Part shown: one piece after another, positions 1 through 64,000 of the stretch | Position numbering within the stretch: the stretch's first letter is position 1 | Layout of the letters: each line of letters begins with the position of its first letter | Virus record (IMG/VR): IMGVR_UViG_3300017780_003104 | Span: 128,001-192,000 of that record | Source: a virus | Lineage: Duplodnaviria > Caudoviricetes | Length of the DNA stretch: 64,000 nt | Direction: 5' to 3' (one strand) | The notes under the pieces: model-generated | What the model was told of the DNA's origin: nothing | The model's input: only the letters and a program-made list of their open reading frames with translations | Databases searched by the model: none | Translations under genes and position numbers: made by a program

Positions 1-15
1 TAAATTAATATAATT

Positions 16-333
16 ATGGGAGCATGTAGAGAAAGTAGTAGAATGGAAAGAGCATTAGATAAATTCTTATCTCAGGTAAGAAATACAGATAAAGTTCTTT
101 GGAGTTACGGCGGTAAAAATATCGAAAAGGAGGAATATCCAATTATTTCTTTTTCTTGGGTTGATGAAGAGATTGAAGATTCACATAGATTGTGGATGGA
201 CTTCATGAATGAGAGATTGAATGAGAAGAAAAGGGTCATCAAACTTAATAACATTAAACATCCAGTCAAAGATGCCATCCCTAAGAAAGAGAGTATAGGT
301 GAGGCTATGTTCCCCATTCTTTATAAAAATTAA
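16..333 (+). CDS. hypothetical protein
   Basis: ORF track; stop overlaps the next promoter motif. Confidence 0.6.
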   Translation: MGACRESSRMERALDKFLSQVRNTDKVLWSYGGKNIEKEEYPIISFSWVDEEIEDSHRLWMDFMNERLNEKKRVIKLNNIKHPVKDAIPKKESIGEAMFPILYKN

Positions 334-357
334 TTAAAACCGAAATATAATTTCCCC

Positions 358-795
358 ATGTTACAAGCTATGGGGAAAATTTCTGTGGAACCGAACCGTG
401 GACGTATTGTTCTCGATGTGTCTCCCGATTTTGTTAAGCTTTATAAATACTTTATCGAGAAGCACTATTGGATTCGTATGGGTTCGCCTCTACATGGAAG
501 TCATATTACTATTTTCTCGCAAAAGCATCACGCTAAAGTAAATTGGGGAAAAGCTGTGTGGTATGATAAAAAGATAATTGAATTTACATATGATCCTTAT
601 ATAATCGAAGGTGGTTATCGTAAAGGATTTCTGATGTATTACCTCAAAGTTTTTTCCGCTGAAATTGATCAGATGAAAAAGAAATTGGGTATTGTTGATG
701 GAGAAGCCTATAGGGGGCTGCATTTGACTATATCTAACGGGAAGAACAATTCAGTCTTTCCTGATTGGCCTAAAATGATCGAAATTAAGAAATGA
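358..795 (+). CDS. 2H phosphoesterase family protein
   Basis: Two HxT motifs (SHITIF, LHLTIS) at 2H-like spacing; promoter 6 nt upstream. Confidence 0.65.
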   Translation: MLQAMGKISVEPNRGRIVLDVSPDFVKLYKYFIEKHYWIRMGSPLHGSHITIFSQKHHAKVNWGKAVWYDKKIIEFTYDPYIIEGGYRKGFLMYYLKVFSAEIDQMKKKLGIVDGEAYRGLHLTISNGKNNSVFPDWPKMIEIKK

Positions 796-1070
796 AACCA
801 TACGGTAAAAAACCTAAGAAGTCTAAACTCGGAATTCATAGTTCTGATGCATGTGGATGTGAAGTCTGTAATACTCATGGATGGAAAGTATCCAAATCTA
901 GAGAACGTCAAGATATCACCGAAGAGATTCAAACTCTTTATATGAAAGGTGGTGGATGCTGGGTCGGATACTACAAACCTCTGGGTATATCTGTTATAGG
1001 AGAAACAGAGGGGATTGTTATGGATGGAGTTCAAGAGGCATACGATTCATACTTAACAAAAGATAGTTAA
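792..1070 (+). CDS. hypothetical protein, basic N-terminus with CxCxxC
   Basis: ORF track; ATGA overlap with the upstream gene. Confidence 0.5.
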   Translation: MKPYGKKPKKSKLGIHSSDACGCEVCNTHGWKVSKSRERQDITEEIQTLYMKGGGCWVGYYKPLGISVIGETEGIVMDGVQEAYDSYLTKDS

Positions 1071-1071
1071 T

Positions 1072-1389
1072 ATGAAAGCCATTATAACAAAAATTACAAC
1101 CGTTGAGTTCGATCTTGATGTAGAACGCAAACTTGTTAAAGAGTGTTTCAAAAAGAAAAAGGAGAAGCTTTATAGGGATGCTCTTTTAAACGTTATCGAT
1201 GTTTTTGAAAAGGATGGGTATTCCAAAGCTTACGATGCTTACGATGATCTACCTTATAATGAAATCGATGAATATCCGTTACAAGAATCCATGGGGTTCT
1301 GGTGGTATCAAATTAGTGGGTGGAACTTTCAATATAAAGAAAATGTGTCCCATACACTGAAAACCGAAATAATTAAAACCGAAATATAA
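1072..1389 (+). CDS. hypothetical protein
   Basis: ORF track; TAATATG coupling. Confidence 0.65.
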   Translation: MKAIITKITTVEFDLDVERKLVKECFKKKKEKLYRDALLNVIDVFEKDGYSKAYDAYDDLPYNEIDEYPLQESMGFWWYQISGWNFQYKENVSHTLKTEIIKTEI

Positions 1390-1396
1390 TCACATT

Positions 1397-1798
1397 ATGA
1401 AACGAAGAAATTGCATAATTCTAAGGGGCTGCTCGGGCGCAGGTAAGACTACTTTCTGTAATCTCATGCCCAATGCCTTAGTATGTTGTGCTGATGATTA
1501 TTTCACTGATAAGGATGGTAATTATAATTGGTATTCACAAGGTTTGGGCGAAGCACATGCTTATTGTTGGAATCAATTTGTAGATGCTTTGGGAACCGAT
1601 AAAGATATCATCATTGCTAATGTTAATGCTAAAGCTGCGGATTGGAACAAGTATGTCGATCAGGCTAAGAATCTTGGATTTATTGTAACCTTCGTTGTGC
1701 TTGAAAACAGGCATGGTGGTAAGGATGTACATAATGTACCTGAAGTTACTCTAGAGAGACAAGAGAAAACCATTAGAGAGAACCTTAAATTGAGATAA
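1397..1798 (+). CDS. P-loop kinase (AAA_33 / polynucleotide-kinase-like)
   Basis: Walker A GCSGAGKT, CCADDYF, HNVP motif; promoter 6 nt upstream. Confidence 0.8.
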   Translation: MKRRNCIILRGCSGAGKTTFCNLMPNALVCCADDYFTDKDGNYNWYSQGLGEAHAYCWNQFVDALGTDKDIIIANVNAKAADWNKYVDQAKNLGFIVTFVVLENRHGGKDVHNVPEVTLERQEKTIRENLKLR

Positions 1799-1799
1799 T

Positions 1800-2033
1800 A
1801 TGCCAGCAAAAAAGAAAGCAGCGAAAAAAGTCGAAAAGACTCCTGTTAGAATTAAAAAAGGATCTTTAGAATGTTCATATGTCCCAGTTTCATATGTGGT
1901 TGAAAGACTTATAAAAGATTGGAAATTTACACTTGAGGATCTTGAAAAAACTTCAATTGATTTTGATTACAGTGGGTGTTATTATGAAAGTGATACGCCG
2001 AGTATATCTGTAGAGTGGGATGATATTTTATGA
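1800..2033 (+). CDS. hypothetical protein
   Basis: ORF track; coupled to the upstream stop. Confidence 0.6.
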   Translation: MPAKKKAAKKVEKTPVRIKKGSLECSYVPVSYVVERLIKDWKFTLEDLEKTSIDFDYSGCYYESDTPSISVEWDDIL

Positions 2034-2089
2034 AAATTGAAAATATAGATAGGTTGATTAATTAATTAAAACCGAAGTATAATAACCAC

Positions 2090-3181
2090 ATGAAGTTACC
2101 CGATCCAGAACAATTCAAATTCAAAGACTGTGTTATAGCAGGAGATGAATGTTGGTTGATTAATCCCGTCGATATGTCTACTAAGTGGGATGATGATAAT
2201 GCACGATTTTGTTCATGTATTGTTCGTAAGTCCGATAACTTTGTAGTATCGCAGGGATTTGGTAAGTTTACTAATTTCGGGGAACGTCCTGATTTTCAAC
2301 CATGGGATAACTCATGGAAGATTGAAGCAAGAATGAAATTAGATGGTTCTTTGCTTATCATATCCAAGTATAAGGGTGAACTTATCTGTAGAACCCGTGG
2401 AACTATTGATGCTCGTCAAATGGCTAATGGATATGAAATAGATTTTCTTCTTAAGAAGTATAATTTATTTTTTGAAACAGTAAAGAGGGGACCAGAAGAT
2501 CATCATATTTCTTATCTATTTGAATGGACCACACCAAATAATATTATCGTGTTGAGGGAACATAACGAACCGACCCTAACTTTAGTTGGGGCTGTAGTGA
2601 ACAACTATTATTACGAGTATGCGACCCAATCTTATTTGGATGACTTGGCTAGGGTGTATGGGCTTAATCGTCCACAAAAGTATGAATACAACTCTATCGA
2701 AGAATGTATTCTTGATGTTGCTGCTTGGAGAGGTAAAGAAGGTGTAGTGTTATATTCACCCGATGGTCAAACTCTTAAGAAGATCAAGGCTGACGAATAC
2801 TGTGAGCTTCACAAACTCGCAACTGGTATCAAAGGTATCAAGCAAGTTCTTGATGTGTTTATGGCATCACCTAAGTTTGTTGAACCTGATGATTTTTATA
2901 AGTATATCGAGACTACTCTTGATTTTGAGATAGCTGAAAAGTGTAAGGATTTTATCTATGATATATGTCTAGCGTATGGGAAGTATGTGGTTAAATCCAA
3001 TATAATCAAATCCGAGATTACCGACTATATCAAACCTCTGGATACTCGTAAAGAACAGGCTATAGCAATAACTACCAAGTTTAAGGGTTGGCAAACGTCT
3101 TTGGCGTTTTGTTTACTTGATGATAAGATCGTTGAAGATAAACTTATGCGTACAGCGTTAGACCAACTATTAGAACTATGA
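2090..3181 (+). CDS. RNA ligase (T4 Rnl1-like)
   Basis: Nucleotidyltransferase motif I KLDGS, FEW, EGVVL, KKIK. Confidence 0.8.
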   Translation: MKLPDPEQFKFKDCVIAGDECWLINPVDMSTKWDDDNARFCSCIVRKSDNFVVSQGFGKFTNFGERPDFQPWDNSWKIEARMKLDGSLLIISKYKGELICRTRGTIDARQMANGYEIDFLLKKYNLFFETVKRGPEDHHISYLFEWTTPNNIIVLREHNEPTLTLVGAVVNNYYYEYATQSYLDDLARVYGLNRPQKYEYNSIEECILDVAAWRGKEGVVLYSPDGQTLKKIKADEYCELHKLATGIKGIKQVLDVFMASPKFVEPDDFYKYIETTLDFEIAEKCKDFIYDICLAYGKYVVKSNIIKSEITDYIKPLDTRKEQAIAITTKFKGWQTSLAFCLLDDKIVEDKLMRTALDQLLEL

Positions 3182-3753
3182 TTGATTATTCACAAGACTT
3201 AAAAAACAAGTGTAAACGGTGGCATATATCGGAATATACCGATCCCGTATTGACAGATCCAAAATTTGAATATTGGTCTGGTTCTGGTAGTTCTATACAC
3301 CATCATTATGGTGATGGTGGGCTACTTAAACACACTCATGAAGTCTTTACTTACTGTGAAGTGATATCACAACAACATAATTCGACTTGTCATGGAGATA
3401 AAAGACTTAATCATAAGGAATTATTAATTAGTGCTATTTGGCATGATTATGGTAAGATTTGGGATTATCAAAAAGACGATAATGGTGTTTGGGGAAAGCA
3501 TAATAACCATGCTCGACAAATTCATCACATTTCAAGATCCGCGATCCAATTTCAGACTTGGTATTACTCAAGACTGACCACACCAATCCACGATATAGTT
3601 GCAGATAATATTACTCATAATATTCTAGCACATCATGGTATGAGAGAATGGGGGAGTCCTGTTGCTCCTGCTACGAGAGAAGCATGGGTGTTGCATCTTG
3701 CTGATAACCTATCTGCAAGACTTGACGATTTAGATAAACACGATAGATTTTAA
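3178..3753 (+). CDS. HD-domain phosphohydrolase (YhaM-like)
   Basis: HHYGDGGLLKHT, WHDYGKI, HNILAHHG..EWGSP, LHLADNLSA. Confidence 0.8.
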   Translation: MIDYSQDLKNKCKRWHISEYTDPVLTDPKFEYWSGSGSSIHHHYGDGGLLKHTHEVFTYCEVISQQHNSTCHGDKRLNHKELLISAIWHDYGKIWDYQKDDNGVWGKHNNHARQIHHISRSAIQFQTWYYSRLTTPIHDIVADNITHNILAHHGMREWGSPVAPATREAWVLHLADNLSARLDDLDKHDRF

Positions 3754-3781
3754 TTAATTAAAACCGAAATACAATAACGGC

Positions 3782-4243
3782 ATGAACAAAATGAAACTAG
3801 TATTGGGTGATTGGTCAAAAGATGGACATAATCAACATGAAACGATTATGGTTGAAACCAATAAAACGGTAGAAGAAATTCAACAAGGGTATAAAGACTC
3901 TTGTAAATTAACTACGGTGTCGTTTAATCATAATGAGGATTACACAGGAGTTGGGAGACACTATAGTATTTCCGATGATTACGAAATAGCTACTAATTAT
4001 GAGGAACGTCAAATTCCAGATAAAGCGAAAGAAATTTTGGAAAAATATAATGGATTTGATGAGATTTATGAGTTCTATAGTGAAGAAGCCAGTGAAGATA
4101 ATTTTACAAAACTTTGGTTCTGGTTTGTGAGTCTTTCAATTCCAGATTTGGTTTGGAATAAAATTGAAGATGATGCTCCAGTCATTAATGGGTTTTGGAA
4201 TAAGAACTTAAATGTTCAATTTGGATATGGTTTGTATTGGTAA
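3782..4243 (+). CDS. hypothetical protein
   Basis: ORF track; promoter 6 nt upstream. Confidence 0.7.
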   Translation: MNKMKLVLGDWSKDGHNQHETIMVETNKTVEEIQQGYKDSCKLTTVSFNHNEDYTGVGRHYSISDDYEIATNYEERQIPDKAKEILEKYNGFDEIYEFYSEEASEDNFTKLWFWFVSLSIPDLVWNKIEDDAPVINGFWNKNLNVQFGYGLYW

Positions 4244-4267
4244 TTAAAACCGAACTATAATAGCGGC

Positions 4268-5500
4268 ATGGCAACTGAAAAAGTAAGACTAGTATTTTCT
4301 GACTTGGGATGTAATAGTTACAAGTATTGGGATGGTGAGCTACACGATGATGGTCGAGTAATATCAACTTTTGGCGTTGTTGGTGCAAAGAACCCACAAT
4401 CAAAGGATTTTGGTATTGTTGGTAGATCGTTCTTTGATAAGAAGATTCGTGAGAAGGAACGTAAGGGATATGAACGCGCTAAAGTACTAATGGAAGGTGC
4501 CACTACAGTAGTCAACAAATCATCCCTTGCTGATATCGCATTAAGTCAAATTAAACTGTCTGATACCAGTCTTAAAACTCTTGTTAAACGACTGGCTGAT
4601 AGCAATGTCCATAAGATCACTAATTCGACCAGTATTAGTTTTGATAATGGAATGTTCCAAACCCCATTGGGTATTGTTACCAAAGAGGGGATATCCGATG
4701 CTAGACTGTTACTGGATTTCTTCTTCAAAAATATTAAGAAGAATGGTCAAGATGATTTCAATGAAAAGATTGATTCATATCTTCGAATTATCCCAAGACC
4801 TAAAGGTAATGGATTACACTATGAAGACATTTTTCCGACATTGGAATCCGTCCAAAAAGAATCAGATGTTTTGGATGCTCTTGATAATAGTGTTGAACTT
4901 GCCATGAAACCAAAGGACGATGGAACGTCGAAGGTGGAAAGTGTGTTTAACCTTAATATGGCTATCGTGGAAGATGATAAGATTATCAAAGCGATTAAAG
5001 ATTGGTATACTAGGACCAATAAGGCAATGCATAATTACACATCGATCAAAATTGCTAATATTTACGGTGTCGATATCGTAGATTACAATAAGAATTTTAA
5101 ACAAGATGATAAAAACATCATTGAAGTTTGGCATGGTAGTGGTCAATCAAATATTCTTAGTATCTTGAAGTCTGGATTGTTCTGTAGCCCACCTAGTACT
5201 GCCGCTATTGCTGGTAAGATGTTTGGTAATGGTGTATACGGTTCCAAAACATCATCTAAAAGTTTAGGATATAGTCTTGGTAGATGGGGTCAGGGAAAAG
5301 GTGAAAGTGGTTGGCTTTTTGTTTGCGACTTCGCTATGGGAAATCCGTATTACCCGAATACCAGAGGTGGCTTAAACAAGATTCCTGATGGATATCATAG
5401 TTGTTGGGCATTACCTGAAAAAACAGGCTTGCTAAATGATGAACTCATCGTATACTCCGAAAAGCAGATCAAAATTAAATTTCTCGTAGAACTAAAATAA
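4268..5500 (+). CDS. WGR + PARP-regulatory + PARP catalytic ADP-ribosyltransferase
   Basis: WGR-like N-terminus (FGVVG..KERKGY); PLG/Y..IP regulatory segment; catalytic WHGS, GKMFGNGVY, SKSLGYS, NDELIVY (H-Y-E triad). Confidence 0.85.
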   Translation: MATEKVRLVFSDLGCNSYKYWDGELHDDGRVISTFGVVGAKNPQSKDFGIVGRSFFDKKIREKERKGYERAKVLMEGATTVVNKSSLADIALSQIKLSDTSLKTLVKRLADSNVHKITNSTSISFDNGMFQTPLGIVTKEGISDARLLLDFFFKNIKKNGQDDFNEKIDSYLRIIPRPKGNGLHYEDIFPTLESVQKESDVLDALDNSVELAMKPKDDGTSKVESVFNLNMAIVEDDKIIKAIKDWYTRTNKAMHNYTSIKIANIYGVDIVDYNKNFKQDDKNIIEVWHGSGQSNILSILKSGLFCSPPSTAAIAGKMFGNGVYGSKTSSKSLGYSLGRWGQGKGESGWLFVCDFAMGNPYYPNTRGGLNKIPDGYHSCWALPEKTGLLNDELIVYSEKQIKIKFLVELK

Positions 5501-5504
5501 AATT

Positions 5505-6044
5505 ATGAAACAAATAAACGCAATTACAGCAATCCTATTAGCACTTAAGAATATTAGAAACGTGCAATTTTCGATATATAATATCACCCTCGAAATTCGT
5601 GATCAGATGTATCTCGGAACCTACCAAATAGATTACACCAATTTCATTTCCCATGCGGAAGTCAAGAAGAATTTTGAGGAATTGGAATTGATGGGTCTTT
5701 TAGATGATTACACAGTAAGTCATAATGTTGATGGTTATAGACTGTATCAATTGAAACAAGAAATGGTAAACATTCCAGATGCTTCTGTGCCAACTCCAAT
5801 ACAATCCGCATTGGTTAGAGTTCAAGCAATTAGTCGTGCTAGTGTTATCCCAATGGATATTCAGAAGAAAATTTATACATACCTTAAAGGTAATGGATCG
5901 GTTTCCATGAAGCAGATTCAATCTCGCCTCAAGAATCAACCTTATACATGTAAGGATATTAAAAACTTTTTGGCCCAATTACAATTGATTGATCCTAATA
6001 CTACATCACTACCTGATAGCCAAGCTAAAACAATTAAAATCTAA
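5505..6044 (+). CDS. hypothetical protein
   Basis: ORF track. Confidence 0.6.
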   Translation: MKQINAITAILLALKNIRNVQFSIYNITLEIRDQMYLGTYQIDYTNFISHAEVKKNFEELELMGLLDDYTVSHNVDGYRLYQLKQEMVNIPDASVPTPIQSALVRVQAISRASVIPMDIQKKIYTYLKGNGSVSMKQIQSRLKNQPYTCKDIKNFLAQLQLIDPNTTSLPDSQAKTIKI

Positions 6045-6048
6045 TATT

Positions 6049-6210
6049 ATGAGAAACCTTAAAAAAAGATGGAGTGATCTCATATGGTATGAAAAGTTAG
6101 CAGCGACTCCCGGTGTTATTATCGTTGGATGTTCAGTAGTTGCAATATCACCAGTCTTGCTTTTTATGTATTGTATAATTATTACATTTGAATTACTGGA
6201 TTTTAGATGA
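6049..6210 (+). CDS. small membrane protein
   Basis: In-frame ATG at 6049 of the track ORF; hydrophobic stretch. Confidence 0.5.
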   Translation: MRNLKKRWSDLIWYEKLAATPGVIIVGCSVVAISPVLLFMYCIIITFELLDFR

Positions 6211-6230
6211 TTGTATGAGAGGATAATAAT

Positions 6231-6677
6231 ATGATTACGAAAATTAATGATGAATTGAAACAGGCAATGCGCGACAAGAACACGACTAAGTTGAATGTTC
6301 TTCGCGCATTGAAAACAGCTATTATGAATGCTTCTCTACAGAAGGGTAACGTAAATGAACCGTTATCGGAAGTTGAGGTTATTGGTATTATTAGGAAACA
6401 ACTATCACAACGACAAGATTCTATAGCTCAATTTGTTACTGCACAACGTAATGATTTAATTGCTACAGAAGAAGCAGAAGTAGAAGTCCTCAAAGAGTTT
6501 ATACCAGAGGATTTGTCGGATTTACAGTTAGAAACATACATCATCAATACAATTTCTGAGTTAGGTGCTACTAGTAAAAAGGATATGGGGAACGTTATCA
6601 AACGGGTTGCTCATATTGTTAATGGTCGTGCTGATAATAAGAAAATATCTAAAATGGTGGGTGAGAAATTACAATGA
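6231..6677 (+). CDS. GatB/YqeY domain protein
   Basis: KQAMRDK..LNVLRALK, RQDSIAQF..R.DL..E..E..VL.EFIP, KDMGNV. Confidence 0.9.
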   Translation: MITKINDELKQAMRDKNTTKLNVLRALKTAIMNASLQKGNVNEPLSEVEVIGIIRKQLSQRQDSIAQFVTAQRNDLIATEEAEVEVLKEFIPEDLSDLQLETYIINTISELGATSKKDMGNVIKRVAHIVNGRADNKKISKMVGEKLQ

Positions 6678-6967
6678 AATATATCCTCTTTCTTAATAAA
6701 GCATGGGGGGTTGATTTCATGTTAATCCGAAGACTTGAACGTGAAAAAATTGAGTATGATTATGTATCCTTATCTGATGAAGGACATGTGGACACCGAGT
6801 TGTATACTAAGTATGGGATAAGATCTACACCTTGTCTTTTGATTCTTGACAACGATGAGGTGAGTGATAAACTCAGTTCAACAGACGAAATCGTAGAATA
6901 TTTAAAAAATGTACAAAATACTAAAATTCCCGTGGGAACAGAGGACCAAACACTTCTGGGCAAGTGA
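6674..6967 (+). CDS. thioredoxin/glutaredoxin-fold protein (no CxxC)
   Basis: KYGIRSTPCLLIL cis-Pro-type motif; size. Confidence 0.5.
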   Translation: MKYILFLNKAWGVDFMLIRRLEREKIEYDYVSLSDEGHVDTELYTKYGIRSTPCLLILDNDEVSDKLSSTDEIVEYLKNVQNTKIPVGTEDQTLLGK

Positions 6968-7568
6968 TTGGCATAACTTCCATGACCCTAAAACTTGGAC
7001 TTCCCCTATTTGGGAAATGCGGGGATATAGCAATGCTGAAGAGGCATTAGAACAAACTCTCAGGACAACCAATGAAAAGGTTGGTGTGGATGATACCTTG
7101 TGGTATCTTGGTGATGGATTTCTTAATGCCACAGATGATCAATGCATTAATTGGTTGAGTAGAGTGAATTGCCAAAATATTTACTATTTGTTTGGTAATC
7201 ACGAATCCAATATGTATAGGATCTATAAGGAACAGGTCGCGGAACAATATGGGATTGGTGATGCTGAGATTTATCCCTTGAAGTATAAGAATGTCACATT
7301 CTTAGGAAATCATCAAGAAATTCAAATTGGTAAACAGATGATTACCATGAATCATTTCCCTTTAAGAATTTGGCACAAGGATAACCGTAGTGCTTGGATG
7401 CTTAGTGGGCATTCCCACTTACAAGATAAAGGTCGTAGACCAGATGCACCTTTTCAAAAAGGTCTTGATTGTGGTTGTGATTATAAAGTGGTGTGGAGTT
7501 TTTTGGAAATTGAAGATGTAATGTCAACCAAATCGATTCAAATTTTAGACCATAATAGGACTAGTTAA
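6909..7568 (+). CDS. calcineurin-like metallophosphoesterase
   Basis: SDWHNFH, LGDG, GNHE, NHFP, SGHSH motifs. Confidence 0.85.
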   Translation: MYKILKFPWEQRTKHFWASDWHNFHDPKTWTSPIWEMRGYSNAEEALEQTLRTTNEKVGVDDTLWYLGDGFLNATDDQCINWLSRVNCQNIYYLFGNHESNMYRIYKEQVAEQYGIGDAEIYPLKYKNVTFLGNHQEIQIGKQMITMNHFPLRIWHKDNRSAWMLSGHSHLQDKGRRPDAPFQKGLDCGCDYKVVWSFLEIEDVMSTKSIQILDHNRTS

Positions 7569-7570
7569 AT

Positions 7571-7792
7571 ATGACAGATGATGAATATGAAATGCGAATG
7601 GGTAAAGTCCGTAACAAGATGACGCAATTAAGAGAGGTTGAGAATTCTATGGAATCGACATTTCCAGATATTGACATTTCAAAAGAGTGGCGTAAACTGG
7701 CTTTAGAAGTAGAGGACATGATAAATGAAATCGAAGTGGATGATTTTCTCGTAAATGGTGCGGGAAATACTAGTATAGATATAATAGAATAA
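7571..7792 (+). CDS. hypothetical protein
   Basis: ORF track. Confidence 0.55.
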   Translation: MTDDEYEMRMGKVRNKMTQLREVENSMESTFPDIDISKEWRKLALEVEDMINEIEVDDFLVNGAGNTSIDIIE

Positions 7793-7801
7793 CAGAATAA
7801 T

Positions 7802-8032
7802 ATGAACGTAAATAAGCAAAAAAACAAACAGTGGATGAGAAATCGTGATCAATTGAAAAACCCAAAGGTATTCAATGTAACTATGGTTCGTAATCCAGAT
7901 GGAACATTCCACATGATTGGTGGGCAGAGTAAGGTTCTTGTTCGCAAGAATCAACACTCTAGCGAATGGGTAAACGTTGATACACGCGATCTTACTTGTG
8001 AGATGCGTAATAGTCGAATCTCTTCTTTCTAA
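7802..8032 (+). CDS. hypothetical protein
   Basis: ORF track. Confidence 0.6.
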   Translation: MNVNKQKNKQWMRNRDQLKNPKVFNVTMVRNPDGTFHMIGGQSKVLVRKNQHSSEWVNVDTRDLTCEMRNSRISSF

Positions 8033-8043
8033 GAAGAGATTAT

Positions 8044-8606
8044 AGAACCGAAGCAATAACACTGATAAAGTTAAGGTGCTTTTTCACCATTCGATATGGT
8101 GCGGTTCTCTATTGTGGTGGGGAAGCAGTTCCCCCTAGTAGGTAATGAGACTTAGCTCTTAATGGTGAAGACCGATAATAATAACGTTTAAACATCGGGA
8201 TAAACTACAGACGCATCTATTAAGAGTTTCTTGCGGATAAGTCTACCACATTAATTTTAAGGAAGTCCAAATAGGTAGCGGTTACACTCAAGCGCGATGA
8301 GTGTGAGAGAAAAGAATGACAATACTCTTAGTATTATATCAACTTTCGAAACGGTGAAAATCGTAAATTGCGGGTTCAAGTCCCGCTCCTTAAATCTTTG
8401 AAGTGTCGATGTTGAAGGAAACATATCGAAGTTTGTAAGATAGTTATGGAAAGGCGCATGGCCGAACCACTAAGAAAGTTGAGAAATCTTAACTAGGTTG
8501 GTAGCCTAGACTTACCATGTAGCCCATACGGAGTAATTGTCTAAACCTAATCTCGCCAGAGAAAAGTTACGGACTCCATAGTTGGTATCAAGCCCAACAC
8601 ACTTCA
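8044..8606 (+). ncRNA. cluster of structured ncRNAs, two with tRNA-like acceptor and T-arm ends (8257-8394, 8400-8606)
   Basis: No ORF; TTAAGGA/TCCTTAA with GCGGG-TTCAAGT-CCCGC; GAAGTGT/ACACTTC with GTTGG-TATCAAGC-CCAAC. Confidence 0.6.
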
Positions 8607-8640
8607 TAATTTTTAATTAAAACCGAACTATAATTTGGTT

Positions 8641-9066
8641 ATGAAACGAGACGAGTTACAAAAAATTCTAAGAGCATATATGGAAGAACATGGTGCTATG
8701 GAATTTCTATGGACTGTTGATGATGAACTTCTACGTCCAACTATTCATAAGAATAGACATGAAATGATTTGTTCGACTGGAGATTTTAGAGGTAACTTTG
8801 ATTATGATCGTGGGTTCTTGGTAGTTTCCATTTCAGTATATTGGGAAAGGGATGAATTATATTCCGTTAATATGCCTATTTTCAATATCGATGATGGTAT
8901 TTGGAGAGCTGTTTCTAAGAATTTTGACACTAAAGAAGAGGCTCAAGAATTAGCAGATAAAGTGGCTTCAGGTTTTGTTAAAAACTTTGGAACTAAGCTT
9001 CCAACCGAAGATGAACTAAATGAATTTCTTCGTCCCTTTGGTATGTATGGTCATTCAGAAGGTTAA
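8641..9066 (+). CDS. hypothetical protein
   Basis: ATG 6 nt after TATAAT (8641 rather than the track start 8635). Confidence 0.7.
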   Translation: MKRDELQKILRAYMEEHGAMEFLWTVDDELLRPTIHKNRHEMICSTGDFRGNFDYDRGFLVVSISVYWERDELYSVNMPIFNIDDGIWRAVSKNFDTKEEAQELADKVASGFVKNFGTKLPTEDELNEFLRPFGMYGHSEG

Positions 9067-9090
9067 TTAAAACCGAAGTATAGTAGTGAT

Positions 9091-9324
9091 ATGAAAATCA
9101 TCACCACACGCCTTAGAGTCATGCGATACAATTATCGAAATGATTGGAAAGCTGTTCAAATTCTACTCAAATATTATTATATTTTTGGCTTTAAATTTTT
9201 CGAAGTAGAATTAGATAGGGAAGATGTTCCAAGGCATGTGGTTCTTGCCAATGCATGTTTTGGCGATACGAGTGGATGGACTTCAAAATTTATGCCCTTT
9301 GAAAAAGGAGGATGGAAAGACTAA
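9091..9324 (+). CDS. hypothetical protein
   Basis: ORF track; promoter 6 nt upstream. Confidence 0.65.
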   Translation: MKIITTRLRVMRYNYRNDWKAVQILLKYYYIFGFKFFEVELDREDVPRHVVLANACFGDTSGWTSKFMPFEKGGWKD

Positions 9325-9325
9325 A

Positions 9326-9961
9326 ATGCAAACTCGTTATAAATACAACAGAACAAAACATCTTCCATGGTCCCCCGGTGCAACTTCAGATGATAAGATT
9401 CTTAAGGACACTTCTTGCTTTAATGGTAAGACGGTAATCATTACTGAGAAGATGGATGGTGAAAATTCCACTCTTTATAGTGATTATTATCATGCACGTT
9501 CATTAGATGGTAGGGATCATCCTTCACGTTCATGGATTAAACAGTTTCATGCATCTATTAAGAATGACATTCCAGAAGGATGGCGTATATGTGGTGAAAA
9601 CCTTTATGCAAAACATTCCATTGGATATGATAAGCTAAAATCATATTTCTATTGTTTCAGTATTTGGGATGATACTAACTATTGTTTATCTTGGAAAGAC
9701 ACTGTAGAGTTTTGTCAGTTGTTAGGTATTGAACATGTTAAGGTTTTTAAGACTTTGAAGTGGGACGAATTAACAGTAAAGAATTTCTTAATTGATTCTG
9801 AAAAAGAGGAAGGTTATGCTGTTCGTAATGTTGGTGGATTTCTATATGAAGACTTTGGAAGTAACGTAGCGAAATGGGTAAGACCAAATCACGTAACCAC
9901 TTCGACCCATTGGCTACATTCGGAAGTGATACCAAACAAGTTAATTAAAACCGAAGTATAA
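9326..9961 (+). CDS. second RNA ligase family protein
   Basis: KYNRTKHLPWSPG..SDD, TEKMDGEN, ICGENLYAKHSI, EGYAVR, KWVR; start moved to ATG 9326. Confidence 0.8.
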   Translation: MQTRYKYNRTKHLPWSPGATSDDKILKDTSCFNGKTVIITEKMDGENSTLYSDYYHARSLDGRDHPSRSWIKQFHASIKNDIPEGWRICGENLYAKHSIGYDKLKSYFYCFSIWDDTNYCLSWKDTVEFCQLLGIEHVKVFKTLKWDELTVKNFLIDSEKEEGYAVRNVGGFLYEDFGSNVAKWVRPNHVTTSTHWLHSEVIPNKLIKTEV

Positions 9962-9968
9962 TCACTAT

Positions 9969-10556
9969 ATGAACATTTTTGTATTAGACGAACATCCCCA
10001 ACAAGCTGCACAATGGCATTGTGATAAGCATGTAGTTAAAATGATTCTTGAGTCTGCACAATTAATGTGTTCAGTGTATCATCTTAATGATATTGAAGCA
10101 CCATATAAGCTAACTCATAAGAATCATCCTTGTGCTATTTGGGCTAGAGAGTCTTTAGGTAATTTTAAATGGTTGTTGAGACATTCCAAGGCATTGACCG
10201 AAGAATATTATGAGCGTTATAATAAAATTCACAAAAGTGAAACTGTCATTAGATGGTGTGAAGAAAATATCAATAAGTTAAAATTTCCTAGAGAACACAT
10301 GACACCTTTTGCTCTGGCTATGCCTGACGAATATAAACGTGCTACACCAGTTCAATCATATAGAGAATACTACAAAGAAGGTAAAAAACATTTACATAGT
10401 TGGAAACGCAATCATCCACATTGGATTGACAAGTATATGGATAAGGAAACATCTGAAATGCTTTGGAGTGCAGATCCCAATTGTGAACATGTTTATGACC
10501 CTTATAATTATTCGGGTATAAAATGTAAAAAATGTAATGGGTGGTATTGTTTATGA
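9969..10556 (+). CDS. pyrimidine-dimer DNA glycosylase-like protein
   Basis: MNIFVLD, CDKHVVKMILESAQL, THKNHPCAIWARES family signature. Confidence 0.75.
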   Translation: MNIFVLDEHPQQAAQWHCDKHVVKMILESAQLMCSVYHLNDIEAPYKLTHKNHPCAIWARESLGNFKWLLRHSKALTEEYYERYNKIHKSETVIRWCEENINKLKFPREHMTPFALAMPDEYKRATPVQSYREYYKEGKKHLHSWKRNHPHWIDKYMDKETSEMLWSADPNCEHVYDPYNYSGIKCKKCNGWYCL

Positions 10557-10957
10557 ATCTTTTAAAGAAAATGAATCCAGAATATTTGCCAGAAAATGAT
10601 ATCTATATGTTTAGGTATGATGTGGATACATACTACAATCACAACACTAGTTTAGGATGTAGGGTATTTATAATTTCTTCAAAAACACCTAAAGGAGTTT
10701 GGGTGGTTCCTGATTGGACTAATTTACATAATGAAGAAGATGTTAAAAGATATCGTAAATTTGTTCGCAATGATGGTGTAAAAAGATTCGCATACGAAAC
10801 TAGAGAACTTGCAAGACATTCATTCTTATGTAGGAAAAGACGACATATTGAGATTCTAAAATCACAACTAAAGAAAGCAGAAGATGGGTATGTTCTTGCT
10901 GGTGGGACATTACCTATAGCAACTAGATATAGAACTTGGTTCAACGAATACGATTAA
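10553..10957 (+). CDS. hypothetical protein
   Basis: ORF track; ATG overlaps the upstream stop. Confidence 0.6.
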   Translation: MNLLKKMNPEYLPENDIYMFRYDVDTYYNHNTSLGCRVFIISSKTPKGVWVVPDWTNLHNEEDVKRYRKFVRNDGVKRFAYETRELARHSFLCRKRRHIEILKSQLKKAEDGYVLAGGTLPIATRYRTWFNEYD

Positions 10958-10982
10958 TTAAAACCCGAACTACAATACAGAC

Positions 10983-11327
10983 ATGAAACTTGAATTTAAA
11001 TCAACTAAGGACATTTTACCAAAGGATCGTGAATTTATTCTCTGTATTAAGACAGATAGAAGTCTTTATTATGAGGACTCCCCACTTCCAGAATTTTATG
11101 AATGTGAGTGGTCTTGGTCTGATGGTGAAGGTGGACAACTATGCCATTCTGATGAATATTCTTTAGAAAATCCTCCAGAAGACTATCCATATCTTTTAAT
11201 TTTAAATGGTGAGGGATTTGTCATCTGGACGAATGAAATCAATAAATGGAATCCAGATATTCAACATTTATGGTGGGTTTTTCAGGAAGAGTTTAACACC
11301 ATTTGGAGAAACGCCAAACACGTTTAA
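10983..11327 (+). CDS. hypothetical protein
   Basis: ORF track; promoter 6 nt upstream. Confidence 0.65.
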   Translation: MKLEFKSTKDILPKDREFILCIKTDRSLYYEDSPLPEFYECEWSWSDGEGGQLCHSDEYSLENPPEDYPYLLILNGEGFVIWTNEINKWNPDIQHLWWVFQEEFNTIWRNAKHV

Positions 11328-11354
11328 TTAAAACCGAACTACAATTAGACCACG

Positions 11355-13292
11355 ATGAAAACGGGAATCCTCACAACAAAGACCATCGCATCCGACGATA
11401 TCAAAGATAACAAGAGTATAATGGGTATGTCTGCTAAGGGCATGGAGATGGCACAATATTTTCTTCGGGATAAGATTTATTCTGATAAGGTTTTAGCTGT
11501 CGTTCGTGAATACATTTGTAATGCACAAGATGAACATATAAAGTATAATATCGACAAGAATGTTGATGTTAAATTGACCAAAGTTGATTCCAAATGGGTA
11601 TGGTCCGTTCGTGATTATGCTATGGGACTGAATGAATATGATATCCGAAATGTATTCGGTATGTATTTTGAGTCCACTAAGTCAAACGAAAATGATTCTG
11701 TTGGTGGATTTGGAATTGGGGGAAAGGCCGGATTCTCCTATACGGATACATTCTATGTCAATTCCCATTACAATGGAACTAAGAGTTGCTACGTATGCAC
11801 ACTTGGATCTGGAACTAAGGGTATTCCAGTTGGGGAGATTTATAAAATCTCTGAGGAACCTACTACCGAACAAGGTATTGAAATCAGTTTGGATGTTGAT
11901 AAGGATGTTAGTCAGTTCTCAAGGAAAACTCATAATTTGGTTGAATTCTATCTACCAAATGCCAACATACTATTCGAAAACGAATACTATTCTAAGGTAT
12001 ATGCACCTCTACAACCAGATACCGTAAAAACTGTTGGGGATTATGTCTTCAATACCTATACTTCACACCCATATGAGATATATAGTAATGATAAGTTCTT
12101 GATCCGAATGGGGGGTGTCATATATCCATATAAGTCATCATCAGTGAGAGTTGGATCATATGCAAAATGTATTATAGTTGATGTTCCAATTGGAATGCTC
12201 AGTATTCCTATCTCAAGAGAAAGTATTGAAAACACTCCACTCAATGAAAAAGTGTTTGTTGATATCAATAAGTGCTTAGATCTTATAAATGAAGAAGAAG
12301 GGTCCACAATCACTGTTCCAAAATTTGGTGCTGTATGCACGGGAAACGAAGAGTTTAATAAGACCTGTACAGGAGAATGGTTCATTCATCAGTATAGAAC
12401 TCGTTTTGAACTGACGAATACTTGGCAACGTCATATTGGACGTATTGGTAGTGGAGATGATTGTGATCATACATATGGGAAGGTATCGAAAGGTCCGGTT
12501 CATATCGTGTATCTGGTCCCAGATATTAAAAATATTAAGAATTGGCTGAAACGTATTCACCAAACATGTAAGAAAATTCAAGGTGTAGATTTCATTGGGT
12601 TTTCTTACATGAAGATTACAGACTATAATAAAATGATTGCTAGTATCCCTGCGGGAGATACCACTATCGACTTATCTGATTGTGTATTTGTTGATGTTAA
12701 AACTCTTAAACTTCCAAAGCTTGATAAAGGTAAAGTTGATGATACGACCTATTTGGTATATGACCAACATGGATATAAGACATATCACACTGCTGAGTCA
12801 CTCGATGCTATCGTAAGGAAACAACATTTCAATGATGAAGATCTTGAAGATGATTGGTATAACGATTGTAATGGTATGGATAAAGTTAGACTCAGAACCA
12901 TTGGCCGAGTATCCGATTATGGAACTAGGTCAAGTTTTTTCACTGTGAATAGTGTGAAGATGGTCGATTCTCTTGTAGAGCTTGGTTGGTTGACACCTAC
13001 TAGTCCTGAATATGTTTCAATCAAGGCTAAATTTGACGATGAGTATCGTATTAAACGAGAGATTGCTTGTGCGAGTAATTTGTTAAATACTATTTATTTT
13101 GGCACTAATGTCAAGGATAAGGTTAGGAAATACATTGAGAAGAGTCCACATAAGATCACTAGATTTGAAAGGGTCAAAGCTGCCATTCTTGGTGAGAATT
13201 CTGCCCGTGGTCGTATTTTGAAGTCTCTTCAATCCTATGATCGAGCTATTACACGAACAGATCTTCGCAAAATCCTAATGATGAAAGACTAA
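11355..13292 (+). CDS. rIIA: rIIA-like protein (GHKL ATPase N-terminus)
   Basis: KIYSDKVLAVVREYICNAQD, VRDYAMG, STK...GGFGIGGK; paired with rIIB. Confidence 0.85.
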   Translation: MKTGILTTKTIASDDIKDNKSIMGMSAKGMEMAQYFLRDKIYSDKVLAVVREYICNAQDEHIKYNIDKNVDVKLTKVDSKWVWSVRDYAMGLNEYDIRNVFGMYFESTKSNENDSVGGFGIGGKAGFSYTDTFYVNSHYNGTKSCYVCTLGSGTKGIPVGEIYKISEEPTTEQGIEISLDVDKDVSQFSRKTHNLVEFYLPNANILFENEYYSKVYAPLQPDTVKTVGDYVFNTYTSHPYEIYSNDKFLIRMGGVIYPYKSSSVRVGSYAKCIIVDVPIGMLSIPISRESIENTPLNEKVFVDINKCLDLINEEEGSTITVPKFGAVCTGNEEFNKTCTGEWFIHQYRTRFELTNTWQRHIGRIGSGDDCDHTYGKVSKGPVHIVYLVPDIKNIKNWLKRIHQTCKKIQGVDFIGFSYMKITDYNKMIASIPAGDTTIDLSDCVFVDVKTLKLPKLDKGKVDDTTYLVYDQHGYKTYHTAESLDAIVRKQHFNDEDLEDDWYNDCNGMDKVRLRTIGRVSDYGTRSSFFTVNSVKMVDSLVELGWLTPTSPEYVSIKAKFDDEYRIKREIACASNLLNTIYFGTNVKDKVRKYIEKSPHKITRFERVKAAILGENSARGRILKSLQSYDRAITRTDLRKILMMKD

Positions 13293-13293
13293 T

Positions 13294-13542
13294 ATGAAAG
13301 ACACAAAATTCGCTATAAGACATAAAGAGTCTAAGAAATGGGTTAAGATATGGTTTGGTATTGGATTGGAAGGATATGTTCATTTGATGAATGAATTTCA
13401 CTCCGATGTTCTCTATTCCTCTAAGAATCTTATCGAAGAAGACTTATCATATGCCCATTGGGGCGATGGTCGTAAAGGATTTGTTGATCCTAAAGAATTT
13501 GAAATCATGACTATTGAGATAACCTACAAGCTGCCTGATTAA
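13294..13542 (+). CDS. hypothetical protein
   Basis: ORF track; TAATATG coupling. Confidence 0.6.
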   Translation: MKDTKFAIRHKESKKWVKIWFGIGLEGYVHLMNEFHSDVLYSSKNLIEEDLSYAHWGDGRKGFVDPKEFEIMTIEITYKLPD

Positions 13543-13661
13543 TTAAAACCGAATTATAATGACCCTGTTGACAAATTGAAAGAATAGATTAAACTAATAA
13601 ACAGAAAATAAAAATATGACATACCTGACTAAAAGTTGAAGCGTTTGGACTAAATAATAGA

Positions 13662-14279
13662 ATGGGAATACATTCTAAATATCCGAATAACGCTGGAATA
13701 TACAAATTAACATGCACCAACAATAATAAAATATATATCGGAAAATCTCTCAGTTTAAATCGAAGACTTAATGTATATAAAAACTATAAAGTTCATTGTA
13801 GAGCTACTGGATATTTAAAAAATACCATATTAAAATATGGTTGGGATTCATTCAAAGTTGAGATTTTAGAAAATTTTGATATTCAAAACAAAGAACTAGA
13901 TAATCAATATCTATTAGATCGAGAATCATACTATATTGAGTTATACGATTCCACCAATCCCGATATAGGGTTTAACGTGTGTAAGTATTCTTTTGATGCC
14001 ACAGGGAGAACAATGCCAGAAGATTTCAAAATAAAAACCGGATTGAGAATGCGTGGAAATACTATAAATAAAGGACGAGTAATGTCCGAGGAACATAAAG
14101 AAAAACTTAGACAATCCAATCTTGGGAAACCAACTTCAGAAGAGACTAAAGAAAAAATTAGAAAGGGTAATATTGGAAGAATCCATAGACCCGAATCTAT
14201 AGAAAAAATGAGAAAAGCGAAGACCCTTATGTGGGAAGAAAAAAGAAAACAAAAAGAAAATAAACAAATAGAAAACTAA
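13662..14279 (+). CDS. free-standing GIY-YIG homing endonuclease with NUMOD3-like repeats
   Basis: AGIYKL..KIYIGKS, RESYYI, GFN; C-terminal SEEHKEKL/SEETKEKI repeats. Confidence 0.9.
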   Translation: MGIHSKYPNNAGIYKLTCTNNNKIYIGKSLSLNRRLNVYKNYKVHCRATGYLKNTILKYGWDSFKVEILENFDIQNKELDNQYLLDRESYYIELYDSTNPDIGFNVCKYSFDATGRTMPEDFKIKTGLRMRGNTINKGRVMSEEHKEKLRQSNLGKPTSEETKEKIRKGNIGRIHRPESIEKMRKAKTLMWEEKRKQKENKQIEN

Positions 14280-14284
14280 ACATC

Positions 14285-15286
14285 GTGACGTATTTAACTA
14301 ATGCAAGTGCCATCATCCTTTTCCTATCTAATGGAGAAAAGGCCCGAGTCGAAAAGACTGATAAAAATTATGCGAAGATTCTTAAGACCTTTGAATTGCC
14401 AAAGGATGAACAAGAGTCTGCGGTTCGTGAAGTTCTTAACCCTGTTACAGTCATTAAGGCTGATATTCGTGGTAAGGATGGATTTGAAGTGGTTGGAGAA
14501 ACCGTATTTTATAAAGGTGAAGAACTTCCTGCCGCATTGGTGACAAAGGTTCTCTCCATCATCAAGGATGGTCTTCCTCTTGAACACTTTGAAAAGTTCT
14601 GGGAACGTCTTGAAAAGAATCCGAGTGCCGCATCAGTTAATCAACTGATTGACTTCCTTTCATATAAGGAATTACCGATTACCGAGGATGGTCACTTTAT
14701 CGCTTATCGTGGTGTTAATTCCGATTATTACTCCGTGCATGGAAACCTTAAGACAAAGGTTCTACAAGGCAAGGTGGACAGTCAAGGACGTATCCTTAAT
14801 GAGATTGGAGCAACTATTGAAGTTCTTCGTCGTGAAGTTGATGATAATCGTGATGTTGGCTGTTCATTTGGTCTTCATGTTGGTTCTCTTAATTACGCTA
14901 CTAGTTGGGGACCGAAGGTTATTGTCGTTAAAATCGATCCTGCTGATGTTGTGTCAGTTCCAAAGGATTCGTCTTGTCAAAAGTGTCGTGTTTCCAAGTA
15001 TGAAATCCTCTATGATTTCGTAGGTGAAATCACTTCGTCTGTAGTGACGGAAGATGGCGAAGATGATCTTGTCACTAATGACGAAAACGAACGCCAAGAG
15101 TTCATTACTAAGGTTTGCGCGTATCTTGAAAAGAAAACCGATGATGGATATTCTGAGGTTACTGTTCGTCAGATTCAAAATAGTTTCTCACCAATTTGGC
15201 CTAGTAAGGAATCCGTTCTAGATGCACTACAAGACTTGTGGTATGAATGGGATGAAGAAACCTTCGTTGTGAGTTTGGAAGATTAA
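14285..15286 (+). CDS. rIIB: rIIB-like protein
   Basis: FWERLEKNPS, LPITEDGHFIAYRGV, VDDNRDVGCSFGLHV, VKIDPADVVSVPKD...KCRVSKY. Confidence 0.85.
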   Translation: MTYLTNASAIILFLSNGEKARVEKTDKNYAKILKTFELPKDEQESAVREVLNPVTVIKADIRGKDGFEVVGETVFYKGEELPAALVTKVLSIIKDGLPLEHFEKFWERLEKNPSAASVNQLIDFLSYKELPITEDGHFIAYRGVNSDYYSVHGNLKTKVLQGKVDSQGRILNEIGATIEVLRREVDDNRDVGCSFGLHVGSLNYATSWGPKVIVVKIDPADVVSVPKDSSCQKCRVSKYEILYDFVGEITSSVVTEDGEDDLVTNDENERQEFITKVCAYLEKKTDDGYSEVTVRQIQNSFSPIWPSKESVLDALQDLWYEWDEETFVVSLED

Positions 15287-15308
15287 TAGATGTTGTTGTG
15301 GTTGGTCA

Positions 15309-15345
15309 GAACGGGTAGTGTGAAATATCGCTACCCGTTCTTCAT
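15309..15345 (+). terminator. hairpin terminator after rIIB
   Basis: GAACGGGTAG...CTACCCGTTC followed by TTC. Confidence 0.6.
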
Positions 15346-15354
15346 TAGAAAAAT

Positions 15355-15732
15355 ATGAACGAAATATTATTAACTATACTAATTCTTCTTTTGTGGTATA
15401 ATGTATTACAAATATGTACAGGAGCATTTGATTACGGGGTATCACAGTTTCGGGAAGTATCAACTCTTCTAACAATAATTATATTTGGGTTTGGGTTGAT
15501 CTTCTCTATTGTTTTACCAACAGGGTATGATAAAATCACAATGTATCCTGCCACTAACACAAGAGTTGGTGATCAACTGATAATTCAAGCCGAGAACGTC
15601 CCAACACAAATATCATCTGATATTTCATTGATTAATAAACCAGTTCAAATCAAAAAAATATCAGAAAATAATGCGTGGGGTGGTTGTTTGCAGGTCAAAT
15701 ACGAAATAGAAATAATTAAAACCGAACTATAA
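15355..15732 (+). CDS. membrane protein
   Basis: Two hydrophobic segments. Confidence 0.6.
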   Translation: MNEILLTILILLLWYNVLQICTGAFDYGVSQFREVSTLLTIIIFGFGLIFSIVLPTGYDKITMYPATNTRVGDQLIIQAENVPTQISSDISLINKPVQIKKISENNAWGGCLQVKYEIEIIKTEL

Positions 15733-15739
15733 TACGAAC

Positions 15740-16657
15740 ATGCGACAACATATCCTCTGGAAAACTACCACTGAATATCCTTACATTCTAAACTTAGATT
15801 TAGGGTTCACACCTTATAAAAAAGGGTTGGATCTCTTATATAAGAAATTTGAATTTAAGGGTGGTGAACCACATTTTCAAATTACCACCCCTTGTGAGTA
15901 TGCTGCACAATCTCATCTTATCATCACACAACGATATAACACGGTCGGTGATCTATTTGATATCATTCTTGCTAACGATGCTGCTCGACGTATGGGCTTT
16001 AGGAACATTAAGTTGATCCTACCATACTTCCCTGCTGCTCGTCAAGATCGAGTATGTAATGAAGGCGAACCTTTGACAATTAAGGTCTTTACTGATATGA
16101 TTAATGGTTGCGGGTTTGATGAAGTAGTTATCCTATGCCCGCATAGTGAAGTGACACCCGCATTGATTAATAATGTTACAGTTCTTGATGAGCATGAATA
16201 TATAGAGAAGGCACTGGAAACTTATAACCATGATCAGATCAATATCGTATGTCCTGATGCTGGTGCTGGTAAGCGTGTGGGTAAAATTGTAGAATTTCTA
16301 TCGAACGGTCCAAAGAAATTCAAGACAGTAAACCTTATTCGCTGTGAAAAGGTTCGTGACGTTAAGGATGGAAGTCTTAAGGGTTTCTTTGTTCAAGCAG
16401 ATGACCTTGGTGGTTGGCCCACTCTCATTTGTGATGATATTGTATCTCTTGGTGGAACCTTCATTGGGCTTGGAGAAGTTCTTAAGACTAAGAATTGTGG
16501 TAAGCTTATGTTGTTTACTGCTCACGCTGATTGTATCGAGGGTCTTGATAAGATGGCGAATTACTTTGACCATTTCTATACAACAAATTCTAAGCGTAAT
16601 TGGGGAGAACTATCCTTGTCTCCCAATAAGGTGACTTGTTTTGATATTAACTTATGA
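15740..16657 (+). CDS. ribose-phosphate pyrophosphokinase-like (Adps candidate)
   Basis: FKGGEPH, LPYFPAARQDR, VCPDAGAGKR, KVRD, ICDDIVSLGGTF. Confidence 0.85.
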   Translation: MRQHILWKTTTEYPYILNLDLGFTPYKKGLDLLYKKFEFKGGEPHFQITTPCEYAAQSHLIITQRYNTVGDLFDIILANDAARRMGFRNIKLILPYFPAARQDRVCNEGEPLTIKVFTDMINGCGFDEVVILCPHSEVTPALINNVTVLDEHEYIEKALETYNHDQINIVCPDAGAGKRVGKIVEFLSNGPKKFKTVNLIRCEKVRDVKDGSLKGFFVQADDLGGWPTLICDDIVSLGGTFIGLGEVLKTKNCGKLMLFTAHADCIEGLDKMANYFDHFYTTNSKRNWGELSLSPNKVTCFDINL

Positions 16658-16660
16658 AAA

Positions 16661-17437
16661 TCAAACCGCATCTATTCTATCCCACTTCCTATTCATATAG
16701 GGAATATTAGAATTAGTGATTAGTGATTTTAAAATTCTAGAATCCTTTTTCGGAACAGTCAAAATAACCCAACTATCTTTAGTAATTCTTATAGTTGAAT
16801 TTATATCGTAAAATGTTTTGAGATTGTGGGATATTGCTTTAAGATTATCTGTCCAATTTGGGTGTATTTTAATCTTAATATTTTGATTAGTCTTATCCAC
16901 ATACCCATCCCCATCTATTAATCCAGTTATGAAATATTTCAACTTATCAGGTGTTAAAAATTCAATTATGTTAAATGGATTATATGTCTTTTTCGGAACG
17001 ATAGAAAACCTTTCAATCAATCTTCCCAAAGTATAATAATCATTTATAGCAATTCTACTCATTGTATAACCATCAACATTCCAACCATTTTCTCTATACA
17101 CATCAACAATATCACAATTTGTTAATTTTGAAAATCTTTCTAGATGTTGTTTATCGTGAATACTAATCGATAATATCAACTGTTTTTGGGTTATACAACC
17201 ATCTGCGGTAATGAATCCCCACCAATAACAATTCTCATCAATATCTAGGTTTTCCAACCATGTTATATCTTTTTTACTTTTGGTAACTTTTTTATGCAAC
17301 TTATACGTTTTAGCCTTCCATCTAATTTGATCATTAGTTTTATCCTTTAGATGTGTCACTAAATCGTGAGTTTTCATAAACTCATAATTTTCAATAAGAA
17401 ACTGTTCTTGTTCTCGACTCCATTTTCTTTCCTTCAT
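16661..17437 (-). CDS. free-standing LAGLIDADG homing endonuclease
   Basis: YWWGFITADGCI and YFITGLIDGDGYV helices. Confidence 0.85.
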   Translation of the reverse strand: MKERKWSREQEQFLIENYEFMKTHDLVTHLKDKTNDQIRWKAKTYKLHKKVTKSKKDITWLENLDIDENCYWWGFITADGCITQKQLILSISIHDKQHLERFSKLTNCDIVDVYRENGWNVDGYTMSRIAINDYYTLGRLIERFSIVPKKTYNPFNIIEFLTPDKLKYFITGLIDGDGYVDKTNQNIKIKIHPNWTDNLKAISHNLKTFYDINSTIRITKDSWVILTVPKKDSRILKSLITNSNIPYMNRKWDRIDAV

Positions 17438-17492
17438 ACTATTATTTAGTAAAGAGGTTTCTTTTTACGAGGAATAAATTAAAATAAATTAT

Positions 17493-18998
17493 ATGATTAC
17501 AAATCCCTTAACACAAACAGATGCTTATAAATTATCTCATCACGGGTTTATGGACCCATTGACGGAATATATTTACGCTAACCAAACACCAAGAGGTAGT
17601 AGTTACCTACCAGTTCTGAAACAATTTTATGATGATAAGTCCGTGATCTTCGGGTTACAACATTTCATCATTGATTTCCTAATTAATGATTATAACACTG
17701 GATTCTTCAATCTCCCAAAGGAGACTGTGATCAAGAAATTCAAACGTAGGTGTGATGCATATCTAGGAAAGGATAATGTTGATATGACTCGTTTTGAAGA
17801 ATTACATGATCTTGGATATCTTCCAATTCGTATCAAGGCACTACCAGAGGGTAGCAGAGTTAATGTTAAAGTTCCATATTTTACCATTACTAATACTCAC
17901 CCTAAATTTGCTTGGCTTACTAATTATCTTGAAACTATTATTTCCTGTGAAACTTGGAAACCGATTACCAATGCCACTATCGCATTTGAATTCCGTAAGA
18001 TGTTTAATAAGTTTGCTATGGAAACAGTTGGAAATACCGATGGTGTCTGTTTTCAAGGACATGGATTTGAATTTCGTGGTATGAGTGGGAGACACGATTC
18101 TGCTATTAATGGTGCGGCATTCCTTTTAAGCTTTATGGGAACAGATACTATTCCTGCTATTGATTTACTTGAAGATTATTATAATGCTGATGCCGATAAA
18201 GAACTTATTGCTGCTTCTGTTCCAGCATCCGAACATAGCGTAAGTAGTCTTGGAACTGCATTAACAGGGGAGTTGGATTTCTTTAGAGATGCCATCACAA
18301 AACATTATCCAACTGGTATCGTTAGTCTTGTTAGTGACACCTACGACTACTTTAAAGTCATCACTGAGTATGCAACAATTCTTAAAGATGATATCTTAAA
18401 TCGTCAACCCAATGAACTTGGATTAGCTAAAGTTGTATTTAGACCTGATAGTGGAAATCCGGTCAATATTATTTGTGGTGATCCTAATGCTCCTATTGGT
18501 AGTAATGAATACAAAGGCTCCGTTGAGTGTTTATGGGAAATCTTTGGAGGGACTGTATCTGAACAAGGTTATAAGACATTAAACCAAAGGGTGGGATTAA
18601 TCTATGGAGATTCTATCACTCAACAAAGAGCGTATGATATTTTAACTCGTCTCAAAGAAAAAGGATTTGCATCTAATAATATTGTATTCGGGGTTGGGTC
18701 TTATACTTTAAATCTATTAACGCGTGATTGTTTGGGTATGGCTATTAAGGCTACTTGGGCGCAAGTTGATGGTGTGGGTTACGATATTTATAAAGATCCT
18801 ATCACTGATGATGGTCTTAAAAAGTCTGCCAAAGGTCGTCTTAGGGTTGATCTAATTGATGGTGAATATGTTTTGAAAGATCAATGCACGGAAGAAGAAG
18901 AATCTGGAGGAGAACTCAAGACAGTTTTTCTTGATGGTAAATTGATTGTTGATCAAACACTTACTGAGATTCGTGCAAGAGTCGCAACACAATTCTAA
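17493..18998 (+). CDS. nicotinamide phosphoribosyltransferase-like (Nampt/Namat candidate)
   Basis: TDAYKLSH, HGFEFRG, SVPASEHSV, VSDTYD, RPDSG, GLIYGDSIT, FGVGSYT, KKSAKG. Confidence 0.9.
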   Translation: MITNPLTQTDAYKLSHHGFMDPLTEYIYANQTPRGSSYLPVLKQFYDDKSVIFGLQHFIIDFLINDYNTGFFNLPKETVIKKFKRRCDAYLGKDNVDMTRFEELHDLGYLPIRIKALPEGSRVNVKVPYFTITNTHPKFAWLTNYLETIISCETWKPITNATIAFEFRKMFNKFAMETVGNTDGVCFQGHGFEFRGMSGRHDSAINGAAFLLSFMGTDTIPAIDLLEDYYNADADKELIAASVPASEHSVSSLGTALTGELDFFRDAITKHYPTGIVSLVSDTYDYFKVITEYATILKDDILNRQPNELGLAKVVFRPDSGNPVNIICGDPNAPIGSNEYKGSVECLWEIFGGTVSEQGYKTLNQRVGLIYGDSITQQRAYDILTRLKEKGFASNNIVFGVGSYTLNLLTRDCLGMAIKATWAQVDGVGYDIYKDPITDDGLKKSAKGRLRVDLIDGEYVLKDQCTEEEESGGELKTVFLDGKLIVDQTLTEIRARVATQF

Positions 18999-18999
18999 T

Positions 19000-19470
19000 A
19001 TGAAACATATAGTAATTAAAGCACCAGAAAGAAAGCACATTCACCAAGATATACTTAGCGTATTTTTAGCTGGTTCTATCGAAATGGGAACCGCTGAAAA
19101 CTGGCAAGATAAAGTTATTGATGGGCTTTCTATTCATCATCGTATAGCGTTCTTAAATCCTCGTAGGGATGATTGGGATAGCACATGGACACAAGACCTC
19201 AATAATCCACAATTTTATGATCAAGTGACTTGGGAGCTTAACATGTTGAATAAGGCGGATATTATAGTGATGTATTTCGATCCAAACACTAAGTCTCCTA
19301 TCAGTCTTCTTGAACTTGGATTGTATGCAGGTAGTGGAAAACTTATTGTGTGTTGTCCTGATGGATTCTGGAGAAAGGGTAACGTTGATATCGTATGTCA
19401 ACGTTTCAACATTCCAGTATTCACCAATATTGAAACTCTTTTAATGGAAGTGAAGAATCAAATTAATTAA
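19000..19470 (+). CDS. nucleoside 2-deoxyribosyltransferase-like protein
   Basis: VFLAGSI, NPRRDDW, QVTWEL, SPISLLELG; start moved to ATG 19000. Confidence 0.8.
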   Translation: MKHIVIKAPERKHIHQDILSVFLAGSIEMGTAENWQDKVIDGLSIHHRIAFLNPRRDDWDSTWTQDLNNPQFYDQVTWELNMLNKADIIVMYFDPNTKSPISLLELGLYAGSGKLIVCCPDGFWRKGNVDIVCQRFNIPVFTNIETLLMEVKNQIN

Positions 19471-19490
19471 AACCGAAGTATAATAAACAT

Positions 19491-19829
19491 ATGAAACAAG
19501 TAATGCTAAAAGAATATATTCGCAATCCAGAAACCCAACAACCCCGTGGTATTGCGCTCGCAATTCGTAAAGATGATGAAGTCCTTTATGGTTTCTCTCT
19601 TTTGAATACTAAGATGGATCGTTTTGATAAGACTGTCGGATTCAACATTGCACTTAACCGTGCTTTGTCTGATTCTTACACTCTTCCTGATACTCCTGAT
19701 CGTGAAGCTATGGTTCTAGGGGCTTTCAATCGTTTGGAACAACGCGCATTGAAATACTTTAAGGATATTGATCCTGCTAAGGTTAAGCTTTGCCCATCCA
19801 ATATCGAAAGTCCTTATCTTGAAAATTAA
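19491..19829 (+). CDS. hypothetical protein
   Basis: ORF track; promoter 6 nt upstream. Confidence 0.7.
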   Translation: MKQVMLKEYIRNPETQQPRGIALAIRKDDEVLYGFSLLNTKMDRFDKTVGFNIALNRALSDSYTLPDTPDREAMVLGAFNRLEQRALKYFKDIDPAKVKLCPSNIESPYLEN

Positions 19830-19830
19830 T

Positions 19831-20079
19831 ATGAAATATCTAATTATACTGGTAATCGGAATCGTTTCACTATCATGCACTGATGCTGAACGTTCAAAGA
19901 TTGGTGGATATGGTGATAAGTTTAAGGTAGAAATGTATTCCGGTGGTCAAAAGGTTCGTGAATGGACTTCCAGTGGAAAAGTATTATCAGAAAATGGTTC
20001 TGATGGTTACTATTTTAATGATAATGAAACCGGAAAACTCATTGAAGTTAGTGGTGATGTAGTTATCACTAAACTGTAA
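19831..20079 (+). CDS. small lipoprotein
   Basis: Signal peptide ending in a lipobox-like LSC. Confidence 0.6.
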   Translation: MKYLIILVIGIVSLSCTDAERSKIGGYGDKFKVEMYSGGQKVREWTSSGKVLSENGSDGYYFNDNETGKLIEVSGDVVITKL

Positions 20080-20097
20080 ACAAAACATCTTTTACAT

Positions 20098-20420
20098 TAT
20101 AAATATCCGGTGTTCGAATCATCGGTCTTGGAAGGCCCGCCTACCTAACAGGGCTGATAGCTTAATGGAAACTAAAAGCGTTATAATGTGAAAACTCAGT
20201 GGATAGGTTGTAACATCCCACTTTTTAAGTAGAAAACAGAAGTGTAAGCTGTAAATGATTCCACAAATATTCTAGATGATAAGTTGTGGATGTGTTCTCA
20301 CCTATTGGCTCATAACTGATAGAACTAGTGGGGTTGGAGTAACGACCAACTACTTAATCTTGTATAGAGAGTAAGAATCTTTTTCATGCGGAGTTTTCGG
20401 TCCCGTTCTTATAACCGATA
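20098..20420 (+). ncRNA. structured ncRNA downstream of TATAAATA
   Basis: No ORF; stems ATCGGT/ACCGAT, TTAAGTAG/CTACTTAA, TCCACAA/TTGTGGA; T-arm-like hairpin 20107-20125. Confidence 0.5.
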
Positions 20421-20432
20421 CATTTTAATATT

Positions 20433-21230
20433 ATGAATAACAAAGACGGACTAGGAGACAGAATAAAAAATTACGAAAGTATTTCAGAGCATTACTTTCT
20501 ACCAAAGACTCCGATTATTATTCGCGTTGATGGTAAAAGTTTTCATACGTGGACTAAAGGTTGTCAAAGACCTTTCGATCAAACGCTGATCACTTGTATG
20601 TTTGAGTCTGCTAAAGAAGTAGCTAAACAAATGCAAGGTTGTAAAGCTTTGTATGCTCAATCGGATGAAGTAACATTTGTTCTTACTGATGATACTACTC
20701 TTGATTCACAACAATGGTTTGGCGGTAGACAGAACAAGATTGAAAGTGTTACTGCTGCAATGATGACAGCATACTTTAATAAGAATTGGTTACATTCTGT
20801 TCCTAGACATATGGTTGATTATGATTTTCACGTAGATTACACCCCCGCTATCTTTGATGCCCGTGCTTTTCAATGTCCTAAAGATGATGTTGCTAATGTC
20901 TTTCTATGGAGAGTAAAGGATTGGGAACGTAATAGTCTCAATATGTATTGTGAACAGTTCTTCTCTCATAAGGAACTGCAAGGTCAAGGTCGTGCTGATA
21001 GACATGAAATGCTTCATAAGATTGGACATAATTGGGCTACTGAATGCACCGATCAACAAAAGAATGGTTCGTGGTATTCTCCGGGAAAACCTGATAAGTT
21101 CAACCTCACTAATTACTATGATATCGATGATTATATCTTTCGTGACGGTATTGCTTATGTAATGTCAAAGAAGATGCAATCAGAGGATTTAAGTTGGATG
21201 AGTAAAATGATTGTAAAGAGAATGGGTTAA
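20433..21230 (+). CDS. tRNA(His) guanylyltransferase Thg1-like
   Basis: IRVDGKSFH, YAQSDEVT, WFGGR..KIES, FDARAF, WRVKDWERNS. Confidence 0.9.
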   Translation: MNNKDGLGDRIKNYESISEHYFLPKTPIIIRVDGKSFHTWTKGCQRPFDQTLITCMFESAKEVAKQMQGCKALYAQSDEVTFVLTDDTTLDSQQWFGGRQNKIESVTAAMMTAYFNKNWLHSVPRHMVDYDFHVDYTPAIFDARAFQCPKDDVANVFLWRVKDWERNSLNMYCEQFFSHKELQGQGRADRHEMLHKIGHNWATECTDQQKNGSWYSPGKPDKFNLTNYYDIDDYIFRDGIAYVMSKKMQSEDLSWMSKMIVKRMG

Positions 21231-21259
21231 TGAATCATTAATCAAAATATAATAGCGAT

Positions 21260-21547
21260 ATGATGACAATAAAATTGGATACAAGTATTTTAGATAAATT
21301 TCTCGAATACTTCGAAAACGATAATAAGTTCATCGAATGTAACTTCAATTTTCAAATCTCTGGGAAAGATGATGGTGAGGATTTCATGTTGAATGATTCC
21401 GCGTCATTTATTAAAGATAGTAATGGGAACCTTCAGGTTTCTTATAATGGGCAACTATACAACCTACAGTTTTGGCTTGATGGTTGGGATTATGACGATG
21501 CTAATATTGACGCTATCTATATCACAACTATAACTAAAAGATATTAA
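21260..21547 (+). CDS. hypothetical protein
   Basis: ORF track. Confidence 0.6.
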   Translation: MMTIKLDTSILDKFLEYFENDNKFIECNFNFQISGKDDGEDFMLNDSASFIKDSNGNLQVSYNGQLYNLQFWLDGWDYDDANIDAIYITTITKRY

Positions 21548-21571
21548 TTAAAATCAAAATACCATACTGGT

Positions 21572-21772
21572 ATGGAACACGACGAATTTATCAGTCAGTT
21601 GAAAGAAAAGTTCTACAATAAGAATACTTGGCTTAAACCATCATATGCTTTACAAGATGCAGTTCTCGATACAATCAAATCATTTCTTCTGAAAAAGAAT
21701 CTCGTTATTATATCTAGATCTGATCTTTCTAAATTGGAAAATAAGGCAGCTAATATTCCTGAAAATTATTGA
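21572..21772 (+). CDS. hypothetical protein
   Basis: Variant promoter 6 nt upstream. Confidence 0.6.
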   Translation: MEHDEFISQLKEKFYNKNTWLKPSYALQDAVLDTIKSFLLKKNLVIISRSDLSKLENKAANIPENY

Positions 21773-21773
21773 T

Positions 21774-21950
21774 ATGAAAGTAACTGTTAAAAACTGTATC
21801 AAACGTCTCGAAAAAGAGAAAGACCTTCTCGCTAAGAGACGAGATTCTATTAGAGAATATCTTGATGAACTTCAAGAACTTGATGATAATTGTAATAGTG
21901 CAATTGAAGATATTGAATGTGCTATTGATAAACTAAGTGAACTTGTATGA
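21774..21950 (+). CDS. small coiled-coil hypothetical protein (58 aa)
   Basis: ATG-to-TGA read manually; coupled on both sides. Confidence 0.5.
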   Translation: MKVTVKNCIKRLEKEKDLLAKRRDSIREYLDELQELDDNCNSAIEDIECAIDKLSELV

Positions 21951-22603
21951 AAATTACTAAGAAAAAGGTAACTACTGTTACTGAGACTATTACCTATAAC
22001 ATTCATCCGAATGTTAGAATTATGGATGTTATTGTTAATGGTAAAGCTAGTCCAAGACAAATATTTAAGCATGGTAAGATCGTTAAAGATGGTGATTATA
22101 CGGTTGATTTTTGGCCTATCTATGATCCTGATTTAACATATCTTGAAGAAACTAATCCATTTTGGCGTCACAATAAAACAAAAGATTCTAAATGGTTTGA
22201 AGGTAATCCTCTTCCAGATGATGTGAATGATATTGATGTATCCAAGATCGTCTTTACAAGTGGTTATGATCATTCCTTTTGGACTGTAGACTTGGAACCA
22301 ATTCCTGTAGTGTTTTATGGAGACTATATTGATGCTGGTATTCGGTCGGGTAGGTTTGACCTTAAAAAATTACACAAACATCTTTCAAAACATAAACAAG
22401 TCAAAACCATTTCGGAAATAGAAATGATCCCATGGTATAATAATGATGGTTCAGAGACATATTTCACTATAACAGTATTACCAACAGTTAAACAGTTAAA
22501 GGAATTGAAAAAAAATAAACAACGAAGAGGAGAGTTTTTCTACAAACCTTGGAATGAAACTGATTACTTGGGAGTGAAGAAGTTCTACATCGGAAAAGAT
22601 TAA
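21947..22603 (+). CDS. hypothetical protein
   Basis: ORF track. Confidence 0.65.
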   Translation: MKITKKKVTTVTETITYNIHPNVRIMDVIVNGKASPRQIFKHGKIVKDGDYTVDFWPIYDPDLTYLEETNPFWRHNKTKDSKWFEGNPLPDDVNDIDVSKIVFTSGYDHSFWTVDLEPIPVVFYGDYIDAGIRSGRFDLKKLHKHLSKHKQVKTISEIEMIPWYNNDGSETYFTITVLPTVKQLKELKKNKQRRGEFFYKPWNETDYLGVKKFYIGKD

Positions 22604-22639
22604 TTAAAACCGAAATATAATTGCGACATCGAAAGTCGC

Positions 22640-22667
22640 TTGACAAATCAAAAAACTAAACTAAGAT
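22640..22667 (+). promoter_or_regulatory. sigma70-like promoter TTGACA-N16-TAAGAT, 6 nt before ATG
   Basis: Read directly; a similar TTGACA-N16-TAAACT lies at 13568-13595. Confidence 0.55.
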
Positions 22668-22673
22668 AAACAC

Positions 22674-24329
22674 ATGTTTGAGAATAAAAGAAACGCAGAA
22701 GTCGTGACTGTTAAATCAGTTACTCGTAAGGAAGTTAACGCATTCCTAAACAATGCTAAAGCAGAATCATCCAAGACTCGTTCTGGTAACGGGGCATTGA
22801 AATTCAGTTCAAGTGGTGATTCGTTTACCGATCAGTTTACTAAGGCTGGTAAGTATAAGGAACCTCGTAAGTTCTCTCAAATCGCACAAGATTGTGAAAT
22901 GTTGTGGGGTGAAGACCCTCTCAAGTGTGTGAAGTTCGCATTGTTTCTTCGTACTATTCCTCGCGTAGTTAATCTTCCTGATGGAAGTAAGACTGAACTT
23001 CCTCAAAAGGGAACCGAGTTGAAGCATGAAGCAATTATGCGTATGCTTTGGTTGAGTGATAAGTCTCCTCAAGCATTCTGGAATAACATTCTATTGTTTG
23101 TTTCTCTTGGATCTTGGCACGATGTTTTCACTATGCTTCAATATGATCTTAGCTACAACGGTTGGAATAATCGTAAGCTTGATTGGGATAAGTTTGGTGA
23201 GTTGATTCTTGCTGGTCTTAACAATAAGAACACCTGTGATCTTATTAAGAAGTATCTTCCTCAAATCAAGTCTCGTAGTCAAGCTACGACTATTGATGCT
23301 CAATCCAACAATGCTATTGCTAAGTGGATTTGCTCTCTAGTCTTTGGTAACAAGGAAAGCGCATCTTCATACAAGGCTTATCGTAAGATCAAGACTAGTG
23401 GAACCGCGCATGATTGGCAAAAGCTTATCTCCCAAAAGAGAATGAGTGAATTGGATTTCAATAAAATTCATGGTCGTGCTCTATCAATTCTTGTTAAGAG
23501 TAAGTTCTTAAAGAACCAAGGACTTAGCGATAAGTATGCATCTTGGATTACTGCACCTACCACCAAGGAAGTTAAGTATACTGGATTCGTCCATGAACTC
23601 TTCGAAGGTAACTGGAAGAACGATAAGAACAACGAAGCAACTATCAATAAGCAATTCGATACTCTTGTTCAAAAGGCAAGAACTAATGAAGTTACTGATT
23701 TGATTGTCGTTCGTGATACTTCTGGATCGATGTCTTCAATTTGTCCCGGCACTAAGTCTTCATGTCTTGATGTTGGAAAGGCAATCGCTCTATACTTTAG
23801 TGAATTCCTTCAAGGAACCTTTGCGGGTCATTGGATTGAATTCAACTCTGATGCTAAACTTCAAAAATGGGTTGGTCAAACTCCCGTTGATAAGTGGAAG
23901 AATGATAAGTCAAGCTTTTATGGTGGAACTAACTTTCAAAGTGTTGTTAATCTTCTCGCTAAGATGAAGAAAGAGGGAACACCTGAAAGTGATTTCCCTA
24001 GCGGTATCCTTTGCATTTCCGATGCAGAATTCAATCCTACTTCATTAGGTAAAACTAATGTTGAGACTGCGTTGACTACTCTTCGTAATGCTGGATTCTC
24101 CAAGGCTTATGTTGATAACTTTGTGATTATTCTTTGGAACCTTCAAAATAGTTATTATGGTAAAGGGTCTGGTGAAAAGTTTGAGACTGGTAAAGAAGTA
24201 AACAACGTTTACTATCTGGGTGGGTATAGTGCCTCCGCAGTTAGTTTCCTTTCAGCTAAGATCAAGACAACCTATGATCTAATCAACGAGTGTCTTAATC
24301 AGGAAGTTTTGAATATGGTTGAGATTTAA
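22674..24329 (+). CDS. TROVE/Ro60-like (DUF2828-type) helical domain + C-terminal vWA domain
   Basis: vWA MIDAS-like VVRDTSGSM, GGTNFQSV, CISDAEF, ILWNL; N-terminal FSSSGDSFTDQF, LGSWHDVF. Confidence 0.7.
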   Translation: MFENKRNAEVVTVKSVTRKEVNAFLNNAKAESSKTRSGNGALKFSSSGDSFTDQFTKAGKYKEPRKFSQIAQDCEMLWGEDPLKCVKFALFLRTIPRVVNLPDGSKTELPQKGTELKHEAIMRMLWLSDKSPQAFWNNILLFVSLGSWHDVFTMLQYDLSYNGWNNRKLDWDKFGELILAGLNNKNTCDLIKKYLPQIKSRSQATTIDAQSNNAIAKWICSLVFGNKESASSYKAYRKIKTSGTAHDWQKLISQKRMSELDFNKIHGRALSILVKSKFLKNQGLSDKYASWITAPTTKEVKYTGFVHELFEGNWKNDKNNEATINKQFDTLVQKARTNEVTDLIVVRDTSGSMSSICPGTKSSCLDVGKAIALYFSEFLQGTFAGHWIEFNSDAKLQKWVGQTPVDKWKNDKSSFYGGTNFQSVVNLLAKMKKEGTPESDFPSGILCISDAEFNPTSLGKTNVETALTTLRNAGFSKAYVDNFVIILWNLQNSYYGKGSGEKFETGKEVNNVYYLGGYSASAVSFLSAKIKTTYDLINECLNQEVLNMVEI

Positions 24330-24558
24330 ATATCTTAAACTTTCTATCTAAAAAGAGAGTGGAGTCTTTGTAAATAAAGTTTCCGATGCGACCAACTTTA
24401 TCTAGAATCAATAGACAAGCCGACTGATTTGGAAAAATTTACAATGACAATAATAACAGCAAAATTAGAAGAGGTTGACAAATCTAAATTTCATGATTAA
24501 ATAAAGATCCGATGAGGTTTCGGTAGCTTCCTATGGCGAACAAATAAAACTACCAATA

Positions 24559-25461
24559 AGATTGCTTCAGCAAATATATTTTTATTTAAGGAAAAACAAA
24601 AGCAATCTGATAAGAGGACAAACTACAAATACAAAAAATCAAACGTCCTCTGATAAGAATAAGTAACAGCAAAAACAATAAAAAATAAAAGCAAATATGC
24701 TAAACGATGAAAGTCGTCCGGGTATCCTCACCATATTAGAGGTTGTAATATGGAGCTTAGAAGGGAGTCAATCTTAACTTATTCTGATAAAGTCATAAAC
24801 TGCAAATAAAAATACTATTATGCAAAATAGCCTGTCGGTGGGTCCGAGGTAACTAAAACGGTTCGATTCCGTATCTATGACTTGCATAAAATCTCTTCAG
24901 CAAATAACGGAACGTAAAACTCCCATACGTGTGGTTCAAATCCCGCTGCTCACACTTTATTAAAAAGTGGGTATAGCCAAGTGGTAAGGCAGGAGTCCAA
25001 AAACAATGAGATTTAATAGAAATACTCCAGCAAATAACGCAACAAGGAACCGTGTGTCGAACGTTCGATTCGTTCTCTCCCACCATATAAGTAAAATGGG
25101 AGGTAGCTCAGTTGGTAGAGCAACGGTAAGCAAAAAACATAGTATTTCGATAGGATTATATTCAGCAAATATACTACTCAACTGTTAATTGAAAAAAGTA
25201 AAAGTAATCCGATAAGAATTTCAGCAGCATAATATCGTAACTATAACGACTCTAAGGTAGCTTAGGTTTGGGAAACCAATACGGCGATGGTAGATAGGTA
25301 AACTAAGTTCTTTATAGAATATGTAAACCCTACGGGACGAACGATTGAATATTTATATATTCTTTAATGTGTCAGTGAAAGATGAAATTCTGATAAAATT
25401 AGCAACAGCAAACCAAACAAAAATTTGACTTTTAATCAAACAATAAAATGCTAATTTGATA
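24559..25461 (+). ncRNA. array of nine tandem stem-CAGCAAA-cargo-stem-GATA RNA modules (Y RNA-like)
   Basis: Nine different but self-complementary 7-9 bp closing stems; shared CAGCAAA-like bulge; 4-5 nt GATA-like linkers. Confidence 0.85.
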
Positions 25462-25462
25462 C

Positions 25463-25741
25463 ATGGAAATATTTTATATCATAACACTATCATTCATATT
25501 GAATGTATTATGGTCAATGATGGGTAGAGCTAGAAATAGAAACAACCTCATTTATCATGGTGTATTAGTATTTCTATCAAATCTATTATGGATTCTTTTT
25601 ATGAAAAAGTTAATGACTTCCGATACGGAATCTTTAATATATGGAAGTATTGGTGGGACTATTGGTGCCATTTGTGGACAACCATTATCAATGTTTATTG
25701 AACGTGTGTTGAATGCTAAGAGTGATGATCACATAGAATAA
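25463..25741 (+). CDS. membrane protein
   Basis: Three hydrophobic segments. Confidence 0.65.
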   Translation: MEIFYIITLSFILNVLWSMMGRARNRNNLIYHGVLVFLSNLLWILFMKKLMTSDTESLIYGSIGGTIGAICGQPLSMFIERVLNAKSDDHIE

Positions 25742-25742
25742 T

Positions 25743-26042
25743 ATGGAAGACTACTGGACAAAAAATAATCTAATCAAACCCGCATCAAGGATCGTATGTG
25801 CTGCTAATAGGCATAAAGAATCTGGTAGGATTGTCTGTGGTGCTCGTCATTGGGATAATGTAATGCGTTCACAAAAACTTGAATCAGAAACCTTTAATAA
25901 TTGGGATCAAGGATTCATCAATCAATTTGGTGAATGGTTGAATAGAGAAGAAGCGTGGGTAATTGCCGAAGAGCAGGGACAGATTAGAAATCTTTGTTAC
26001 GACAAACAGACGGGTTACTTATTCAGCGAAAATTTATACTAA
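25743..26042 (+). CDS. hypothetical phage protein
   Basis: ORF track; VCGARH, QGF...R.EA, LFSENLY. Confidence 0.7.
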   Translation: MEDYWTKNNLIKPASRIVCAANRHKESGRIVCGARHWDNVMRSQKLESETFNNWDQGFINQFGEWLNREEAWVIAEEQGQIRNLCYDKQTGYLFSENLY

Positions 26043-26043
26043 G

Positions 26044-26355
26044 ATGGAAGAATATTATGTATTTATAACACCCGACAATGTAATATGGGGGGTGGGACTT
26101 TCTAAGAAAGAAACAGTAGAGGATGCTCTTAAAAATATTAATGATTATCCCGATTGGGATTCTAAGCCAAAGAGTGGTAAGATTGTGAGAGCTACATATG
26201 AACTAGCATGGGAAATCTGGGATAATGGATTCAATGAAGATGTGTGGGACTTAGAGAAGAATGGTGAAATGTGGTTAGCTATATTAAAGGATAATAATCC
26301 AGATGATCATTATACTCAACTTACTATAAAGGAAACAAAACTAAAATACAATTAA
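26044..26355 (+). CDS. hypothetical protein
   Basis: In-frame ATG right after the upstream stop. Confidence 0.55.
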   Translation: MEEYYVFITPDNVIWGVGLSKKETVEDALKNINDYPDWDSKPKSGKIVRATYELAWEIWDNGFNEDVWDLEKNGEMWLAILKDNNPDDHYTQLTIKETKLKYN

Positions 26356-26379
26356 TTAAAACCGAACTATAATAACAAT

Positions 26380-26844
26380 ATGAAGAACATGAACATCGCA
26401 ACCGCATTGAAAGAGAAAAATCGAATCACGGGACGCATTAGTGTATTGCAAGCACAAGTCTATAAGTTTAATACCTATACTAAAGGAGTTGATCAAGACT
26501 TCAATTCGAATGATCTTTTAGTAAAACTACAAGAAGAGTGGGCATTCCTAATTGATCTTAAGACTAAGATCACAAAGGCCAATGTTGGTATTACTGACAA
26601 GTTGGTGCGACTCACAGAATCCAAGGCTGAACTTTCCTTCTGGAATAGCTTTAGGAATACTGGATCAAGTGAGACTAAGAGTAATGAACGCAAGTATATT
26701 GACGGTGAGTGGGCATATGTTGAGGTTGCAACCGTCAATACCATCAATAGTAAAACCGTTCAAGAGAACGTTGATCGTGTTCAAAAGCAAATTGAAGATC
26801 TCCAAGATGAGATTGACAATTATAACGGGACCACAAAGATTTAA
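26380..26844 (+). CDS. coiled-coil protein (DIP1984-like)
   Basis: ALKEKNRI, LKTKITKAN, LQDEIDNYN pattern; family call from memory. Confidence 0.6.
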   Translation: MKNMNIATALKEKNRITGRISVLQAQVYKFNTYTKGVDQDFNSNDLLVKLQEEWAFLIDLKTKITKANVGITDKLVRLTESKAELSFWNSFRNTGSSETKSNERKYIDGEWAYVEVATVNTINSKTVQENVDRVQKQIEDLQDEIDNYNGTTKI

Positions 26845-26850
26845 ACAATT

Positions 26851-27135
26851 TGGATAGTCCGATCTGTAGTAAGTGAAAGAGGGCGCGACCCCCTCAATTG
26901 GGGCTTAGTCAGTCGTAGGATGACAACCTACCTATCCATAATAATTTCCGGGAGTAAGTAAGGACATTCAACATTTAGTGATTTCACTAAAACACCGAAC
27001 TTTGATAATGTTACTGATAATATTTCCTATTTTCGAATAGGAATAAAACTTAAGGTTTAAAACTTAGTAGTTTAAAATTCAAACATTAAAGTTTAAAATT
27101 TAGTTATGTTGAATAGAAGCTATTGAAACCGGAAT
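26851..27135 (+). ncRNA. structured RNA with internal heptamer tandem repeats
   Basis: Nested stems TGGATAG/CTATCCA, TTCCGG/CCGGAA, TTCAACAT/ATGTTGAA; UUCG hairpin; 8 degenerate heptamers at 27047-27103. Confidence 0.6.
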
Positions 27136-27172
27136 CCATTTTTTATAATAAACTTAAAATACTGATAAATTT

Positions 27173-27682
27173 ATGAAAACTACAACTTTTAATTGGGATG
27201 ATGATACTATTGATTCCCGTGATATTATTGAACGACATGAGGAACTACAAGAAGAATTCGATTCTCTTGTAGAAGCCTTGGAAGAGGCAGAATCAGACTT
27301 CAGATTTGTGAATGATAGTGATGAATCATCACTATATGAATATCAAGATGCTGAGAATACCATTAGCTTGGCTCAAGATGCTATTGAAGATTTCAATCTA
27401 TCAGATAATAGGGAGGAACTCGATTTATTGAATAAAGTGATCGCTCAAGGTGAGGATTCTCCTGATTGGCATCATGGCGAAACTCTTATTCATGAATCGT
27501 ACTTCACAGAATACATTAAGAATTTGATCGTTGATTGTTATGATTTCCCATCCGAATTAACTGATGGGAAATGGCCGTTTAACCACCTAAATTTCGACTT
27601 TGAAGGAGCGGCAGAAGAAGCTAAAGTGGATTATTCTACTATTGAAGCTGGTGGAGAAACTTATTATATTAGAAGCGTTTGA
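27173..27682 (+). CDS. acidic hypothetical protein
   Basis: ORF track. Confidence 0.7.
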   Translation: MKTTTFNWDDDTIDSRDIIERHEELQEEFDSLVEALEEAESDFRFVNDSDESSLYEYQDAENTISLAQDAIEDFNLSDNREELDLLNKVIAQGEDSPDWHHGETLIHESYFTEYIKNLIVDCYDFPSELTDGKWPFNHLNFDFEGAAEEAKVDYSTIEAGGETYYIRSV

Positions 27683-27746
27683 CTAGGTAGAAAACATTCC
27701 GAAGAGATTAAACAAAAAATGAGAGAAGCTAGACAAAGAATTTCTA

Positions 27747-28058
27747 ATGATGATTAATTATAAGACATTAACAGTTCAAGAACTAAAAAAGGATTACTCT
27801 GAAAGACATGGATTTATTTTCCAAGGTCCAAATAGATCATCTGATAAAGCTATTGAACATCTTTGTAATACATTGATTCAACATAATATCACTAAGGAAT
27901 ATCCAGAATTTGTTGTTAGATTGGATGATCTTAATTTAGTCTTTGTATATCAAGACGATTTCGATGCTCCTCCATTTTTCCATAAGGCTGATATTGCAAC
28001 TCAAATGGGTATCTGTAAAATAGAATCCTTATCAATCTTCTTAAAAAAACAACCCTAA
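27747..28058 (+). CDS. hypothetical protein
   Basis: ORF track. Confidence 0.6.
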   Translation: MMINYKTLTVQELKKDYSERHGFIFQGPNRSSDKAIEHLCNTLIQHNITKEYPEFVVRLDDLNLVFVYQDDFDAPPFFHKADIATQMGICKIESLSIFLKKQP

Positions 28059-28064
28059 AATAAT

Positions 28065-28295
28065 ATGTATGAACTAATTAATCCCATGACTTATGGGCAA
28101 GCGGCAGATGTCCTCAATAGATGTGATGAAGATGATATTCCAATCTATATTGTATTGACAGACTTGAATAAAAACATTACCAAATTTCCAATTGATAACT
28201 TCCAAATGTTTAAGGAAGTTACTGGACATGACATTAATGAGATGTTTCCCTTTAGCTTTTCCAAAGATGATGATGCCGTATATATCGGTAATTAA
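28065..28295 (+). CDS. hypothetical protein
   Basis: ORF track. Confidence 0.6.
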   Translation: MYELINPMTYGQAADVLNRCDEDDIPIYIVLTDLNKNITKFPIDNFQMFKEVTGHDINEMFPFSFSKDDDAVYIGN

Positions 28296-28315
28296 AACCG
28301 AAATACACTTTGGGT

Positions 28316-29020
28316 ATGACAAGACAAAGACTTCTCACAGCGTATAATCCGAAGATTGCTAAGAATGAAAAGTATGGATGGAAGTCATTTGGCTTACATC
28401 TTGCACCTCACAAACTTGGTGGTAAGAACATCTGTTGTAATGCTAGTGCTGGTTGTATCAAGGCTTGCTTGAATACAGCGGGACAAGGTGTATATAATAG
28501 GGTTCAACAATCTCGCATTAAGAAGACTGAGTTCTTCCATTCAAACCGTGAAGAGTTCCTCCGCAATCTTTATAGGGAAATCAATGCCAAAGTAAATACT
28601 GCGGCTAAGACTAATGAGAAAGTTAGCTTTCGTCTTAACCTTACTTCCGATGTTGCATGGGAAACTGTTAAGCTTGATGGTAAGAACTTCATGGAACATT
28701 TCCCAACAGTTCAATGGTATGATTACACTCCTAATCTAAAGAGAGTTCTTAACTTTCTTACTGGTAAGTTTCCAAAGAACTATCACCTCACGTTCTCTCG
28801 TAAAGAAGATAACCAATCTGATGTAGAGATCGCTATGGGTTGCGGTGCAAACGTGGCAGTAGTCTTTGATGAGAAACTTCCTAAGACTTGGATGGGTAAG
28901 AAAGTCATTGATGCTACTAAGCATGACCTTCGCTTTCTTGATAAGAAAAATACCATTGCTGGTCTTATCGCTCTTGGTAAAGCCCGTAGAGATACCAGTG
29001 GATTCGTAGTGAAAGCATAA
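28316..29020 (+). CDS. gp88-like (CxxxxxxCxxxC) phage protein
   Basis: ICCNASAGCIKACLNTAG, FRLNLTSDV, QWYDYT, YHLTFS; ATG 6 nt after TACACT. Confidence 0.7.
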   Translation: MTRQRLLTAYNPKIAKNEKYGWKSFGLHLAPHKLGGKNICCNASAGCIKACLNTAGQGVYNRVQQSRIKKTEFFHSNREEFLRNLYREINAKVNTAAKTNEKVSFRLNLTSDVAWETVKLDGKNFMEHFPTVQWYDYTPNLKRVLNFLTGKFPKNYHLTFSRKEDNQSDVEIAMGCGANVAVVFDEKLPKTWMGKKVIDATKHDLRFLDKKNTIAGLIALGKARRDTSGFVVKA

Positions 29021-29021
29021 T

Positions 29022-29225
29022 ATGATAACTAGTATATTTGAAACAATACATCCTTGGCTAATGACAGATCATTGTCTTAGGGAAATGGATGGAGAAGAAC
29101 ACCAATGTTGTAATGATCACACTGGTTGTATATGGAATGATGGTCATAACACTTGTATGTTTGATATCCCGTCTATTAAACGATATGACTCTCCCCTTCT
29201 AAAGATTAAAACCAAAATACAATAG
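29022..29225 (+). CDS. Cys-rich hypothetical protein
   Basis: ORF track. Confidence 0.55.
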   Translation: MITSIFETIHPWLMTDHCLREMDGEEHQCCNDHTGCIWNDGHNTCMFDIPSIKRYDSPLLKIKTKIQ

Positions 29226-29229
29226 CAAC

Positions 29230-29475
29230 ATGATTAAGAAAGAAAAGAGTGGCATTAAAAAGCTGATCCACAACACCAAATGTCTTTTGATTAAAGACTA
29301 TGAGGCAAAGTTGGAATCCTCTCGGCTTACTAGGAAGATGATCTTAGAATCTACTCGCGGATCTATTAACCATTTCTATAACATGGATGGTGTTCAGATT
29401 CGTGGATACTATAAGCGTTCTACTCGTTTTAATAATGTTCTTCCTACCCATCCTCTACTTGTAAGATACAAATAA
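29230..29475 (+). CDS. hypothetical protein
   Basis: ORF track; promoter upstream. Confidence 0.6.
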   Translation: MIKKEKSGIKKLIHNTKCLLIKDYEAKLESSRLTRKMILESTRGSINHFYNMDGVQIRGYYKRSTRFNNVLPTHPLLVRYK

Positions 29476-29476
29476 T

Positions 29477-29719
29477 ATGAAACGTGGTCTTACTCTACTG
29501 GAAGTTGTAATTGGATGTGTAATCACATTAATTATTGCAACTCTCATGTTTTCTATAGTATCTAATATATTATCTAGCGAGCATCCTGACACTGATTTTG
29601 ATTATACCTATATCAATCCACAACTCGAAACCGCAAAGCAACAAAGGAAAATGGTGGAAGAACTCAAACGTCAAAATGATTTGATGGAAGAACGTATGCA
29701 CCGATTGGAACAGAAGTAA
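29477..29719 (+). CDS. prepilin-type N-terminal cleavage/methylation motif protein
   Basis: MKRG|LTLLEVV followed by a hydrophobic helix. Confidence 0.7.
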   Translation: MKRGLTLLEVVIGCVITLIIATLMFSIVSNILSSEHPDTDFDYTYINPQLETAKQQRKMVEELKRQNDLMEERMHRLEQK

Positions 29720-29720
29720 T

Positions 29721-29903
29721 ATGAAATACACTAAAGAACAAATCTCTAGCTATGTCTTGGGTTGGCTTAGTGCTGGTAATGAGACTCATGATTTCAATGA
29801 TGTCTTTGCTGCTATCAAGAATGCGGCTTTAATGGTAGATGATGCCCAAGATGGTATTGAGTCTTATGTTGAGAGGTTCCAATTGTATAATCAAAGGGAC
29901 TAA
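29721..29903 (+). CDS. hypothetical protein
   Basis: ORF track. Confidence 0.55.
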   Translation: MKYTKEQISSYVLGWLSAGNETHDFNDVFAAIKNAALMVDDAQDGIESYVERFQLYNQRD

Positions 29904-29927
29904 TTAAAACCGAAATATAATAAAGCC

Positions 29928-30326
29928 ATGTTGGAATCCAAAGATAAAAGATTAACTCGAAATATTAACCTTGCCAATAAAGAAGTTGAACTGTTTGTTG
30001 GATACTGTGACATACTTCTTAAGAAGAAGTTGAACCATACATCTTTGGGTGTTACAGATGCTGATGGTAACAAATTTTGGGATGTAAACTTCGATGGTGT
30101 TGGAATTATAGCCAATGAAGACTTTAATGAGTTTGAAGTTGGGCATGAAGTTTATTATCCCGGTAATTACTATGAACCAGAGTCTTCAGACTATGCGGAA
30201 GATGGTAAGTATTCGACATTAAGAGAAGCACTATGGGCAGTTCTTACTATCTGGTTGAAGTATGATTATAATAACTTTTTAGAATCACAATGGGCGGAAG
30301 AATGTGCAGGAGAATTAGAAGAATAA
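29928..30326 (+). CDS. hypothetical protein
   Basis: Promoter 6 nt upstream. Confidence 0.65.
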   Translation: MLESKDKRLTRNINLANKEVELFVGYCDILLKKKLNHTSLGVTDADGNKFWDVNFDGVGIIANEDFNEFEVGHEVYYPGNYYEPESSDYAEDGKYSTLREALWAVLTIWLKYDYNNFLESQWAEECAGELEE

Positions 30327-30333
30327 TAATTAT

Positions 30334-30699
30334 ATGGGATACTATACACTAATAACAATTGTCGTTTGTCATTTCGTTTTTGACTTTTTCTTGCAAACAT
30401 CAGAGATGGCTAAAAATAAAAGCTCATCTAATGAGGCTTTATCTAGTCATGTTATGGTTTATTCCGCTGGACTTTCCTTAATGGTAATGTTAAATTTTCC
30501 ATTGATTCATGAATGGGGATTCTTATTCATTATCATTAATGCTATTGCACACTTTGTCACTGATTGGGTAACAAGTAGGGCATCATCCGCTCTATATAAA
30601 GAAGAACGTTATCATGAATTCTTTACAGTAATTGGAGTGGATCAAATGGTTCACTATATCACACTATTCGGAACTTTCATCTGGTTAACAAACATATGA
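30334..30699 (+). CDS. DUF3307-like membrane protein
   Basis: HFVFDFFLQT..MA..K, H...Y, AHF..D, GVDQMVH. Confidence 0.75.
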   Translation: MGYYTLITIVVCHFVFDFFLQTSEMAKNKSSSNEALSSHVMVYSAGLSLMVMLNFPLIHEWGFLFIIINAIAHFVTDWVTSRASSALYKEERYHEFFTVIGVDQMVHYITLFGTFIWLTNI

Positions 30700-30890
30700 T
30701 ATTTAATATCACCAAAACTGTTAAATGTAGGATTTGTGGAAAGAAGGGTAAGACCACTTCTAAGGCATCAGTGGTAAGATCTCAGCTAAATAATAACATT
30801 ATTACAATGTGGCAACATGATGGTAGTAAAGCTGGATGGGAATGTAATGATGGGTTTGGTTGTAAGAAGTTAATTAAAACCAAACTATAA
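30696..30890 (+). CDS. small Zn-finger-like protein
   Basis: CxxC...CxxxxxC. Confidence 0.5.
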   Translation: MIFNITKTVKCRICGKKGKTTSKASVVRSQLNNNIITMWQHDGSKAGWECNDGFGCKKLIKTKL

Positions 30891-30897
30891 TCTGGGT

Positions 30898-31221
30898 ATG
30901 GCTGCTACTTATACAATCATTACAGAATTTGAAATGGATACTTTATTCAAGTCTGAGAAGAATTGGAATAAAGTAATTGAAGGTGGTGAATATGTTTACA
31001 CCTTTGTTCCTAAGAAGAATCCAGATACACTTGTTAAAGTGTTTTCATCTGTAACTCCTAATGGAGTATCAAGGAAATGTGGTGGTGATGCAATTAGGAT
31101 TTGTGCTATCAATACAAAGACTAATAAAGGTATCCTTAAAACTGGTCGTGTTAATAGAACTGCTGGTTGGGATGACCGTGTAAAGAATAAGGTGTTGGAA
31201 ACAATTAACAAGATTTGGTAA
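30898..31221 (+). CDS. hypothetical protein
   Basis: Promoter 6 nt upstream. Confidence 0.7.
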   Translation: MAATYTIITEFEMDTLFKSEKNWNKVIEGGEYVYTFVPKKNPDTLVKVFSSVTPNGVSRKCGGDAIRICAINTKTNKGILKTGRVNRTAGWDDRVKNKVLETINKIW

Positions 31222-31222
31222 T

Positions 31223-31441
31223 ATGAAAAAGAGATACATTCGGTTCTGGCATGGGTTTAGCCCTAATGATAAATTAGTTCAAAAGATTGCCACCTTTTGC
31301 CATCTGGAATTACATGACGGTAAGGAGTTTTATGCATATGATGGATCATTAGATGATTTCGAAAAGCTATATAATAGTAAGTTCATCGTCTTTGATGATT
31401 ACATTGCAGTAACTCAACGCAATACATTTGGACAACGTTAA
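31223..31441 (+). CDS. hypothetical protein
   Basis: ORF track. Confidence 0.55.
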   Translation: MKKRYIRFWHGFSPNDKLVQKIATFCHLELHDGKEFYAYDGSLDDFEKLYNSKFIVFDDYIAVTQRNTFGQR

Positions 31442-31523
31442 AGTCCTAATTAAAATCGAAATATAATTACGAAATGATTACTCCATATCTAGTAATGTAA
31501 CATTTCTATTATAAATAACTTTT

Positions 31524-31550
31524 GGGTCTTTCGTTCAACGGATAGGACTT
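31524..31550 (+). pseudogene. 5' half tRNA remnant after TATAAATA (31510-31517)
   Basis: GGGTCTT-TC-GTTC-AACGGATA-GGAC, then the structure ends. Confidence 0.45.
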
Positions 31551-31562
31551 TATTATATTAAT

Positions 31563-31637
31563 GGCATCGTAGCTCAATGGAAGAGCAACACCCTTCTAAG
31601 GTGTGGGTTGAAAGTTCGAGTCTTTCCGGTGTCACCA
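31563..31637 (+). tRNA. tRNA-Arg(UCU)
   Basis: Full cloverleaf; loop CT-TCT-AA; encoded CCA. Confidence 0.95.
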
Positions 31638-31642
31638 TCTAT

Positions 31643-31798
31643 ATGAAACTGGAAACACTTATACTTCAAACATTAGCTAAAGTTCGTGACCATGAGCTTA
31701 ATGTAATGGAAGCATTTGATATTCTTAGTAAAAGACTCAGTGATGAGTTTGATGAAATACATGATAAGTGGTTAGAAGAAATAGAAAACTTTGATTAA
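31643..31798 (+). CDS. hypothetical protein
   Basis: In-frame ATG downstream of tRNA-Arg. Confidence 0.45.
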   Translation: MKLETLILQTLAKVRDHELNVMEAFDILSKRLSDEFDEIHDKWLEEIENFD

Positions 31799-31801
31799 TA
31801 T

Positions 31802-31988
31802 TATGGCATTAGGTAAACCAGAACAAATAGAACATGCTTGGGATAGAACTAAGCGTGGTGGTGAAAAACGTAAATCTGCTTATCGTAAAGCTAATAAGAA
31901 AAATAATATTCGTGGAGAAAGACGTAGAGCTAATGCTGATCTAGAATATCATCCTGAGTATCGAAAATATGAAGGATGGGAGTATTAA
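31802..31988 (+). CDS. small basic hypothetical protein
   Basis: ORF track 31791..31988; start uncertain. Confidence 0.45.
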
Positions 31989-32012
31989 TTAAAACCGAAA
32001 TATAATAGTCGT

Positions 32013-32225
32013 ATGAACTGGAAACCAATTAAAGATGTTCCAACTGAAGGTTATCTAAAAGAATTACTGTTGTATACACCTAAAAGTGACAAGTATAGAG
32101 TTGGATACGCATTTCCAATTGATGAAGAGTGTAATCGTTCGCGCATTATGTTTATCGTAGGGTTAGACTTTCTTCAAACATATGATGAACCTACACATTT
32201 TGCCAATCTTACAGAGCCTGTATAA
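32013..32225 (+). CDS. hypothetical protein (WKPI...TH-type, DUF551-like)
   Basis: MNWKPIKDVP...PTHF. Confidence 0.55.
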   Translation: MNWKPIKDVPTEGYLKELLLYTPKSDKYRVGYAFPIDEECNRSRIMFIVGLDFLQTYDEPTHFANLTEPV

Positions 32226-32249
32226 TTAAAACCGAACTACAATCCGGGT

Positions 32250-32648
32250 ATGATGCATGCAAGTTATTTAGAGGCGATTTTTAATCGTAAAGCACAAGAT
32301 GAAGCTATTCGTAATATGAAGGCTCTTATCAAGGATATTGAATATGATGGATTTGTAGTAACCGGAGTTTCTGGTATTACTATGGGTGCTATCATGGCAA
32401 GATCATGTCGAAAGAAATTGATTATTATTCGTAAAAGTAATAATACCCATTCTGGGCATTCTGTTGAAAATTTTGATTCCGGTTCATATATCTTTCTCGA
32501 TGATTTGATTGCATCGGGACTTACGTTTAAAAGAGTGAAAAGAGAACTAAGGGACGCACAGCAACGATTTAGTTGGATTGGTAAAAAGGCACCCAAAATC
32601 ATTGGCAAGTTGCTATATTGTGATGATGCAACCTATAAAAAACTTTGA
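32250..32648 (+). CDS. type I phosphoribosyltransferase-like protein
   Basis: GVSGITMG, IRK, YIFLDDLIASGLT PRPP-binding loop. Confidence 0.7.
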   Translation: MMHASYLEAIFNRKAQDEAIRNMKALIKDIEYDGFVVTGVSGITMGAIMARSCRKKLIIIRKSNNTHSGHSVENFDSGSYIFLDDLIASGLTFKRVKRELRDAQQRFSWIGKKAPKIIGKLLYCDDATYKKL

Positions 32649-32672
32649 TTAAAACCGAAATATAATTTGGGT

Positions 32673-32903
32673 ATGAAACGACTTGTAAATGGAACTTATT
32701 TTTCCCCTATTGTCACAATAGATGGGAAGAAAATCATTAATGTATCAAGATATGGGAATCCTTTTGGTTGTATGTGGACTTGGAAAAATACCAAGACTGA
32801 ACAACATCCTTGGCACGTAAAAACTTTAAATGGAAAACACGCTTGCTTTTGGCCGAATGAAGGTTATAAGTTTGCCGCAATGGATTGGATTGAACATCAA
32901 TAA
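32673..32903 (+). CDS. hypothetical protein
   Basis: ATG 6 nt after TATAAT. Confidence 0.55.
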   Translation: MKRLVNGTYFSPIVTIDGKKIINVSRYGNPFGCMWTWKNTKTEQHPWHVKTLNGKHACFWPNEGYKFAAMDWIEHQ

Positions 32904-32936
32904 TTATATGTGGAAAAGTGAACGAAAATCTGTAAT

Positions 32937-33128
32937 ATGTTTGAAGAAATACAAGATAGTATTGATCGTGATATACTACTAAACGAAATTTATGTTTTTG
33001 TAGCAATGAAACATCGAGCATGTGATCCATGGAGAGAAGCCTTAGATGAATGGCAATCCAAGGTTGAACGTTTAACTGGATGGGATACTTACACAGAAAT
33101 CGAAAACCATAAGAAATCTATAAATTAA
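32937..33128 (+). CDS. hypothetical protein
   Basis: ORF track. Confidence 0.5.
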   Translation: MFEEIQDSIDRDILLNEIYVFVAMKHRACDPWREALDEWQSKVERLTGWDTYTEIENHKKSIN

Positions 33129-33148
33129 AACCGAACTATAATAACGAC

Positions 33149-33667
33149 ATGACAACGACTAATAAACAATTGGATGCAGCATCTGTCCGTGATAAGATTC
33201 TTAATGCTAAGGGTAGCTTTGTTAAGGCTGCTTGGAAGTCTAACCCTAAACCTAAAGCAGAATTTAAAAACATTCTTCTTGAAAAGAATACCGTTGCGGT
33301 TGTTCAAGCGGGTGTAAACTTTGCCAATCTTTCATCTGTTAAAGATGCTATTGCTGCTGGTGAACGTGGTGAAGTTCAAGAACTTCCTTGGGGTAAGTGG
33401 TATGAAGACAAGCTCACTGGTAAGAGTTGGTTCCCTCATGTTATTGAACATAAGGATGAACTTTACCTTCGCCTTTATCCTAGTCAGGGTAATAACCATA
33501 AGACCACTAGTGTATTCTATGCTGATGGTAAAGAAGTCACTAAGGATGAGTTTGCTGCATATCTTACGAATAGTGATGCTAAGAAGCTACTGGAACCTGA
33601 AAAGGATTTGCTCTGCTTTACTATCAAGTTGAATAATCTTCTTGATCTTCCGCAAGACGTTGACTAA
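33149..33667 (+). CDS. hypothetical protein
   Basis: Promoter 6 nt upstream. Confidence 0.75.
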   Translation: MTTTNKQLDAASVRDKILNAKGSFVKAAWKSNPKPKAEFKNILLEKNTVAVVQAGVNFANLSSVKDAIAAGERGEVQELPWGKWYEDKLTGKSWFPHVIEHKDELYLRLYPSQGNNHKTTSVFYADGKEVTKDEFAAYLTNSDAKKLLEPEKDLLCFTIKLNNLLDLPQDVD

Positions 33668-33682
33668 TCAATTTATAATTAA

Positions 33683-33913
33683 ATGGACTTTTTAAAATGT
33701 ATTGGTGGAATATTGGGTGGTGGAATCATGCTTACCACCATGATTATCATAGGAAAGCAAATGGTTGATCCAAAAAGTGATCCTATTTATAAACTAGGTG
33801 TTCTCGACACCAAACGAGAAGCATTCAATCATGGATTCATGACAAAAGAAGTTAATGAAAAAGATGAAGTGATCTATCGTTGGTTAGAGGCTCATAAATA
33901 CAACGAACAATAA
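33683..33913 (+). CDS. membrane-anchored hypothetical protein
   Basis: N-terminal hydrophobic helix. Confidence 0.55.
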   Translation: MDFLKCIGGILGGGIMLTTMIIIGKQMVDPKSDPIYKLGVLDTKREAFNHGFMTKEVNEKDEVIYRWLEAHKYNEQ

Positions 33914-33938
33914 ATTAAAACCAAACTATACTACTGAT

Positions 33939-34340
33939 ATGAGGATTAAAACAACTACAAAATCTGACCGAATTGAACTTTTAACCATCCTACTTAAGAT
34001 GGGTTATAAATGGCATGGTGATGATAATTTTAAAACATCTGGTGATATTGAATCCCGATATCCTAGTAGCAATTGGCCTTGTGTTGATATTGGTGGAGAT
34101 GATAATGAAGCTGATTACATGAGTGGTTGTCCTAATACCAGATCCACTTGTGAGTATCCTCAAGATGTCCTTAGTATTCTTAAACTATTGGCTACTGGTG
34201 ATATTGTCATCGAAGTTCCAAATATTGGAGACTACACAGCTAAGGTTCATAAAGATAAAATCGTGGTTGGTTGTCAGACTGTTTCATTTAAAGCATTTGA
34301 AGAACTGGTGAAAGCTTTCAATAAGCAAAATGGAAATTAA
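33939..34340 (+). CDS. hypothetical protein (VGCQT C-terminal family)
   Basis: Promoter 6 nt upstream; C-terminus resembles 46720..47286. Confidence 0.7.
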   Translation: MRIKTTTKSDRIELLTILLKMGYKWHGDDNFKTSGDIESRYPSSNWPCVDIGGDDNEADYMSGCPNTRSTCEYPQDVLSILKLLATGDIVIEVPNIGDYTAKVHKDKIVVGCQTVSFKAFEELVKAFNKQNGN

Positions 34341-34364
34341 TTAAAACCGAAATACAATAACGAT

Positions 34365-34598
34365 ATGAAAACAATTACTGTAAGTCAAGAGTTCTTCGAT
34401 GCTGCTATGTCATTAGCTTCTTATATTCACGAAACCGAGTATGATAATTATACAGAGTTTTTGGAGGATGGTAATAATTCCGAAGATCATGTTTACTATC
34501 AAGCATCTATCATTAATAGTGATGGTGATGATAGTGAAACTATTCTAGAACTGATTGAAGTAGACTTCAACAAAACACTAGATCGAACCATTAATTAA
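34365..34598 (+). CDS. hypothetical protein
   Basis: Promoter 6 nt upstream. Confidence 0.65.
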   Translation: MKTITVSQEFFDAAMSLASYIHETEYDNYTEFLEDGNNSEDHVYYQASIINSDGDDSETILELIEVDFNKTLDRTIN

Positions 34599-34621
34599 AA
34601 CCGAAATATACTGAAACTGTT

Positions 34622-34888
34622 ATGAAAACTGAAAATAAGCAAAAACAAATCGTGGTCAATGTCTCTGAGGAATCAAAGACTAAGATCAATTCACTTAAGG
34701 AAAAGTTCAAGGCTTCTGATAAGGAGTTCATTGAAGCGGTCCTCATTCTATTGGAAACTGTCTCTGATGAAAAATTTCAAGAAGCAGTAGAAAAGATCAC
34801 AGTTACTAAGCAAATTGCTAAGGTGAAAGCTCGTATTGCTAAACTTGAAGCGAAAATCGCTGAAGAAACTGAAAGTCTCGCTGAATAA
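34622..34888 (+). CDS. hypothetical protein (possible ribbon-helix-helix + coiled coil)
   Basis: IVVNVSEESKTKINSLK...SDKEFI pattern. Confidence 0.6.
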   Translation: MKTENKQKQIVVNVSEESKTKINSLKEKFKASDKEFIEAVLILLETVSDEKFQEAVEKITVTKQIAKVKARIAKLEAKIAEETESLAE

Positions 34889-34900
34889 TAGCAACATTTA

Positions 34901-34958
34901 ACCCATAGTTATCAATATAGTTTTTCATTTTTCATTTTCTATATTGATAATTATGGGT
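34901..34958. repeat. 20-bp inverted repeat at a convergent gene junction
   Basis: ACCCATAGTTATCAATATAG / CTATATTGATAATTATGGGT (one mismatch). Confidence 0.75.
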
Positions 34959-35699
34959 GATTGCTTGGCTTGAGCCTTTCATTATATTGTCAATCGCCCA
35001 TAAAGGTTGGAGATTGGTATAATGGAAACATTTCATCTGATTCTCCTCTATTGTTAAATCAAATGCCGCACAAGGAATTATATGATCAATATGCCACTCG
35101 CCGTAATTGTTCCATGTCATTCCTTCTGTGAATGATTTTTCAAGCCAACCCATCAAGAATTCAATTGAACAACCCACTAATACTAGAGTAGAATTTGATT
35201 TATATAAGACTGCTGCTCTAAGTCTGCTTCTTAGATTGTTCGCCAATCTTCTATGTGTGCGTTGGGTAGATTTACTGGTAGTATACATGTCAATATCCTT
35301 GTAGTGACGGGAACACAATGAATGGTTGGTTAGAATATCTTTATTTTCTGATAAACAATATAAAAGTCCGTCAATTGATATTGTCTTCCTCTTCATACCA
35401 CAATATCTCATTTTATTAAACTCTACAATAATTCTTGGGTTAGACACTACTCCTATCTGTAAAAGAAATCCATTAACAGAAACACACTCATATTCAACAT
35501 TTGTATCCAAACAATAAACGTGGAATATTTTATCTTTATGTTCCAGCTTAATAAATCTATTAAGGGAATGGATAGTTCTTCTTCTAAATTCGTTAAACGT
35601 TTTAACATTGTTGTGATTGTGTAATCCATAAGATTTTAAGAATGCTGGAGTCTTATTGACTTCAACCAACTGTTTAGTAAATGTATCATATATAACCAT
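34932..35699 (-). CDS. free-standing HNH endonuclease
   Basis: GMTWNNYGEWHIDHIIP...CFHYTNLQPLWAIDN. Confidence 0.85.
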   Translation of the reverse strand: MVIYDTFTKQLVEVNKTPAFLKSYGLHNHNNVKTFNEFRRRTIHSLNRFIKLEHKDKIFHVYCLDTNVEYECVSVNGFLLQIGVVSNPRIIVEFNKMRYCGMKRKTISIDGLLYCLSENKDILTNHSLCSRHYKDIDMYTTSKSTQRTHRRLANNLRSRLRAAVLYKSNSTLVLVGCSIEFLMGWLEKSFTEGMTWNNYGEWHIDHIIPCAAFDLTIEENQMKCFHYTNLQPLWAIDNIMKGSSQAITHNYQYRK

Positions 35700-35759
35700 A
35701 TAAATATTTAGTCAAAACGACGACAACAAAAAAACAAACAAATAACAAATAAAAAAACA

Positions 35760-35984
35760 ATGAATCGTAACACAAAACGCGCTCGAAAAGGTTCACCTAA
35801 AGATGGTATTGCTCCAGTGAGTAATCAAATTGAAATTACTATTGGCACTGGTGCTGGTAGGCAATTTGGTGCTCGTAATTATGAGAGTATTTTCACTGGA
35901 AGTGTGTGCAATACATCTCGCCCAGCAGGAAAACGTAAGTGGGTTGGTGCGGCTAAGGCTAGCGGCGGAAGTAATAATCAATGA
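35760..35984 (+). CDS. small basic hypothetical protein
   Basis: ORF track. Confidence 0.55.
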   Translation: MNRNTKRARKGSPKDGIAPVSNQIEITIGTGAGRQFGARNYESIFTGSVCNTSRPAGKRKWVGAAKASGGSNNQ

Positions 35985-36322
35985 GATATTTCAGATATAT
36001 AACTGATCTACCATTTTGGGTAGGACTGCCAATATTTTTAACTGGTAGCTTGCTCGTATCATTTGGTTTATTCCTTTATATATTCGGAGTAATTATGTGT
36101 CTGTTTGGTTGCTGGACATTCTCTAAGAATCTTAAAGAAGATCCTTATGCCAGTAGTGGTCAAGCCATTGTATGCTTACCGCTGATGGCGATTGTCTTGT
36201 GGGTTTCCACTAACCAATTCATGGATACATATATTATTGTAACTTTTGGCACACTATATGTTATGCGAACTGCTATCGCATTATATTTAGGATTTTGGGG
36301 ATTCCAAGGATTTAGAAAATGA
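35981..36322 (+). CDS. membrane protein
   Basis: Multiple hydrophobic helices. Confidence 0.6.
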   Translation: MRYFRYITDLPFWVGLPIFLTGSLLVSFGLFLYIFGVIMCLFGCWTFSKNLKEDPYASSGQAIVCLPLMAIVLWVSTNQFMDTYIIVTFGTLYVMRTAIALYLGFWGFQGFRK

Positions 36323-36564
36323 GTAATTATAGACTACCAAAAATTCCAGTTCGACCAAAGAAAACCGAAAGGGAATATGCAATTGAACTAGCTACAAGTC
36401 TCCACTCTAAACAATGTAGGTGGAACCATACTGATGGTTGTAGTTGGCATTATAGCAATTGGGATAATCCTTGTGGACCTAGAAAGTCATATCTCGAAAA
36501 GGCATACAAACTTCTATCTAAGAATGATATTCATACTATCAATTCCGTATTATCAAATATATGA
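36319..36564 (+). CDS. hypothetical protein
   Basis: ORF track; H..C.WNHTDGC.W motif. Confidence 0.6.
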   Translation: MSNYRLPKIPVRPKKTEREYAIELATSLHSKQCRWNHTDGCSWHYSNWDNPCGPRKSYLEKAYKLLSKNDIHTINSVLSNI

Positions 36565-36716
36565 AAAGTAAATCAGCTGTTGTTATTTGGAATGCTATAG
36601 TATCTTTAGTTCCTATAGTATTACCATTGATTGTTCAACATAAAGACTTAATTATCAAAACTGCTAAGAAGGTAAAAGTTGGATGATATTAATTAAAACC
36701 AAACTACAATAATACC

Positions 36717-37004
36717 ATGAGAAAGATTAGTGAAGAAGCTGCCGATGCTCTTATCTTTGGATATAAGTATAAGAAGTCTAATACCGAAGTAGTGGTGATT
36801 GGCAATTCTACCTATCTCAAACTTCATGGCAATACAATTGCTCGTAAGATTGGTGGTGAGCTTACTATTACGATGGCGGGATGGTTTACTAACTTAACAA
36901 AGGAAAGGCTTAATGCTCTTCCTGTGGGAGTGCGAATCAATTCCTCAAATGGTCAATATTATCTTAATGGAACTCCTTGGGATGGTGAATGGATTAAAAT
37001 TTAA
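36717..37004 (+). CDS. hypothetical protein
   Basis: Promoter 6 nt upstream. Confidence 0.7.
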   Translation: MRKISEEAADALIFGYKYKKSNTEVVVIGNSTYLKLHGNTIARKIGGELTITMAGWFTNLTKERLNALPVGVRINSSNGQYYLNGTPWDGEWIKI

Positions 37005-37034
37005 TTACAATCAACCAGTTAGGAGATGTAGGTA

Positions 37035-37223
37035 ATGAAGACATATAAGATTGAATCTTTTAGCGTTGGTGGATCGTCAGGATCTTATTGGGAAACATAT
37101 TATTCCACTGGTAAGAATATAAAAGAAGCAAAAGCTAATCTTGTTAAAAAGGTTGGATGCACTAAAGACTATTTTGATGATCGAGAATATAACAAAATCA
37201 CAATGATTAAAACCGAAGTATAA
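37035..37223 (+). CDS. hypothetical protein
   Basis: ORF track. Confidence 0.55.
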   Translation: MKTYKIESFSVGGSSGSYWETYYSTGKNIKEAKANLVKKVGCTKDYFDDREYNKITMIKTEV

Positions 37224-37230
37224 TTTGATT

Positions 37231-37416
37231 ATGAAAGAGAAGATCGAAGAAATTATCCTAGCATATCAGAATGATATTACAGAATATATGCAATCTTGTA
37301 TTAGTTTAAATAATTATCAATTTGATATTGATTATAAATTGAATGAAATGAAACTAGAAATCCTTGAATTGTTAGAGGATGAAGATTGTTTGAATTATAT
37401 CGATTATCTAAACTAA
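37231..37416 (+). CDS. hypothetical protein
   Basis: ATG 6 nt after TATAAT. Confidence 0.55.
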   Translation: MKEKIEEIILAYQNDITEYMQSCISLNNYQFDIDYKLNEMKLEILELLEDEDCLNYIDYLN

Positions 37417-37417
37417 T

Positions 37418-37624
37418 ATGAATATGTCACCAATGATGCATAATAACCTTCGATTCTATACACTTAGAATGAATGAATCGACTGAAATGGCCGAACAAAT
37501 GGCTCTTGACTTTGAGGATAAACTTGATAAACTTGATAAGTATGATCAAATGGAAGTTGCAAGAGTCATTGATATGAATGGATGGGAAAGCGCATTTGAA
37601 TTAGTTGATAGTTTGAGTAATTAA
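37418..37624 (+). CDS. hypothetical protein
   Basis: ORF track. Confidence 0.55.
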   Translation: MNMSPMMHNNLRFYTLRMNESTEMAEQMALDFEDKLDKLDKYDQMEVARVIDMNGWESAFELVDSLSN

Positions 37625-37628
37625 TAAT

Positions 37629-37904
37629 ATGAAAATTAAGAAAAAAACATTTAAAGAGCTTGAAGCAGGTGATTGGTTTGTTGTTGACTATATCGACTCT
37701 AAACTTATAGTTTTTTCTATAGATTATGAAGATGGAATCATGATGGTTACTTCTCCTTGGTATCTAGCGAATGATTATATACGTTGGGAACTCAAGGGTG
37801 ATGATACTTTTAATGTTATCGGAACAAGTAAAAGGAACATTTGGTATAAACTATTTTTTAATTGTTCTTTAATTTGTCCTTGGAAAAGGGTTGATTTGGT
37901 ATAA
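37629..37904 (+). CDS. hypothetical protein
   Basis: ORF track. Confidence 0.55.
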   Translation: MKIKKKTFKELEAGDWFVVDYIDSKLIVFSIDYEDGIMMVTSPWYLANDYIRWELKGDDTFNVIGTSKRNIWYKLFFNCSLICPWKRVDLV

Positions 37905-37916
37905 GTATAATACAAT

Positions 37917-37999
37917 GGGAGTGTGGAGAAATTGGTAAACTCAAGGGATTTAAAATCCCTCGCGCAAGCTTGTGGGTTCGAGTCCCACCACTCCTACCA
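37917..37999 (+). tRNA. tRNA-Leu(UAA)
   Basis: Cloverleaf with variable arm; loop TT-TAA-AA; encoded CCA. Confidence 0.95.
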
Positions 38000-38015
38000 T
38001 TAATTAAAATATAAT

Positions 38016-38423
38016 ATGAATACAGATAAACTACAAGAACAATTACTTGAATATATCAAAATCTCAGTGGAGAAAATTGGAGACTTTACAGCCAATGAAA
38101 TTCCCCCATTTGTTAATGAATATATTACTTGGAAGTTCTATGAAAATCTACTACCGATTGGAATGTACGCTTTAGTTATGTTGATTATATCGGTAGTAGT
38201 TTACAAACTTATTATACCACTTTATAGGTGGGCAAATACTACATCCAAATTAAAAGATGATGGTGTTTATTTTGTGACTCCAGCACTTGCCACTTTTGTA
38301 TTATTGATAATTACATTATTTGCATTTCCATATAATAGTATTAAAAATTGTATCCAAATTAAAGTTGCACCTAAAGTATTTTTAATTGAACAGGCATCTA
38401 AACTTATAACTAATAAGGATTGA
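38016..38423 (+). CDS. membrane protein
   Basis: Two TM-like helices. Confidence 0.65.
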   Translation: MNTDKLQEQLLEYIKISVEKIGDFTANEIPPFVNEYITWKFYENLLPIGMYALVMLIISVVVYKLIIPLYRWANTTSKLKDDGVYFVTPALATFVLLIITLFAFPYNSIKNCIQIKVAPKVFLIEQASKLITNKD

Positions 38424-38447
38424 TTAAAACCGAACTACAATCTGGGT

Positions 38448-38633
38448 ATGCCACCGAATTATAAAGCGAAGTTGTTAAAGATTATCTTTAATGCTGAAAG
38501 TGTTGCACACCTACAAGGGTATGAACGTGAGATTCTACCAGCAACTGATTTAATCAAAGAAATGATTGACATTCTAGCTAAACATGATTTGCTTAATGAA
38601 ATCGAGTTTAAAGAATTTGTAGAGTTTATTTAA
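38448..38633 (+). CDS. hypothetical protein
   Basis: Promoter 6 nt upstream. Confidence 0.6.
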   Translation: MPPNYKAKLLKIIFNAESVAHLQGYEREILPATDLIKEMIDILAKHDLLNEIEFKEFVEFI

Positions 38634-38639
38634 TATAAC

Positions 38640-38733
38640 ATGAGTGTGACCCGAATTGGTTAAGGGCGCGGTTTCATAAACCGTTATGAGGTTGATAGCC
38701 TCTTTGAGAGTTCGAGTCTCTCCACTCATACCA
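38640..38733 (+). tRNA. tRNA with CAU anticodon (Met or Ile2) and long variable arm
   Basis: ATGAGTG/CACTCAT acceptor; loop TT-CAT-AA; GAGG/CCTC variable arm; A73 + CCA. Confidence 0.85.
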
Positions 38734-39283
38734 TTATATTATTTGGATTATGTAATTCAAAGTGACAATTACTACATAACAACTCACACTTTTTCCACTC
38801 GTCTAAAATAGACTCCCAATTAGTATTAGATAGTAGTCTAGAATCTAGAGTGAATACTTTATTCTTAGGATCTTTATGATGAAACTGTAAAGCTGAGTAA
38901 TTCTTACAGTATCCACAACTATTACATGAACCACCACTCATTTCTATCAATTTGAGTTTTCTTTCTTTGGATAGTTTTCTCTGCCTTTCATTAGTATTAG
39001 CATTCAAAACATCTTTATTTTCCGCATAATATAATGCGGTTTTACATTTATTATCACAATATCTAGTATTGTATCCTAGTAGTTCTTTTGAACAATGTCT
39101 ACAATATAAACCAGTTGGTTGATTCATAACACCATTTGGATTCCTTTTAGGGTTATGTTTTGTATTCATCCCAAACTTTCTAAGCCAGTGTCTTACATTA
39201 GTCTGACTACAATTCAATTCCTTTGATATCTGGTGAGTCGATAATTCAAGTTCTACTAATCTTTCTAATTCATTCTTATCCAT
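38726..39283 (-). CDS. free-standing HNH endonuclease with N-terminal HTH
   Basis: CxxC, ALQFHHKDP, KCELLCSNCHFELH. Confidence 0.9.
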   Translation of the reverse strand: MDKNELERLVELELSTHQISKELNCSQTNVRHWLRKFGMNTKHNPKRNPNGVMNQPTGLYCRHCSKELLGYNTRYCDNKCKTALYYAENKDVLNANTNERQRKLSKERKLKLIEMSGGSCNSCGYCKNYSALQFHHKDPKNKVFTLDSRLLSNTNWESILDEWKKCELLCSNCHFELHNPNNIMV

Positions 39284-39359
39284 ATAATATATTTAGCTCA
39301 TTGGGTGAATAATTCAATAGTAAACTTTGAAATAATTAAAACCGAACTATACTTTCAAT

Positions 39360-39560
39360 ATGGCAGATGATGAACATAAAGATCCTGAGTATAATCCATA
39401 CCTGTATTGTATATGGGTTGTAGATAAAAACGTTAGAAGTCTTTGGGCGTTGTTTCATCATGGATTGAATGCAGAAGCTAAATGTAGGCAATTAAATGAA
39501 GACTTTGGCCCTAGAATCTCATTTAGTGTGAGTGGTCTTGAAGCAGGAGATAAACCATGA
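39360..39560 (+). CDS. hypothetical protein
   Basis: Promoter 6 nt upstream. Confidence 0.6.
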   Translation: MADDEHKDPEYNPYLYCIWVVDKNVRSLWALFHHGLNAEAKCRQLNEDFGPRISFSVSGLEAGDKP

Positions 39561-40201
39561 TTAAAGTAATTTCACAATACGTTCCCAAATCTCCCTTTAC
39601 TGTTTGTGTATCATCTGGTGTTGATAGTATTGTTGCAGCCCATTGGTTGAAACATAACTATCATAAAGAGTTTAACATCATTCATTTTAATCACTGGTAT
39701 CAAGCTATCAATGATGTAATGGAAGAAAGCGTTTCAAGATTCTCAGATGATTATAATATTGAATGTCTTTACTCCTATCGCCCCCCGTGGATCACTGATA
39801 ATAGTGAGAACGGATTAAGGGAATGGAGATTGAGTGAAATGCGAAAAATTGGTGGTAAGTATGTAACTGCTCACCATCTTGATGATTGTGTTGAGAACTA
39901 TTTAATGAATTGTTTTCATGGAACACCTGAGTATAAACCAATTCAAGAGTTCACTCAGTTTAATGGATTCTCTATTTATCATCCATTCCTTACAACTACT
40001 AAGGAAGACTTCATTAGATATGCTATTAAAAATGATCTAATGAAATATGTAGTCGAAGATCCCACAAACAAAGAAGTAACACAAAAACGTAACTGGATTA
40101 GAAACGTTATTGTGCCTGAATTGGATGCTTGGGAAATGGGATTGCAGACAATCGTTAAGAAGAAATTTTACAACAATTTAATTAAAACCGAACTACAATA
40201 A
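39557..40201 (+). CDS. tilS: tRNA(Ile)-lysidine synthetase-like PP-loop protein (catalytic domain only)
   Basis: VSSGVDS, HFNH, TAHHLDDCVENYL, HPFL, EDPTN...RNWIRN. Confidence 0.8.
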   Translation: MIKVISQYVPKSPFTVCVSSGVDSIVAAHWLKHNYHKEFNIIHFNHWYQAINDVMEESVSRFSDDYNIECLYSYRPPWITDNSENGLREWRLSEMRKIGGKYVTAHHLDDCVENYLMNCFHGTPEYKPIQEFTQFNGFSIYHPFLTTTKEDFIRYAIKNDLMKYVVEDPTNKEVTQKRNWIRNVIVPELDAWEMGLQTIVKKKFYNNLIKTELQ

Positions 40202-40205
40202 AGTC

Positions 40206-40502
40206 ATGAAGATCACACCATATGAAAATGCAGTAAAAGTTAAACGAGTTGTAATTGATACAGTAATTGAAAGGGGGGTTACTCTTGATTTAAATGAAAA
40301 GGAAGCTGCATATCTATATCATATGCTTGGATGTTTGAAGCCCCAAGCTATGTTTCATGCCATTAGGGATTCTATATCTTATTATTATCCAAGTAAGAAG
40401 GATCTTCTAATTGATTTAGATAATTCTAAAGTCAATGCTGTGTTGGTGAATCCTATTCACAATGCACTTAAAAACTTTCTTAACCTTACAAAAGAGCGGT
40501 GA
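40206..40502 (+). CDS. hypothetical protein
   Basis: Promoter 6 nt upstream. Confidence 0.6.
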   Translation: MKITPYENAVKVKRVVIDTVIERGVTLDLNEKEAAYLYHMLGCLKPQAMFHAIRDSISYYYPSKKDLLIDLDNSKVNAVLVNPIHNALKNFLNLTKER

Positions 40503-40951
40503 AACTAAAATTGATTCATGGTGATGGAGAGATTAAAAGAATCTCTCGTCAAGTAAAAGAGGGATTTAAGATTCTGGATGGAATTAATTTAGTTAATACT
40601 AAATCAAATGTTCGCATCATTGATAAGATGTATGACCTTGGATTCTATGATGAACTTTCATCTGGTATTGCTTTCATTGGTGACACTCAAGTAATTAAAT
40701 GTGGACTTCTTACTAGACGCCCACCACCTCTTAAGTATAGAGTTCCTACTTTGATATATGCTTATGATAATATCACACCCACTCAATGGGAATGGGAAAC
40801 AGTTATATTGATTCAGCCAAAGGTTGATAATGATTACGATGACGATGATGTAGTTAAATCGATGAAAGTCTTTAGTAGACTTTCCGGTTGTGATTCTCAT
40901 CAAGGTAATATTGGAATGTATAAAGGTGAGTTTAAACTATTTGATTGGTAA
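40499..40951 (+). CDS. small kinase-fold-like protein
   Basis: VIK, DSHQGNIG catalytic-loop-like motif, terminal LFDW. Confidence 0.5.
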   Translation: MKLKLIHGDGEIKRISRQVKEGFKILDGINLVNTKSNVRIIDKMYDLGFYDELSSGIAFIGDTQVIKCGLLTRRPPPLKYRVPTLIYAYDNITPTQWEWETVILIQPKVDNDYDDDDVVKSMKVFSRLSGCDSHQGNIGMYKGEFKLFDW

Positions 40952-40975
40952 TTAAAACCGAACTACAATCCAAAC

Positions 40976-41332
40976 ATGGAACAGATTTCAAACATTGATA
41001 TTCTAATTATTAGACAATGTAAAACTAATAAACTTTCAATCAATAATCTCAAAAAGCTTGTGTGTAGGAGACACGCATTATCATATAGTTATGTGACTAA
41101 TAGTGATCTTATCTATGTTTTAACTAATATTGTGTTGGACTATAAGTTGATTAGAGATATGTATGAATTCATTGCTGTGGATTTAAATCCCAATAATTGG
41201 AGGAACAAGATAATGAAAGTTGAACTTAGTTATGAAGATAATTTAATTGAAGAACTCATCTCTAAGATTAGATGCGCTCCTGTTGTAAAATTCCCACGTT
41301 ACATTACACCTCTTTCACACCGCAACAAGTAA
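40976..41332 (+). CDS. hypothetical protein
   Basis: Promoter 6 nt upstream. Confidence 0.6.
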   Translation: MEQISNIDILIIRQCKTNKLSINNLKKLVCRRHALSYSYVTNSDLIYVLTNIVLDYKLIRDMYEFIAVDLNPNNWRNKIMKVELSYEDNLIEELISKIRCAPVVKFPRYITPLSHRNK

Positions 41333-41363
41333 AGATTAATTAAAACCGAACTACAATCTGGGT

Positions 41364-41954
41364 ATGACGATGCAACAACGTATTCTTGATAAGGTTGAGG
41401 AATCATTTAAGAAAGCTGAGTCTTTCTATGGTAGGACGTTTGATCGTCCTAAGAACATTATCTTTCAACGCACTGGAACTAATGCTGGTCATTGTTGTTA
41501 TGGTAGGAGTGAGTTAATGTTTCAAATTGCTATTGCTGAAAAGGCTGGTGATTCTTATATTGCTAGGACTCCTGCTCATGAAGTAGCACATTGGATTGAG
41601 AAAGAAGTCTATGGGTATCAATATAAGCCTAGTGGTCGCCGCGATGTTCATGGTAAGAAGTGGCAATACATTATGGTTTATGTTATGAAGCAAGATTCTT
41701 CTCGTTGTCATAGCTTTGATACATCGGAAGTGAAAGGTAAGAGAGGAGTCTTTGCTTACTGCTGTTCTAGTGGTCATAGCCTTAATCTTTCCTCAGTAGT
41801 CCACAATAGGATTGTTAGTGAGAGGAAAAGTTATCGTTGCAAGTGTGGTGGCAAGTTGGCATTGAAAGTTGATGTTGATATCAACTCAAAGCAACTTGAA
41901 ATTGAACGTATCAAACAACAAATCAAAGAACTTCAAAGTAAATTAGATGTCTGA
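41364..41954 (+). CDS. SprT-like zinc metalloprotease with Zn ribbon
   Basis: TNAG, PAHEVAH, HGKKWQYIM, C-terminal CxC/CxCG. Confidence 0.85.
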   Translation: MTMQQRILDKVEESFKKAESFYGRTFDRPKNIIFQRTGTNAGHCCYGRSELMFQIAIAEKAGDSYIARTPAHEVAHWIEKEVYGYQYKPSGRRDVHGKKWQYIMVYVMKQDSSRCHSFDTSEVKGKRGVFAYCCSSGHSLNLSSVVHNRIVSERKSYRCKCGGKLALKVDVDINSKQLEIERIKQQIKELQSKLDV

Positions 41955-41992
41955 AAAATAGAAGTTAATTAAAACCGAACTAGAATCATAGT

Positions 41993-42334
41993 ATGCGACA
42001 CATTAAAACATTATCAAGAAACTCCACCCAAAACGGGTTTTTCCGTATTATAGATTCAAACTACAGAATATGTATTGAATTTGTTGGTGCTTTAGTTGGG
42101 AGTCTAGTGGAAGATAATCTCTCTGTTAAACTTATACTAGCAACAAAGAATCCTAAACAAAAAGGATTCAAAAAGGTCTTATATAACTCAATGATTGCTA
42201 ATGGTAGGAGTGGAATGAACATTATGGATGGACAACCGTATGAGACTATAGATAGACAATGCAGTGTTCTTAAAAGTCTTGGAATTAAAGTCGGGGATAC
42301 GTATTGGATAAAGGGTGAATTAAAACCGAACTAG
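41993..42334 (+). CDS. hypothetical protein
   Basis: Promoter 6 nt upstream. Confidence 0.6.
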   Translation: MRHIKTLSRNSTQNGFFRIIDSNYRICIEFVGALVGSLVEDNLSVKLILATKNPKQKGFKKVLYNSMIANGRSGMNIMDGQPYETIDRQCSVLKSLGIKVGDTYWIKGELKPN

Positions 42335-42343
42335 AATCATAGT

Positions 42344-42610
42344 ATGCTATCCAAACTCGCTAATCTATTTAAGAAAGAAACATGGGAAGTTCTTAAAGAA
42401 GAAAAAGCAACAATATCATCTTGGAAATATGGTGTAAGATGGGCGCAGTATGATTGTATAGTTGTTCACGAAAAATCAAATAAAGGAAACACCAGACACT
42501 TTATGGTAGAACTTGAGGGATTATTTAAAGGTATTAAATATCCTTATGATTATGTGAATAAGCATCCATTAGTATCTGTGTTAGATATTCCAAAATGTCC
42601 CAAATATTAA
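42344..42610 (+). CDS. hypothetical protein
   Basis: Promoter 6 nt upstream. Confidence 0.6.
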   Translation: MLSKLANLFKKETWEVLKEEKATISSWKYGVRWAQYDCIVVHEKSNKGNTRHFMVELEGLFKGIKYPYDYVNKHPLVSVLDIPKCPKY

Positions 42611-42634
42611 TTAAAACCGAACTATAATATCAAT

Positions 42635-43219
42635 ATGACAAGGACAGAAGTAGTAAAGAAATATCCAATTGGTTCTAAGTTTAAAGTAATTAAAACTGGT
42701 GAAATTGTAGTAGTAGGTAGTTATGGAACTGGACTTACGGGTGTTCTAATCAAAAAACATTATAACGATTTTACGGGATTTAATACATATGAAATTGAAC
42801 CAGTAGAACCTGAAAAGAGTGGTCTTAGGATGTATTTTTTTGTTATGTATAATCTTTCTGGTATTCAGAAAGGTATTCAAGCGGGTCACGCTGCTATTGA
42901 GTATTATCTAAAATATGGTAATATTACCAAATATCAAGAATTTGCTGAACACCATAAAACATTTATCCTATTGGATGGTGGTGGTTCCAATGATATGACT
43001 GAACGATCATCAGAACTTGAAAATTTTGGAGTTGATTATGCTACATTTTATGAACCTGATCTTAATGACTCTTTGAGTGCCATTGCATTCATTGTTCCAG
43101 AAGAGATTTATGGTATGGATCAAGCATTCATCGATCATGCTATAATTGATTCATCCTTTATGACTGAGGATATTAAGTTTGCCAGATACCTTAAAGGATT
43201 CCGCCTTGCGAGTAATTAA
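42635..43219 (+). CDS. peptidyl-tRNA hydrolase 2-like domain protein
   Basis: RMYFFV..NLS..QK.IQAGHA, TFILL, F.EPDLNDSLSAIAF. Confidence 0.6.
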   Translation: MTRTEVVKKYPIGSKFKVIKTGEIVVVGSYGTGLTGVLIKKHYNDFTGFNTYEIEPVEPEKSGLRMYFFVMYNLSGIQKGIQAGHAAIEYYLKYGNITKYQEFAEHHKTFILLDGGGSNDMTERSSELENFGVDYATFYEPDLNDSLSAIAFIVPEEIYGMDQAFIDHAIIDSSFMTEDIKFARYLKGFRLASN

Positions 43220-43393
43220 AACCGGAGTATAGTTATGGCATGGAAACGCTAGTCGAATTTGAAACTGAGACTTTCTTAGAAGAAGATGATGTATGGGATG
43301 CACTCTTCGTAAGAGTTAATAGTGGAAAATGGATGATGGCTATGCCTAACTTCAAGACAGAAGATAGGCAGGAAATTATAAATATTATTTCAA

Positions 43394-43588
43394 ATGATCC
43401 AAGAAATTGGTAATAATGTCATAATTAATGATACGTTTGTATTCTATAAAACCTTTATAGAAACCTATAGGGGATTAACTGTCATTGAAGCAAGACGCAA
43501 ACTGAAAAAGTATTATACTCATTCCATGCAAGATACTATCATAAAATATCTGAAAGAAAAGGATGTAATTAAAACCGAACTACAATAA
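43394..43588 (+). CDS. hypothetical protein
   Basis: ORF track. Confidence 0.5.
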   Translation: MIQEIGNNVIINDTFVFYKTFIETYRGLTVIEARRKLKKYYTHSMQDTIIKYLKEKDVIKTELQ

Positions 43589-43773
43589 TAACATGAAAGC
43601 ATTCAAAGCACCGCAAAAGAGTCTTCAATCAAGCTGGGTCCAAATTGCATTTAGCAAACCAAAGGCTGGTTCAATCATTAAGAAATCATTGGGTCGTAAT
43701 GCTCAAAGTATTTCAAAGCATCGTGGAGATATGTTCTCCAATTCCTCAATGAAACATTCTAACCTTTATTAAT

Positions 43774-43995
43774 ATGAAATTTATTGATTCAAATGATACT
43801 CCTTCTCTACAATTTAAAGATGTTCCTACCCACAGGCTATTCATTGATTGTTCTGGGGAACTCCTAATTAAACTAGATATGCTTACCGCATGTAGGATTG
43901 CTACATGCGATGGACTAATTAATGCTAAAATTTTCACCCCATGTGAATCTTGGGGTATTAAAGAGATTCTCCCTTACGATAAAGTAGAGTTCTAA
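43774..43995 (+). CDS. hypothetical protein
   Basis: ORF track. Confidence 0.55.
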   Translation: MKFIDSNDTPSLQFKDVPTHRLFIDCSGELLIKLDMLTACRIATCDGLINAKIFTPCESWGIKEILPYDKVEF

Positions 43996-44023
43996 TTAAT
44001 TAAAACCGATATACAATAGGGGT

Positions 44024-44230
44024 ATGAAGAAGCCTACATTTAGTATTAGTAATTGCACTCCAGAAGGTAGAGTATTTATTATCTATCCTGATCTTAATTA
44101 TATGGTGTGGGAAGCTACTAGTGAAATTGGTCCTATTAGTATTCCTCTCAAGAATGGTCAAGATGATTGGATGGATCTCATGTCTTGTTTAAAGAATGGC
44201 GAATCCTTTAAACGTTTCCTCGCAGTCTGA
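44024..44230 (+). CDS. hypothetical protein
   Basis: Promoter 6 nt upstream. Confidence 0.6.
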   Translation: MKKPTFSISNCTPEGRVFIIYPDLNYMVWEATSEIGPISIPLKNGQDDWMDLMSCLKNGESFKRFLAV

Positions 44231-44259
44231 GTTAATTAAAACCAAAATAAGATAATAGC

Positions 44260-44454
44260 ATGAAAGAGAAACTTAGTAAGTGTGTTACGATGCAAGATTC
44301 CCACGAAGTTCTTTCGGAATGGGATACAATCGACCTTGATAGTTTTGTAAATGCCTTAAACAAAGTTAAGGAATATGTTGATATTACTATGAGGGATGAG
44401 TTCTTGCTTAATCAAGCTGCGGGTATTCTAATCAATCGTGGTTATGGCTACTAA
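44260..44454 (+). CDS. hypothetical protein
   Basis: Promoter 6 nt upstream. Confidence 0.6.
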   Translation: MKEKLSKCVTMQDSHEVLSEWDTIDLDSFVNALNKVKEYVDITMRDEFLLNQAAGILINRGYGY

Positions 44455-44674
44455 AAGGAAACTTAACTTATACCTATCGGAACTTTATACAGTGGGGACA
44501 GCGATCTTAATGGAAGATCCTAACCTTCGCTGGGGGCAATGCCTGATGATTGCCCTTAATGAAATTGATCCAGATATGTATATGAAGATCACGGGGACTG
44601 AGTATGATCCCTTTTATCTTAATGAAAAAGTGGAAGGGTTCGTGGAACATTTAATTAAAACCGGAGTAAAATAA
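44438..44674 (+). CDS. hypothetical protein
   Basis: ORF track; LRWGQ...DPFY motif. Confidence 0.6.
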   Translation: MVMATKRKLNLYLSELYTVGTAILMEDPNLRWGQCLMIALNEIDPDMYMKITGTEYDPFYLNEKVEGFVEHLIKTGVK

Positions 44675-44678
44675 TATC

Positions 44679-44891
44679 ATGATAATCGCTGATACACCTG
44701 AGAAAGTTAATGCATTTAGACTTCTTGCCCTAAAGGGTGCATTGAAGTTGGAAACTCTTGGTATGAAAAGTCGTGGATATTCTGCGTATAAGATTGTTAA
44801 AGAGGAATTCGGTTTCAAAGGTGATAAGAAAAAGGTCTATGACCTTTATGTTCAACACCTTAAAGATGTGGGTATTCTAATCACTGCTTAA
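44679..44891 (+). CDS. hypothetical protein
   Basis: Promoter 6 nt upstream. Confidence 0.65.
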   Translation: MIIADTPEKVNAFRLLALKGALKLETLGMKSRGYSAYKIVKEEFGFKGDKKKVYDLYVQHLKDVGILITA

Positions 44892-44892
44892 T

Positions 44893-45108
44893 ATGAATCC
44901 AGAACACTTAAAGCATCGTGCTTGTTTCCAAGATAAGTCAAGGGGTACATTGTATTTCCTACTTAAGATTGATCATCCTGTAATGGAGTCTTGGATTCTA
45001 GTGAGTGAATTTAATCATCATTGGATTTCACCTCAATCAACTCCTATTGATGCTTTTGGGGGTGTGGGATGGTATGATACATTTGAATTCGTTAAAATCT
45101 GCGAGTAA
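44893..45108 (+). CDS. hypothetical protein
   Basis: ORF track. Confidence 0.5.
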   Translation: MNPEHLKHRACFQDKSRGTLYFLLKIDHPVMESWILVSEFNHHWISPQSTPIDAFGGVGWYDTFEFVKICE

Positions 45109-45139
45109 CCTTTAATTAAAACCAAAGTAAGATACTTAC

Positions 45140-46657
45140 ATGACTCCAAGCAAACAGCAACTTGAGATTTACAATTGGGTGGATAAAGGTGAGGGAAATC
45201 TTATCATTAAAGCCCGTGCTGGTAGTGGCAAGACTACTACTGCCGTCAATGCCATTCAATTCATGAAAGGTTCGGTCCTTGCAATGGCTTTCAATACTAA
45301 GGCTTCTTATCAATTGAAAGATAAGCTTAGTAACATGGGTTGCCCTAACGCTACTGCTTCAACTGTTCATTCCGCTGGTAAGAATCTTATTTATAAGGCT
45401 CTTGGGTGGCATAAAGTTGATGGTTCCAAGGTCTTTTGGATTACCGATAAGTATTGTAAGACTGAGGAACTTAGCTTCACTCGTAACTTCATTACTAAAC
45501 TGGTGGGTTTTGCCAAGCAGAATGCCTTTGGTGTTACTGGTCAAACTCCTATTGATGACACTCAAGCATGGATGGACATCGTTACCCATCATGATATCGA
45601 TATGAATTTCGAGACTGATCTTCATACGGTTATTGAAATCGCCAAAGAAGTTCTTATTGATAGTAATCGTGATACCAAGGTCATTGACTTTGACGATATG
45701 CAGTATCTCCCATTGGTTTATGGTATCATTGGTAATCAGTATGATTGGGTTATCATTGATGAAGCACAAGATACCAATATCTGCCGCAAACTACTCCTTA
45801 AAACTCTTCTCAAGCCTTCTGGTCGCCTTGTAGCCATTGGAGACGAGGGACAAGCTATTTATGGTTTTACCGGGGCTGAGAACGATTCCTTGAATCTCAT
45901 TAAGGATATGTTCAACTGTTCGGAACTTCCTCTCTCTACTTGTTATCGTTGTGGTAAGACTATCATTGCTGAAGCTCAAAAGTTCTTCCATGACATTGAA
46001 GCATGGGATGAAAGTCCAGAGGGTTCTATTACTTCCATCAAGTATGAAGAGTTTGTGAATACTGCTCTCAGTATGAAGTTTGGTCGTGGAGATGGTATTA
46101 TCTGCCGAAATAATGCCCCTAACGTTGCCCTTGCCTTTGCCTTGATTAAACAAGGTATTGGTTGCCGCATTGAGGGTAGGGATATCGGTAATGATCTTAA
46201 GAAACTTGTAAAGAAGTGGAAGAAGGTTACTAACCTTGATGACTTCGCTGTAAAGCTTAATGAGTTCTTTCAACGTGAGTTTGAAAAGGCTAACTATGCC
46301 AAGCTTGCCTTGCTGGAAGATAAGATGGATACAATGATCATCTTGATTGAACGTTGCAAGAGTCTTGGTCAAAATGATATGAAGTCTCTGGAAGATCTTA
46401 TCACTTCCATGTTCACTGATTCTACTGATAAGAATCTTCCCGACATTATTACTCTTAGTTCTATTCATAAGGCTAAGGGATTGGAATGGAATAGGGTTTT
46501 CTGGGTAGGAGACGCACAATTCTCCCCTAGTAAGTATGCGGTTCAAGCATGGCAAGTTGAGCAAGAGAACAATCTACGTTATGTTGCTTGCACTAGGGCA
46601 ATGACAGAACTTATCCATATCACGGATTGCCCTAGCCGTAGGAACCAAGAGGATTAA
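45140..46657 (+). CDS. UvrD/Rep-like SF1 helicase
   Basis: ARAGSGKTTT, IIDEAQD, IGDEGQAIYGFTGA, CYRC, SSIHKAKGLEW, YVACTRA. Confidence 0.92.
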   Translation: MTPSKQQLEIYNWVDKGEGNLIIKARAGSGKTTTAVNAIQFMKGSVLAMAFNTKASYQLKDKLSNMGCPNATASTVHSAGKNLIYKALGWHKVDGSKVFWITDKYCKTEELSFTRNFITKLVGFAKQNAFGVTGQTPIDDTQAWMDIVTHHDIDMNFETDLHTVIEIAKEVLIDSNRDTKVIDFDDMQYLPLVYGIIGNQYDWVIIDEAQDTNICRKLLLKTLLKPSGRLVAIGDEGQAIYGFTGAENDSLNLIKDMFNCSELPLSTCYRCGKTIIAEAQKFFHDIEAWDESPEGSITSIKYEEFVNTALSMKFGRGDGIICRNNAPNVALAFALIKQGIGCRIEGRDIGNDLKKLVKKWKKVTNLDDFAVKLNEFFQREFEKANYAKLALLEDKMDTMIILIERCKSLGQNDMKSLEDLITSMFTDSTDKNLPDIITLSSIHKAKGLEWNRVFWVGDAQFSPSKYAVQAWQVEQENNLRYVACTRAMTELIHITDCPSRRNQED

Positions 46658-46665
46658 TCATACAA

Positions 46666-46692
46666 CGTCCTGAGCATGACATGAAAAGGCTC
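46666..46692 (+). repeat. short intergenic motif CGTCCTGAGCAT..GACAT.AAAAGGCTC (second copy 49323-49352)
   Basis: Two near-identical copies just downstream of genes. Confidence 0.7.
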
Positions 46693-46719
46693 TCAATTTA
46701 ACAAACAAAAAACAATAAT

Positions 46720-47286
46720 ATGACATTTAAAAAAGGTGATAAGATTCGTCGCAAGGTAGAGTATCTTCAAGTAAATGATTGGAAGCATGGACGATCTATC
46801 TTAATTGTAAATAATGATCAATATCATGATGGCACAGTTTATTTTACTGTCAATGGGCATGACTCATTGAATTCAATTTATAGTGAATACTTTGAACTTG
46901 CCAAAGAAATGACTATCGAGGATCAAATCACTTTCGCCAATACTCTTATTGGTAAGAAGAGCCTAAAGTCTATTCATACAAGTATATATCTCGATTGGAT
47001 TCCAGTAGGTATTCGTATCTATACTGGTAATTGTAACTATGAAGATAGTAGTGGTTCTGTCATGGAGTATATGAAAACTCATGATGTCTGTGTAGCCTTA
47101 ATAGATGAAAACAATTATAAGAGTTATCCAGTCGCACTCATTGAACCACCAGTAGAGTCTGTAACGGTAAAACTTAATGATGTATATACCGTAGAAGTTA
47201 CTAAGAATAGTATCACCGTGGGTTGTCAAACATTTCCTGTCAGTATCCTAGAGGATCTTATTAAAGCACACAAACAACTATCATGA
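46720..47286 (+). CDS. hypothetical protein (VGCQT C-terminal family)
   Basis: ORF track. Confidence 0.65.
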   Translation: MTFKKGDKIRRKVEYLQVNDWKHGRSILIVNNDQYHDGTVYFTVNGHDSLNSIYSEYFELAKEMTIEDQITFANTLIGKKSLKSIHTSIYLDWIPVGIRIYTGNCNYEDSSGSVMEYMKTHDVCVALIDENNYKSYPVALIEPPVESVTVKLNDVYTVEVTKNSITVGCQTFPVSILEDLIKAHKQLS

Positions 47287-47510
47287 TTATTCCAATTGCA
47301 TCTTCAGCCCTACGAGATTCCCGAAAGAATAAGGAGGCTAATACAAAAATGATTACAAGTGTGGCTATTAATGATGCTATTAAGCTCGGATTATGTCATA
47401 CTGTCATTAATCTTGATAAAGATATCCGTGGTAATCTTGCTTTAGATCTGATAAAATTCGGGTATAAAGTTACAGAATATAATACTTATCTTGCTGTGTC
47501 ATGGAACTAA
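47283..47510 (+). CDS. hypothetical protein
   Basis: ORF track. Confidence 0.5.
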   Translation: MIIPIASSALRDSRKNKEANTKMITSVAINDAIKLGLCHTVINLDKDIRGNLALDLIKFGYKVTEYNTYLAVSWN

Positions 47511-47524
47511 TAGTAAAGTATATG

Positions 47525-48098
47525 GACATAATGACACAGTAGTATGTGACATAATGACACAGTAGGTATAAAGTGTAGGAGATAGAGAGATATTGATTAA
47601 AACCGTGATAAGATACGTTTATGAAGATTCCTGTAAAAACATATAAGATTGTAGAAGTCGAAGAAGTTATTACTAACCTTGTTGATGTTCCAGAGATTAT
47701 TAATCGTCATTTTCATACTAATACCTTTCAACAAGTAATTGATTATCTATTGACACTTGAATTTGTAGAAAGTTCAACTTACTTTAGGGATTTTAAATCC
47801 TTCATATCACCAGAGCAAGGTGGAGATAATACAGTTAATCTCCATAGTATTAAGACTCTTATTGATGATCCTACTAATTCTAAGATAGTCATTCAAGTTA
47901 CTTGGGATTGGTATAAGAATAATATGACAGATAACGCAATTATCATTTTTAGGAAACCTATACAGGAGTAGGGATAAAAGTAGTTTTCCCCTAGAGAAAA
48001 TTCGAAAATATAATCAACTAAAAACTACAATTAAGTTAGTCTGATAAAAGTAACATACTGTGACATAATGACCTAGTAAGTGTGTCATTATGTCACAG
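47525..48098. repeat. GACATAATGAC repeats (direct at 47525 and 47548; inverted pair 48058-48098)
   Basis: Read directly. Confidence 0.75.
47621..47971 (+). CDS. hypothetical protein
   Basis: Promoter 6 nt upstream. Confidence 0.6.
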   Translation: MKIPVKTYKIVEVEEVITNLVDVPEIINRHFHTNTFQQVIDYLLTLEFVESSTYFRDFKSFISPEQGGDNTVNLHSIKTLIDDPTNSKIVIQVTWDWYKNNMTDNAIIIFRKPIQE

Positions 48099-48125
48099 TA
48101 ATTAAAACCAAAGTAAGATAATAGC

Positions 48126-48347
48126 ATGACAACGATTCACAATTCGAGTGATATTAAAGTGGGGAAACTCTATAAGACTCTCGAACCTAGATACAATAAG
48201 ACCGTTCTCTACCTTGGATGTATCAATGGTGATACCCATGAGAAGTTCTTGGTGGTTGTTGTGTTTGATGAGGACGATTACTACATTGGTAGAACTGTTA
48301 TCAGAAACAGTAACTATTGGAACTTGGGATTCGAGGAACAGGATTGA
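48126..48347 (+). CDS. hypothetical protein
   Basis: Promoter 6 nt upstream. Confidence 0.65.
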   Translation: MTTIHNSSDIKVGKLYKTLEPRYNKTVLYLGCINGDTHEKFLVVVVFDEDDYYIGRTVIRNSNYWNLGFEEQD

Positions 48348-48371
48348 TTAAAACCAAACTAAGATACTGGT

Positions 48372-48527
48372 ATGACCACATTCAAAGTAACATTATATCA
48401 AGAGACTTACACTGAAGTAATCATTGAAGCAAGTTCTTTAGAAGAAGCGCAAGAACTGGTAATGGCTGGAGAGTTTAATGAAGAAGATATTCATGATGTC
48501 TCAGTCAAGGAAAGTTGTATCATTTAA
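48372..48527 (+). CDS. small acidic hypothetical protein (51 aa)
   Basis: ATG 6 nt after TAAGAT; read manually. Confidence 0.55.
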   Translation: MTTFKVTLYQETYTEVIIEASSLEEAQELVMAGEFNEEDIHDVSVKESCII

Positions 48528-48547
48528 AACCAAAATAAAATAATACT

Positions 48548-48745
48548 ATGTTTGACCCCAACGATGACCATAACTTGAATGCTAATGATGAGAATGAACA
48601 TTGGTATGAGAATGATTATATTGAATCATCCGAAGATGATGAAGAAGAATGGGATGAATATGAAGACCCGTTTGAGGATCATGATGAAGATGATGAGTTA
48701 GATGAAGATGATGACTTATCAGAAGAAGGCTGGGAACTCGATTGA
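48548..48745 (+). CDS. extremely acidic small protein
   Basis: Promoter 6 nt upstream; D/E-dominated with spaced aromatic residues. Confidence 0.65.
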   Translation: MFDPNDDHNLNANDENEHWYENDYIESSEDDEEEWDEYEDPFEDHDEDDELDEDDDLSEEGWELD

Positions 48746-49092
48746 TTAAAACCAACGTAAGATAGTAGCATGAAAAGATACAGCTGGATTGTTCAAAACA
48801 AAAGGACCGGGGCCGTTGTTACCTATAACAGTTCTTATGGTCCATGTAATAAGGATTGTGTTAATACTTCTCCAGCTGTTATTGAGTGGGCCAATGGAGA
48901 TCCTATTAGTATCTTCCCTTGTGAACAGTAGTTCTATTACTCAACGTAATAGTTATTTCATTATCCATATCATAACTTTGTCAAATTGATAAAAAAGTCA
49001 ATCTGACAAAGTTACGATAGTGTGATATAAAACATACAGTGTAGTAGATTCTCTAGTAGTATTGATTAAAACCAACATAAGATAGTAGCACG

Positions 49093-49314
49093 ATGAAACC
49101 GCTTACCATTGCAAAGAATAATAAGGAGACACTTTTGGATGCAGCAAAACGCGCTTCCAATCAGGCGACTCTTAACAATAGAATTGTTACCTTTCAAGAT
49201 GGTAACTATTCCATACTGGTTTATCCCTACGATATTCTTAATAACATTATCCGTGGTATTAAGGCTATGGCATTGATGGCTGAGATTGCAGCACTTGAAG
49301 CTCAATTGTCTTAA
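49093..49314 (+). CDS. hypothetical protein
   Basis: Promoter upstream. Confidence 0.6.
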   Translation: MKPLTIAKNNKETLLDAAKRASNQATLNNRIVTFQDGNYSILVYPYDILNNIIRGIKAMALMAEIAALEAQLS

Positions 49315-49833
49315 CACTTTGCCGTCCTGAGCATCGACATTAAAAGGCTCAGTGGTATTATGATCGCTTACACACATAAGTATAGTAGGTTTCACCCACT
49401 AAATATCATAGTGGGTGAAAGGATTAAGACCATTAAGGTGTGGATACACTTTATAGCATTTGTATTAGGGATTTCTGAACTACTTAAAAAAGTTGATGAG
49501 GAAATCCGCAAGAGTTCTATTGATTAAAACCAAAGTAAGATTCGCGTGGGTGCGTGTGAGTGTTATAAGTGACACTCCCGGAGGGAAGAGTTAGAAGTTT
49601 GATTAAAACCAACGTAAGATGTAGGAGCATGATAATCAAATCCGCAATGTCCATTACCGTTAGTATTGATGCCGATGAAACCTTGATCGACGCCCTAGCA
49701 GAAATGTATGGGTTTTGATTAAAACCCAAGTAAGATAGAAACGTCCCCAGTAGCTTTACCCTGATGCTACTGGGGACGGAATGAAAGTAAGGGAGTTTGA
49801 AGTTCAATTAAAACCAAAGTAAGATCCAATCGT

Positions 49834-50202
49834 ATGCAAAAACAAAACATGATCGCAGTGTCCATCGAAGCCAAGTCGTTTGTCCAATCGCTTACTGCCG
49901 CTTTTGGCGGGCCAAGCAAGACGAAAGACTTTCTTGCCCTCAGTGAACGAGAAGCCGTGGACGCCCTTGTGGAGTTCGCACAAGCAAACCGCATCACAGT
50001 GACGCAAGAGGTCAATGACGAGGGGGAAGAGTATGAATTGGAGCATGACGGGCTTGCTCTTGAGATCTCCCGCACGATTGCCCTTCGTGCCGCCACGGTT
50101 CGCGCAAACACCGCGACCGCAAAGCTCGCGGAAAAAGAGCAAGAGTTGGAGGAGATGAAAGCCTTGCTTGCTAAGTATCAGGCGGCGGCATCGGTGGAAT
50201 GA
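49834..50202 (+). CDS. hypothetical protein, GC-rich, C-terminal coiled coil
   Basis: Promoter 8 nt upstream; terminators downstream. Confidence 0.7.
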   Translation: MQKQNMIAVSIEAKSFVQSLTAAFGGPSKTKDFLALSEREAVDALVEFAQANRITVTQEVNDEGEEYELEHDGLALEISRTIALRAATVRANTATAKLAEKEQELEEMKALLAKYQAAASVE

Positions 50203-50211
50203 CCACCTAGC

Positions 50212-50311
50212 AGGGAGTGGTTAGAGGTCTAACGACTGACTAACCACTCCCTAACTACTCTCTAACCACCCCTTCTGTTAGGAATTGCCCTAATAGAAGG
50301 GGATTTTTTTT
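50212..50311 (+). terminator. 13-bp hairpin followed by an intrinsic terminator ending the early block
   Basis: AGGGAGTGGTTAG/CTAACCACTCCCT; CCCCTTCT...AGAAGGGG followed by a T8 run. Confidence 0.8.
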
Positions 50312-50486
50312 GCCCCCTAGCCCCCCATGGAAAAATTCTTAACAGTTTTTCAACAGTTTCCCCAATATAAAAATATTTTTATTATATTCCCCAACATTTT
50401 CCCCACGCGACCCCCCTATAAAAAATATTTTTTACATATTTTGCAACAGTTTCCCTATATGATTCAAATATATTAAATAATTATAT

Positions 50487-50677
50487 ATGCGAAACTTTGC
50501 AACATACATGGAGATGGCGTATCCGTCACCCCTTTCATTTCCCAATTTGAGAACATAGGTTCATATGCTGTGAAAGTGAAATACGCCACGGAACATCTCC
50601 AACGAATCGCGGCTGGTTCGTCTAGGGTTATCTTCAAGATAGATTACGAGAAAGTGCTTAAGGTTGCTAAGAATTAG
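50487..50677 (+). pseudogene. frameshifted, truncated late gene fragment
   Basis: TAAATA upstream; MRNFATYMEMAYP* in one frame, ...EHLQRIAAGSSRVIFKIDYEKVLKVAKN* in another. Confidence 0.45.
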
Positions 50678-51117
50678 TCATCTCTTGTGGGAGAGTTGAG
50701 TCCATAGAACTCAGATATGAATTCCAGAAATTTCTTTTGTGATTGTGTTAGTTGTCTATCTTTTCTCCCCATCTCATATACAACAGAGGGATTGTTTATC
50801 ACAACACGAACCCAACCCATTTCGAACATACAAGTATAAGTATAAGGTAATCTTTCGTGACCTTTGACGCCTTTATCGAGTAGATATTTTAAAGTTTTAT
50901 GTGCGATTTGATCGATACCGCTAGCATGTCCAAATGGTTTTACTTGTAAGAAATTACCACTCCTATCCACCCAAAATCCATAAGGAGCATCATCGGGTAA
51001 ATCTCGAACGGATGTTGACATACCCAACACTTCGCGTGGGATAGTATCCACGATATGCTCCACCAAGGTATATATCTTCATGTAGGTTTCAAATAGCTTG
51101 TCAAATATCATATACAT
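50674..51117 (-). CDS. hypothetical late protein
   Basis: TAAATA 5 nt upstream; FDKLFE..E-type leader. Confidence 0.7.
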   Translation of the reverse strand: MYMIFDKLFETYMKIYTLVEHIVDTIPREVLGMSTSVRDLPDDAPYGFWVDRSGNFLQVKPFGHASGIDQIAHKTLKYLLDKGVKGHERLPYTYTCMFEMGWVRVVINNPSVVYEMGRKDRQLTQSQKKFLEFISEFYGLNSPTRDD

Positions 51118-51143
51118 ATTTATTGAAATAGATAAATAATTGC

Positions 51144-53219
51144 ATGTATGTATCCCGTCATAATATAGGAAATCTTTACAGCAACATGATCTTGAAAGAG
51201 ATGGATGAGCGTGTTGTCGATTATCTTAATGAGAATTTGGATGAGTTACCGTTCGGTAACATATTCGGGGACGATCTTAGGATTTATCTACCCATCCACA
51301 AGGATCAAACCGCCAGAGATATTTTGAATACTCTGAAACGCATTAAAGATTACGAGGGATTGGACTTGCAGAAGGGGGAAGTTGTTCGTAAAATCAAACT
51401 TGATCCTAGACATGGTGGTGGTGATGAGAAGGAGCAGAGAATGAATATAGGTTCCGCTATTTCCAAATTGAAGATATCCCTAGAAGAAAAGAAAAAGTAT
51501 TTGGATTGGTTGGCACGTTATAAAGATAATATACAGGAATCTTTAGGAGAGCAAAAATATGGCATTATTATCACCAGAGCACCAATTGACGTTCTTAGAA
51601 TGTCAGATCACGATAATATTCAATCGTGTCATAGTGCCACTGGTTCATATTTTCAGTGTGCTGTTCAGGAAGCTATTAATGGTGGTGTGATTGCATATGT
51701 TGTAAATAATAATGAATTGTCCGATGAGTTTGATGCTGGTAGAGGATTACAGGATGATGAACTGTTTTATGACGAGGATAGAAATAATTTAGGATTGCAA
51801 CCCATATCACGTTTAAGAATTCGAAGACTGGCGGATAATGAAGGTATAGAGTTCGGTATTCCAGATACACGAATATATGGTGATACCACGATTCCGGGAC
51901 TATATGAAACGGTTAAAGCCTTTCTACATGAAAAACAACCTGTTGATTTAGATGATTTCGGAAAACACGAATGGGAAAAAAGGGGAGGAACCTATTACGA
52001 TAATCACATGGATGACTTGATAAAGAAATACTATGATATTGTGGGTGGTGACTGGAATTATCCCCACAACGCATCCGATAGGTCGGCAGAATCCCATAGA
52101 AATTACGAAATAAAAACACTAACCCAAAACTTAGAAGAGGAGTGTGAGGAGATAACGGATAGATATAATAATAGAATGACGTTTACAACAGTTGGATGCG
52201 ATGTTCAAATTGATGATGACGTTTATATCTTGGCGTGGGGAATATCAGAATTTGATGTTGGTAATTGGGGATTTCCAGAATTGCATGATATCAACTTTGC
52301 CATAGAATCCGACAGAGATGATATGAAAAAGGCTCTACAAGGGGATTATGATGATGATATGATTTGGTCAGGACTTTTAAATTGGATTGAGAGGAAATCG
52401 GGTCTGGAACTTCAAGGTTTTGAGTTTTATAATGGTTCGATAAAATTATTCTATTATTCCGAGGATATATTCTTTCAATCGGGAGAGTATGACACCTTCT
52501 GTGATGAAGTGGAGTATTACGATATAGAGCTAAGGAGGCAATTCGAAACACCCAATGATTGGATAGAAGTTTTTGTGGAATGTAACATCTTGAAAGATGA
52601 AACAAATGAAGGAGCACTCAATAAATTAATTTCTAATATTCCAGATGATGATTTAGTGTATAGTAATACTTCGGATGATAGAAATGTCGAGTTCTCCTTG
52701 TTGTTGGATTCTCTCAAAGAAGAATCTTTCGAAAAGTATACCGATCCAGATAGCATCTATAATACTATCCCATTTATTAAAGACAATGCCTATATTGGGG
52801 ATTTGTTTGGGAAAATGTTGGACAACTATATAGGCCAATATGATAAAGTTCGTCCAAGTAATACCCATCAACAAGAATTTAAATATTTCGTGGAAGCTTA
52901 TTATCAGGTTAGGTTGATGGGAAACAACAACATAACAAAATATGACATAACACGTATCTCAGTGGAATTCGATCCTGTGGTGTATCAGGGGAATACTTCT
53001 GATGGAAGTAGAACCATTTATATGAATCTAAAATTTGACGTTGAATCATTCAACGAGGAAAATGTTGACCTGATTATATTTCTATATAAGAACTTGGACG
53101 ACTTACGGAATATGGCAACTCTGGCATATTTATCTGAGAATAGACACATCGTAACAGGAAGTCCCAGATACAAGAACCAATTCAATTCATTATTGAAGGT
53201 CTATGGCAAATTAATGTGA
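51144..53219 (+). CDS. large acidic hypothetical late protein (possible virion internal protein)
   Basis: TAAATA 5 nt upstream; 691 aa; DVLRMSD..SCH motif. Confidence 0.75.
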   Translation: MYVSRHNIGNLYSNMILKEMDERVVDYLNENLDELPFGNIFGDDLRIYLPIHKDQTARDILNTLKRIKDYEGLDLQKGEVVRKIKLDPRHGGGDEKEQRMNIGSAISKLKISLEEKKKYLDWLARYKDNIQESLGEQKYGIIITRAPIDVLRMSDHDNIQSCHSATGSYFQCAVQEAINGGVIAYVVNNNELSDEFDAGRGLQDDELFYDEDRNNLGLQPISRLRIRRLADNEGIEFGIPDTRIYGDTTIPGLYETVKAFLHEKQPVDLDDFGKHEWEKRGGTYYDNHMDDLIKKYYDIVGGDWNYPHNASDRSAESHRNYEIKTLTQNLEEECEEITDRYNNRMTFTTVGCDVQIDDDVYILAWGISEFDVGNWGFPELHDINFAIESDRDDMKKALQGDYDDDMIWSGLLNWIERKSGLELQGFEFYNGSIKLFYYSEDIFFQSGEYDTFCDEVEYYDIELRRQFETPNDWIEVFVECNILKDETNEGALNKLISNIPDDDLVYSNTSDDRNVEFSLLLDSLKEESFEKYTDPDSIYNTIPFIKDNAYIGDLFGKMLDNYIGQYDKVRPSNTHQQEFKYFVEAYYQVRLMGNNNITKYDITRISVEFDPVVYQGNTSDGSRTIYMNLKFDVESFNEENVDLIIFLYKNLDDLRNMATLAYLSENRHIVTGSPRYKNQFNSLLKVYGKLM

Positions 53220-53224
53220 TTATA

Positions 53225-53623
53225 TTAAACACTCTCAGATAAAATTTTCCAGTTGGTCATGTGCATTTCCTTAGCTATTACATCGTCATCTTGATATACT
53301 ATAGCATAATGATTTTCTACCATATATTTTGATAATGTTGTCTCATTTAGTGAGAAGTCTCCCAATACTCTACCAAATTTATCACGATCTATTACAGTTG
53401 TGATGATTTGAGTAGATCCTATAGGTATCAATTTCTCTACAATACTTTTAGATAATAACCCCCATCTTTTCTCTATAAGGTCTTTAGTTCTCGTTTCCGG
53501 TGCATCGATTCCATTTACACGAATAGATATGTCATGAAGCCACGCCCTAAATCCTAGATCTATATCAACCACCACAGTATCACCATCTTTAATATCAGTT
53601 ATTATACATTTATACGTATACAT
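53225..53623 (-). CDS. thermonuclease (SNase-like)
   Basis: DGDTV..DIDLGF, IRVNGIDAPE, DKFGRVLG. Confidence 0.9.
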   Translation of the reverse strand: MYTYKCIITDIKDGDTVVVDIDLGFRAWLHDISIRVNGIDAPETRTKDLIEKRWGLLSKSIVEKLIPIGSTQIITTVIDRDKFGRVLGDFSLNETTLSKYMVENHYAIVYQDDDVIAKEMHMTNWKILSESV

Positions 53624-53637
53624 TGATATTATTTAAC

Positions 53638-53934
53638 TTATAATCTCTCAAGATTCACCTTACGATTTACAAGTTCAACCAAAACATCTCCATGACAAGG
53701 ATTTGGTTTACACCAACACCCTAAGACTTTTCCTTGAAGTTCTGGTAATTTTTTCAATAGTTCATCATTATTTAAAATATACTCTTTATATTTCTCGATA
53801 GATTCTTTACGAGTATTGACTTTATATTTCGCTGTGGTGCTATCCTTACTACTATAAGGATTTCCCCATATAGTAGTTCTATCAATTTTTACATCATACG
53901 ATTCTTTGTTCATATGAACAACTCTAGTTTCCAT
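53638..53934 (-). CDS. DUF4326-like protein
   Basis: VVH, IDRTTIWGNPY, GKVLGCWCKP.PCHGDVL. Confidence 0.85.
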   Translation of the reverse strand: METRVVHMNKESYDVKIDRTTIWGNPYSSKDSTTAKYKVNTRKESIEKYKEYILNNDELLKKLPELQGKVLGCWCKPNPCHGDVLVELVNRKVNLERL

Positions 53935-53982
53935 ACTATAATTATATTACATCATGGGTCGATGTCAATATCATGACCGTAT

Positions 53983-55005
53983 CTATCGAACTTGCATCAG
54001 TTGGAATATACGTTGTTTATGATATGGGTGTAATGTTGAGAAGTATTGTAGCAAAGCAGCCCACGTTTCGTCAGGATCACTCAACCCATAAGCACCAGTG
54101 AATTGAATTAACTTTGATAGTTTTTCACGAACATCCGGTTTCTTAACTAGCCCAGATTGGATAGTGTGTTTGATGTCGTTCCCAAACAATCTAGACATAT
54201 CTAGATTGGAAATAGAAGACTTAACATAATCATAATTTTGGGTTTCAATACCTTTTTCAAAAATATTAGATATCTGAGCGGATATATCATTTATTGTTTT
54301 TGCATCTATAACTATAGATAAATTCCCCAGTTTATCTATATAATTACGTAATGTCTTATTAATAATAGTTTTGTAATCTATATTTTGATTAGGTGATTGA
54401 ACGATAGTAGAAAACATAGACATTAATATATCTGTAAATTTATTAAAGACTTTATTTGGATCTTCTTTGAAGTAATCGTATGGTAATTTATCGACATTCG
54501 AATGCACAAGTGCTTCATGGTATTGTGTGATTGCATTCCTGAAAGCCTTTCCATTATTAAACATCCATATATGTCCCCATTCGTGGACTATAGTTTCGGT
54601 TAATTTTGGAATATATTTCTCTGGATTTTTGCCAAGTCCCTTCACGAATAAATAATTAAGACCTATGGATTTTAATTGTTTATAATCCTTCTGTGCTGTT
54701 GGATTCCCATGAGCAAGCCCAGCAACAAATGATCCTGCTGCTCGATTCCCTGCTGCTATGTCCATATCTTTGAATACTACATTTGTATGCATCGACGGAA
54801 ACCCCATCTTCTGAATTTGCGTTCTAGCGTCAGAAAAACAATCTCTAATTGTGTCTTGATAATAGTCGAACCCTAGATTATAATCCTTTGGGACCGACTT
54901 ATCCAGAAATAGAGAAAACATCGGAAGATCCATTTTGTGGATTAATTTTTGGGACTTTCTAAATTTCCCACCTTCTGTAAGGATATATTCTTTAAACGAT
55001 AACAT
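53983..55005 (-). CDS. HExxH zincin-like late protein
   Basis: TIVHEWGHIW, PDETWA; MLSFKEYILTE leader. Confidence 0.6.
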   Translation of the reverse strand: MLSFKEYILTEGGKFRKSQKLIHKMDLPMFSLFLDKSVPKDYNLGFDYYQDTIRDCFSDARTQIQKMGFPSMHTNVVFKDMDIAAGNRAAGSFVAGLAHGNPTAQKDYKQLKSIGLNYLFVKGLGKNPEKYIPKLTETIVHEWGHIWMFNNGKAFRNAITQYHEALVHSNVDKLPYDYFKEDPNKVFNKFTDILMSMFSTIVQSPNQNIDYKTIINKTLRNYIDKLGNLSIVIDAKTINDISAQISNIFEKGIETQNYDYVKSSISNLDMSRLFGNDIKHTIQSGLVKKPDVREKLSKLIQFTGAYGLSDPDETWAALLQYFSTLHPYHKQRIFQLMQVR

Positions 55006-55055
55006 ATGTTAAATAGTATATCTTTATTTATCAAACTTATTAAATATTAACAACA

Positions 55056-56543
55056 ATGAAAACATTCTCTAAATTCTTCAAGGAAAGCATCAACTACAAT
55101 ATGGATGACTTTTCGGATAAATGGAAAAATGCTATCTCATCTTCAGAAGAATTAAGAGTTGGTCTAGAATTGATGACCAAAATTATCTCATTGTTTCCAA
55201 CGGGTGAGATATATATTGTTGGTGGTGTCCCTAGAGATTTACTTATGGGTAATGAAATAGATGATGTGGACATGGCGACCAACATACCATTCGAAGATTT
55301 ATCAAAACATTTTGAATTGAGGAATATATCCAAAAATGATTCACAACCCGTTTATACTATTCTGTATAATAATTATGCATTCGACTTAGCTAAGTTTAGA
55401 GAGGATACCCAAAGTGAGATGGGTAGACAAAGTAATGTATCGACTGAGGTTGATAGTTTTGAGACTGATACAAAACGTAGGGATATAACAATCAACAGTT
55501 TTGGCTTAGATCATAAAGGTAGAATAGTTGACTATCAAGGAGGTTTACAGGACTTGCAGAACAAAGTGATTCGGGCCGTTGGTAATGCCAAGGAGCGATT
55601 CAAAGAGGATGCTACTAGAATCCTCCGAGTATTTCGTTTTGCTGCTAAGATGGATTTTGATATTGAAGAAGAAACACTACAAGCCGCAAAAGAATTGAAG
55701 CATCTTCTACAAAATCCTAATTTAATTTCCCAAGAGAGTATTTCTCAAGAGATGTTTAAGGCAGCTAAATCTGGAAGAACACTATCTAATTTCCTACAAA
55801 AGTTGCAGGATGCTGGTATATTACAAGATATACTACCAGAGTTTTTAGAGATGGAAGAAATGACCCACAATCCAATACATCATCCTGAAGGTGGTAGTAA
55901 AGTATTAGGACATATTCACGAATGTCTGAAGGTATCACCATACTCAGATCCAGTTATAAACTTAGCAGTGTTATTCCACGATTTTGGAAAAGCCACAACC
56001 AGAGGTGATAAAAATGGACAGTCCACATATTATGGGCATGAAGCGGCGGGAGTTCCTATTGTTGAAAATATATTCAAACGATTGAGATTCTCTAAGCTTG
56101 GACCAAATGATAAGAAGAATATCTTAGCAGCAGTTGCGAGACATATGATGGTTCACAATTTAGATAACTTAAATCTTAAAACGTTGAGGAAGCTTATCCA
56201 CGACCCATCATGGGAAACGGTAAAGGCTGTATCTTATTGTGACGAGGCATCTCGCGGTCCCGGTCTATTCGATAAACAAAAGTTCTTAGATAAGATCGAA
56301 CTGGCAGAAAGTAAACTGAACACGATTCCCGGTGGTGCAGATGCGCTTAAAAAGCAAGTATCCGCAATCGTGAATGGTAACATGTTAATGCAGTGGTTTC
56401 CACAACTCCAAAAGGACAAAACTCAGATTGGATTGTATTTACCCAAGCTACAAGATTGGGTCGCTGATATGTTACTCAACAATCAAGAAGTAACACAACA
56501 AATGGTTCATAAGAAAGTTAAACAAATGATTCCTAAATCTTAA
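55056..56543 (+). CDS. cca: CCA-adding tRNA nucleotidyltransferase / poly(A) polymerase family with HD domain
   Basis: YIVGGVPRDLL, DVDMAT, DTKRRDITINS, RFKEDATRILRVFRFA, HHPEG, FHDFGK. Confidence 0.9.
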   Translation: MKTFSKFFKESINYNMDDFSDKWKNAISSSEELRVGLELMTKIISLFPTGEIYIVGGVPRDLLMGNEIDDVDMATNIPFEDLSKHFELRNISKNDSQPVYTILYNNYAFDLAKFREDTQSEMGRQSNVSTEVDSFETDTKRRDITINSFGLDHKGRIVDYQGGLQDLQNKVIRAVGNAKERFKEDATRILRVFRFAAKMDFDIEEETLQAAKELKHLLQNPNLISQESISQEMFKAAKSGRTLSNFLQKLQDAGILQDILPEFLEMEEMTHNPIHHPEGGSKVLGHIHECLKVSPYSDPVINLAVLFHDFGKATTRGDKNGQSTYYGHEAAGVPIVENIFKRLRFSKLGPNDKKNILAAVARHMMVHNLDNLNLKTLRKLIHDPSWETVKAVSYCDEASRGPGLFDKQKFLDKIELAESKLNTIPGGADALKKQVSAIVNGNMLMQWFPQLQKDKTQIGLYLPKLQDWVADMLLNNQEVTQQMVHKKVKQMIPKS

Positions 56544-56736
56544 AGATTGAATCCAGAAGACGATCTTCTGGTGTTTGTTTAAACACTTCTAAATTTTTAG
56601 GGATGTTTAAAATAGAATATGTCGATTTCTGATAATTTTCACTGCCCCATGCGGTTTCGTGAGGGTTTGATATATCATCGACATATTCCCACACATTTAA
56701 GTCATTCCATAGAATGATTTGTTTAATCCCGGCCAT
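56533..56736 (-). CDS. hypothetical protein
   Basis: ORF track. Confidence 0.45.
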   Translation of the reverse strand: MAGIKQIILWNDLNVWEYVDDISNPHETAWGSENYQKSTYSILNIPKNLEVFKQTPEDRLLDSIFKI

Positions 56737-57013
56737 GGATATGTATATGTAAAATATCCAATATGTGGTCAGCGAACCAACATATTGCAGATGAGTAAAA
56801 GGCTAATGATACCGCATGTCCAAGTGTGGATGTCCCAGAAAGAATCGCTTGTATATAACCAACGTGAAAGCCTATGCATAGTGAACATGATAATAATTTA
56901 TTGAAGAATTTTATTTTTTTAAGTGGTGTTCTAACTATGTCCAATATTTCTCCATATTTTATTATGAAACAACATCCAATTAGAACGAAGCTTTGGAATA
57001 TTAAATCAGCCAA
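56723..57013 (-). CDS. membrane protein with CxxC (DUF1360-like)
   Basis: LLSCSLCIGFH; hydrophobic helices. Confidence 0.6.
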   Translation of the reverse strand: MADLIFQSFVLIGCCFIIKYGEILDIVRTPLKKIKFFNKLLSCSLCIGFHVGYIQAILSGTSTLGHAVSLAFYSSAICWFADHILDILHIHIHGRD

Positions 57014-57221
57014 GTATCAATTTCTCCCCGTCTAAAGTTCTTACACCATCCGAAACAAGTTTAGCTTCCTCTTTAGTAATCTCAACTTCTTTCCCGAAAT
57101 CATCAGTGATTCTAACCATCCCATTTCCAAGATCAGTTATAACTGGGCATCCTTTTTTACCACAACATAATCGTACGGTATTATCTGTTTCTCGTTTAAT
57201 CATAGCTTCTATATTTAGCAT
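57006..57221 (-). CDS. hypothetical protein
   Basis: ORF track; CC...CP motif. Confidence 0.65.
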   Translation of the reverse strand: MLNIEAMIKRETDNTVRLCCGKKGCPVITDLGNGMVRITDDFGKEVEITKEEAKLVSDGVRTLDGEKLILG

Positions 57222-57239
57222 TAAAGTATGAATATATTG

Positions 57240-58094
57240 TTACTTATTTATATATTTTTTACAAACGTTTCCGGGAATTTGTTGTCTAAATTGTAACCAT
57301 CCTCTAAAATTGCCTGATATTCTATCTAAGTTTTTAGATGGGGTTGCTTGATGCTCGAACGGGCTAGCATGGGCGGGTTTTGAATGAACCAATCTCTCGT
57401 AAATTCTCAAAGCTTTCTCGACTGATTCATCTGATTTCCTATAGGACACTTGAGCACATAATGATGCGGATAATTTTATAGCATCTGTTAATGATATATC
57501 TAGTTCATGAAACGGAACAAATTCAGAATCTGGCATAATATTATATCCATCAACATATGGTAAATGCCACTCTCCAAGATTGAGTATATTTGGTTTGTTA
57601 TTTGAGTATAGATCCCACATAATTCTAGCTAATTCGTGAATTTCTGGTTGGGCATCTGGGTGATTTCTCAAGTAGAAGAAATTATCCCAATCGGTCGAAG
57701 ACGCAACTACCTTTATATGACTCCAAGGTTCTAATATTCTATTAGCTATTTGCTTGTGGACCTTAGTTCTCCCAAGAATCCATGCAAAAATACATACAAT
57801 TTTGCCAGTCACATTCCATATAAATTTAGCAGATTTTAAAGGAAACCCACGAAGATCTTCCTTAGCTTGCATACCACTTTGATTTTTACCCCAAGATACA
57901 GGTTCTGCTGGATTATTCCAAACTAATTTGATCATAGTTTGGAGTGGTATAGCTCTAGAACTGGCAGCATTTCTAGATAGCATCCGATGTGTCATAAACT
58001 CGCTGTGAATAAATCTCGGATACTCCAATTCAAAAGTTGTCAATCTTTTCCCATGCTTTGAAACACTATCTTTAATTATTTTTGCAGTAATCAT
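57240..58094 (-). CDS. thyX: FAD-dependent thymidylate synthase
   Basis: PRFIHSEFMTHRMLSRNAASSRAIP, HKQIANRILEP, HASPFEH. Confidence 0.9.
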   Translation of the reverse strand: MITAKIIKDSVSKHGKRLTTFELEYPRFIHSEFMTHRMLSRNAASSRAIPLQTMIKLVWNNPAEPVSWGKNQSGMQAKEDLRGFPLKSAKFIWNVTGKIVCIFAWILGRTKVHKQIANRILEPWSHIKVVASSTDWDNFFYLRNHPDAQPEIHELARIMWDLYSNNKPNILNLGEWHLPYVDGYNIMPDSEFVPFHELDISLTDAIKLSASLCAQVSYRKSDESVEKALRIYERLVHSKPAHASPFEHQATPSKNLDRISGNFRGWLQFRQQIPGNVCKKYINK

Positions 58095-58125
58095 TATTCT
58101 TATATTATATCAAAACTCTCCAAAG

Positions 58126-58506
58126 TCAAACACCTTTTTCGTAAATGTTTCCAATTTTCACGACACGACAAACATCACCGAATTTTTTAGTATTATCTAA
58201 AAAATGTTCGGATAAACAATCCCAGTCATCAAGCATCCATCTACCAAACGAATATTTTATTTCATACTCATCTGCCATGATGTTTGGATGATGAAAATAC
58301 AACTTTACTATATCTCCTTCGAAAAGTTCTTGCCCATATAAATCATGCAGTTCCGTGGACCTCAACACCTTATATGAATTTTCGGGTGCTTCAAGAAGAC
58401 CACCATCCATTATATCTTCGAAATATAATTTTCCGTATGGGTTTATATACCAGTTGCTACCATCTAAGTATCTACCTAATTTAGTTAACCATATTTTAAA
58501 TTTCAT
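58126..58506 (-). CDS. YopX-like protein
   Basis: MKFKIW, STELHD..G.ELFEGDIV, IGNIYE. Confidence 0.75.
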   Translation of the reverse strand: MKFKIWLTKLGRYLDGSNWYINPYGKLYFEDIMDGGLLEAPENSYKVLRSTELHDLYGQELFEGDIVKLYFHHPNIMADEYEIKYSFGRWMLDDWDCLSEHFLDNTKKFGDVCRVVKIGNIYEKGV

Positions 58507-58874
58507 ATTTTAATCTTTCCAACAACTTCTACCTTAACGGTTGTAATTCCTCGTTTAACAAATCCTAATTTCTTAGCAACACCAATAGTTAAATCTATTA
58601 TTCGTCCTCTTTTATATGGACCACGATCAGTAATCTTTACAACTTCACTTTTTCCATTTTCTAGATTGGTAACTTTCACTAAAGTTCCAAATGGAAGAGT
58701 TTTATGGGCTGCTGTATTAGCATTATTTTCAAGTTTATGACCACTTGCAGTGCGGATACCGCCATTACATTTAGTGGAATAGTGGGATGCTTTCCCAACT
58801 TCCATGGCATTTACTGTAGAAATTGGATATACTTGCGCGATTATAAACAAAATGGGGATAATTAATATTCTCAT
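58503..58874 (-). CDS. rlpA: RlpA-like (DPBB) lytic transglycosylase
   Basis: GKASHY, TASG, AAHKTLPFGT.VKVTN, ITDRGPY..GRIIDL. Confidence 0.9.
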   Translation of the reverse strand: MRILIIPILFIIAQVYPISTVNAMEVGKASHYSTKCNGGIRTASGHKLENNANTAAHKTLPFGTLVKVTNLENGKSEVVKITDRGPYKRGRIIDLTIGVAKKLGFVKRGITTVKVEVVGKIKI

Positions 58875-58943
58875 TGGCCTATTTAATCATAATTTCGATA
58901 TTTGTCAACTGTATTGGGTAAATATTAACACACTTACTACACA

Positions 58944-59288
58944 ATGATAGCAGATAAAAAAGATGAATATGAGGTAAAAACGGAAATTGCGGGATGGTCA
59001 TTAAAACTATCTGGATTTGTGATGTCTATTGCTATAGTATTATCTTCTTGGTTCTTAAATCAAGCATGGGACAGGATAAATTTAATCGAACATACAGTTA
59101 AAGTATTAGAACTATCTGATGCTAAACATGATAGTAGCACCATCTCATCTTATGATTTCGGCAAATATAAGGAAGCTCTAGATCATAAATCATATGAATT
59201 AGATCGTAGAATCACTAGACTTGAAGAATCATTACCCGTAATTAAAGATACTCTATTGGAGATTAAAAATACAATTAGATTAAAATGA
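58944..59288 (+). CDS. membrane-anchored coiled-coil protein (lysis module)
   Basis: Single TM segment; position upstream of the endolysin. Confidence 0.55.
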   Translation: MIADKKDEYEVKTEIAGWSLKLSGFVMSIAIVLSSWFLNQAWDRINLIEHTVKVLELSDAKHDSSTISSYDFGKYKEALDHKSYELDRRITRLEESLPVIKDTLLEIKNTIRLK

Positions 59289-60007
59289 ATAAGAGAAAAT
59301 ATACTCTTCGTAATAGAAGATTGTCGATAATATCGGTATTAATACCATGCTGTTTATTATTTGGGTGCGCTAAAGATATAACACCTTCACTAATAATTCA
59401 AACACCCCCAAAGACAGAAAGCGCAATCCCCCATTTCAAGAAGGTTGAAAACGGAATAGATAGGAGTATCCAATCAAATACTAAAATTGATAGTAAGATA
59501 AAAGAGCAGAAGGGCGCACTTCTAGATCAAAAAATAGTAATCGAAGAAACGATAACTAAAATTGAGAGATTGGTCGAACAAGTTACTGCACATAAGACAA
59601 TCCAAGAAATAGATGCCATCGATATTTTAAATTCTATTAAAACTATTCACACTAGAAATCTTTTCTTAGAAACCCAAAACAATGAATTGACTCAAATTTT
59701 ATCAGAACAAGAAGGAATTCTAAAAATGACCAAGGAGGATGCATCCATAACCTATAGAAAATTAATAGATAAAGAAGAAGAAGTTAATAGATTGCGAGAA
59801 TTGAATAAATTAATAGCAAATAATTTAGTTGCTAAAGATAATGACATTAGAACTTTACAAAATTCTCTCCAAAAGGAGAAGATTAATTCAGCAAGAGCGA
59901 ATGTTTATAGAAATTGGGTATATGGATTAGCTGGAAGTTTTATTGCGTGGTTAATTATCAAAAATATACTTATGGTATATTTTCCTCTGGCAAGATTTAG
60001 AATTTAA
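59285..60007 (+). CDS. lipoprotein-like coiled-coil protein with C-terminal TM (spanin-like)
   Basis: LLFGC lipobox; long coiled coil; C-terminal hydrophobic helix. Confidence 0.55.
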   Translation: MNKRKYTLRNRRLSIISVLIPCCLLFGCAKDITPSLIIQTPPKTESAIPHFKKVENGIDRSIQSNTKIDSKIKEQKGALLDQKIVIEETITKIERLVEQVTAHKTIQEIDAIDILNSIKTIHTRNLFLETQNNELTQILSEQEGILKMTKEDASITYRKLIDKEEEVNRLRELNKLIANNLVAKDNDIRTLQNSLQKEKINSARANVYRNWVYGLAGSFIAWLIIKNILMVYFPLARFRI

Positions 60008-60019
60008 CTAAATAGTAAT

Positions 60020-60376
60020 ATGGATACAAATAACACACCACCAGATAATAATACTGGAGTTAAAAGAGATTGGTTAATTGCGGGCGGTTCGGCTGCTGGA
60101 TTTTTCGCACTATTGAAAGGTGCTGGTTGGGTTGATGATAAATTCGATTTCGCTGCAATATTTAATGTGATAGATATCACACTTATAGCAGCCAAGGTTG
60201 CATTCGCTTCAGCTTTAGCTTGGACTGTTAAGAAATTTATTTTTAGAAATACACTAGGTAAAGATTTTGGAGAAACTTTCGACACTGGCTGGGATAAAAT
60301 CTCAAGTGATGAAAAAGTAAGGTGGATATTAATAATGTTTATTGTTATATTCTCCACAGTTATGTTCAACTTCTAA
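60020..60376 (+). CDS. holin-like membrane protein
   Basis: Three hydrophobic segments directly before the endolysin. Confidence 0.5.
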   Translation: MDTNNTPPDNNTGVKRDWLIAGGSAAGFFALLKGAGWVDDKFDFAAIFNVIDITLIAAKVAFASALAWTVKKFIFRNTLGKDFGETFDTGWDKISSDEKVRWILIMFIVIFSTVMFNF

Positions 60377-61086
60377 TGAAGAAATTTATAATATTTCTGT
60401 TATTAACATTAACTGTTAATGCTGGTCCAAATGATATAATATCAGATGGTTTAAGTTTGCAGATTTCTCAGAAATCTGTAGATCATATTATATATTATGA
60501 AGTTGGCGGTAGATCGTATTATAATTCCAATTATACTAGACCGATGGTACCAGCTTGGAGGACAACTGCGAGTGGTGTCACTGTAGGGTTTGGGTTTGAT
60601 TTAGGATACAACACCCCATCTCAAATTCAAAAAGCATTTGATGGCATATTATCACCATCTGAAATCAAAGCTATGCAAGAAGTATCCGGTTTAAAAGGTA
60701 GAGATGCATATTACAATGGATTGGCAAAAGTTAAATATATAATTAAATTATCTTATGAGCAATCAGAAGAGGTATTTAAACGTGATAGTTTGCCAAGATT
60801 CACCAAACAAACAGCTGATGCATTTAATCTCACACCAACTAGATTATCCCCACACTCTAATGGGGCATTGACATCATTAGTGTTTAATCGTGGACCATCA
60901 CTGGCTAATACAGACTCTAGAAAAGAAATGAGATGGATAAAGTATAATATATCAATCGGTCAAGAATCTAAAGTTCCATCTGATATAAAATCCATGAAAC
61001 GTCTTTGGAGTTATACAAAACTCAAAGGATTACATCTTAGACGAGATGCCGAAGCTTCATTATTTTCTGATGGATTGTCTAAGTGA
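60376..61086 (+). CDS. endolysin, pesticin/lysozyme-like muramidase with signal peptide
   Basis: YYEVGG, SGVTVGFGFDLG, ALTSLVFNRG, LRRDAEASLF; start moved to ATG 60376. Confidence 0.8.
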   Translation: MKKFIIFLLLTLTVNAGPNDIISDGLSLQISQKSVDHIIYYEVGGRSYYNSNYTRPMVPAWRTTASGVTVGFGFDLGYNTPSQIQKAFDGILSPSEIKAMQEVSGLKGRDAYYNGLAKVKYIIKLSYEQSEEVFKRDSLPRFTKQTADAFNLTPTRLSPHSNGALTSLVFNRGPSLANTDSRKEMRWIKYNISIGQESKVPSDIKSMKRLWSYTKLKGLHLRRDAEASLFSDGLSK

Positions 61087-61404
61087 CTTTCCCCTCACAA
61101 GTTCTCTAATTTCAGTTTTAACTAAAATACCACGCTTGTCCCATATTTCGACAAGTTTTGAAATATCAGGAATGTGATATGATTCAAATATACATTCCAC
61201 TAATGATCCAATAGAAGCACCATCATCGTTATATCTCAACTCATAACAATCAACACATGTTTTATATGATGATCCTTGATTGTCCCAAACACCGGAACAA
61301 TAATGATATCTTTCTTTATATAAAATAGTCCCACGACATTCACAACATTTGTGGGGTTTTCTAGACACTCTCCATTTTTCACAGTAAGCTTGTGGGTATT
61401 CCAT
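61060..61404 (-). CDS. Zn-binding hypothetical protein
   Basis: RKPHKCCEC...KTCVDC. Confidence 0.65.
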   Translation of the reverse strand: MEYPQAYCEKWRVSRKPHKCCECRGTILYKERYHYCSGVWDNQGSSYKTCVDCYELRYNDDGASIGSLVECIFESYHIPDISKLVEIWDKRGILVKTEIRELVRGKSLRQSIRK

Positions 61405-61439
61405 GAGTCTAGAATAGACTGATTTTTGAATTTGTCAAG

Positions 61440-61510
61440 AGTCCCGTGAGGTAATCGAAACCCCAACTGCGAATTTGCAATCCGCCGCCTTACCATTTGA
61501 CCAACGAGAC
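61440..61510 (-). tRNA. tRNA-Cys(GCA)
   Basis: Cloverleaf; U73; no encoded CCA. Confidence 0.9.
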
Positions 61511-61516
61511 TTTATG

Positions 61517-61588
61517 CAGGTCCACTACGAATCGAACGCAGATTTTCTGGTTTGGAATCAGAAGTATTAACCGTTATACGATGGACCT
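61517..61588 (-). tRNA. tRNA-Trp(CCA)
   Basis: Cloverleaf; G73; no encoded CCA. Confidence 0.9.
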
Positions 61589-61600
61589 ATTTTATTTATG

Positions 61601-61685
61601 CGGAAGATGTTAGGATCGAACTAACGCCACCTTTCGGTGGGACTCTGTTTAGCAAACAGGCAGATTACCACTCTCTCAATCTTCC
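61601..61685 (-). tRNA. tRNA-Ser(GCU)
   Basis: Cloverleaf with long variable arm; G73; no encoded CCA. Confidence 0.9.
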
Positions 61686-62135
61686 TTAATTCATTTCCCA
61701 CACACCGGATTCATTTTTCATATAGTATCCCTCGGCATGAGATATATTTAAAGTTTTATATGGTATTCCTATATCACCAGTTTTTTGATACATCTTCCCA
61801 TCTTTAATCACAACACCTTCAACTGCACCGAAAGGATTCGGAAATAATACATTTGGAACCATTTCTATATCCCCCAACTTATATCTAACTTGTGGTATGA
61901 AAAACTTAAAAAATCCATTATCAATAATACCAGCTTTTAACCATTCAAATAATAAAGTTTCATATTCTTCCAACTTTAAGGAAACGTATTCCTTTTTATC
62001 TTCTGGGGTTTCTTCTATATGTTGACTGGAGAAATCTACAACAGGTTTCCAATATTCAATTGCTTCTTCTTTGGTTCTGATAATTTTATTATCTCCAGTG
62101 TAATCACTAATAGGTCTTTGGTATTCTTTATTCAT
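61686..62135 (-). CDS. hypothetical protein
   Basis: Start moved to MNKEY to avoid overlapping tRNA-Val. Confidence 0.6.
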   Translation of the reverse strand: MNKEYQRPISDYTGDNKIIRTKEEAIEYWKPVVDFSSQHIEETPEDKKEYVSLKLEEYETLLFEWLKAGIIDNGFFKFFIPQVRYKLGDIEMVPNVLFPNPFGAVEGVVIKDGKMYQKTGDIGIPYKTLNISHAEGYYMKNESGVWEMN

Positions 62136-62144
62136 AATTTTATT

Positions 62145-62219
62145 TGGTGGGAATGGAGAATTTTGCAATCTCAACCTTCTGAATGTAAATCAGTTGCTCC
62201 ACTTTTGAGCTACACTCCC
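62145..62219 (-). tRNA. tRNA-Val(UAC) with atypical T-loop
   Basis: GGGAGTG/CATTCCC-A-CCA; loop TT-TAC-AT; T-loop lacks TTC. Confidence 0.8.
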
Positions 62220-62917
62220 TTAAATTTTGTCCAATATCCTCTGGATGGTTTTGATATATTATGCTCTCTACAAAAATTCTTAACTGCTGTATCAGATACC
62301 CCCAACTGCTTAGATATCTTTGTAGTCGGGATTTTCCATATCAAATTTTCCATTTCTTCTTTAGAAGGCCATTTAATTTTATGTTTATCGTCACATAATT
62401 TACAATTAATAGAATCTTTTAGTTTTATATTACCACAACTACAGTAGTATGTTGGTTTTCTAATTTTTCTATTTCTTCCCGAATACGTTTCGGTTTGACT
62501 ATGACAATTTGGACATAATAATCTTAAATTTGTTTTTCTATGATCTAAATTATTGCCGTTTGTATGATCTAAATGTAAGGTTATTGGTATACCATTCCAA
62601 TCCGATATTTTACAAATTTCACATACGTATTCTCTCTCTAATAATAATCTTTCCTTTGCTGTTTTTCTATCTGTATATTTTCCACACTCTACAAAAATCT
62701 CATCATCACACCTCTTCGGTTTATATTCTTTAAATTGTTCTTTATTACTCTCGAATTTCTCTACATCTAACGATTTCATTCTATCTAGTAGACGACTGGA
62801 AAGATATCCACCATTGGATTTGTAACCTATGGCAAATATTATCTGCGTTAATGATGATTTTGTGTCGAGTAAATTTTGAAGACTTACATCTGAGATTGTT
62901 TGTAAATTTTGAGTCAT
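62210..62917 (-). CDS. free-standing HNH endonuclease
   Basis: CEIC, LHLDHTNGNN.DHR..NLRLLCPNCHSQT; C-terminal HTH-like segment. Confidence 0.9.
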   Translation of the reverse strand: MTQNLQTISDVSLQNLLDTKSSLTQIIFAIGYKSNGGYLSSRLLDRMKSLDVEKFESNKEQFKEYKPKRCDDEIFVECGKYTDRKTAKERLLLEREYVCEICKISDWNGIPITLHLDHTNGNNLDHRKTNLRLLCPNCHSQTETYSGRNRKIRKPTYYCSCGNIKLKDSINCKLCDDKHKIKWPSKEEMENLIWKIPTTKISKQLGVSDTAVKNFCREHNISKPSRGYWTKFKGV

Positions 62918-62957
62918 ACTATTATTTAGTATAACGGTGATATTTTATTCAGTATTC

Positions 62958-62995
62958 GATTCAAATCTAAGGCACTACCATTATGCAATTCTCCC
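62958..62995 (-). pseudogene. 5' half tRNA remnant
   Basis: GGGAGAA-TT-GCAT-AATGGTA-GTGC-C-TTAGA-TTTGAAT, then the 3' half is missing. Confidence 0.55.
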
Positions 62996-63001
62996 ATTAT
63001 T

Positions 63002-63238
63002 TTAACCTAACCCTTTTATTCCACCGGAAGAAATTCCTTTCTCATACCAATCCTTTGCAGCACCAGAGTAGTAACTTATTTTACCACAAGCATCACACTT
63101 GATTCTATGTAAATCCATATCATTTTCCCAAGATACCCAATTTTTTTCATACTCATCTTCGTCCTCTCCAGTGTAAGGATTGTTATATGTGACAACATTC
63201 CATTCCCACTCTCCATGTTCACATTCGTCATCGTTCAT
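63002..63238 (-). CDS. hypothetical protein
   Basis: ORF track. Confidence 0.55.
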   Translation of the reverse strand: MNDDECEHGEWEWNVVTYNNPYTGEDEDEYEKNWVSWENDMDLHRIKCDACGKISYYSGAAKDWYEKGISSGGIKGLG

Positions 63239-63474
63239 ATATCAGATGCTTGTCTTTGTTTTTTATACAGTTGAGATTGAAAGTCTGCTTCTTCGTGTCC
63301 CATTTTACCATCAGACACACCCATAACTTCCCAACCATCTTGCCAAGAACCATCGTCAAGTTTAATCTTAATAAACTTTCCAACGTTTGCAAATGATTCG
63401 GGAATCCATGCCATGTGATTAGAATCAATTCTTTTCAATGCACATTGTCTATAATTCGTATTTTTCTTTTTCAT
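63235..63474 (-). CDS. hypothetical protein
   Basis: ORF track. Confidence 0.65.
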   Translation of the reverse strand: MKKKNTNYRQCALKRIDSNHMAWIPESFANVGKFIKIKLDDGSWQDGWEVMGVSDGKMGHEEADFQSQLYKKQRQASDI

Positions 63475-63486
63475 AATTTTAAATTC

Positions 63487-63573
63487 TGGCGGGTGGTGAA
63501 GGTAACGCTCCCTCTCCGCTCATCACGGAGGCCAAGTTTTCAAGACTTGTTTGTGACTTTCACACCACCACCC
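63487..63573 (-). tRNA. non-canonical tRNA-Ser-like (UGA anticodon)
   Basis: 7-bp acceptor + G73 + CCA; 3-nt D-loop; long variable arm; T-loop AGCGTTA. Confidence 0.75.
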
Positions 63574-63587
63574 ATTTATTTTATATG

Positions 63588-63660
63588 TAGAGGGAGAGGT
63601 ATTCGAAACCTCTCTGGAAAGATCAAAACTTTCAGTGCTAGACCATTACACTACCCCTCA
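63588..63660 (-). tRNA. tRNA-Gln(UUG)
   Basis: Cloverleaf; loop TT-TTG-AT; 1:72 mismatch; no encoded CCA. Confidence 0.85.
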
Positions 63661-63885
63661 ATTTATTTCACTATAATATGTTGTTCTACTACATTTTACT
63701 TCTTTTTCCCTTCCACACCACCAACAACCAGTTCCAAGTCCATGACACTTACTAGTATTCCTAATAAATTTAACTGGAACATTATGAATCACACAACACC
63801 ACTTAGGTAATATATGTCGTTCTGATGCGGCTTGTGGATTGTTCATATGGAAGAAATTATCCCAATCAGACTTAAATTGTTTCAT
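63658..63885 (-). CDS. hypothetical protein
   Basis: ORF track; Cys-rich; stop overlaps the 5' end of tRNA-Gln. Confidence 0.5.
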   Translation of the reverse strand: MKQFKSDWDNFFHMNNPQAASERHILPKWCCVIHNVPVKFIRNTSKCHGLGTGCWWCGREKEVKCSRTTYYSEIN

Positions 63886-64000
63886 CTACTACTATTTTAC
63901 ATGGATCATTTGGATGGTCTTCGTAAAGATGAACCAATTGATTAACAGCTATAAAGTCAGTATCTATATATGCATCATGTAAATGCTTAAAAGCTTCTAA

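Follow-up and report, generated by a model that had tools for sequence, protein, structure and literature searches.

Among the systems described so far, the closest to the locus reported here are the stable RNAs of phages T4 and T5. In the T4 record (AF158101, 70908-71171) the genes rnaC (species 1 RNA, 139 nt) and rnaD (species 2, 119 nt) are located directly after the gene for tRNA-Arg, and reviews assign no role to their products RNAC and RNAD (PMC3014915, PMC9697503). The T5 record (AY543070, 30284-33949) contains RNA1, RNA2 and RNA3 (144, 125 and 73 nt, respectively), which are annotated as 'tRNA-like stable RNA with unknown functions'. Among the substrates of RNase P, which recognises the tRNA domain, are also tmRNA and other RNAs that are not tRNAs (PMC11143913). 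The YrlA Y RNAs (RF02553), which are bound by Ro60/Rsr, imitate the elbow of tRNA with a T arm and a D-loop-like part, have no decoding anticodon and are linked to RNA repair genes, traits that they share with the units described below. The tRNA body has also been put to use in RNA engineering, where tRNA scaffolds and polycistronic tRNA-guide arrays employ it for excision by RNase P, for 3' processing and for the stability of the cargo.

The present locus is situated in the genome of an uncultured phage (Duplodnaviria; Caudoviricetes) of 211,724 bp (~212 kb) with direct terminal repeats and a GC content of ~35% (IMG/VR record IMGVR_UViG_3300017780_003104). The window, i.e. the whole stretch of DNA that was analysed, comprises 64,000 nucleotides and corresponds to bases 128001-192000 of this record. 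According to ARAGORN the phage genome has 22 tRNA genes; a homologue of rIIA is also encoded, and the set of tRNA and RNA-repair genes is very large. It was originally predicted that tandem non-coding RNAs with tRNA-like ends and large inserts are encoded at positions 8044-8606 of the window.

Results

Position and content of the gene-free gap

ORF76 and a 140-aa ORF that has no family match are separated by a gene-free gap of 611 nt (window positions 8033-8643), in which four structured-RNA units, A, X, B and C, are tightly packed (Table 1). The spacers between the units are 3-6 nt long and resemble those of a tRNA cluster; the closest tRNA gene is ~23 kb away. Coding sequence was considered as the content of the gap and rejected, as the short ORFs are not conserved in two relatives. 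No ORF, including a 55-aa antisense ORF at 8257-8424, is common to the arrays of the window and of the related phages L085 and L089.

The promoter-like motif that precedes the 140-aa ORF is 16 nt long and occurs in 32 copies in the genome, almost always 5-6 nt before an ATG. Copies at 4246 and 8619 bracket the array and the genes that lie upstream of it. Since the last upstream copy is the one at 4246, the array probably constitutes the 3' end of a unit that extends from 4246 to 8606. No terminator-like site was predicted within 7500-9200.

Table 1. Features of the array and its surroundings. Positions refer to the window; the last three rows give the order of the units that follow the ORF76 homologue.
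Feature	Position	Strand	Remarks
PARP-like protein	4268-5500	+	upstream of gap
YqeY-domain protein	6231-6677	+	upstream of gap
Calcineurin-type phosphoesterase (metallophosphoesterase)	6909-7568	+	upstream of gap
ORF76, second of two small ORFs after the phosphoesterase	7802-8032	+	immediately upstream of gap
A, D-armless tRNA-like RNA	8044-8109	+	65 nt + discriminator
A acceptor stem, AGAACCG/CGGTTCT	8044-8050/8102-8108	+	read from the sequence
A extended arm	8051-8081	+	4 + 4 bp, internal loop, apical loop CTGATAA (8062-8068)
A T arm, CACCA-TTCGATA-TGGTG	8085-8101	+	canonical; 3-nt linker before it
X, closed multi-helix RNA	8113-8250	+	138 nt, no T arm
X closing stem, TGTGGTGG/CTACCACA	8113-8120/8243-8250	+	8 bp, one G-U
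B, tRNA-framed RNA	8257-8394	+	137 nt + discriminator
B acceptor stem, TTAAGGA/TCCTTAA	8257-8263/8387-8393	+	7 perfect bp
B D-loop-like segment, AAATAGGTAGC	8264-8281	+	invariant, class II tRNA-Leu type
B 9-bp arm	8282-8290/8298-8306	+	7-nt loop 8291-8297; anticodon-arm position; loop core CGCG kept
B conserved 5-bp hairpin	8351-8364	+	preceded by variable hairpin region
B T arm, GCGGG-TTCAAGT-CCCGC	8370-8386	+	106 nt enclosed
C, cloverleaf-like RNA	8400-8606	+	206 nt + discriminator
C acceptor stem, GAAGTGT/ACACTTC	8400-8406/8599-8605	+	
C D-arm-like hairpin, ATGT-TGAAGGAA-ACAT	8409-8424	+	GG loop
C long branched arm	8430-8575	+	~140 nt, several hairpins
C hairpin, CTAGG-TTGGTAG-CCTAG	8493-8509	+	5 bp, 7-nt loop, inside branched arm
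C T-like arm, GTTGG/CCAAC, loop TATCAAGC	8581-8598	+	8-nt loop; 5-nt linker before; 175 nt enclosed
Promoter-like motif AAAACCGAACTATAAT, then ATG of next ORF (8644)	8619-8646	+	boundary feature, outside RNA units
140-aa ORF, no family match	8644-9066	+	immediately downstream of gap
RNA ligase PF09414	9224-9961	+	downstream of 140-aa ORF
Layout, window			A-X-B-C
Layout, L085			A-Y-B, then 58-aa ORF
Layout, L089			A-Y-X-D-Z-B-C, then promoter motif, ligase homologue start (KYNRTxHLPWS)

Structure of the units

The four stem pairs on which the original prediction was based are all present in the sequence at the positions given for them, and so are the canonical T arm described for B and the T-like arm described for C. 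The canonical T arm of A had not been mentioned. The D and anticodon arms were thought to be replaced by large inserts. Such inserts were indeed found in B and C, but B keeps a D-loop-like segment and a 9-bp arm, and C keeps a D-arm-like hairpin. It was likewise only partly right that no recognisable anticodon arm is present: A has an anticodon-like loop, and in B a 9-bp arm with a 7-nt loop takes the position of the anticodon arm.

The apical loop of A is identical to the anticodon loop of the phage tRNA-Ile(GAU) and to that of no other among the 22 tRNAs of the phage, and it is invariant in the three lineages that were compared (see below). In B the invariant segment AGTCCAAAT(n)GGT(n)AGCGGTTA resembles the D arm of a class II tRNA-Leu (cf. 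the phage tRNA-Leu(taa)), and the first acceptor pair is U-A in all three lineages. A full tRNA cloverleaf, with a 5-bp anticodon stem and a 7-nt loop that carries U33, was not found. The arm of B at the anticodon position is 9 bp long and its loop, AGCGCGA in the window phage, is without U33; in B, moreover, A8 takes the place of U8 and the D stem is weak, and A is without a D arm. In A, B and C alike, position 3-70 of the acceptor stem is an A-U pair, and the G3-U70 pair of the tmRNA type is absent. The conserved motifs of X are ATGGTGAAGACCGATAA, ACTAYAGACGC and CTTGCGGAT.

Comparison with chance and with known RNA families

A 7-bp acceptor stem that directly abuts a T arm with a TTCRANN loop occurs twice in the gap, exactly in A and in B; C has the same geometry with an 8-nt loop. 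When the 611-nt gap was shuffled 20,000 times with its dinucleotides preserved, only 8 of the shuffles gave even one such match. A scan of the whole genome for this acceptor/T-arm arrangement (T stem of 5 bp) returned the real tRNAs, A and B, and otherwise two AT-only matches and one match overlapping a tRNA-Ser. The geometry thus goes far beyond chance. All four single sequences folded more stably than their shuffles, most clearly A (z-score -3.6), followed by C (-2.5), B (-2.3) and X (-1.9).

The scan with Rfam and ARAGORN that had been proposed along with the original prediction yielded no call for a tRNA, tmRNA, YrlA RNA or group I intron. No Rfam family matched in the gap at the gathering threshold or at E<=10. 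The tRNA model (RF00005) had no match in 7900-8750 even at E<=10, and at this same value neither the YrlA model (RF02553) nor the group I intron model (RF00028) gave a match. ARAGORN made no call in the gap, with or without introns and with tmRNA enabled. As no tmRNA was found in the whole genome by ARAGORN and none by Rfam, and as the G3-U70 pair is absent, the suggested resemblance to tmRNA was not borne out. The flanks of C do not restore an anticodon stem-loop in the way of a group I intron, and known group I introns are longer than the 106-175 nt inserts present here. The ends of the units form an acceptor stem and not the Ro60-binding stem of YrlA RNAs.

Covariation in related phages

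A and B are present in two related uncultured phages (L085/L086 and L089), and L089 additionally has X and C. L085 and L086 are IMG/VR contigs with identical arrays that were reached with ORF76 as the anchor; L089, the third lineage, was reached via the conserved motif of A. The comparison covers three independent lineages for A and B and two for X and C; the counts below are not probabilities, yet the contrast with the slid controls is large.

In B (homologues L085:3412-3567 and L089:305-452(-)), which is 67-72% identical between the three lineages, 78 of the 78 aligned pair positions in the four specified helices are standard pairs. When the 3' partners were slid by 1-3 columns, 33-47% of the positions were paired. 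Both bases have changed in 9 pairs, of which 4 belong to the 9-bp arm, 3 to the acceptor stem and 2 to the T stem. The slid controls had 0-1 such pairs, and the observed value was reached by none of 500 column shuffles. In A (homologues L085:3240-3308 and L089:880-945(-)), 59 of the 60 aligned positions are base-paired; double changes affect 7 pairs, among them 4 of the 5 pairs in the T stem. The homologue of X (L089:632-772(-)) has ~66% identity and differs in 7 pairs on both sides, as judged from these two lineages only. The homologue of C (L089:93-299(-)) is 95% identical, against 66-79% for the flanks. All but one of the differences are found in one hairpin, where they are compensatorily swapped, and the helices of the frame are invariant. 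This identity indicates strong conservation of C and says little on its other helices. Covariation was thus seen in each helix of the frames of A and B, and also in X. In some lineages G-U pairs occur that are compatible with the + strand alone, which fixes the strand as +. An attP-type tRNA fragment was considered as well and rejected, because both acceptor strands exist and covary.

Covariation in two related phages thus gives strong support to the core of the original prediction, structured non-coding RNA genes with tRNA-like ends. A want of covariation in relatives had been named as part of the evidence that would speak against it; instead, the helices are kept and compensatory changes are frequent. 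Judged from the aligned sequences, it is well supported that the locus is a real set of conserved, structured, non-coding RNA genes on the + strand.

Layout of the array in relatives and searches for further members

The differing layouts of the relatives (Table 1) show that the array is modular: its units can give way to other RNAs, to a mini-gene or to a homing-endonuclease gene. In L085 the slot of X holds the unrelated hairpin Y, and C is absent and has the 58-aa ORF in its place. Y and Z are closed hairpin RNAs, the former with 4 pairs changed on both sides, and D is a 77-nt tRNA-like unit of the L089 array. The closest complete relative (G001/L009; ligase identity, 78%) has none of the four elements, and a 269-aa ORF of the LAGLIDADG type is found there exactly at the array site. 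This implies that the elements are dispensable.

A DNA search with the whole region (blastn) against GenBank phages gave no homologue, tblastn of ORF76 gave no match, and exact 3'-end patterns had no match in IMG/VR. ORF76 has 37 homologues in a large protein collection, which indicates that more relatives exist. In metagenome contigs the pattern of B was found only in L109, which is the L089 contig, besides 24 chance hits to coding DNA; the two hits from 185,579 prokaryote genomes were likewise chance matches to coding DNA. In IMG/VR the X motif was found in L089 alone. The covariance models R1 (built on B) and R2 (built on A) detected no further members in 50 related jumbo-phage records or in the phage's own genome, and the weak R1 matches fell on ordinary tRNAs, on a tmRNA or on other tRNA-like genes that are oversize. 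Searched as DNA against the 50 jumbo-phage records, C was found in L089 only; a 20-nt match in G004 is apparently due to chance. The flanking 140-aa ORF led to no relatives when it was used as a synteny anchor.

Oversize tRNA-like genes are held by other jumbo phages also. In G046, for instance, a tmRNA is accompanied by four genes which ARAGORN reads solely as 'intron' tRNAs, and in a scan of our own acceptor/T-arm units of 96-155 nt were seen near the ligase in L055, L058, L059 and L070.

Discussion

Proposed processing of the array

The reading that is favoured here is that of an array of four RNAs, in which a tRNA frame would serve processing and stability and the inserts would be the working parts. 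Taken with the processing and the role that it implies, it is considered fairly probable. The array would be transcribed as the tail of an operon that begins with the 4246 copy of the promoter-like motif and encodes the PARP-like protein, the YqeY-domain protein, the metallophosphoesterase and ORF76. RNase P would cleave on the 5' side of each acceptor stem, and these cuts would at the same time free each preceding unit at its 3' side and release X from between A and B. Exonucleases would trim the units down to the discriminator, after which CCA might be added by the PolyA_pol-family enzyme of the phage or by that of the host. The frame of A, B and C (acceptor stem and T arm, in B and C also a D-arm-like part) would thus account for processing and stability, while the inserted domains would do the work.

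Processing by RNase P/Z and addition of CCA, as originally proposed, are plausible for these units because of the tRNA-cluster-like spacers, the phage tRNAs that are devoid of CCA and the presence of a PolyA_pol enzyme. An encoded CCA is absent from 15 of the 22 genuine phage tRNAs, and a PolyA_pol-family gene for an enzyme of the CCA-adding type is present at genome position 183209; a CCA-addition pathway must therefore already serve the phage tRNAs. T4 RNAC and T5 RNA1/RNA2, which have the layout found in the array, were also counted toward this plausibility. In view of A8 and the weak D stem in B and the 8-nt T loop in C, folding into an L-shape and recognition by RNase P and the CCA enzyme are not guaranteed.

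Other explanations of the array

If the units were tRNA pseudogenes in decay, or tRNA genes disrupted by insertion and functionless at present, it would be understandable that ARAGORN and Rfam make no tRNA call, that the frame of B is tRNA-Leu-like, that the T loop of C has one extra base and that the closest complete relative is without the units. Neutral decay would, however, break helices. The helices are kept in all but one of the aligned pairs of A and B across 67-79% identity, with 7 and 9 compensatory pairs, respectively, and the loops and the D-loop-like segment are invariant. This largely refutes decay, which is regarded as most improbable. A function in translation, with A as a D-armless tRNA-Ile that decodes, C as an intron-containing tRNA or one of the units as a small tmRNA, is hardly to be expected either. 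The exact tRNA-Ile(GAU) loop of A is about as far from the junction as would be expected, and C has the topology of a cloverleaf with a 5-nt linker that resembles a variable loop. Against this stand the lack of any match to the tRNA, tmRNA and group I intron models of Rfam at E<=10, the silence of ARAGORN with introns and tmRNA enabled, the absence of G3-U70 from every unit and of U33 from the loop of B in the window phage, and the fact that C minus its insert leaves no 5-bp anticodon stem and loop. We know of no D-armless tRNA that functions with bacterial ribosomes or EF-Tu, and this counts against A as a decoding tRNA.

The structures could also act in cis as punctuation of the transcript, comparable to the tRNA punctuation of mitochondria, and define or protect the 3' end of the upstream mRNA, in which case the excised pieces would be functionless. 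The array ends its transcription unit right before the next promoter motif, with no intrinsic terminator predicted, and tRNA-like ends suffice for cutting by RNase P (PMC11143913). A single tRNA-like element would be enough for this purpose, yet three are present in addition to X. The inserts moreover covary (4 double changes in the 9-bp arm of B, in which CGCG is kept, and 7 in X), the loop of A does not vary, and C is conserved far beyond its flanks, so that punctuation appears unlikely. Still less is to be said for the units as Y-RNA-like partners of the phage's own Ro60-like protein, which is encoded ~14 kb downstream; we hold this to be quite improbable. The gene is followed by an array of nine RNA units (24.5-25.4 kb) in the same genome, the 7-mer CTGATAA of the A loop also forms the linker there, and Y RNAs of the YrlA type mimic tRNA. 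The 7-mer is, however, merely ~1.8-fold enriched genome-wide, and the handle of the Ro60-side array, a closing stem followed by CAGCAA(A), is missing from all four units. R1 and R2 detect no paralogues in the Ro60 array, no YrlA match was obtained at E<=10, and the topology is opposite.

Possible role of the RNAs

Within the favoured reading of a tRNA-framed array with working inserts, the role of the RNAs is the least certain step. They may be tRNA look-alikes that bind or distract tRNA-directed proteins of the host or the phage. This is suggested by the very large set of tRNA and RNA-repair genes and by the exact tRNA-Ile(GAU) loop of A, and it is offered as a tentative proposal that we consider possible but doubtful. 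In an extended and rather improbable form of it, the locus would be a recombining library of cassettes, each a tRNA-framed decoy that soaks up host defence proteins which cut or modify tRNA. The baits would be the tRNA-Ile(GAU) loop in A, the Thr(GGU)-like stem-loop in C and the conserved CGCG loop in B. Units would be swapped by endonuclease-driven recombination, which would explain why C is 95% identical amid flanks of ~70%, and the repair enzymes encoded nearby would act on the same targets. If the RNAs were such decoys, a function would be at hand for the 50-year-old puzzle of the T4 and T5 'stable RNA'. Handles for experiments are provided by the differences in units between relatives, by the near-identical C and by the copy of an anticodon loop on the D-armless A.

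Comparison with the stable RNAs of T4 and T5 and with other systems

The layout of the T4 and T5 stable RNAs was found in three of the units, which have a closing stem and a T arm around an insert and are spaced by 3-6 nt. R1 detected no match at E<=1 on RNA1, RNA2 or RNA3 of T5 (best score in the region, 17.6 bits). On T4 rnaC it matched the T arm alone (8.4 bits), and neither rnaC nor rnaD showed homology by sequence or model. The best match of R1 in the T4 tRNA region was tRNA-Leu, in line with the Leu-like frame of B. As the design is the same and homology was not detected by R1, the units are, on present sequence evidence, to be classed with the 'tRNA-like stable RNA' kind of T4 and T5, as new sequence families within it and not as a new kind. 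Of the 'novel RNAs' that had been predicted, the novelty therefore stands for the families, whereas the kind is already annotated in T4 and T5.

T4 rnaC shares with the tRNA-framed units a canonical T arm (CCGGG-UUCGAAU-CCCGG) and an acceptor-like closing stem around ~105 nt. Its insert consists of two hairpins and its closing stem has two U-U mismatches, whereas the 7-bp stems of A, B and C are perfect. T4 rnaD has no T arm, as is the case for X. The two T4 genes lie head-to-tail next to a tRNA gene with spacers of a few nt, a packing like that of the array, and the homing endonuclease gene segB in the rnaC/rnaD cluster has its parallel in the LAGLIDADG ORF at the array site of L009. The T4 genes are, however, inside a tRNA cluster, whereas the present array appears to be at the end of an operon with genes of the RNA-repair type.

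RNA1 and RNA2 of T5 are built like B: an acceptor stem and a canonical T arm frame a large structured insert, and there are additional hairpins and a D arm of the class II (Leu-like) type. RNAIII, RNAI and RNA1 are contiguous, so that tRNA-like units are mixed with units that are not tRNA-like, as in the array; RNAIV also belongs to the T5 set. Genes for HNH endonucleases are interspersed among the T5 stable RNAs, and a homing-endonuclease gene likewise occurs at this locus in one relative. An exact copy of an anticodon loop on a D-armless frame, as in A, is not known for any T5 stable RNA. The T5 RNAs are embedded among tRNA genes, unlike the present array. Families of the kind of T4 RNAC and RNAD and of T5 RNA1-3, RNAI, RNAIII and RNAIV are thus now seen in a different setting, outside a tRNA cluster, at a probable operon end and next to an RNA ligase.

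The YrlA RNAs, which share the imitation of tRNA, are closed at the acceptor and open at the anticodon side, whereas the units described here are open at the acceptor end. The engineered tRNA scaffolds are man-made and carry their cargo in the anticodon arm or between tRNAs, whereas the present design is natural; the locus may accordingly be regarded as a natural example of the 'tRNA scaffold' principle of RNA engineering.

Conservation of element C and recurring motifs

Element C, a cloverleaf-like RNA with a long branched arm, was found to be 95% identical to its counterpart in L089, a contig of a related uncultured phage that also carries the RNA array, whereas the flanking units and ORF76, the small ORF directly before the array, were just 66-79% identical between the two phages. 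Because of this difference, comparison of the sequences suggests that C is either a cassette that was exchanged recently or under unusually strong constraint.

CTGATAA forms both the loop of A, the D-armless tRNA-like RNA of the array, and the anticodon loop in the phage's own tRNA-Ile(GAU). The same 7-mer recurs as an inter-unit linker in the separate RNA array beside the Ro60-like gene, and genome-wide 42 copies are present on the + strand versus ~24 expected. Another motif, aattAAAACCGAAnTAyAAT, occurs 32 times in the genome and is followed 5-6 nt further by an ATG in almost all copies. Judged from this arrangement, it looks like a phage-specific promoter, in which case the mRNAs would be leaderless or near-leaderless.

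Positions of the features
Feature	Sequence	Position (strand)
LAGLIDADG-type ORF	L009	3830-4639
Element C	window	8400-8606
Counterpart of C	L089	93-299 (-)
Loop of A	window	8062-8068
CTGATAA linkers	window	24607, 24650, 24784, 25390
Promoter-like motif	window	336, 1375, 3760, 4246, 8619, 11330, 13545, 15718, 22606, 26358 and others
PARP-domain gene	window	4268-5500
PolyA_pol match	genome	183209-183574 (window about 55209)
tRNA (CTA)	genome	196159-196232 (beyond window)
Rfam tRNA match	window	62148-62219 (-)
G046 tRNA cluster	L127	604-962

Other phage genes

The first gene of the putative operon with the RNA array at its end encodes a 410-aa protein, in which a PARP catalytic domain was recognised (E 7.5e-25), together with weak matches to PARP_reg and WGR. 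A 499-aa ORF matching PolyA_pol (PF01743; 91.6 bits) is a candidate for the phage CCA-adding enzyme. The phage also has a tRNA of the amber-suppressor type (anticodon CTA; labelled 'Pyl' by ARAGORN) and an Rfam tRNA match without an ARAGORN call.

Comparison with other phages

Oversize tRNA-like genes seem to be common in jumbo phages. The tRNA cluster of the 394-kb phage G046 (L117/L127) includes an ARAGORN-called tmRNA and four tRNA-like genes of 107-125 nt, which ARAGORN reads solely as intron-containing tRNAs.

In L009, the closest complete relative, a 269-aa LAGLIDADG-type homing-endonuclease ORF occupies the exact site that is taken in the window phage by the RNA array and the 140-aa ORF directly after it. 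This is paralleled by segB within the tRNA cluster of T4 and by the HNH genes within that of T5.

Follow-up and report, generated by a model that had tools for sequence, protein, structure and literature searches.

A Ro60-like gene and an adjoining array of nine small structured RNA units in a freshwater phage

In bacteria, Ro60/Y-RNA systems are represented by Rsr with YrlA/YrlB, e.g. at the Salmonella rsr-yrlBA-rtcBA locus (Chen et al. 2014, PMC4201824). Phages encode such systems too: Thermus phage phiLo carries a Ro60 with Yrl1 and Yrl2 (PMC12135203; PDB 9KOP, 9L5Y), and this phage Ro60, which is of the canonical type, binds the Y-like RNAs encoded next to it (PMC12135203). A further phage protein, gp130 of Bas63, has been called Ro60-like and shown to counteract the Ppl defence system (PhageMaP preprint 10.1101/2024.10.10.617714). 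Supplied alone, either from a plasmid or inserted in T7, gp130 allowed plaques to form again on a Ppl strain; the authors' guess was that Y RNAs might be among the neighbouring 'tRNAs', the RNAs themselves not being identified there (10.1101/2024.10.10.617714). Small RNAs of similar appearance are known from Dictyostelium. These Class I RNAs (Rfam RF01414) are 42-65 nt long, were reported to be unique to dictyostelids (Kjellin et al. 2021, PMC7919456), and are bound directly by the RRM protein Rnp1A, their only proven binder (PMC7919456). [quoted passage not shown] Here, we describe a locus in the 211.7-kb genome of a freshwater phage, which encodes a Ro60-like protein and nine small structured RNA units.

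The Ro60-like protein and its downstream array

The window, i.e. the whole 64,000-nt stretch of this genome that was analysed and to which all positions refer, contains the following features (bit scores are those of the covariance model R1, described below).

20433..21230, + strand: Thg1-like gene (tRNA-His guanylyltransferase / tRNA 5'-end repair family; Pfam PF04446, E 1.6e-31)
22640..22667, + strand: promoter-like site of the Ro60-like gene, TTGACA-16-TAAGAT, from a consensus scan (10/12 matches), its -10 ending 6 nt before the ATG
22674..24329, + strand: Ro60-like gene, an ORF of 551 aa
24475..24503, + strand: promoter-like site of the array by sequence, TTGACAAATC ... TTAAATA, kept in the 95%-identical relative L012
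24522..24558, + strand: leader hairpin GGUAG...CUACC then AAUA, read from the fold, directly 5' of unit 1, kept in L012 and without CAGCAA
24559..24608, + strand: unit 1, short type, 50 nt, stem AGATTGCT/AGCAATCT, 50.5 bits
24613..24651, + strand: unit 2, short type, 39 nt, stem AGAGGAC/GTCCTCT, motif CTACAA, 35.8 bits
24656..24785, + strand: unit 3, 130 nt, cargo a conserved multi-hairpin RNA
24790..24883, + strand: unit 4, 94 nt, cargo a hairpin and a T-arm-like hairpin (ACGGTTCGATTCCGT), motif CTGCAA, linker GCATA
24889..25014, + strand: unit 5, 126 nt, permuted tRNA look-alike (T-arm, loop-closed acceptor stem, D-arm) without anticodon loop, with orthologues
25019..25148, + strand: unit 6, 130 nt, permuted tRNA look-alike with encoded CCA, tRNA-like core at 25051-25125
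25153..25210, + strand: unit 7, short type, 58 nt, stem GGATTAT/GTAATCC, 61 bits
25215..25391, + strand: unit 8, 177 nt, multi-hairpin cargo with a copy of 23S rRNA helix 69 and the subsequent CCUAAGGUAG in its 5' part, motif CAGCAT
25236..25261, + strand: 23S rRNA-like segment in unit 8, from local alignment to E. coli 23S 1909-1934
25396..25457, + strand: unit 9, short type, 62 nt, stem AAATTAGCA/TGCTAATTT, 63.6 bits

An earlier note on this DNA had claimed a TROVE/Ro60-like protein, which is borne out at the level of structure. Judging from an AF2 model (pLDDT 80.4) and a Foldseek search, the 551-aa protein is a Ro60-fold protein of the DUF2828/DUF7788 family, with a TROVE-like ring of HEAT-like helical repeats predicted at residues ~30-335 and a vWA domain at ~340-525. 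The best 12 Foldseek matches in the PDB were all Ro60 proteins aligned over the full length, with E-values from 4e-8 (9kop, the best) to 3.6e-4, at TM-scores of ~0.5 and a high rmsd. Structural matches to vWA domains were also among the results, the best ones in Swiss-Prot included Ro60 proteins and the Tetrahymena telomerase component p80, and AFDB cluster matches included DUF7788 proteins. At the sequence level, a Pfam search gave DUF7788 (E 5e-10, residues 344-525) as the sole family at E <= 1 and no match to TROVE (PF05731), phmmer against PDB sequences returned noise only and no Ro60, and phrog_850, an 'RNA-binding protein', matched with an E-value of 3e-30. One Atlas cluster of relatives mixes TROVE, DUF7788 and DUF2828 annotations, with TROVE on 47% of its members. 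The MIDAS motif D348-x-S350-x-S352 is intact, and D348, S350, S352, T419 and D450 are invariant across 32 relatives (alignment A1).

The nine back-to-back units that had been claimed to follow this gene were all located where the earlier note had placed them, with closing stems of 7-9 bp. CAGCAA starts 0-3 nt after the 5' arm and is degenerate in units 2 (CTACAA), 4 (CTGCAA) and 8 (CAGCAT). The linkers read GATA, except for GCATA after unit 4 and AATA after unit 5; a final GATA follows unit 9 at 25458-25461, and the next ORF begins at 25463. The stem of unit 2 is kept despite the degenerate motif, and that of unit 7 tolerates G-U pairs. ARAGORN called no tRNA in the array, and no tRNA gene adjoins the array in the clade of the window phage.

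A strict parser demanding the motif, a stem of at least 6 bp and a GATA-like tail recovered 7/9 array units, while 300 shuffles of the region yielded a mean of 0.04 and a maximum of 1; in the remainder of the 64-kb window it found one weak match on the + strand and two on the - strand. The earlier note had proposed a covariance model of the unit; R1 is a model of this kind, trained on units from the window phage's clade only and without unit 2 in the training set. Across the whole 211.7-kb genome, R1 matched units 1, 2, 7 and 9 only. The Ro60-like gene is present in a single copy in this genome, and no units lie outside the array.

The two promoter-like sites share an exact 10-mer that occurs in the window only at 22640 and 24475, although the candidate site of the array failed the -10 rule of the consensus scan. 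Only one metatranscriptome contained the phage, with two exact contigs from the locus, 24184-24406 and 24807-25069. Equally sparse pieces were found elsewhere on the phage, so DNA carry-over is possible for the array contigs.

Conservation, modularity and recurrence of the handle

The proposed stem closes every unit in RNAfold. The folding energies are weakly better than those of shuffles, with modest thermodynamic z-scores of -0.04 to -5.1, and the structural case therefore rests on comparison between phages rather than on folding energy. Orthologous units, paired by cargo similarity, carry compensatory stem changes, in line with the earlier claim that stems which differ and still pair indicate selection on structure. 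The stem of unit 2 (AGAGGAC/GTCCTCT) corresponds to AGAAGAC/GTCTTCT in its L012 orthologue, which has an intact CAGCAA and a cargo that is 18 nt longer. Relative to L012, unit 9 shows a change between AGCA/TGCT and AGTA/TACT (C-G to T-A). Several further compensatory changes separate the orthologues of units 3 and 4: those of unit 3 (L012, L005, L013 and L015) affect the closing stem and an inner 8-bp hairpin, and unit 4 has orthologues in L012, L013 and the Leptolyngbya phage Lbo-JY46. Alignment A6 is 100% paired with 119 double changes, a circular count as its units were chosen for pairing. Valid control for structure comes from the shuffled sequences, from the asymmetry between strands and from the changes that separate orthologues, not from the covariation in A6.

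The claim of modular units with one handle and exchangeable cargos was likewise upheld by comparing units and their gain and loss across relatives. Whole units come and go between close relatives, as exemplified by unit 6, which is missing from L012 (95% protein identity), and the order of units in L013 differs from that in the window. Short units with almost no cargo make up about half of all units. Metagenome joints suggestive of unit deletions, with sides of 21-22 nt, were left out of the analysis.

The common handle, i.e. a closing stem, an unpaired CAGCAA and a 3' CU-G, adjoins homologous genes in other phages. Among 80 IMG/VR relatives, 209 units lie on the strand of the gene, as opposed to 21 on the reverse strand; shuffled sequence gave 18. 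The majority are placed directly 3' of the Ro60-like gene. At loci missed by the parser, the covariance model still detects units, all on the + strand. The handle occurs in Listeria, Enterococcus, Bacillus, E. coli (Felix O1 type), Campylobacter and cyanobacterial phages. Similar arrays beside homologous genes, on which the earlier note had staked its reading, are thus present in many phages, the Erwinia jumbo-phage homologue being without a unit within 3.5 kb. R1 performs accordingly in distant phages: its matches adjoin the homologous gene in Enterococcus EFDG1, Listeria P100, Bacillus MrDarsey, E. coli adrianh and Bas63, with none on the opposite strand and none in an rrn operon. The gp130 gene of Bas63 (bas63_0130) is homologous to the window protein (tblastn E 7e-15). 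In Felix O1-type and Bacillus phages, the units are scattered inside tRNA arrays instead of forming a dedicated operon.

We defined a working family of CAGCAA-handle RNAs beside DUF2828 genes by an AG...CU stem, CAGCAA 0-4 nt after the 5' arm, location on the gene strand and a distance of no more than ~3 kb from a DUF2828/DUF7788 gene; the window array belongs to it. A blastn search of the array against 50,697 phage records gave no match; the unit RNAs are too divergent for a DNA search. No Rfam family reached its gathering score anywhere in the array, we found neither a published description nor an Rfam family for the handle RNAs, and searching the literature for DUF2828, DUF7788 or ACAGCAA yielded no relevant paper.

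RNA repair genes are located near the Ro60-like gene or elsewhere in the genome. A Thg1 call likewise precedes the Ro60-like gene in L004/L005, L012 and L013. The window phage genome has no RtcB and three genes of the RNA-ligase family PF09414, and RtcB adjoins the P100 homologue of the Ro60-like gene.

Cargos resembling tRNA and rRNA

Two of the nine units, 5 and 6, contain a tRNA-like effector domain consisting of T-arm, closed acceptor stem and D-arm. The closed acceptor stem was detected in unit 5, and the minimum free energy fold of unit 6 shows the inner stem, T-arm, closed acceptor and D-arm. The order is permuted, the T-arm preceding the D-arm in 15/16 units having both, the inner stem opens into the handle, and an anticodon loop is lacking. 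A functional permuted tRNA as in Cyanidioschyzon has an intact anticodon stem-loop, which sets the mimics apart from this class. The core of unit 6 (25051-25125) aligns to positions 23-85 of the YrlA model (Rfam RF02553) with 33 bits (E 1.8e-4; gathering score 69). Matches to this model fall on tRNA-like cores throughout, the highest being 44.9 bits in EFDG1, where the stem part aligns poorly. Compared with the seven tRNAs of the phage itself, the tRNA-like cargos have no specific counterpart.

The segment in unit 8 is identical to E. coli 23S 1909-1934 at 23/26 bases, comprising the H69 loop UAACUAUAA and then CUAAGGUAGC. Its local alignment scored 37 (z 7.0), while shuffles averaged 21.6 and did not exceed 31, and related units in L005, L006, L035 and L033 also have their best 23S match at the H69 site. 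The cargos of units 3 and 4 show no similarity to an E. coli rrn operon (z <= 1.2) and no Rfam match. The earlier proposal of RNA-mimic cargos therefore stands for tRNA mimicry of the YrlA-like kind (units 5 and 6) and for 23S H69 mimicry (unit 8), but not for decoys of anticodon nucleases such as PrrC or RloC, which mimics lacking an anticodon loop cannot be.

Two further ideas were discarded. The first held that tRNA mimics generally encode a CCA, which is present in unit 6 but in only 1/11 other T-arm units tested. A decoy for MazF-type cleavage at ACA fits poorly with the base before CAGCAA, which is A in only 182/255 units.

A candidate ribonucleoprotein system, its rivals and known relatives

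We favor the reading, at a probability of roughly 0.6, that the locus encodes a divergent ribonucleoprotein system of the Ro60/Y-RNA type with a new handle, which the Ro60-like protein recognises; the link between protein and RNA is drawn from the genomic neighbourhood. The 0.9-kb array would be transcribed on the strand of the gene as one precursor, probably from its own promoter at ~24475, and cleaved within or close to the 4-nt GAUA linkers to give nine small RNAs. Each RNA would have its ends joined by a 7-9 bp stem (5'-AG...CU-3', then G), with the unpaired CAGCAA(AUA) beside the 5' arm and opposite an A-rich 3' strand. This handle, as the counterpart of the Ro-binding stem of Y RNAs, would be bound by the Ro60-like protein, and the variable interior would serve as effector module, as in Y RNAs. 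Candidate modules are small hairpins (units 1, 2, 7 and 9), anticodon-less tRNA mimics of the YrlA type (units 5 and 6), a T-arm RNA (unit 4), the H69 mimic (unit 8) and a separate fold (unit 3). Given a common handle and varied interiors, a single protein species could carry a range of look-alikes of translation RNAs. Such look-alikes may act by recruiting or titrating enzymes, of host or phage origin, for which the tRNA elbow/acceptor or H69 is a recognition site, and the loaded particles may serve RNA surveillance and repair or counter-defence. Probably, these particles are used in phage-host conflict.

Alternatively, the units are real, but the handle is read by another factor, such as a host RNase, a chaperone or another phage protein, and the Ro60-like protein acts independently, e.g. 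by inhibiting a defence protein through its vWA/MIDAS; the two would then be neighbours as parts of a tRNA/RNA-metabolism module. This fits with gp130 of Bas63, which counters Ppl on its own, so that phage RNAs are not needed for this activity, with the units scattered in the tRNA arrays of Felix O1-type and Bacillus phages, and with the similar Class I RNAs being bound by the RRM protein Rnp1A (PMC7919456). However, the units track the gene family over hosts of at least four bacterial phyla while other neighbours vary, tRNA genes do not adjoin the array in the window phage's clade, and Ro60 proteins, one of them from a phage, bind RNAs encoded alongside. We consider this explanation unlikely, albeit deserving of serious attention. 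A more modest role of the handle would be that of a processing or stability clamp, like tRNA punctuation, with cargos acting alone and the protein at most a maturation chaperone. Abutting units separated by 4-nt linkers alone must be cut apart, other phages interleave them with tRNAs, themselves processing signals, and even the motif-less leader hairpin is followed by AAUA. A clamp leaves unexplained why an unpaired CAGCAA is invariant from cyanophages to Listeria phages and why the units are strictly linked to one protein family, and about half of the units are short, with almost nothing to protect. We thus regard it as quite improbable.

The repeats could also act as DNA, i.e. as miniature inverted-repeat elements, recombination sites or replication signals, given the terminal inverted repeats at each unit and the gain and loss between strains. 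Against such a DNA-level role speak the inverted repeats that differ between units yet always pair, with compensatory changes between orthologues, the strong preference for the strand of the gene (209 versus 21 units), the G-U pairs tolerated in unit 7, the tRNA-like and rRNA-like cargo folds and the lack of copies elsewhere in the genome. This last explanation appears extremely improbable to us.

If the ribonucleoprotein reading holds, it would bear on DUF2828/DUF7788, a large family of unknown function whose members are encoded by hundreds of phages in culture, among them Felix O1-type, Listeria P100/A511-type and Enterococcus phages, and for which Pfam also lists eukaryotes. Once paired with a defined RNA family, DUF2828/DUF7788 acquires a concrete role that can be put to the test, in a second kind of Ro/Y-RNA particle. 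In the array, one handle carries many mimics of translation RNAs, from tRNA bodies to 23S helix 69, which suggests that phages use RNA mimicry on a protein platform and provides a natural scaffold-plus-cargo design for RNA display. Laboratory phages allow a direct test of the hypothesis, given that counter-defence has already been observed in E. coli for one homologue.

Compared to known systems, the array resembles polycistronic phage tRNA arrays and processed arrays of repeat RNAs, such as ToxI of ToxIN, in that head-to-tail small RNAs would be released from one transcript, with tRNAs placed between the units in several phages. In contrast to both, the units are neither tRNAs (ARAGORN) nor identical repeats and have only the handle in common.

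The short units resemble Dictyostelium Class I RNAs in length, the short stem of the 5' and 3' ends, the variable interior, the G-C closing pair then U-G, and a conserved unpaired motif that abuts the 5' arm and ends in ACAGCAA. In ~48 kb, matches to the RF01414 model were confined to nine array units, each on the right strand and below the gathering score (best 39.3 bits, in a relative, versus 41.5); unit 1 scored 30.2 bits (E 0.0085). In contrast, only 6-7/11 positions of the Class I motif CCUUACAGCAA are shared, the long window units do not fit a length of ~60 nt, and each Class I RNA is a gene of its own, with a DUSE promoter ~60 nt upstream, whereas the phage array lies behind one bacterial-type promoter-like site. 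That CAGCAA-handle RNAs and DUF2828-type proteins form a third, cross-domain Ro/Y branch, with Class I RNAs as eukaryotic members and a DUF2828-type partner, for which DDB_G0281243 would be one candidate, is a highly speculative extension that we consider doubtful.

In Bas63, a Felixounavirus, the homologous gp130 lies directly upstream of a tRNA array containing CAGCAA units. None of the annotated tRNAs corresponds to these units; they are spacers without annotation, and a called CDS overlies one of them. In contrast, the units in the window phage's clade form a dedicated array without tRNA genes.

From Ro60 itself, the window protein differs by falling outside Pfam TROVE in sequence, within a DUF2828/DUF7788 clade. 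The handle is not the canonical Ro-binding stem of Y RNA or YrlA, agreeing with the earlier note, which had found it unlike the Y RNA motif: it combines a short stem of variable sequence with an invariant unpaired CAGCAA instead of a conserved bulged helix, and YrlA scores stay below gathering, the 33 bits in the window being far from 69 and stemming from the tRNA-like core alone. Unlike Ro60/Y RNA loci, up to 9-12 units stand head to tail with 4-nt linkers, and their cargos include non-tRNA folds and the 23S H69 mimic. What the locus shares with Ro60 (Rsr) and Y RNAs is a predicted ring-plus-vWA fold, ncRNA genes adjoining the protein gene, modular RNAs whose 5' and 3' ends pair into a terminal stem that is joined to an effector module, effector modules that are in part permuted tRNA mimics (T-arm, loop-closed acceptor stem, D-arm), and links to RNA repair genes.

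Organisation and putative transcription signals of the Ro60-like locus

The window stems from a complete phage genome of 211.7 kb, which is of freshwater origin, carries direct terminal repeats and contains one DUF7788 gene. The following features make up the locus:

22674-24329, +: Ro60-like open reading frame, 551 aa
24475-24503: promoter-like site of the array, TTGACAAATC...TTAAATA, sharing a 10-mer with the promoter-like site of the Ro60-like gene itself
24559-25457, +: array of nine RNA units (U1-U9)

The nine head-to-tail units were recovered at positions identical to those listed in the earlier note. In each of them, the ends pair into a stem of 7-9 bp, and CAGCAA, usually as CAGCAAATA, is placed 0-3 nt 3' of the 5' arm; closing stem and unpaired motif are hereafter called the handle. 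U2 (CTACAA), U4 (CTGCAA) and U8 (CAGCAT) carry degenerate forms of the motif. The interior, or cargo, is variable (25-160 nt), the 3' arm is preceded by an A-rich stretch, and the units are linked by GATA, with GCATA after U4 and AATA after U5 as exceptions. A strict parser requiring the motif, a stem of at least 6 bp and a GATA-like tail recovered seven units, compared with a mean of 0.04 in shuffles of the region (maximum 1, n = 300), and gave only three weak matches on both strands of the remaining 64-kb window. Folding energies of the AT-rich RNA (z = -0.04 to -5.1) are unimpressive taken alone. Matches to R1, a covariance model trained only on short units of the window's clade, were confined to the array within this genome and included U2, though it lay outside the training set.

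One freshwater-sediment metatranscriptome yielded exact contigs at 24184-24406 and 24807-25069; other parts of the phage are represented there just as sparsely, a pattern that DNA carry-over could also produce. The promoter-like site at 24475-24503 and a leader hairpin are both kept in L012, a relative with 95% protein identity. Ahead of the Ro60-like gene (22640-22676), the -10-like hexamer stops 6 nt short of the ATG and no Shine-Dalgarno sequence was found, a spacing that, judging from sequence, would fit a leaderless mRNA.

Several further genes were recorded. Three belong to the PF09414 RNA-ligase family (window 9431-9880; whole-genome positions 119173-119646 and 121328-121954), and no RtcB is encoded in the phage genome. 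ARAGORN predicts a tRNA-Met(CAT) of 94 nt with a long extra arm at 38640-38733, an unusual length for a Met tRNA. In the related loci L004/L005 and L012-L014, the Thg1-like and Ro60-like genes are preceded by genes for NAD salvage (NAPRTase/NAMPT) and for nucleoside 2-deoxyribosyltransferase; from this set, only a 2-deoxyribosyltransferase-like gene (18946-19470) was confirmed in the window.

Fold of the protein and its pairing with RNA units in other phages

An AlphaFold2 model of the protein, computed with 32 relatives as input, reached a mean pLDDT of 80.4. Its best 12 structural matches in the PDB were all Ro60, aligned over the full length (E 4e-8 to 3.6e-4, TM ~0.5), from Thermus phage phiLo, Xenopus, human and Deinococcus (Rsr). 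The best-matching Swiss-Prot models include Ro60 proteins and the Tetrahymena telomerase component p80, another TROVE protein. In one Atlas cluster of relatives, members are annotated variously as TROVE, DUF7788 or DUF2828, the MIDAS residues DxSxS are invariant in an alignment of relatives, and PHROGs labels the family 'RNA-binding protein'. Since the structural matches run all along the model, the cluster is mixed and the MIDAS is invariant, the TROVE/Ro60-like assignment made earlier is supported at the level of fold. It has no counterpart at the level of sequence, where Pfam detected DUF7788 in the C-terminal half, no TROVE domain and no other match.

By tblastn, the protein family is present in 456 phage records. 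The closest relative is encoded by Leptolyngbya phage Lbo-JY46 (43% identity); the remainder, at ~22-27% identity, occur in Enterococcus, Listeria, Bacillus, Felix O1-type, Campylobacter, Aeromonas and further phages. Handle-bearing units beside homologous genes were identified by eye and by the parser:

Lbo-JY46: five units beside the gene, with GATA linkers
EFDG1: three units beside the gene, two of which carry a tRNA-like cargo
P100: three units beside the gene, RtcB nearby
MrDarsey and adrianh: units scattered within the tRNA array
Campylobacter phage Los1: units beside the gene

The parser was also applied to 80 IMG/VR loci whose encoded relatives show 36-85% identity. It found 209 units in the orientation of the gene, compared with 21 in the reverse orientation and 18 after shuffling; most sit directly past the stop codon, and 43 of the 80 loci hold at least two. 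In the 22 parser-negative loci, R1 gave 12 matches, spread over eight loci; every one is on the + strand, and the majority precede the gene. The model also matched units in EFDG1, P100, MrDarsey, adrianh and Bas63, whereas the reverse strand, the E. coli rrn operon and the Erwinia jumbo-phage locus gave no match. The expectation that similar arrays accompany homologous genes was borne out in many phages by parser and covariance search, and the observation of a gene with its unit array is real and general.

Two neighbouring elements were seen in these phages. P100 (NC_007610.1) carries a ROOL RNA match at locus positions 1468-2019 (86 bits, E 5e-16, just below the gathering score of 99.1), between tRNA genes; the CAGCAA units and the Ro60-like gene follow ~650 nt downstream. 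In EFDG1, a further YrlA-like tRNA mimic (locus 1030-1130, 28.4 bits) lies between tRNA genes; a CAGCAA handle is not obvious in it.

Stem covariation, unit turnover and cargos

We recognised orthologous units through their cargo. Compared with L012, the stem of U2 changes from AGAGGAC/GTCCTCT to AGAAGAC/GTCTTCT and that of U9 from ...AGCA/TGCT... to ...AGTA/TACT..., and several double changes appear in U3 and U4 when L005, L013 and Lbo-JY46 are compared. An alignment of units that had been selected for pairing is 100% paired with 119 double changes, a circular count of descriptive use only. L012 lacks U6 with the neighbouring units in place, and the order of cargo types differs in L013; both findings support the proposal that cargos are interchangeable. 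Contigs from other freshwater samples (metagenome runs X3 and X4) follow the window as far as 24876, where the U4 cargo ends, and then pass into a different stem and a unit resembling the 100-nt unit of L013 (AGAACAT taa CAGCAAATA). This divergence indicates unit turnover between strains.

The lengths of 257 collected units are bimodal, with peaks at ~50-70 nt and ~120-140 nt. A T-loop motif occurs in 76 of the 121 long units, and the T-arm precedes the D-arm in 15 of 16 with both motifs. U6 folds into an inner stem, a T-arm, a loop-closed acceptor stem with encoded CCA and a D-arm; its core matches Rfam YrlA (33 bits; gathering score 69), and U5 resembles it. Because both are devoid of an anticodon loop, they are tRNA mimics and not permuted tRNA genes. 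In U8, a 26-nt segment is identical at 23 positions to E. coli 23S rRNA 1909-1934, comprising the helix-69 loop UAACUAUAA followed by CUAAGGUAGC (alignment score 37; shuffle maximum 31; z ~7). This site also gives the best rrn match for related units in L005, L006, L035 and L033, phages whose proteins share only 52-84% identity with that of the window's phage; none of the 121 long units matched another rRNA site. Covariation is also seen in U3 and U4, which are conserved; their cargos matched nothing known in Rfam or rRNA.

Interpretation and comparison with known systems

The reading we favour, at a probability of roughly 0.6, is that gene and array specify a Ro60/Y-RNA-type particle that is divergent, has a new handle and draws on an array with many cargos. 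The particle probably serves in counter-defence or RNA surveillance. The RNAs may act as decoys or repair adaptors, as the earlier note proposes; with regard to anticodon nucleases this is unlikely. In canonical systems, the Ro60 protein binds Y RNAs whose genes adjoin its own. The YrlA RNA of bacteria includes a tRNA mimic (PMC4201824), and a Thermus phage Ro60 binds host PNPase and two neighbouring Y-like RNAs (PMC12135203).

The main rival, that protein and RNAs act separately, we consider rather improbable. It draws on Bas63, whose Ro60-like gp130, encoded upstream of a tRNA array, works alone: it counters the Ppl defence system, with the same effect for T7 when expressed by itself (10.1101/2024.10.10.617714). 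The authors of that preprint, on PhageMaP, surmised that some Bas63 'tRNAs' might be Y RNAs. The bas63_0130 product is a homologue of the window protein (E 7e-15), and the Bas63 array holds CAGCAA units in unannotated spacers. A 126-nt unit (+ strand, locus 3482-3607; MZ501086.1 82781-82906) underlies the minus-strand CDS bas63_0137 (locus 3449-3601), a small ORF that is probably a mis-annotated RNA gene.

We came across no publication that treats DUF2828/DUF7788 RNAs or the motif, nor an Rfam family describing the handle RNAs. Dictyostelium Class I RNAs are represented in Rfam by a model that matched nine units in the arrays of this phage and its relatives, each in the correct orientation, and nothing else in ~48 kb; U1 scored 30.2 bits and the best unit, from a relative, 39.3 bits (gathering score 41.5). 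A Class I RNA pull-down recovered four proteins, among them DDB_G0281243, whose function is unknown (10.1101/2020.04.05.026054). In common with the phage units, Class I RNAs possess a terminal stem, an ...ACAGCAA motif beside the 5' arm and a 3' C-UG (PMC7919456).

Follow-up and report, generated by a model that had tools for sequence, protein, structure and literature searches.

A putative array of Y-RNA-like units, two of them holding a permuted tRNA body, beside a gene for a predicted Ro60-like protein in a freshwater jumbo phage

The window, a stretch of 64,000 nucleotides (positions 128,001 to 192,000 of IMG/VR record IMGVR_UViG_3300017780_003104), belongs to the 211.7-kb genome of a freshwater jumbo phage. 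It contains a gene for a 551-aa protein and, directly 3' of this gene, an array of about 10 units (Table 1). The protein matches Pfam DUF7788 (E 5e-10) and phrog_850, a PHROG described as ‘RNA-binding protein’. When its AF2 model (pLDDT 79) was compared with the PDB using Foldseek, the top 11 matches were all Ro60/TROVE structures, aligned over the full length, and the top matches in AFDB Swiss-Prot were the Ro60 proteins of Deinococcus, C. elegans, Xenopus, mouse and human. There is no match to Pfam TROVE, and Pfam assigns the protein to DUF7788/DUF2828 instead. By its predicted fold, the gene adjoining the array is Ro60-like, and its product is the presumed partner of the array RNAs. Our literature search found no paper on RNA partners of the DUF2828/DUF7788 family.

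Table 1. Features of the gene-array locus; coordinates are those of the window.
Feature	Position	Strand	Basis
Gene for the 551-aa protein, Ro60-like by predicted fold (DUF2828/DUF7788 family)	22674..24329	+	Pfam, PHROG, predicted fold
Promoter-like TTGACA-N17-TAAATA ahead of the array (putative)	24476..24504	+	sequence reading
Remaining units of the array (1-3 and 7-9), same handle, other cargo	24556..25462	+	unit parsing
Array unit 4: conserved hairpin and isolated T arm ACGG-TTCGATT-CCGT (24858-24872) as cargo	24790..24883	+	
Array unit 5, whole	24889..25014	+	parsing, folding
tRNA-body mimic A (unit 5), tRNA-Leu-like (type II)	24919..24996	+	R1 60.7 bits, ARAGORN on re-permuted construct
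Array unit 6, whole	25019..25148	+	MFE fold
tRNA-body mimic B (unit 6), canonical class-I geometry	25049..25127	+	Rfam YrlA 33 bits, R1 78.4 bits, ARAGORN

All units of the array share one element, here termed the handle, and differ in the cargo that it encloses. The handle consists of a terminal stem of 7-9 bp, ACAGCAAAUA on the 5' strand, an A-rich 3' strand and a UGAUAAG linker, the last of which marks the unit borders. The ACAGCAAAUA strand and a CCAAAAACAA-like 3' strand form an asymmetric, A-rich internal loop. In unit 4, a script search located the isolated T arm where the original prediction had placed it; this unit is kept in the loci L001, L002 and L004, and both of its hairpins show compensatory changes. 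Units 7 and 9, as read from the sequence, carry anticodon-type hairpins (CUGUUAA and CUUUUAA). A nucleotide search of GenBank phages gave no match to the array, and a regular-expression count of handle units, which gave 525 on the + strand as compared with 233 on the - strand and 104 for shuffles, was dropped as noisy.

The promoter-like sequence ahead of the array is also found 3' of the homologous gene in L002 and L004. It is missing from the list of our consensus scan because its second hexamer ends in A; that scan, for promoters and terminators, gave a result not above shuffles and found no terminator. Two of the three metatranscriptomes contain no array sequence, and the third yielded two short contigs at a depth of 2.5-4.7, from which neither ends, strand nor transcription can be read. 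One metatranscriptome contig matches 24807-25069 exactly, a weak hint of expression that may also stem from DNA carry-over.

Units 5 and 6 had been predicted to carry circularly permuted tRNAs, with the 3' half before the 5' half, and the strings on which this rested were all found in place. In unit 6, the terminal stem is formed by GAAATACT (25019-25026) and AGTATTTC (25141-25148), followed inwards by a left linker with CCAGCAAATA (25027-25048) and an A-rich right linker, AAGCAAAAAACAT (25128-25140). The body between them begins with ACCGT (CCGT at 25050), the variable loop GTGTC and the T arm GAACG-TTCGATT-CGTTC (25059-25075). The acceptor is a closed 7-bp stem, TCTCCCA/TGGGAGG, whose 14-nt loop starts with CCA (TCTCCCA and CCA at 25076-25085, TGGGAGG at 25097). 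The predicted D-arm segment, TAGCTCAGTTGGTAGAGCA (25104-25122), resolves into U8, A9, the D arm GCTC-AGTTGGTA-GAGC and A26, and is followed by ACGGT (ACGG at 25123).

Unit 5 has the same plan. Its terminal stem pairs AAATCTC (24889-24895) with GAGATTT (25008-25014), and its linkers are 24896-24918, with CAGCAAATA, on the left and the A-rich CCAAAAACAAT (24997-25007) on the right. The anticodon-stem-like (AC-like) strand ACTCC (24919) leads into a 5-nt variable loop and a degenerate T arm (GTGGTTCAAATCCCGC at 24931), then into a closed 7-bp acceptor stem, TGCTCAC/GTGGGTA (24947 and 24967), with a 13-nt loop. The 3' part, with TAGCCAAGTGGTAAGGCA at 24974, reads UA, a 3-bp D arm GCC-AAGUGGUAA-GGC, A and GGAGT (24992). 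The T stem can be drawn as 4 bp with an 8-nt loop or, in the canonical register, with 2/5 pairs, and unit 5 may be decaying; a perfect T arm is kept in its orthologues in L002, L003 and L004.

The minimum free energy fold of 25019-25152 is exactly the proposed four-way junction inside the terminal stem (-30.4 kcal/mol), and the proposed fold of 24889-25016 lies at -22.0 kcal/mol vs. -24.1 kcal/mol for the MFE. As the original prediction had suggested, the bodies were re-permuted in silico (5' half, an arbitrary 7-nt loop, 3' half and ACCA) and submitted to ARAGORN, which called both constructs tRNA and none of 2000 shuffles of each. In native order no tRNA is called in 24330-25462 by either ARAGORN or Rfam RF00005, and the constructs are called only once the artificial anticodon loop is supplied. 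The description ‘circularly permuted tRNAs’ thus holds for the topology and fails for the anticodon loop, which is neither encoded nor recoverable. With introns allowed, ARAGORN returned spurious ‘tRNAs’ having introns of 0.9-2 kb that span the gene; the one credible case is L006, where the insert is 44 nt long.

With R1, a covariance model for the permuted tRNA body, unit 6 scores 78.4 bits and unit 5 scores 60.7 bits. The other R1 matches in the 211.7-kb genome that were checked against the ARAGORN tRNA list, i.e. all except the two weakest (<25 bits), are artefacts of tandem-tRNA junctions. The genome encodes 22 ordinary tRNAs according to ARAGORN, and a recent duplication was rejected as the source of the tRNA bodies, neither of which closely copies any of the 22.

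The module recurs in other phages. R1 replaced a strict hand-written pattern that had given only 15 matches, some of them false, and at E<0.01 it finds 106 matches near homologous genes, in 86 loci and always on the strand of the gene. The strong matches (E<1e-6) number 36 and adjoin homologous genes in 29 loci; among the best 44 matches, one is a tandem-tRNA junction artefact. Matches below about 35 bits, plus one at 47.6 bits, were discarded as junctions of tandem tRNA genes. The R1 matches of Bacillus phage MrDarsey and Campylobacter phage Los1 fall within tandem-tRNA regions and seem to be artefacts of this kind. Permuted bodies occur in freshwater jumbo phages, in the E. coli phage Felixounavirus adrianh and in Enterococcus phage EFDG1. 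The units that carry them lie at about 5926-6050 of L009 in adrianh and at about 2437-2560 and 2630-2760 of L011 in EFDG1. In 32 of the 36 modules the body is framed by a perfect stem of 7-9 bp whose sequence differs from module to module, with (A)CAGCAA after the 5' strand and mostly GAUAAG-like linkers on the 3' side. Across 85 loci, only the DUF2828/DUF7788 gene and the RNA array keep synteny. No non-coding gap is present at the family's gene in Erwinia jumbo phage pEa_SNUABM_44. An RtcB-type ligase is encoded near the gene in some related phages (L010).

In the alignment of the 36 modules, which was fitted to the R1 model, 87% of helix cells are paired vs. 37-48% with slid partners. The acceptor hairpin is paired at 96.7%, with compensatory changes at 7/7 pairs, the T stem at 99.4% and the D stem at 86%, while the AC-like helix reaches 62% and is absent in some modules. 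U8, G10, A14, G18, G53, U54, U55, C56, A58 and C61 are identical throughout. Covariation extends to the 15:48 Levitt pair (G:C in 22 modules, A:U in 11, other in 3; Fisher p = 4e-8). This pattern, together with the helix covariation, could in part be inherited from different parent tRNAs. A natural control is provided by L006 (2702-2818), where the same tRNA body occurs in normal order (Rfam tRNA, 56.8 bits) and a handle loop, with ACAGCAAAUA and a closed hairpin, stands in place of the anticodon loop. What is conserved is the architecture and not the position of the ends.

The topology in which a loop closes the acceptor and the connection to the handle replaces the anticodon loop had been likened to that of YrlA-type Y RNAs, and this likeness is borne out by an Rfam YrlA match, by the neighbouring gene for a predicted Ro60 fold and by the published order of YrlA, namely: variable region, T arm, closed acceptor and D arm (PMC4201824). 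Like the YrlA RNAs bound by Rsr/Ro60 (RF02553; Chen et al. 2014, PMC4201824; preprint 10.1101/312249), the units are non-coding, their two ends form a stem around a variable module (a trait of Y RNAs in general), and a helix encloses the same order of domains with the same conserved tertiary nucleotides and 15:48 covariation. They also adjoin the gene for a protein of predicted Ro60 shape, as YrlA adjoins Ro60, phages included (PMC4201824), and YrlA loci likewise hold several Y RNAs, some with a T arm only (YrlB; cf. unit 4).

There are also differences. YrlA is the best family match of unit 6 in Rfam (RF02553), at 33 bits (E 5.6e-5) over model positions 23-85, i.e. the tRNA-like core only; unit 5 has no match to this model, and the orthologous unit of L005 matches all of it at 46.4 bits. 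The Rfam gathering threshold is 69 bits. The Ro60-binding stem of YrlA with GNCGAAN0-1G is absent: the full-model alignment marks the outer helices as non-pairs, the handle has ACAGCAAAUA and an A-rich strand instead, and none of the known Ro60-binding features was found in it. Furthermore, the partner protein belongs to DUF2828/DUF7788 and not to Pfam TROVE; the phage units are strung head to tail, 5 to 14 or more per array, and their cargo is interchangeable; they have full 7-bp acceptor stems; and their bodies are of both class-I and tRNA-Leu-like (type II) form. Because of the score of 33 bits vs. the threshold of 69 and the different protein-binding stem, the units fall outside Rfam YrlA: they would work like YrlA but are not members of RF02553. 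The array units are a probable new Y RNA variant. Units 5 and 6 are likely to be Y-RNA-like scaffold RNAs of a multi-unit array, and in both of them the handle carries a complete tRNA body.

One elaboration of this reading, a variant of it and not an exclusive rival, is that the acceptor stem is opened in vivo, leaving a two-piece tRNA mimic that is held by the handle and possibly aminoacylated. RNase P would cut 5' of the acceptor 5' strand, the 3' side would be trimmed, and CCA would be added or is already encoded. Both window units do have acceptor stems of 7 bp, unit 6 encodes CCA directly after the stem, and the loop in the 36 modules often begins with a purine and then C, as N73-C74 would. 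The orthologues of unit 5 keep A at the discriminator position and presumably match the D arm and T loop of E. coli tRNA-Leu; a Leu-type body would suit an opened molecule because LeuRS does not read the anticodon. However, the Leu identity set is not conserved, since the long variable arm kept in the L002 and L003 orthologues is lost in window unit 5 and in L004, and across modules the acceptor loop measures anything from 2 to 68 nt and CCA is not conserved in it. There is a precedent in the YrlA of M. smegmatis, the sole YrlA with a 7-bp acceptor stem: in vivo, RNase P cleaves this RNA and CCA is added to it (PMC4201824). No such cleavage occurs in the YrlA of S. Typhimurium or the Yrn1 of D. 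radiodurans (PMC4201824). Opening of the acceptor is, on this evidence, rather unlikely.

It is very unlikely that the tRNA-like folds are processing signals only, i.e. punctuation at which RNase P/Z cuts the array precursor. Mitochondrial transcripts and the MALAT1 mascRNA offer known examples of such punctuation, and stems of 7 bp would be in keeping with it. Nevertheless, the folds lie inside the units and not between them, only 2 of the approximately 10 units hold one, and the borders are marked by the UGAUAAG linker instead.

We consider it highly improbable that units 5 and 6 are genuine permuted or split tRNA genes whose products, circularised or spliced across the handle and opened at the acceptor, become functional tRNAs. 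Circularly permuted tRNA genes are found in Cyanidioschyzon merolae and split tRNAs in Nanoarchaeum, and as in these the 3' half precedes the 5' half on a single strand and complementary flanks join the halves. The ARAGORN calls on the re-permuted constructs and the RtcB-type ligase near the gene in some related phages (L010) also point this way. In contrast to those genes, the phage units have no anticodon loop, no bulge-helix-bulge motif and no sign of circularisation, and their bacterial host is not known to possess the archaeal-eukaryal splicing endonuclease. On either side, the AC-like stem is flanked by the strands of the handle itself (CCAAAAACAA-type and ACAGCAAAUA linkers), without a U33/R37 pattern, and this stem is often short or missing. 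Moreover, the same handle holds unrelated cargo in other units, the normal-order version in L006 keeps the handle in place of the anticodon loop, and 22 ordinary tRNAs are already encoded by the phage. Because no anticodon loop is recoverable, these are not real permuted tRNA genes.

Lastly, the units might be functionless debris of tandem tRNA genes, a decayed 3' half followed by the next 5' half, as the R1 scores of tandem junctions (about 25-47 bits) and the tRNA clusters that often adjoin this gene family might suggest, but the acceptor 3' strand pairs 7/7 with the downstream 5' strand in both units, as unrelated neighbouring tRNAs would not, the AC-like strands pair too, the handle frames the modules precisely, and the bodies are not close copies of the phage's own tRNAs; because the acceptor covaries among the modules, this reading is refuted for practical purposes.

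The scaffold reading of units 5 and 6 suggests the following mechanism. The units would probably be transcribed together from a promoter just 3' of the Ro60-like gene, and the precursor would be processed at the UGAUAAG linkers. The 5' and 3' ends of each RNA would close into the 7-9 bp stem, followed by the asymmetric A-rich internal loop, and this handle would serve as the binding element for the neighbouring Ro60-shaped DUF2828/DUF7788 protein. The cargo of units 5 and 6 would comprise, in order, an anticodon-stem-like helix, variable loop, T arm, loop-closed 7-bp acceptor, U8-N9 and D arm. Since the elbow nucleotides of the D and T loops and the 15:48 pair are kept, it should fold into the L shape of a tRNA, so that the particle would show a tRNA look-alike to proteins recognising the tRNA elbow and acceptor arm. 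Such a particle may act as a sponge for host tRNA-directed defence enzymes, or as a tether between a tRNA-handling enzyme and the Ro60-like ring, in the way that YrlA/Yrn1 serve Rsr. We infer a decoy or a tether role, and the computation does not separate the two.

Two systems bear on the handle and on the protein, respectively. The Dictyostelid Class I RNAs (RF01414; Kjellin et al. 2021, PMC7919456) are the closest to the handle and not to the tRNA cargo. They share with it the AAG start, a short covarying terminal stem, (CC)UUACAGCAA directly 3' of the 5' stem arm, a variable interior and a CUG(U) end. Cargo-less phage units of about 50-60 nt from seven loci score 26-39 bits vs. the RF01414 threshold of 41.5, and the simple units of the window score 16-30 bits; units 5 and 6, with tRNA-like inserts of about 80 nt, have no match. 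In contrast to the phage units, Class I RNAs are eukaryotic, each is a single gene with a promoter of its own, and the RRM protein CIBP is known to bind them. As for the protein, a hint of function comes from gp130 of the Felix-O1-like phage Bas63, which is described as structurally Ro60-like and counters the ppl defence system (PhageMaP preprint, PMC11482910); it may belong to the same family as the window protein. It lies upstream of a tRNA cluster, and the authors of the preprint guessed at Y RNAs among the annotated tRNAs; their study did not identify the RNAs (PMC11482910). The DUF2828-family gene of the related phage adrianh is likewise upstream of a tRNA cluster, in the gaps of which we find unannotated handle units (L009, 5835-6040), one with a permuted tRNA body.

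Until now, tRNA-like Y RNAs were known for classical Ro60/Rsr alone. In the present case, cargo of this design is found on a different, sharply defined handle, with cargo swapped from unit to unit, and this design recurs beside the little-studied DUF2828/DUF7788 family in many unrelated phages. These include laboratory phages, namely Felix-O1-like coliphages and Enterococcus phage EFDG1, and in one Felix-O1-like phage a genetic screen linked a Ro60-like protein to defence escape; therefore, the role of the tRNA-like Y RNA domain is directly testable by deletions and pull-downs. Annotators also gain a means to recognise these currently unannotated RNAs, whose junction-like look-alikes can be confused with tRNA clusters. 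A broader reading, possible and on the whole doubtful, would make the handle a universal adaptor for Ro60-like rings across phage families and the arrays racks on which look-alikes of translation RNAs are displayed and exchanged (tRNA bodies on units 5 and 6, anticodon arms on units 7 and 9), the tRNA bodies soaking up or redirecting host immune enzymes in a general RNA-based anti-defence system. If this were true, the likeness of the handle to the Dictyostelid Class I RNAs would suggest a common ribonucleoprotein of great age.

The phage genome that holds the window is complete (211.7 kb, with terminal repeats; IMG/VR). No credible ORF is present at 24330-25462 of the window, and the array tract divides into about ten abutting units, each joined to the next by a UGAUAAG-like linker. 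Every unit is bounded by a handle, namely: a terminal stem of 7-9 bp with its own sequence in each unit, (A)CAGCAAAUA right behind the 5' arm, and an A-rich run, GAAAAACAAAA or CCAAAAACAA, ahead of the 3' arm. The variable part of the units is the enclosed cargo, which consists of tRNA bodies in units 5 and 6. The cargo of unit 4 is a hairpin plus the isolated T arm of the original prediction, which a script located at its position; it is kept in four phages with compensatory changes. A promoter-like TTGACA-N17-TAAATA, common to two relatives, lies upstream of the array and is not listed by a generic promoter scan.

Features of the window and of loci around homologues of the Ro60-like gene (L numbers)
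Feature	Position	Strand	Remarks
NAMPT (nicotinamide phosphoribosyltransferase) and Thg1-like tRNA-His guanylyltransferase genes	window 17493-18998, 20433-21230		just upstream
Ro60-like gene, 551 aa	window 22674-24329	+	directly 5' of array
Cargo-less units matching RF01414	window 24560-24609; L001 6734-6791, 6962-7013; L002-L005 simple units	+	
Unit 4	window 24790-24883		
Unit 5	window 24889-25014		
Unit 6	window 25019-25148		
Unit 7 hairpin UCAA-CUGUUAA-UUGA	window 25178-25192		Asn(GUU)-type anticodon arm
Unit 9 hairpin UUUGA-CUUUUAA-UCAAA	window 25424-25440		Lys(UUU)-type anticodon arm
Handle units, E. coli Felixounavirus adrianh	L009 5835-6040		in tRNA-cluster gaps; unannotated
Handle units, Listeria LMTA-94	L010 2670-2930		unannotated
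Permuted tRNA body (1042-1113) and handle units, Enterococcus EFDG1	L011 1042-1113, 2430-2900		unannotated
Handle units, Bacillus MrDarsey	L100 2470-2930		unannotated
Handle units, Campylobacter Los1	L101 2335-2500		unannotated

Other parts of the array also have counterparts. A CUUUUAA hairpin similar to that of unit 9 occurs in L001 unit 2, and the long cargo of units 3 and 8 (window 24657-24784 and 25216-25390) is conserved in L002 (5135-5262 and 5692-5875), shared examples being GATGAAAGTCGT..GGTATCCTCACCATAT and TAAGGTAG..GGGAAACC.ATACGGCGATGGTAGATAG. In one freshwater-sediment metatranscriptome, two contigs match window 24807-25069 and 24184-24406 exactly. The former runs from the end of unit 4 through the whole of unit 5 into the start of unit 6, a weak hint of expression given possible DNA carry-over.

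All strings quoted in the original prediction of permuted tRNAs are found in place. Unit 6 is spaced like a canonical tRNA: ACCGU, the variable loop GUGUC (5 nt) and a T stem of 5 bp closed by UUCGAUU are followed by the 7-nt 3' acceptor strand, a 14-nt loop starting with CCA, the 7-nt 5' acceptor strand, U8 and A9, a D stem of 4 bp whose loop is AGUUGGUA, A26 and ACGGU. Its minimum-energy structure (RNAfold) is exactly the proposed four-way junction within an 8-bp terminal stem. Unit 5 has the same order of elements; its D stem, of tRNA-Leu/Ser type, has 3 bp, its T stem is weakened, and its proposed fold lies 2 kcal/mol above the minimum. Neither ARAGORN nor Rfam finds a tRNA in the native order of the units; when re-permuted as had been proposed (5' half, an arbitrary 7-nt loop, 3' half and ACCA), both are called tRNAs by ARAGORN, as are 0 of 2000 shuffles of either.

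A covariance model of the permuted body (R1), built from 17 modules, yields 106 matches at E<0.01, every one on the strand of the gene. Low-scoring matches were rejected as true modules, being tandem-tRNA junctions, an artefact found in 1 of the 44 best matches and against which Chen et al. likewise caution (PMC4201824). Conservation was assessed in 36 matches at E<1e-6 from 29 loci, in a model-fitted alignment of related, hence non-independent, sequences: standard pairs fill 87% of pair cells vs. 37-48% with partners slid by 1-3 columns. Pairing amounts to 96.7% in the closed acceptor hairpin, where 7 of 7 pairs show compensatory changes, 99.4% in the T stem, 86% in the D stem and 62% in the anticodon-stem-like helix. 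U8, G10, A14, G18, G53, U54, U55, C56, A58 and C61 are invariant. Positions 15 and 48 covary (G:C in 22 modules, A:U in 11, 3 exceptions; Fisher 4e-8), the same signature that had served as an argument for a tRNA-like fold in YrlA (Rfam RF02553), a Y RNA with a tRNA-like domain. Descent from different parent tRNAs may account for some of the covariation. A perfect 7-9 bp stem and the ACAGCAA motif frame 32 of the 36 modules, with linkers of ~26 nt on the left and ~10 nt, A-rich, on the right.

Relatives of the Ro60-like gene were taken from IMG/VR (86 loci) and GenBank phages. Read base by base, the seven nearest loci (L001-L006 and the window) all carry an array 3' of the gene, built on one grammar. 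The handle also adjoins the gene in five GenBank phages where the proteins are only 22-26% identical, its units standing beside the DUF2828 gene or within tRNA clusters. Of 18 genes surrounding the locus in the window, the Ro60-like one alone is common to 85 of 85 loci (NAMPT to 16, the remainder to 0-2); thus, the conserved unit is the gene plus its RNA array. The permuted body at L011 1042-1113 lies between annotated tRNA-Ala and tRNA-Pro, and no handle was found around it. Where NAMPT is shared (16 of 85 loci), it lies ≤2.5 kb from the Ro60-like gene. The NAMPT/Thg1-like surroundings may represent an anti-defence or RNA-repair neighbourhood.

DUF7788 is the sole Pfam match of the 551-aa protein, which PHROGs labels "RNA-binding protein"; DUF2828 is additionally present in some of its 1711 homologues. 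An AlphaFold model was obtained from 22 sequences (pLDDT 79, pTM 0.76). Its best eleven PDB matches are all Ro60/TROVE proteins (from Thermus phage phiLo, Xenopus and human) with full-length alignments at E 7e-8 to 1e-3, and the top Swiss-Prot models are Ro60 of Deinococcus, C. elegans, Xenopus, mouse and human. Because of these matches, the protein is predicted to be Ro60-shaped, with a helical ring and a vWA domain, and too diverged for the TROVE profile. A literature search yielded no paper that deals with RNA partners for DUF2828/DUF7788. Bas63 gp130, a candidate member of the family, is described in a preprint as a Ro60 look-alike that counters ppl defence, and some "tRNAs" downstream of it may serve as Y RNAs (PMC11482910).

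YrlA RNAs, which adjoin Ro60 in phages included, are ordered V - T arm - closed acceptor - D arm (PMC4201824), exactly the topology of units 5 and 6. This supports the YrlA-type arrangement originally proposed, as does YrlA being the top Rfam family match of unit 6 (33 bits, tRNA-like core only). Units 5 and 6 appear to work like YrlA but lie outside the family: they stay below its threshold and lack its Ro60-binding stem. For the L005 orthologue the score rises to 46.4 bits, the outer helices remaining unpaired. The cargo-less units match Dicty_Class_I_RNA (RF01414) in seven loci at 26-39 bits vs. a threshold of 41.5, always on the + strand and within arrays; a weaker match (16 bits) lies at window 25154-25211. 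Like dictyostelid Class I RNAs, these units start with AAG and end in CUG(U), their terminal stem covaries, and UUACAGCAA stands beside its 5' arm. Phages and dictyostelids may have an RNA family in common.

We consider the units to be probable Y-RNA-like scaffolds, in which the handle would dock on the Ro60-like protein and the cargo would display the L shape of a tRNA, minus the anticodon, to proteins recognising its elbow and acceptor arm. The outcome could be that defence enzymes directed at tRNA are sponged up, or that a tRNA-handling enzyme is tethered. As no third gene is conserved across the loci, the reader protein would be host-encoded or lie elsewhere in the phage. In a compatible but rather unlikely variant, RNase P opens the 7-bp acceptor hairpin to leave CCA at a new 3' end: the YrlA of M. 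smegmatis, whose acceptor stem has 7 bp, is cleaved by RNase P and gains CCA (PMC4201824), unit 6 encodes CCA, and many acceptor loops start with a purine followed by C. Units 5 and 6 fail as permuted tRNA genes because they have neither an anticodon loop nor a splice motif.

The tRNA bodies can also be compared with L006 2702-2818, directly 3' of the Ro60-like gene, where a body of normal order with an open acceptor (Rfam tRNA, 56.8 bits) has an A-rich strand, a closed hairpin and UAACAGCAAAUA in place of the anticodon loop (CUGUAAAAU, hairpin GAACUC-AGCG-GAGUUU, UAACAGCAAAUAUAC). Such a re-permutation in nature shows conservation of the body-handle architecture rather than of where the RNA ends lie, and it disfavours a need to regenerate an anticodon loop. 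The D arm and T loop of the unit 5 orthologues in L002, L003 and L004 presumably match E. coli tRNA-Leu; the long variable arm is kept in L002 and L003, and the window's unit 5 has lost it along with part of the T stem.

None of the phage's 22 ordinary tRNAs is closely copied by the bodies of units 5 and 6. The other genome-wide R1 matches, checked for all but the two weakest (<25 bits), lie at tandem-tRNA junctions. A CUA-anticodon tRNA (ARAGORN; Pyl or suppressor label) lies outside the window at G000:C1:196159-196232 of the whole genome and also in two relatives (L015 5320-5393, L045 5219-5293), which hints at TAG read-through or recoding. In the window, Rfam finds a tRNA at 62148-62219 (- strand) that ARAGORN misses, and ARAGORN reports a 94-nt tRNA-Met at 38640-38733 that Rfam does not report at threshold.

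Taken together, the observation of permuted tRNA bodies is confirmed and the reading given to it is supported: the units probably form a variant type of Y RNA with a new handle and a new protein family, and such Y-RNA-like units are testable in laboratory phages.
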